Origin: Vermamoeba vermiformis
Taxonomy: Eukaryota
Direction of reading: 5' to 3'
NCBI GenBank assembly: GCA_045837725.1
Contig: JBEWZL010000078.1
Coordinates: forward strand, 120,225 to 140,224
DNA: 20,000 bases
Position 1 is the stretch's first letter. Each line of letters begins with the position of its first letter. Made by a program: the position numbers and the translations under genes. The notes beneath the pieces were generated by a model. That model made no database searches. It saw only the letters and a list, made by a program, of their open reading frames with translations, and had not been told where the DNA came from. Below, in pieces: positions 1 to 20,000 of the stretch.

Positions 1-1002
1 GTGTTCGTATACTTCCGCAATCACCCGAGGGAGATACAGCCCACGTGACGGTAGATCTCGTGTTGGAGTTGATGCGATTGGCTGCCACAAGGTCCGAGGA
101 TGAATTGGCGCAAAGTCAGATGGAGTTGCCAGTAGTAAGTCAGAATATTGGTTCATGAACGCAGTTGCTGAGCTGTTTTTAGCTGAACGAACATCACGTG
201 CTTGTCCCCGCCAGTCACGTGTTCATTCGTGATCGACACGTGTCACACTTTCAAATCGACACTGCCGTGCAATTTTTGCACTGTGAGGTACGTCATTCTC
301 GTTCACTTGCCTAATTTGGTCCATTAAATCTTTGCAAAGGTATCGCGTGACTTAGGTCTCGCACTGGGCGTGCAGCTCTTCAGTCAAATCATCGAAGAGC
401 GAGTCGTGTCACACGTGACGGTCGAGAGTTCGCAGCGTGTGGCCGACGAATTGCTGCAAAGTCATCGAGAACTGCAGGAGATTGTTGCGCGCCTTCGTTC
501 ACCAATGTTTGCCGATGTTCTGGCGCTAATTCTCCGCGCTCAGAATCCTACGCTGAGCGAGCTGACCATTGCGCATTCAGTGAATCAAATTAAGAAGTTG
601 CGCGTTGTTTATTGTAGCGAAATTTCAACACAGCTCGTAGATCGGCGGAACAATTCTGTGTTGTCCCAGTCACGCGTCAATACCGCAATGTTAGTGCAAC
701 AGGATCAAGTGCGTGGCGACAAAGATTCACTTAGTAACTCTCGCTGACATGTTGTATTAACAGATATATGTGGCGAACAAACCTCGCTTCATTCGCTGGT
801 CAGATCTGCTGGCGCAACAGCTCAACAAATTTTTGAATTTCATGTTGACCGATCTGCTCTCACTGAGCGCAGTTCTGAATTGTGAAGAGAGGTGAGCGAT
901 TTGATTTGCAAACTATACAATCATTTTCATGGGGTACTAATGTCTGTAATTAGGGACATGATCGCGTGTTGTCTTGCCGTTGAGACTTCGAGCCCAAAAT
1001 AG
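1..1002 (+). CDS. 3' part of a spliced gene, sacsin-like repeat-region protein (5'-truncated by the window edge)
   Basis: Exons ~1-134, 183-287, 340-708, 764-891 and 954-1002 join in frame across GT-AG introns. The translation includes ELPVLNEHHVLVPASHVFIRD...QFLHCEVSRDLGLALGVQLFSQIIEE, which resembles the LPxxxxxLxPAxxLxxxD...FxHxxISxxLAxxLGVxxLS segment of sacsin-like proteins. The last exon and stop are uncertain. Confidence 0.55.
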
Positions 1003-1361
1003 CCGTTCAAATCATCGATCGCGGCATGAATTCCTTAATGTGAAGGTGGTTGCTGTGGAGCAAATGAATAACATGATTGATAGTTCATGAAGGGCAGCTG
1101 AGTCGTCGACCGGAACAATTTCTCAGATATCAGATCAACTCATTAAAATCGTCATTTTCTACGATGCGTTGGCCATTGAAACACTCCCTACTATTATGCT
1201 CAGTAATTGTTCCGCAACCACTGTAAAATATGAACAGATCCACACACAACGGAGCAATTTGCGAGGATAAATTTAAATTTACGTGTTTTACGTTGCGGTG
1301 CCTTTATTATCAAATACGATGAAATGACGAACACCGAGCTGAGCTCAAAAAAATATTACAA

Positions 1362-4300
1362 ATGCAATTGATTAGGCTACTGTTTCTAATCACGTTATTA
1401 TCCACCCTTAGTAAGTTCCATTGCGTCGGTCACAGCGCAGCTTATCTTACTCACCGCTAGCTATAGTCAGTGCGCAACAAATTTGCTTCGGATCCAGCCA
1501 ACACATTGTACGGCGACAAAGCTCAGGTAAAACTTTTTAATTCCGGTGCTTTAGGATAATTTAACACTTATCTCGCCACGAACAAATTGGTTCAGGTGTT
1601 ATTCAATTGATAATTGAATAGAATTCGCGCGTGTAAATTAAAAACGACATTTTGCATATTTATTGAAAATAACGCGTTGCTAGAATATTTTCTCAAACTT
1701 CAAGTCGATTTGGAACAGCAATTGCCTGGATATATCGTAGAATATGCAATATCAATCAGCAACACCTCTTTCGCTACAGCGTGGACTTCCCTCAACGAAT
1801 ACCAGCAGATTCACAACGTTACAGTCTATTTCAACTACTCGCTGCCCACCAATGTAGATATTTATGCAGCATTGCGAATTCGTCAGCAAGGCAACGTAAT
1901 TAATTGGAGATACACCTACTCTGAGTCGATCAGAGGTACCTTGTGGTTATTAATTGCTTAGTACTCCGTTGAAACTGCGTTGTTTACTTTCAATAATAAT
2001 ACTAATAATATAATAGTTGGCGACAAATTACCGTCTGACGCACCCTGCGACGAGGTTTGGGCCCCGACGAGCGGATTGATCTCCCCACCCAAGACACCCA
2101 TGCTGCAAGTCTATTTTGACTCTCGCAGCGGCACGGTTACCTTTCAACTCACCGCGCAATATCTGCTCGGGGGCTACACGTGGGTAATTGACTTTCAGCC
2201 GTTCATGAACAACGTGACTGCGGGCCAGTACGGGCTTGGCGTCACTTCGTGTGAAAATCGAGACAGCAGTGCGCTGACAGCACGGAATTTCATTGAATGG
2301 TGGAACTGCGCGCCTGCTGCTAATTACAGCGCTGCTATTAATAGCCCTGAGTACTTGAGTTACTGGCCTGGTCCCAGGTACTGTTGCTGCCACTGGACTT
2401 TGACATTTCTGACACCTGTCACAGCTCACCCTGGACGCTCGAACCAGTCACATGCGGATCAGTGCGCTACACCATGGCCAGTCCCTTTGCTCGCGTGTCA
2501 ACGTGTCAAACAGCGAGTGGCACTCCGGCCGTGTCATACGTCGATTTGACCACTGGTGACGTGTTGTTTTATGGTACGTGACCAATGGCGTGCATTGCCC
2601 TGCTTAATCGCTGCTATTTTTAGGCACACTGTACGTGACGGCTGTGCGACCAATCAGCGTGCTCGATCAGTCACGTGGGTATCAGAGCTATGCGAGTTCT
2701 ATTCCCTTTCAATGGACGTACAATGTCACCAAGCCAGTGACACCTGTCATCAACGCGCCTGTCACTTTGACACCTGTCAACAACAACAATGCGACGAGTG
2801 CGGTAATCATTGCCCCCGAACTCTTGCCCGCGATTGTTATCCCCGCAGTGATTGGTGGTGTCGTGTTGACACTTGGCATTGTGGTCAGTGTTTGACACTT
2901 TGGACACCTCGGACTGTAGTTAATGACTATATTTAGGTGGCTGTCATGGCGCGCCACAAATCAACGCGCGGTGCGGTCAAAAAATTGTTTCACAGAAATA
3001 ATTGTTCCGGGGCTCGTGACCTGAAGAAGAAAGCAGAACCCGTTAGTAACACTAATAGCAGTGGCAATGTGCCAGGTACGTGCTGTCGAGTGCAGTGTCG
3101 GAATATTTGGCGCTAAATATAGTCAGCAGATGTGCCGCAGCCAGTGCTGGAAGCGAGTGTCGCGCCCAATCAGGCAAGTCACGTGACAGTAGTGGCTGAC
3201 AACAACCCTCCCGTCGAGCACCCCGCCGCTGAGCCAGCACCACCCCTCTCTATTCCTAAAATAGCTATCGGCGAGATCTTGGAGATGGTGAATCGAAATC
3301 TCGATTTTGCCGCGCAAACCGCGGGCACGGAGAGCGAGGACGAGATGGACGCGTCAGGCACTCTCGAGCACAGCGAGTCACGTGACATCCATCGCTCTGA
3401 TTCGCCCGTGCAGCACTCCCCCGTGTTCGAAAAAGAATTGATTTCGCAGGACTTGGTGGCACCTGTCAGACACAGTCCGCACCGCTCGACTTTTGCCTCG
3501 CCCGTGAACTCGCCCAAGCTCAAGATCAATCGCACTGGCACTGGCACGTACTTTGCACTAATTCACCGCAATATTTGAACTAATCACGTGACTGCAGAGG
3601 GACTACGATTGAGTTCAGTGAATTCAGCCCAGGGCAGCAGTCTGCGCTCCTCTTCCGACATGTCTGCGCGCCGCGACCAATCCGACAGTCCCAAAAGTGC
3701 AGTGCTGTGGAACTCGCGCAACAATTCACTCGTCAGTTCGCGACAGAATTCCAGGAAACATTTGCCGCGCAAAGACAGTAACGGCAAGTACACGGCGGTA
3801 TATTCGATGCGTTGCTCATGTATTTAATGGACACAGTGCTGCTGAGTGGTGTGAGTGAACAGTTGATCGAAGTCAGTAAGTAACTAAAAATAGCGCCCTC
3901 AGCTGACACATCTAACGCACTGGTTCCAAGAATTCAACGTGTTTGGTCGACCGTTGAGCGAGGTCGTGGACAAGAACAAACAGCTGCCCATCCTGCTCGA
4001 AGAACTCACCGAGGGCCTGCTCAAAGCTGCGGCATCGCTCTCACAGCTCGGTAAGTGTCCCCCTAGTGTACCTCGATAGTGCGCGTATTGATCGAGTCTG
4101 CAGAGCTGCGTCAAGTGTTGTGCAAGTGTTTTGAACGACTCGATGTGGAGGTCCGAGCGATCAAGCGCGACATCAGTCTCTGTACGTGCCACGTGCCTCT
4201 GTGCTGTCAGCTGACTCTTCTTCATTTGCAGGTGACTTCGATCAGTTGAGTGCAAATATTCCCGTCGCCCTCACGCTGCTCGTCGATTACTTTGCAGATT

Positions 4301-6272
4301 TGCCCGCAGCACTGGTGCCACTAGCCACCCTCACGGACATGCTCGAGGCAATGAGTACGTCACGTGCGCTGTTGCTATTTATAGACACTAATTCTTCGTG
4401 CGCAGAACTCGCTGCCGTGCCCGACTTCCAATTCGAGCTGCAGCGCAGTGCATTGCTGTCGCTGCCCTACTCGCACTTCAAAGTGTTGGCGCGCATGAGT
4501 GAGTTCGTGCACCGCCTCACTGCCCTGCTCGCTGACGATGACACGCGTCAATCGGTGTTCTCCAAGGCCTGTTACCGATTCGGACTGTGTTTCATACAGC
4601 AGTACGTATTGATGGATTGCCTTATAAGGACATGTCATCTAACGAGCTATTTTTAGTGCCTCGTGTCTCAAGTCGAGTGCGGTGATTGACGGCAACGAAA
4701 AGATTGCCAAACAAGTTGCCAGCACGTGTCAAGTATTCGAGTACATTGTCACGCACCGCGAGCGACTCTTCAATGTAAGTCCGTGATCTCATTCAGTGAA
4801 TACTGATCGCTCTATTTTTAGCTGCAACTCACTACCGAGCAAACATTCACGCAAAAAGATGAAGCACTCTATTTGGACACGAGCTCGCGCGATGCACTGT
4901 TCAAACTGATGATCAATCCGCATTACAAGGGTACGCTCTATATAGACCGATCGATCTTTGCGCAGTAGACTCATCGCGTGATTTCAGAGCAAGATTTCTT
5001 AGAAGTGCTCGCCTTTGGAGCAGGCTACGTGTTGAGTGCCACCAACTGGTTCACGCAGCTGATTGAGTGCTACAACGCACTCGGCAACACCATCGCTGCA
5101 TTCCAAGTGCCCATCAAACTGCGGTAATATACAGCAACAGGTCGCTCGTTTGAACTAGCAGCTAATTCGACAACAGCATCTTGACTATCTTCGAGGCGTG
5201 GCTGAAGATGAACAAGCGCGAGTTGGTCTCAGAGCGCGAGGCCGTCAAAGTGTTGTGCAAGTTCCTGCAACACGAGACCAACAGCTCGCCGCACGTGCAA
5301 GTCTTGGTCAGCTCGCTCAATGTGCTCATGCTCACGCAGACCAAAGTTGTTCCGCTGCCCTCGAGCTCCGTGCCCCTACTCGTACGTACCACTCGAAGCT
5401 ATTTTTAGCTGTTTGACGACTGACGCGTTCGACAGGTGCCAAATATACGCGAAGACTTCTCGATCTACAATTTTTCGACCAAAGAAGTGGCCCGCGAGCT
5501 GTGTCTGATCGATTGGAGTCTGTTCAAGGAAGTCGATCCGACCGAGTGCAGCCACAAGCGGTTCATGGAGGCACGTACTGGCGGTTATTTCTTCAAAGCC
5601 GCTGAACGATTCAACAACATCAATGCGTGGGTGCAGTACGAGATCCTTCGATTAACAGCTGTCAAAGACCGTGTCACGTTCATGACATTTTTGGCCGAAG
5701 TAGCTTCGGTAAGTAACGCCAATTCAGAGAACAGCTAATTCAGTGAATAACACGTATGCGCAGGAATGTTTGAGTATGAACAACTTCAGCGCTGCACTCG
5801 CGATATTTTGTGCCTTCAATGCAACGCCGATCATGCGACTCAAAGACACGTGGCAGGTAAAAATTCGGTTATTTCCGAATGTGGCGATAGAGCGATCCTG
5901 ACTCCTTATCAGAAATTAAGCCTGCACTCCAAGAAGCAGCTGCGACAGCTCGCGTACGTGTTCTCGATGGATTCGAACTACAAAGTCTATCGCAAGACCC
6001 TCTCACGTGCCACACCGCCCATCGTTCCTTATTTAGGTCTGTACGGCAAGTACTTGTTCTCCATTGAAGAGAACGTCGAGTCCCTGACCGACGATGGCTT
6101 GGTGAATACGGACAAGCTGTACAAATTGTATTATATCGTCAAAGAGATCCGCTCTTATCAACAGATCGGCTATGAATTCAAAAGCAACAACGACCTGAAT
6201 AGATATTTGTTGAACATGGTCACTCTAACTGAACAAGAAGCGTTTGAGCAGTCACTAAAATTAGAGCCCTAA
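1362..6272 (+). CDS. Multi-exon type I membrane protein: signal peptide, extracellular domain, TM helix, Ser-rich linker, degenerate RhoGAP, RasGEF (REM + CDC25)
   Basis: ATG at 1362 gives the signal peptide MQLIRLLFLITLLSTLTIVSAQQ after splicing 1411-1460. TM segment LLPAIVIPAVIGGVVLTLGIV|VAVM is followed by basic ARHKSTR (~2821-2970). RhoGAP-like VFGRPLSEVVDKNKQLPILL...LLVDYFADLPAALVP spans ~3940-4770. REM-like ALFKLMINPHYKEQDFLEV...LRILTIFEAWLK follows. CDC25 hallmarks: FSTKEVARELCLIDWSLF, FNNINAWVQYEIL, MNNFSAALAIF, SNYKVYR, PPIVPYLGLY, SLKLEP-stop at 6272. Confidence 0.88.
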
Positions 6273-6856
6273 TTGTGGCGTTTGTAAAATAAATTCAGGG
6301 TTGCCTCTGTCATGACTCAGAGAAGAACAACAAACACACAAAGCATGGGTGATGTCGTAGTTAATTTCTTCGATCTCAAAAGTGCGTTGGAAATTCAACC
6401 GTACACCATGCCTAATGGCACGTTCAAAGTGACCAATATGTGGTTCAAAGTCCACGTCGCGCGTTCAGACTATGATTGGTTGGAAGCGTCCTGATGAGGA
6501 AAAACAATCCCGAGCCAAACCCAAAATATTGCGATTGATATGAGATACTTCGCAGCACTCGCGGCTGCGACCATTTAAAAGATAAACGTTTCTTTGTTAT
6601 TTTCGTTTGAAACGCTACCGCATTCATCTCAAACATCTGCCGAGCCGTTGCTTAGGTATCGCTAAATTTACTATGTAAGCCGTTCTTGATCAACGAACAG
6701 TGTAGAGGGTAAATAGTGTTAACAACAATAAACGTTTCATAGTAGTGTTATGTTTATGCGAGTGCTCGTCACATAAACTACGCGTGTTTATTCCTTTCTA
6801 AAATGTGTGTTTTGGTTCATGAAACGGTACATTTTTTAGGGATTATTCCCAGACTC

Positions 6857-7420
6857 AGAAAACGTAAATCGGTCTTAACTTACTTTGTAATACTCTTGTT
6901 GACAATTGGCATTCAATAATGTGGTGGTTACGATGTGCTCCAGCGGGTGCAATTGTTGGTTGGCAAAACTGAGCGAAAACGAAGCTCATTGTGCTCCTAT
7001 TCGCCGTTGGTTGGTGCTCAGCGATGCACAGCGGTAAATACCATCGAATTCCGTGCAATTTGTTGTCACAGAGGCATTTAGAAAAAGAACGAAGTGTGTT
7101 GATCTAGTACGTTTTCGACTAAAAATAACGCAACGAAATTCAGAAAACATGCGGAATCGAGGCAACGAAACGTAAATCGTATTCCTCTCCCTTTGTACCG
7201 CACTCAGTAACAATTGCCTTACGTTGACGTGCTGGTCGTGGTGTGTTCTACCGGGCACGTTGTTGATCGGCAAAAACAGAACATAAAACTAAACTCCTTG
7301 TGCTCCTATTTGCCATTGTTTGGTGCTCAACAATGCTCTGTGGTACGTATAATAGAATTTCATGCTATTTGTTGTTTTCGATGCATTAATAAAAAGAACA
7401 AAACGTTTTGATCTGAGGTT
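6857..7420. repeat. Degenerate tandem duplication with ~309-bp period (about two copies, plus a weak third copy toward ~7550)
   Basis: Shared anchors: AAACGTAAATCG at ~6860 and ~7168, TTGTGCTCCTATT at 6989 and 7298, and the later AAAAAGAAC..TTGATCT in both copies. Confidence 0.8.
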
Positions 7421-8070
7421 CGTTACTGGAGTAATAATCCTTCTGGGAACAAAATTCAACGAATTTGCTTTACCAAAACAGAAAAACTTCAGAATACGAA
7501 TACAATATTTAATACCCCTCCCTCACTTGTACACTCGCACAATTGTCTTCATTTACGGTTCACCACAATTATTCTGCTCAACGGTTTCAACTGTAAGTGT
7601 GTTTTTAGCGTTTAACATTCGTAATAATTCATTATATTCACTGCAAGGGCCACAATCTGTATTCCAGCAAAGATATGTAATGCAAAAATTGGAATCTACA
7701 GATACAGCTTCTTAGCTAGAGTGAAATCTTTGCTACAGTTTCATCTAAGCTACAATACATATTTGGTTTGATATTGTCAGGCATGATAGATGTCATTGCT
7801 GTTAACTTATCAACAAGGAGGATCAAAAATATCATCAGCAACTCTGTATGTTTTTGCTTATCAATGCTATTTTGTGCTGGTAGCTATTATCAAATGGAAA
7901 AATAATCCTCAGTGCATTGATATAACCTTCATCCCAGCAAAGACAAGCTATTATTGTAAAATGCAGTTGGTTTATTTTTGTTAGTCAATACAGTTGTGCT
8001 AAATTTTGCTTTATGAAATTAGTGCTCCATTCAAAAATAGCAAAGATGACTTATTTTTGCATTTCTTTGC

Positions 8071-9169
8071 TCATTGGTTGTTATTATTTGTAGTAGGTTC
8101 TTCAACGGAGCTATCTTCTTCTAATTCTGCAATGTCTAGCTTTCTTCTATAACAAATTCAATTTAGGATTTTCTTTCTGAAATAAGATGACATGAGGACT
8201 TACTTTTTTCCACGCTTGGGACTTTTAGCTGCAAAAGAGCGCTTGACTTTGATTGCTTCAGTTGATGTGCTGAAATAATTCTCATAGCCCTAAGAAAAAT
8301 CAATTCCCTGTTACTGTGAGGTGATTACACTAACCTGAGAGATAATTTTATCTATTTCTTCTTTTATCTTAGGAGATTATTAGCTAGTTGTCTTTCAAAT
8401 AATTAAAATCAATTAACTTACAGCTTGAACAGCGTACTGCATTACTTTAGATTGTAATGAAGGCATTTTCATGGCAGTCCAGTTGTGTTCACTCTTAGCA
8501 ATGGTTTGTGCATCGTTTAGTTTTTCTTCAGCAGTCAAAACGGCAGTTGGATGAGAGTGCAAATAATAATGCTTAAGTCCTGGTAGAATGTGATGACGCT
8601 TATACAAAACTTGAAGGGATGTTGAAATGTATTGGGAGCCCTATTATTTAAGTTATTAGTATGATGAATTGTATGGAAAAGAAAACATACGTATCCAATT
8701 GCTTCATTAATGAATTGCGCATTTGTGGCAGATTGAGCTTCTATATTAAATAATTGCGCAACATATACTGCATCAACCTTGACTGCAGGGTCTTTCCACC
8801 ATGCAAGGCTAAGGGTTTCACGAATTTTTTCCTACAATAAATTAGTTTCTACATTAAGGTTTTCCTAAACTTACTTTTTGATCATCAGATAATGCAGAAT
8901 ACTTTGCCTTTTTGTTCACTGCCTTATTGAGTTCTTGTGTAATTGCAATTGATAAATCTGAACTATCTTGATGGATTTTCTCAAATCCGCTTTCAATAGT
9001 AGCTTGTAATTCATCTACCTTTGATTGCAGAATTTCAAGTTTACTTGCTAAACTCTGGAGAGTAACTTCCTAACAAAGCAGTGAATAAATGAAAAAACAG
9101 TAAATTATAGTTGACATGATACAATAGTACCTCGACCTTTTTGGTGCCTTTTGGCTTTTGCTGGCTCAT
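8071..9169 (-). CDS. Spliced hypothetical protein with N-terminal coiled coil, divergently paired with the transposase (probable element ORF2)
   Basis: Seven exons join in frame: MSQQKPKGTKKVE|EVTLQSLASKLEILQSKVDELQATIESGFEKIH...|EKIRETLSLAWWKDP...|GSQYISTSLQVLYKRHH...|IKEEIDKIISQ|GYENYF...KSPKRGK|KRKLDIAELEED...NNNQ-stop. Introns are canonical GT-AG. The basic C-terminal patch is NLS-like. Confidence 0.75.
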
Positions 9170-9312
9170 AATTTGGATAGTAATAAACAGATTGAAAATG
9201 TCAAAACAAAAAGTGGAAACATTTTTGGGTGTCAAATATTTCATTTTTGCTTGTCAAATTTGTTTGGTATTAACGACATAGAAATTTTTCACTTTTTTGT
9301 TTACCTTTTACA

Positions 9313-11922
9313 ATGAGCAAGCAGTGTATAGTATGTGGTGAATTTTATGATGAATGGCCTTCCCACACCAAGAGTTATAAACATTCAAAAGCTAGTGACA
9401 ATGCCAAAGCAATCAAGCAATATCAATTACAGCGATCTAGTAACACTAATGTTAGCACTATTAATATAGTGGAAGAAACAAATAATATTGAAGAAGAAAA
9501 TGAGACCATTGAGCAAATGGAAATTGAACAAGATATAATATTGGAATATTTTCAAGATCCTCTAGAAAATACCCAACCAAAAAAACTCAAATCTAATGTG
9601 GTAGACAAAATACCTACTGCTGTAGTTCCTTTGAATTTTACAGAAAAAATGCTGTTGTGTTTACAACAAGAACACAGTCTTTCTGAAACTTGTTTTAACA
9701 AGTTAATTGATATCTTAAAGCATAAAGACTTGAATCTTGAGGATGTTCCAGCTAATTTCAAAGCTCTTAGAGACAAATTTGAAGAATTCTGTTTTGAAGC
9801 TGAAGAGTATTCATTAACCAAAGAAAATCAATCGGAAATCACAGTTCCAGTCTTTTCAATTAAAGATTATATCTCTTATATCAGAGAAGATCAAGATATT
9901 ATGGATAGTCTCTACCTTAACAGTAAATTTGATGGGAAGAATTTTGACTCAGTGAGAAGTGGCAGTGCATTTATGTCGTTTATAACCAGATACAGAGCTT
10001 CTAAAGCTAAGTGTGCAATTGCATGTAAGTTAATAGTTGAAATAATGTCTATTAACACTTGTTTAGTGGAATACTATTATGATGACACTAATCTCACCAA
10101 AAACCAGTCTTTTGGTGTATTTTATGTGTGTGTCTCTAATTGTCCTGGCAATATCAAACGGAGAATGAATGTGAAATGGCCATTTTGCATTGTTCCAAAA
10201 ACTGAAAAGCAAGCAACAATCACCCAACAAGTAACAGATATTTTAGTCACTCAGTTGCAAGAGTTGCAGGAAGAACTTCAAGGCCAAGTCCATGTTGAAT
10301 TGTTGTTAACAATTGGAGATATTCCAGCCTCAAATGAACTTGTTGGAGTCAAATCTCAATCAGGATTAAAGGGATGTAGAACATGCACAATGGAAAAACC
10401 ATTTTATCCAACAAGTACATTTGCATTGAAGAGAAACAAAGATAGTGCCCAGCAAGTGTATCAATCGTTGGTAGGCCAAACAAAAACAGCTCAACAACAG
10501 ATACTTAAGAAAGGGCACACAAAGCATAAGGTAAGAAGTAAACTTACATGTTAGTTGAATACTTAGTTACTGCTTACAGACACCCCTGCTCAAATTGCCT
10601 TATTATGACCCATTTGCAAGTAGCCCAAATGATATACTCCATAATGAATACTTAGGCAACTTCCTTTTACACTTTGAGCTTACTTTAAAGAAGTGTGACC
10701 ACAAAGACATTTTACTATCTCGCATTGAAAGTTACCCTGTCATTCCAAAGCTGAATACAAATGATAATGCAAGAAGTCGGTGGGTAGCGAAAGAATGGGA
10801 GCAATTAAGCACGTTCATTTTGATAGTGCTCAAAGGATTAGTAGATGAAAACAGCTTGCAGTGTTGGTAAGAATATTATTTTACTGCAATAGATCTGACA
10901 TCTTACTGATTTAGGAAACACCATGTAGCATATTTACATATTCTGAATAAAAGAAGTGCAGATAGCACAGAGCTAAACAGTATGCAGCAAAACTACATGG
11001 ACTGGAGAAAGAAAATGGTGGAACTTTACCCACAAGAGGCTTTTGAACGTCTAAACTTCCATGTTGGGTGCCATTGGCTTGAAGCCATTAAAAGGTAGGT
11101 TTAAATTAGCTTTAGTTCTTTCTTAGTGTAAACATTAGATTTGGTATGCCTCATGAGTTTTCAACTCAACGGTACGAAACCAGACATAAGGATTTGAAGG
11201 CTATGTCAAAAGTAACCAATTATCACAATCTCTGCTTTGATGTTGGTCGTAGATTAATGTTGTCTATGTGTTGCATAAAGAAAATTGGCACTTTGGATGT
11301 AAGTATATACTAGCATATTTACTAGTTAGGCAAAGTTTAGGAGCTGATAGGTTGAAACTAGGAAGTATTAACTCCTGTCAAGGAAGTTACCATCAACTCT
11401 GGGATAGTAGTTGGCTGTTGCACTATCCGGAACAGACAGAAAAAGATAAATATACCTGGCTACATTAAAGTACTTCTTCGCTTGGAAAGTAAGTACCTCA
11501 GTTTTTGTGCCCATTAACTAAATGATGTAGAATCTCTTCCACATGACTTTCTGCAACAGTGCTCACATAAGATCACTCCATTCAAGTCAGCTCTTGTCAG
11601 AGATGAAAATGTTGGAAATGGTGATTTTGTTAAAGTCATTCACGAAAAAACAAGCCATGTTTATGCCAAGATCAAGATGATTTTCCAGATTAAAATTGAT
11701 TCATGCTCACAATTTTTTGTGCACGTCAGAAAGTTTGATATACTCAATCCTTTGCACCCTCTTGATAAACATCTCGAGCTTGAGGCATTAAAGAAGTGTT
11801 ATCAAGGTCTTTGTAGGCTAGAAGATGTGGTGGAGAAGATAAGCATTGTCAAGGATTTCACAAGTGAAACAACATACTTAGTGAATTGCTATGCAAAACG
11901 CAATTTCAAAGAATTATACTAG
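9313..11922 (+). CDS. DDE transposase, CMC (CACTA/EnSpm)/Plavaka-like, ~773 aa, apparently intact
   Basis: Exons 9313-10024, 10067-10530, 10580-10866, 10915-11094, 11139-11298, 11362-11488 and 11531-11922 give one open frame. Motifs: N-terminal CxxC..H..H zinc finger (CIVCGEFYDEWPSHTKSYKH); YYYDDTNL..FGVFYVCVSNCP..KRR; IGDIPASNELVG..GCRTC; PNDILHNEYLG; LNFHVGCHWLEAIKRFGMPHEFSTQRYETRHK; C-terminal GDFVKV..YAKIKMIF beta-rich segment. Confidence 0.85.
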
Positions 11923-12160
11923 CTAGGAAATGAATTAAACTTACTTTGGTAGATAGTGCATTTTGACCCATTTTTGTCACTGACTGGAATAGGACTCAGG
12001 TTGGAGCCTAAATAGAATATGATTAGGAATGCTAATAGTATGCAATGGCTTTTGAACAATACCATTAAATCACTACTAGCATTTTATATATATTTAGGCT
12101 TACCCATCTTATGGGTTATGGGGTTTTGATGCCTTATAGTCAGGGCAAACTTGTTCATAA

Positions 12161-12568
12161 GGAGGGTCATCATCCAGAAAGATGCGACCTCGTTTGGCAT
12201 AGGAGGTCGTCGTCCAGGAGGATGCAACCTCGTTTGGCAAGGGAGGTCGTCGTCCAGTAGGATGCAACCTCGTTCGGCAAAGGAGGTCGTCGTCCAGGAG
12301 GATGCAACCTGTTTCGGCAAGGGAGGTTGTCGTCCAGGAGGATGCGACCTCATTTGGCAAGGGAGGTCGTCGTCCAGGAGGATGCGACCTCATTCGGCAA
12401 GGGAGGTTGTCGTCCAGGAGGATGCAACCTCATTTGGCAAGGGAGGTCGTCGTCCAAGAGGATGCGACCTCATTTGGCAAGGGAGGTCGTCGTCCACGAG
12501 GATGCAACCTGTTTCGGCAAGGGAGGTTGTCTAGGAGGATGTGACCTTGTTTGGCAAGGGAGGTTGGA
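12161..12568. repeat. 40-bp minisatellite, ~10 copies, each unit self-complementary
   Basis: Consensus GGAGGTCGTCGTCCAGGAGGATGCRACCTCRTTYGGCAAG, with units starting at 12202, 12242, 12282 and so on. First and last units are degenerate. Confidence 0.97.
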
Positions 12569-12621
12569 CATTGCCCAAGAGCGTGCAACAAAATAAATTA
12601 CAAATAAAACTTTTATTTCAA

Positions 12622-14009
12622 TCACAAAACCGGTTTGTACTTTTTGGCCATCTTCTTGTATTTGTTATTAATTTTGCGGCGTGTCTTTTCCACAAAATTT
12701 AGGGGCTCTAGCTCATCTTCACTCTCTGTTTCATCATTGGCATCATCCAAATCTCCTTTTCTATAAAACATTAGTAATTGGTTAGAATTGAAGTTTAATA
12801 CCTCTTAAGTAAAAAAGTGAAGCTTCCAAATGCTGTTGCTGGTGGACTTTGCTTGACCAGTGCATCAATATGTCTGTGCGTTTGTTCAACAAAACTCGGG
12901 GTGGAGATAGCCCAATTGGTTGGGAGCTGTGCTACAGTCCTTGTTGAGAAGCATATCAATTCTTGGTGAGATGAAAGATTGCCAACAGGTTTAATTGCCA
13001 AGCAAAACACTGGTCGGCCGTGATAGACAGATCTATTGAAGCATCGCACAAATATTGAGCGAAATTGTTGCCATTGGGAGTCCAGAAATGTCGCGTAGTT
13101 GAAGTTATCACCAAAATAAACATCCAGTTGACGCAAGTATGTTCGACACACTCGAATAAGCAAGGCTTGGTTATTTGCAGACTTGAGAAAAGAGTGCGCA
13201 TTAACCCATGGTGGAACACCTAACAACCACGTTAGTGTCATTGCCGATTGTTGTGACTCTTACCAAAATAGTGATGTAGACGTTCGGCAATCTCATTGTG
13301 TAGAAAGGGCCCAAGGCCATTAAAAAATTGATTGCTGGATAACACCTCAAATAAAGATGCATGTCCAAACAAGTTTTCATGCTGGCAAAATATCTGATGC
13401 AGTTGATTTTCAAATAAACCCTGCTCAAGGTGGATATCAGGACCGTAAGTTGGATTCCATGCTAAGCAAGACTGGTAAGAAGCTGATTTTGACGAAATTG
13501 CACGGTTTGACAGGAAGATTAAAGCACTAGACCCAGCTTGTAACTCTAGCTCCACCAAATCTTGATTTCCACTTGTTAAAGCTGAAAGGTTGCTAGTGAA
13601 AACATAGTATCCTTCGACTGGTAGACATAAAATGAGAGCAGAAAGGTCAGTGAAAATCAAAGCCACTTCAGAGCCACGTGAAACAACCTATTAAATCCTC
13701 AACGTCGTGATTATTAAGCATATAAATAAAAGTAATGAGAGTGAGTAAATAAGATTTATTGTAACACAACATTACATCTATTGTCTGGCGAACTCTTACC
13801 AATTTGACCGTTAACGGAGCCGCTTGGTTAAATTTCTTTACTTGAGCTTCGGTGATCGTGCTGTACCGGTGATTCAAAAGCTTGCTAAAGGTTACACCAC
13901 GAGTATTTTTCAAAAGCCATCGTTGAAACAATTTGAAATCGGAAAACTCTGCCACTACAAAGAGTTAGAAATTAAATCCGGATTGAAAAAAAATTATAAA
14001 TAAATCACT
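12622..14009 (-). CDS. NEIL1: Endonuclease VIII-like 1 (NEIL1-like, Fpg/Nei family) DNA glycosylase homologue with divergent catalytic residues, ~386 aa
   Basis: Exons 13954-13776, 13687-13264, 13219-12802 and 12760-12622. The start ATG is probably split by intron 14008-13955, but this is uncertain. The translation follows NEIL1 motif order: (M)AEFSDFKL vs MPEGPELHL; SRGSEVALIF vs ARGKELRLIL; WNPTYGPDIHLE vs WQPGRGPCVLQE; H2TH SLFEVLSSNQFFNGLGPFLHNEIAERL vs PICEALLDQRFFNGIGNYLRAEILYRL; GVPPW vs KIPPF; FRSIFVRCF..HGRPVF vs FRAWLRCY..HGRTIW. Reference motifs are human NEIL1 recalled from memory. Confidence 0.8.
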
Positions 14010-14738
14010 CTAATTATGTAAAGGATATTTCTTAAATTAATTAATTAATGCATACGTACATCTGGTTTAAATTAAAGCCCACCCGCTGAGTAGGTAAAAG
14101 ATCGGATGTGCGTTCGCCGCAACTCCGATCAGCAGCGTGCACAGAACAAACACGCTATCATCTGCAGTCACCGTACGAAGCGACAAATTATACTTACTTG
14201 ATTTTCTTGGTACACAAATTCATGTGTGCCGTGTTGCACGTCACGAATCACTTTCTACTTGATCGAAATTTTGAAATGTTGTATTTCTTCTGTGCACGTG
14301 TGCAACACCACACATGTTTGCAAAATATTTTATTAATAGTATTCGGTACGTTAACGTGGGCTGCGAAGGTCCACTCCGTCGACTGCGTTTGGTTGACCAT
14401 CCGAAGCAGATTTGAGTACGTTAGCTCAAATTGCTTCTCATATATTGGAGTGCGTTAGCTCCACCCTCTGCAGGCTCACGCTTACTAACTAAATTTGAAG
14501 ACGGACGAATCTGTCTTCAAAAATAGGAATTAAATCGAAAACGCTTAGAAATTATGGTACGTGGCTTGCCGCCACTATTATAAATATAGAATAATTTATT
14601 TTACTGTTTTGCATTAATTTTGCTTAGTTTTAAGGCCATCTGATTTTTGATCTCGCATGCGATCTAAAACGCGATAGTAATTAAAATTTAATTCAAAATT
14701 ACATTGTTTATTATTTATCAACATATTTAACTCGTTAG

Positions 14739-17700
14739 ATGCAGGCCACGGCATCCTTGCAGCCCTTGTCCCTCAAATCCAAGGTCGACATTTACCTGAA
14801 CTTCTTGGTGAAATCGAGAAATCGAATGTGGTTCGACAATAACTTCGCCGACTTGCTCGTGCGTCAGATTCAGCTGTTTCCGAAGTGGATCACGCGCGAA
14901 GACTTCATTTTCTACTTCGTCTATTTTGCCTTCCACAAAATGCTGCCGCCATTAGTACTCGAGAAAACTTACTATCCGACTTGGTACTTCGCATACCGGC
15001 AGAAGATAGCGGACTCTCTCGCGTTGGATGTACGCAGTCAACCTTGGGCCGATTTCAGCACAACATTCAACGCATTTCCGTACCGACTGCAAGCTGCAAT
15101 GCAGCTGTGTGCCGTGCGTGGCACGAGTCGCACGGTTATATCCGGAGCAGAAGTCCACTCGCAGTTTTATTGGCTTTGGTGTGCCTTACGGTACAAAATG
15201 TCGTACTGGCAAACGGACCAATCGTTGCGAGTGCTGTTAGACGAGCTCGAGAAAGAAGAGGCTACCTGCAATTACGACTCGCCACTGTTCACGTTGGATC
15301 ACAAAAACTACCTCGCTCCTCCTCTACTAAGTATGTTCCTTCCTTATATATTATCATTATATATTATCATTATTAATCTAACTCAGAGATGCCCCCGCCA
15401 ACCTCAGCTACTGTGTCAAAAAGCCAGCAGAAGAAGAACGCTAAGGCCGACGACGCCAAAGTTGCATTCGAACGCATTGGCTTCGTAGAAGGATGCAATG
15501 GCGTAGGCGAGGGATGGTTTCATCCCGCGCAATTTGAAGAGGCTCGGGCAATTTACGTGGTTGCAAGCAAAAAGAGGAAGATCTCGAGCGGGAGCAATTT
15601 GTCAGAAACCACCCAAAAACGAAGAAAAGTAAGTTTTAAGCGAAAGAAAATTTTTTTGAACTTACTAAATCAAATTAGATCGTGCACGAGAGTGAACAAG
15701 TAGAGTTTTCGGTTGATCGAGAGGTCGAGATCGCCGAATCTCAGCCGTTCGATGAACCAGCAAGCCCAATTATACACTCTATTGGTGAAATGCCCGTAAG
15801 TAATTATTTTTGTAATTATTTTTATAATCTAAACGCGTCTTGCTTAGGATTCACCGAACATACCCGCATCTCCACCAACATCTCTTTCTGTGTCCTTTTC
15901 CGAGAAGAGCCAGAAACAAAAGAGTGCAACCTTACAAGCATTCGAAGACTTGATGGTAACAGATGTACGCCCGGGCGAGAGTGACGCTCTATTGTCGACT
16001 CTTGCGTCCTCACCCAGTGTCGCATCCGAAAGCCTTTTTTGGCGCATCGATACAGTAGACATACGCGATACGTTATTACAAACAATGGCTTGGGTAAGTG
16101 CGTCGAATTTCTAACACTCCTCACTAACACAATTGAAGTACAAAGATCGAGACACTTTCGAGTTTCGCTGGACTCCAGATCTAGAGGCACTTGTCGCTGG
16201 ATTGCCTGAAGACCAAGCTCATGAATTAATTCTCAAAAAATATATCGTAAGTTGGCGTGTTAATTTAACTCCCTGATCGATAATAATCGGCTTTGTAGGA
16301 AAAGACAGCAACGCTCGATCTGATTTCAACGTTAGGACTTTATGTAAGTAACTCTGATTATTTAGCTGGAGTTAGGTCACGTACTAACATCTAGTAGCCC
16401 AAAACAGGACGCTTAAAAGCCTATTTAATGGCTAAGCAACTGTGGGACAGGCGCAATCCACCACCTTTCAGTACCGAAGGTTTCTTGTCCCTACCGAACG
16501 ATTGCTGGCTAGGCCTCATTTGGGATCTCATCGACACACCAATGACTCTTGCGGCACTTACGCAAACATGCCGGCAGGCGTTATTCATGGTTTGTGCGTG
16601 TTTTGGGGTGTGCCCGTCCTGGCAACGTTTCAAAGTCTTTGGCAAGTACGCACACCTCGCCATCAAGTTCAACATCCTCAAGCACGAGCGAATAAGCTGC
16701 TATCACTTCAATCCCGATACTCTTCGCACATTTATCGACTCGGGGTCGTTCACGAACTTGCGCGAGGCACACTTTCATCGCTTCACCCTGACACCAACTG
16801 ACATCGCCAAAGTACTTCAAAATGGTACCACCATTCGTTCGCTAGCTTTTCATGGAACAATTTTAATCCCAGATCTGGACCCCAGCTTTGATCAGATGTA
16901 CGGAGATACGAATCTAAAAATTTTATACTTACTAATAGTTTCTTAGGCTTACTCAAATCCGAGCGCTGCAAATAACCGAACCCAATGCCACGTCCAAGAA
17001 AGACCGTCTTCCTGTGGCGCAGTTCCTGATTCCCAAACTTTTCCCAAATCTGGCCGTACTTTCGCTACGAAACATGACTTCAGCCACACAAACGTACCAG
17101 TTACCGGCAACACTATCTACAACTCTACTCTTTGTGGACTTGCGAACAACTCAGTGGGTCAACAATTTTTTTGGATTTCTAAAGCTTCGCAATCCGACAA
17201 CCACATCCGTCTTGCAAGAGCTTTATCGGCTGATGCCAAATCTCCGTGGGCTACGCATACCATTAGCTGAGCGCACTACAAAAGAAAAGAAGGTGGTGAG
17301 CGTTTCCTTTCCGCCCCCACCAGCTTCTCTAGAGTTTTTGGAACTTTTTGGATTTGCCGATCAGGACGTAGAACTTAATCTTTGGGAGGTGGACATCGGC
17401 AAAAATCTTAGGCATATAAGTTTGGTGAATATTTTTATTCGCCTAACTCAGAGGCCACCTTCTCTACCTCCTCCGGACTACGCCGATGATTTTGGTCTCG
17501 ACCAGCGGTATTGGGTCTTATATATTGGCGGCACCGATCACAAGATCAACCGTCGTATTTTCGAAAGCATCGTACGACAGCAACCGTAAGTAAAATACTA
17601 GCTGCGGATGGCGATTTAGCTAACTTGATTAATTTAGTTTTTCGTGGAACTACAAAGAGGGCGTACAACCACGCCTAATTAACTCGCCAAATATATTCGC

Positions 17701-17953
17701 TCGACGGTACGACATTGCCCAAAAGGTAGCAACTCTTGGCTACACGGATTTGGAGAAGAAGATCCTCACCGAGCGAACTTCGGGTTGCCCAGTTTTCATG
17801 CCTGCCGTGCCCGACTTTCAAAGAACGTCAATATCAATTCAAGGAGAATACAAGTTCCTGATGAACACTCCAGGCGTGTTCGTTGTGAACCGTAACGAAT
17901 TTGCTCGCAAAGAAGATTTCTTCCTGCCGTTTATAGCGGCCGATCGTTACTAA
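14739..17953 (+). CDS. Multi-exon F-box/LRR-like protein with long unknown N-terminal region, ~930 aa
   Basis: Nine exons join in frame (introns ~15331-15386, 15629-15678, 15796-15847, 16094-16138, 16247-16298, 16344-16397, 16898-16946, 17586-17637). F-box-like FLSLPNDCWLGLIWDLIDTPMTLAALTQTCRQA at ~16482. LRR-like units follow: FTNLREAHF, FPNLAVLSL, MPNLRGLRI, SLEFLELFGF, NLRHISL. NLS-like KKRK and KRRK. The true start may be in an upstream exon, since 14739 directly follows an AG. Confidence 0.7.
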
Positions 17954-18095
17954 ACTTCACATAAATTCGACCAATCCCGGAGCCTTCCACTTTTTGGTTC
18001 AGCACTAGTTTTTTGTCCTCCCCCAATTTATCCACTCTTTTTGTACCGAGCAACACAAACGAGAGTAAGTACCGTAAAATATAGTTCAAGGATCG

Positions 18096-19946
18096 ATGTC
18101 CTTGATGGGTAAGCACGGAGCTTACCTTAGGCAACGTTCTCCGTCTGCGTTGGAGGGAGAACGTTATTTCTGAATCTCATTAACACCATGTATTTGTTAG
18201 TGGACGTTCTGCGTACTGTTGAACAACTGGCGGCCAAGCGAAACAATAAATCCAGTCACGTAACCCGCACATCACCTCCTGGCACTAGATCCCGTTCAGG
18301 CTTGAAGCGACGACGAAAGCTCTCGCCTTCTGTTGGTTTTACACCAAGACGCAAGAAACAGAAGGTTTCTGATGGTGCTAAAGATAACCTGGAGGTAAAA
18401 TCGGTGAACCTCAACCGGAGATTTTGGCGCTCATTATTTAATTTCTTTTTTTAGAGTCCGCTGACTCCTCAACCCACGCCTCCCCCCACGACCCCTGTTC
18501 GTTCGGCATTGCCACGACAAGCAAAAGTTAACCGGCCTCTTACCTACGAGTCTTCACCTGAACCAAGCCAAAGCGTTCAAAGTGGTGAATCCTCGTTGAA
18601 CGCTATGAGCGAGGAAGAAGAAGCGGCCTCTGTTGACCTTGAAACTGCAGATCTTGCAAAAAAAGATTGGGCCGATCTCCGTGCGCAGGATCAACCAACA
18701 CGTTCTGACGAGGAGTTCGTTGCCTCAGAGGAACTGGACAATGGAGATGAAGAGGGTGATTATGAGCCTTCTGAGGGGCCTGCTTCATCTTCGTTCGGCA
18801 CTTCGAAGAGCTCGCTTCGATCGAACAGTCTTGGTCAGGCAAGTACTACTCACAAAAATTAAGTTTTATAGCACCTATTAATATTTACGTTAGGACGACT
18901 CTGCTATCGGCGAGGAGGGTGATGAAAATCTGTCCGAGTTGAGCAACATCTCGGAAGAATCCGCATCTGATTTTCCCGAAACTGCCTCCAGCGTGCCCGA
19001 GCCTCCTGAGAACCACTCTATTGCCAACAATGCGATTACCGTCAACAAAGGTGCCCAAGGCCATGTTGAGAAAGCAGTTGTGGAAGCGAATGCGGATGCC
19101 GATGCGACCGCGGAGCACAGAATCGACTTCAACGTTGCGAAAAAAGGATCATGTACACTTGTATTTCACATAAATATTCACTAAGAGTGTTTATTAATCC
19201 ATTGTTTGTTGTTTAGCCAAAAGTTCTCGATCAGATGAAGTTCGGCAACAGTTTATCGGCAAGCTACTCGAAGTTATCGATAAGTTGCCCGAACACGACA
19301 TTAAGTTGCGAGTGTTGCAGACTTCAAATGGGGCCTCGTTACAGGCAGTGGTGTGCAACGCTGACGAATATCCGCTGAGTCAACATGCGCTTGTTGACAT
19401 AGAAAACATCAAGCGCGAGGTGATCAAAGCACGCGAAAAGGAGGCTACAGACTTCGGTAAGTTTATTCTATAATATGATATTATTCATCTTGCTTACGTG
19501 TATCGCAGACGGCGTACCAGCCTCTGTCATGAACGCCATCCGCGCATGTAACTTCTCGGACGTATTATATCAGAGTGTAATGAACTCTGAGAAGCAAATA
19601 CGTGTCGAGGGTTTCGACTTAGCGCTCGTTGGTCTGAGCAATTTAATTGTCAGAGACATGCTGCCGATTTCGAATGAAGACACTAATGACATGATCATCT
19701 CGCGCATCAACCGTGTCCTCAAGCGGCTAACTACAGTCGCAACGATGCAGCTAGATGGGGTTAGGGTTAGGGTTAGGGTTAGGGTTAGGGTTAGGGTTAG
19801 GGTTAGGGTTAGGGTTAGGGTTAGGGTTAGGGTTGGGGTTAGGGTTAGGGTTAGGGTTAGGGTTAGGGTTAGGGTTAGGGTTAGGGTTAGGGTTAGGGTT
19901 AGGGTTAGGGTTAGGGTTAGGGTTAGGGTTAGGGTTAGGGTTAGGG

Positions 19947-19969
<23 letters not shown>
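18096..19969 (+). CDS. Spliced hypothetical nuclear protein (basic NLS-like, then acidic/Ser-rich disordered, then helical region), truncated by or fused to the telomere
   Basis: Exons 18096-18108, 18201-18393, 18455-18838, 18894-19152, 19217-19456 and 19509-onward are in frame. Contains KRRRKLSP..PRRKKQK. The last exon ...RLTTVATMQLDG continues into (GTTAGG)n with no stop until 19967-19969. Confidence 0.7.
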
Positions 19970-19987
<18 letters not shown>

Positions 19988-20000
19988 GGTTAGGGTTAGG
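19758..20000 (+). repeat. Telomeric repeat (TTAGGG)n, ~40 copies, G-rich strand pointing to the sequence end
   Basis: Uninterrupted TTAGGG array to the window end, with one TTGGGG variant (~19833) and one TTTAGGG variant (~19965). Confidence 0.99.

Follow-up and report, generated by a model that had tools for sequence, protein, structure and literature searches.

Membrane recruitment of Ras-family GEFs is normally the task of separate receptors and adaptors. SOS, RasGRF and Epac, which share their REM–CDC25 core with the protein described here, are cytosolic, are recruited by adaptors or second messengers and have no TM helix (PMC1273635). In protists without animal-type RTK–Grb2–SOS wiring, the link from surface contact to Ras or Rap is largely an open question. 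Sec12 is, like the protein predicted here, a transmembrane GEF; it is an ER protein with a beta-propeller GEF for Sar1 and no CDC25 domain, and a literature search for transmembrane GEFs returned COPII and ER papers, as far as the accessible text of the matches goes. Plexins turn Rap off by GAP activity and combine a sema ectodomain with a short juxtamembrane link; they also bind Rho GTPases. In the available text of PMC3787391 they cross the membrane once, their cytosolic part has a Ras-family GTPase as its direct target, and dimerisation of the receptor can control this enzyme domain.

The cytosolic layout RhoGAP–REM–RasGEF is known from the Dictyostelium proteins GflB, GflD and GefD. GflB binds RacE, Rac1A, RacB and Ras, and its N-terminal part directs it to the cell periphery; it has been described as a Rap1-specific GEF (PMC5997169). 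Here a locus of Vermamoeba vermiformis, located in a window of 20,000 nucleotides (the whole stretch of DNA analysed), is compared with these systems. One conserved spliced frame encodes a signal peptide, an ectodomain, a TM helix and a RhoGAP-like–REM–CDC25 part in this order, and both halves originate in paralogous families. A conserved, expressed chain that combines an ectodomain with a CDC25 domain would be a direct and testable shortcut, an activating counterpart to plexins, and Ras-family signalling may thereby start directly from outside the cell without a separate receptor.

Gene structure and transcripts

The locus at positions 1362–6272 of the + strand forms one gene of 21 exons encoding 1239 aa (Table 1). 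The spliced exons give a 3720-nt frame without internal stops, and an in-frame stop is present 5' of the start ATG. The transcript data came from four runs of four studies, the contigs of which skip introns and were hence taken as RNA; runs with small word shares were left out. Fifteen of the 20 introns were listed as joints in run contigs, and introns 4, 7, 19 and 20 were read from the coordinates of consecutive contig pieces. Intron 1 was deduced from record 2 of run X5 (58 + 53 letters upstream, which the bin depth of 2.34 fits) together with the N-terminus of the orthologue; by depth arithmetic the X5 contig extends to ~1358. Introns 8 and 9, both GC-AG, cross the region 3080–3930 in which a split into two genes had been proposed; GT-AG versions of both were excluded, as the run joints fit GC-AG.

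Record 1 of run X1 is a spliced contig from the ectodomain to CDC25, and its length of 3688 nt matches exactly the modelled spliced length of 1498–6320 (3688 nt). Record 8 of run X6 (2650 nt), from a second study, also joins the TM helix and CDC25, which are thus bridged within one contig in two of the four runs; run X5 bridges 3328–5684 only, and run X7 is fragmentary. Between runs, 14 of 24 codon differences were synonymous, against an expectation of 23% that ignores transition bias.

Two genes split at 3080–3930 are rejected by the bridging contigs, the single frame and the full-length orthologue. That two adjacent genes, one for a membrane protein and one for a soluble RasGEF, were fused by the reader or the assembly is very improbable. 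The contigs were built from short reads, several records of the orthologue cluster end early, one of them at intron 9, and a separate membrane-protein gene does lie ~290 nt upstream of L112, the closest paralogue. However, the contigs of two studies carry one stop-free frame of exactly matching length, the orthologue is full-length on a 3768-nt contig, and the places where the short records break off are spread over five introns (5, 7, 9, 10 and 17), as expected from partial splicing. The claim of the sequence-only reading that one spliced frame runs from the signal peptide to the RasGEF domain is therefore upheld by contigs of two studies and by the conserved orthologue, and within 1362–6272 the X1 and X6 contigs span the region where separate transcripts might have parted.

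Table 1. Positions of the features of the gene within the window.
Feature	Position	Strand	Basis
Start codon and predicted signal peptide, aa 1-19	1362..1474	+	Hydropathy; orthologue starts at same place
Exon 1; intron 1; start of exon 2 completes signal-peptide region	1362-1410; 1411-1466	+	
Domain 1, FN3/Ig-like beta-sandwich (predicted), aa 37-121, exon 3	1684..1935	+	AF2 of orthologue ectodomain
Domain 2, probable ZP-N-like, aa ~123-327, exons 4-6	2017..2733	+	AF2, structure match, Cys columns
Cys218, fifth Cys, receptor-specific; candidate inter-chain disulfide	2307..2309	+	Cys column of family alignment
Stalk rich in Pro/Thr/Asn, aa 328-356	2734..2820	+	Homology to secreted paralogues stops at stalk start
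Predicted TM helix, aa ~357-381, and basic stop-transfer segment	2821..2948	+	KD19 maximum 2.68
Low-complexity Ser/Pro-rich linker, aa 382-635, cytosolic	2949..3872	+	Composition; bridged by X1 and X6
Conserved linker motif, aa 463-487	3246..3320	+	92% identical to orthologue
GC-AG intron 8	3544..3597	+	Joint 3542-3597 in 4/4 runs; intron ends
GC-AG intron 9	3784..3836	+	Joint 3782-3836 in 3/4 runs; intron ends
Degenerate RhoGAP-like domain, aa ~638-845, exons 11-15	3933..4765	+	Pfam in orthologue
Divergent REM (RasGEF_N), aa ~866-985, exons 16-18	4873..5342	+	Own-genome REM HMM
CDC25 RasGEF catalytic domain to stop codon, aa ~1005-1239, exons 19-21	5454..6272	+	Pfam
CDC25 helical hairpin, aa 1156-1175	6018..6077	+	Alignments

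Topology and ectodomain

The signal peptide and TM helix were called from hydropathy and charge only. The TM helix is 80% identical to that of the orthologue and is split by intron 6 (2884–2936), the joint of which was present in three of the four runs. The 15 aa before it include no K/R and the 16 aa after it five. The ectodomain has seven sequons and five Cys, all kept in the orthologue, and an additional C23 that the orthologue lacks. A cleavable signal peptide, one TM helix, positive-inside flanks and conserved luminal sequons together predict a type I single-pass membrane protein. The sequence-only reading had described an ectodomain of ~350 aa with Cys and N-x-S/T sites; its presence is supported, and its size is refined to a folded part of ~290 aa and a stalk of ~30 aa.

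In the AF2 model of the orthologue ectodomain, domain 1 has a pLDDT of ~50–80; its best VIA Z was 7.7, with many FN3 rows, and its Atlas fn3 leads score 0.83 or less. Domain 2 is modelled with pLDDT >90 over most of its length and contains four family-conserved Cys (131, 199, 251 and 268). With the two-domain ectodomain model, domain 1 and antibodies dominated the results of both Foldseek and the wide VIA comparison. The sole row confined to domain 2 was the ZP-N domain of human ZP2 (Z 5.4, rmsd 3.5, 105 aligned; Foldseek E 5e-3), a match that came from the two-domain model and tied with antibody rows. No Pfam family covers the ectodomain and Pfam gave no ZP match; searched against PDB sequences, the ectodomain profile yielded a single hit, a chance one (E 0.35). 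On the model, domain 2 is probably ZP-N-like.

The Cys218 column has a Cys in none of the 41 other aligned family members and in all eight orthologue-cluster members checked. This extra Cys recalls the cross-link of ZP1-N1, which in the accessible part of 10.1101/591966 is a covalent dimer through a non-canonical Cys.

The ectodomain corresponds to the front half (signal peptide, FN3/Ig-like domain and first ZP-N-like domain) of a secreted, GPI-like, ZP-fold surface-protein family with six paralogues in the V. vermiformis genome, and four intron positions are common to the receptor ectodomain and all six. The C-terminus of the parent family folds like ZP-C, the top seven VIA rows all being ZP proteins (Z 9.5–12.4), and the family looks processed, with a KRS-type basic site followed by a hydrophobic tail. 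ZP-C fold, basic site and tail are shared with ZP-module proteins (ZP1 and ZP2 with their ZP-N repeats, uromodulin, endoglin and betaglycan), among which the tails of endoglin and betaglycan are short and non-enzymatic. The receptor differs from them in its single large ZP-N-like domain (~200 aa) and in the absence of ZP-C: its homology with complete family members ends at aa 327, as does the blastp match to the secreted paralogue P0016. As ZP-C and other polymerisation elements were lost, co-polymerisation with the coat is doubtful.

Both parent families being present in the same genome, the birth of the receptor by domain fusion is traceable. Members of the ZP-fold family occur in V. vermiformis and Acrasis kona, which makes the parent family itself notable, whereas a 2026 review, in its available text, assigns ZP-like domains to animals and to unicellular holozoans (PMC13361971). 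If the receptor reading is true, ZP-fold coat proteins would have been recruited into signalling receptors well outside animals.

A GEF activated by proteolysis, in which shedding and intramembrane or linker cleavage would free the cytosolic module, is suggested by the exposed stalk, the long linker and the processed look of the parent family. The KRS-type site before the tail belongs, however, to the part lost from the receptor, and cleavage would remove the GEF from its membrane-bound GTPases; this explanation is regarded as quite improbable.

Cytosolic part

The linker of ~250 aa had no Pfam match and includes six SP/TP sites. Its residues 411–462 are only 29% identical to the orthologue, in contrast to the motif at 463–487, a candidate binding or autoinhibitory helix on the strength of this conservation. 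A low-complexity linker of such length favours control by clustering or localisation over direct allostery. It also keeps an anchored GEF a real rival, in which there would be no gating by a ligand and the sole role of the ectodomain and TM helix would be to position an active GflB-type GEF in a membrane domain such as an adhesion site, cup or vacuole. The anchor would then replace the lipid-binding N-terminus of GflB, and regulation would come from inside, by linker phosphorylation, Rac/Rho-GTP or G-alpha. The linker with its SP/TP sites, the peripheral targeting by the N-terminal part of GflB and the truncation of the ectodomain relative to its parent family agree with such an anchor. On the other hand, two folded domains 76–78% conserved, with all sequons and the new Cys kept, exceed the needs of a plain anchor, and sorting through an extracellular partner would shade into the receptor GEF. 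The anchored GEF is on balance judged somewhat unlikely.

In the orthologue, RhoGAP (PF00620) exceeded the Pfam cut-off of 24.5 bits with 29.2 bits (E 9.6e-7), the match covering profile positions 47–146 only, and the window piece stayed below the cut-off; a homologue search with the RhoGAP piece gave no match. In the alignment with own-genome RhoGAPs, the EG[IL]FR motif and the Lys/Arg of the LK..LREL motif are absent, the latter replaced by Val/Ala. The arginine-finger position is occupied by Lys668 according to MAFFT and by Cys683 when compared by eye with GflB; the nearby Arg679 is a less likely candidate, in an ungapped register. By its motifs the domain looks catalytically dead.

REM was undetected by Pfam in the orthologue. 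The own-genome REM HMM gave 17.9 bits here and 25.2 in the orthologue, against a best score of 5.2 in 500 shuffles. RasGEF (PF00617) reached 148.8 bits (E 2e-43) in the orthologue and exceeded the cut-off in each of three window exons, being the only family found in an exon-by-exon Pfam search. The best PDB match of the CDC25 domain was 2ije, a Ras GEF domain (E 1.6e-34), followed by SOS1. Of the RhoGAP–REM–CDC25 arrangement named in the sequence-only reading, the order stands, with the RhoGAP degenerate and the REM divergent; in the Pfam check of the orthologue protein RasGEF and RhoGAP were recovered and REM was not. Sema and split RasGAP, the marks of plexins, are absent, the orthologue matching RasGEF and RhoGAP only.

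In the CDC25 hairpin, the equivalents of F929, L938 and E942 (SOS numbering) are Y, F and E. The usual Asp, which 13 of the 15 hairpins compared from this genome possess, is replaced by Tyr, and the Gly-Asn following E942 is changed; the changes fall at the equivalents of 934–936 and 943–944. These changes, the REM below Pfam detection and the degenerate GAP could indicate a catalytically dead receptor-scaffold, in which both domains would bind GTPases without turnover and tether or sequester Rac/Rho and Ras/Rap. This is held to be improbable, since the three equivalents are kept, conservation within the protein is highest in CDC25 (91% identity to the orthologue), and the Asp is lost also in the paralogues L111 and L112 and, by eye, in GflB, which is reported active.

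GflB has the domains in the same order and spacing (649–836, 851–983 and 1021–1255; PMC4865317). By eye, it also shares the degenerate GAP motifs, the lack of the arginine-finger motif and a long low-complexity region, N-terminal in GflB. GflB differs in being peripheral and targeted through lipid, G-alpha2 and actin binding, where the receptor has signal peptide, ectodomain and TM helix, and in its ~350-aa C-terminal extension, lacking in the receptor. The comparison was made by eye, and the likeness is one of layout.

Proposed mode of action

The explanation preferred here, held at just short of even confidence, is that a GflB-type module (pseudo-RhoGAP, REM and CDC25) was fused to the front half of a ZP-fold glycoprotein, giving a single-pass receptor GEF for Rap/Ras controlled by clustering. 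The ectodomain would dimerise, perhaps covalently through Cys218, and bind a partner at a surface, which could be the ZP-like coat of the cell itself or the surface of a substrate or of prey, upon which the receptor may cluster at contact sites. Because the linker is long and of low complexity, the signal would pass by clustering and local concentration, with no rigid conformational relay. At rest the GEF might be restrained by the motif at aa 463–487 or by the pseudo-GAP, and the pseudo-RhoGAP could add a second input by binding Rac/Rho-GTP without hydrolysis. The output would be GTP loading of Rap or Ras, by analogy more likely Rap, leading to adhesion, uptake or motility.

We infer a one-component receptor that would couple a ligand to Ras/Rap activation, its ligand, gating and GEF activity included. 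By analogy, the receptor GEF is best read as a mirror image of the plexin; it would differ in its CDC25 GEF, ZP-like ectodomain and ~250-aa linker, and there is no homology. The linker, which uncouples the ectodomain from the enzyme, and the divergent hairpin count against the receptor GEF. The more specific reading, a first single-pass receptor with its own CDC25 GEF acting as a disulfide-linked, ZP-N-based sensor of the coat or a contacted surface and loading Rap/Ras with the pseudo-RhoGAP as coincidence input (an 'anti-plexin'), is possible but tentative.

Orthologue, paralogues and search for similar architectures

The full-length orthologue, P0005, is 79% identical and has the same layout, with 82% identity in the RhoGAP-like domain and 87% in REM. 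The identity of the ectodomain (76–78%) relative to the variable linker (29%) points to constraint well above that on the linker. In the tree, which contained own-genome domains and P0005, the cytosolic part groups with other RhoGAP–RasGEF paralogues showing no TM helix. The earlier reading did not recognise a type I membrane version of such proteins, and this unfamiliarity holds: no other RasGEF with signal peptide and TM helix was found among the 60 modelled RasGEF loci of the genome, among 45 ectodomain homologues or in literature searches, nor did the sequence and literature searches run show the architecture to be common. A search with the orthologue cytosolic part, in which the 8000 best candidates were scored, gave 20 distant GEFs, for which neither RhoGAP nor TM families were listed, a weak sign of absence. 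A metagenome scan with P0005 gave no match, and one with P0003 a single 37% fragment.

L112 was considered as a second receptor-GEF and rejected: judged by eye, splicing from the upstream TM gene to either of the two nearest acceptors leaves no open frame. The retuned self-trained gene finder was tuned on the receptor gene, which makes its recovery of 20/20 introns circular. At a looser setting it merged neighbours (L112, L124 and the upstream gene of the window), and L122 acquired a C-terminal hydrophobic segment.

Gene model and transcript support

The gene at 1362–6272 is expressed and conserved, and joins a truncated ZP-like coat protein to a module of the type of GflB, a Dictyostelium RhoGAP-REM-RasGEF protein. 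Its 21 exons are spliced to 3720 nt encoding 1239 aa with no internal stops. Contigs assembled from short reads of four runs in four studies were aligned over 900–6800; the RNA nature of the runs is a guess by the tool, and they are read as transcripts because the contigs skip introns precisely and the frame is unbroken. Record 1 of run X1 (3688 nt) starts at ~1498 and reaches 6320; splicing the model over this span likewise gives 3688 nt. Record 8 of X6 (2650 nt, ~2523 to ~6020) spans the TM helix, linker and CDC25 domain, a contig of X5 bridges 3328–5684, and the contigs of X7 are fragmentary. The listed contig joints cover 15 of the 20 introns; introns 4, 7, 19 and 20 were deduced from consecutive contig-piece coordinates, and a single contig of X5, together with the orthologue, points to intron 1.

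The sequence-only reading had joined all exons in one frame as a single gene, and the stop-free frame together with the bridging contigs of X1 and X6 bears this out; the feature is real, and the X1 record matches the model in length. Two neighbouring genes with a break in 3080–3930, a reading countered by introns 8 and 9 (both with GC–AG ends and inside this region) and by the contigs crossing it, are hardly credible. Among codons differing between runs and genome, 14 of 24 differences were synonymous, compared with 23% of possible changes, an expectation that leaves out transition bias. The transcript was also present in runs labelled as at least seven organisms (four runs examined), as expected of a common co-cultured or contaminating protist.

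The full-length orthologue P0005, from a JGI cluster, has 1231 aa and 79% identity over aa 3–1239; its longest contig is 3768 nt, which leaves no room for introns. Identity is 42% in the signal peptide, 78% in domain 1, 76% in domain 2, 80% in the TM helix, 29% in the linker at aa 411–462 and 92% at aa 463–487, rising from 82% in the RhoGAP-like domain to 87% in REM and 91% in CDC25. Shorter cluster members stop at the starts of introns 5, 7, 9, 10 and 17, a pattern in keeping with partly spliced RNA and conserved intron positions, not with one special break.

Features of the window and of related loci
Feature	Location	Strand	Remarks
Upstream spliced gene	~70–1200	+	contigs of three runs join ~890 to ~952, end before 1300
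R-Q-[ST]-S motif	1491–1508 (aa 31–36)		just past the signal peptide
Intron 8	3544–3597
Intron 9	3784–3836
Intron-broken, AT-rich ORFs	9274–11922	+
Tandem array	12170–12560		~30/60-nt GC-rich units
Subtelomeric spliced genes	14739–19755	+	two or more
F-box/LRR-like stretches	16400–17950		in one subtelomeric gene, by eye
Telomere repeats	19757–20000		(GGGTTA)n
~640-aa family, secreted, GPI-like	L013, L015–L019		contigs C263, C213, C306 (twice), C272, C30
Match to C-terminal part of this family only	C84:90497–90865
RhoGAP-like + RasGEF genes	L111 (C184), L112 (C109), L113 (C123), L170 (C123)
Type I membrane protein gene	L112:6480–8250	−	weak ALTTAQ-repeat match, short tail

Ectodomain and its parent family

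Hydropathy and charge predict the signal peptide and single TM helix ahead of the RasGEF, in support of the initial proposal. The AF2 model of the P0005 ectodomain (42 sequences, pLDDT 81.9) has two beta domains, the first of which (domain 1, exon 3) resembles FN3/Ig-like sandwiches with Z up to 7.7 in VIA, the level of a common fold. Domain 2 is probably ZP-N-like, as suggested by the sole VIA row confined to it (ZP2 ZP-N, Z 5.4).

Six other loci of the genome encode paralogues of domain 2, and all of them continue into additional domains; homology to this family ends at aa 327. Introns 2–5 of this gene recur in the paralogues with the same position and phase; any one junction was seen in between two and five of them. 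The five paralogues with inspected C-termini have a KRS/KR-type site, then a hydrophobic tail and no cytosolic part. An exhaustive homologue search with the ectodomain found 45 relatives (one an orthologue fragment), none with a Pfam RasGEF or RhoGAP match; those with a TM helix have short tails. Among ten relatives looked up, one is from Acrasis kona. Its AF2 model (pLDDT 80.8) gave ZP proteins as VIA rows 1–7, the best being ZP2 ZP-C (Z 12.4, rmsd 3.3, 134 aligned) and the next non-ZP row 8.4. Foldseek matches included uromodulin, endoglin and betaglycan, and the ESM Atlas gave ZP leads that stay below its bar. At the C-terminus the parent family has a predicted ZP-C-like fold, and a basic site precedes the tail. 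A ZP fold in coat proteins from outside holozoans is interesting in its own right; among the 20 of 177 literature matches listed for ZP-N or ZP modules in amoebae, none contained the ZP terms. By Atlas features, relatives of the family also occur in diatom clusters.

Four cysteines are near-invariant across the ectodomain family alignment. Cys218 is present in all eight orthologue records checked and in none of the 41 other aligned members. By analogy it may be likened to the non-canonical Cys through which the ZP1-N1 dimer is formed (10.1101/591966). The R-Q-[ST]-S motif, kept in the orthologue and secreted paralogues, is a possible propeptide cleavage site.

Cytosolic module

A low-complexity linker of 254 aa precedes the RhoGAP-like, REM and CDC25 domains. 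The proposed domain order stood, but the RhoGAP is not an active one by motif test: because it lacks EG[IL]FR and the second-motif Lys/Arg, its probable role is that of a binding module. The closest PDB match of CDC25 is 2ije (E 1.6e-34), then SOS1. In the hairpin, the equivalents of F929, L938 and E942 (SOS numbering) are kept, and Tyr stands at the position of an Asp present in 13 of the 15 hairpins that 33 loci of the same genome yielded; the two others are the RhoGAP-RasGEF paralogues L111 and L112. A catalytically dead scaffold is nevertheless improbable: GflB, by eye, likewise lacks the arginine-finger motif and hairpin Asp and yet is described as a GEF, so such changes leave activity possible. 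The GflB literature gives three RhoGAP+RasGEF proteins in Dictyostelium, with GflB binding RacE, Rac1A, RacB and Ras (PMC4865317; domain spacing nearly the same in its supplement) and acting as a G-alpha2-stimulated Rap1 GEF (PMC5997169, PMC8369479).

RhoGAP HMM matches were found in five of 61 predicted GEF proteins, the present one included. In a FastTree of 59 CDC25 domains it groups with L112 (0.98), then L113, L170 and L167 (0.94). No TM helix was seen in the four further RhoGAP-like + RasGEF genes. The type I membrane protein gene at L112 lies ~290 nt upstream of this closest paralogue on the same strand; with the two nearest acceptors, no open spliced frame leads from it into the RasGEF.

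Rarity and possible mechanism

Hand-grouping of 115 exon-level RasGEF matches gave ~65 loci, of which 64 were modelled with a small gene finder (C3:287164 left out) and 60 yielded a CDC25 protein. Only the present gene combined a signal peptide with an internal TM helix among these 60, a weak sign of rarity, as the finder was tuned on this gene and clips many 5' ends. L117 has a single weak N-terminal segment. In L122 (C302), a looser setting adds a C-terminal hydrophobic segment (KD 2.99), which may be a merge with a neighbouring gene. Among the literature matches listed there was no transmembrane or receptor Ras/Rap GEF, the matches to generic GEF phrases concerning COPII/ER by their listings; the available text of Wilkins 2005 (PMC1273635) describes no membrane-spanning RasGEF, but the legend to Figure 1 of that paper refers to segments from TMHMM.

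The protein is GflB-like inside and like a ZP-N recognition domain outside, and its logic would be that of plexin with reversed sign (PMC3787391); class tests place it outside the active RhoGAPs, the ZP-module proteins and the plexins. That it represents a new receptor class is a tentative suggestion. A clustering-controlled receptor GEF, taken with all its steps, is close to an even call. The ectodomain would dimerise, perhaps through Cys218, and engage a surface partner; clustering at contacts would raise local GEF activity, rather than allostery through the long linker. The conserved aa 463–487 motif or the pseudo-GAP might restrain the GEF, Rac/Rho-GTP could be a second input, and Rap would be the likelier substrate. 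That ectodomain and TM helix merely anchor the GEF is rather unlikely, and release of the module by proteolysis is less probable even than a dead scaffold.

Surroundings

The window covers its contig's telomeric end, in an intron-rich genome of 43.3 Mb, and ~13.5 kb separate the gene from the chromosome end. Large families of RasGEF and RhoGAP genes, along with the GflB-like layout, would suit an amoeba-like protist. Pfam gave no match for 328–744 of the upstream gene or for 9277–10551, within ORFs that we take to resemble a DNA-transposon transposase. Another subtelomeric gene is acidic and Ser/Pro-rich, and its frame enters the telomere.
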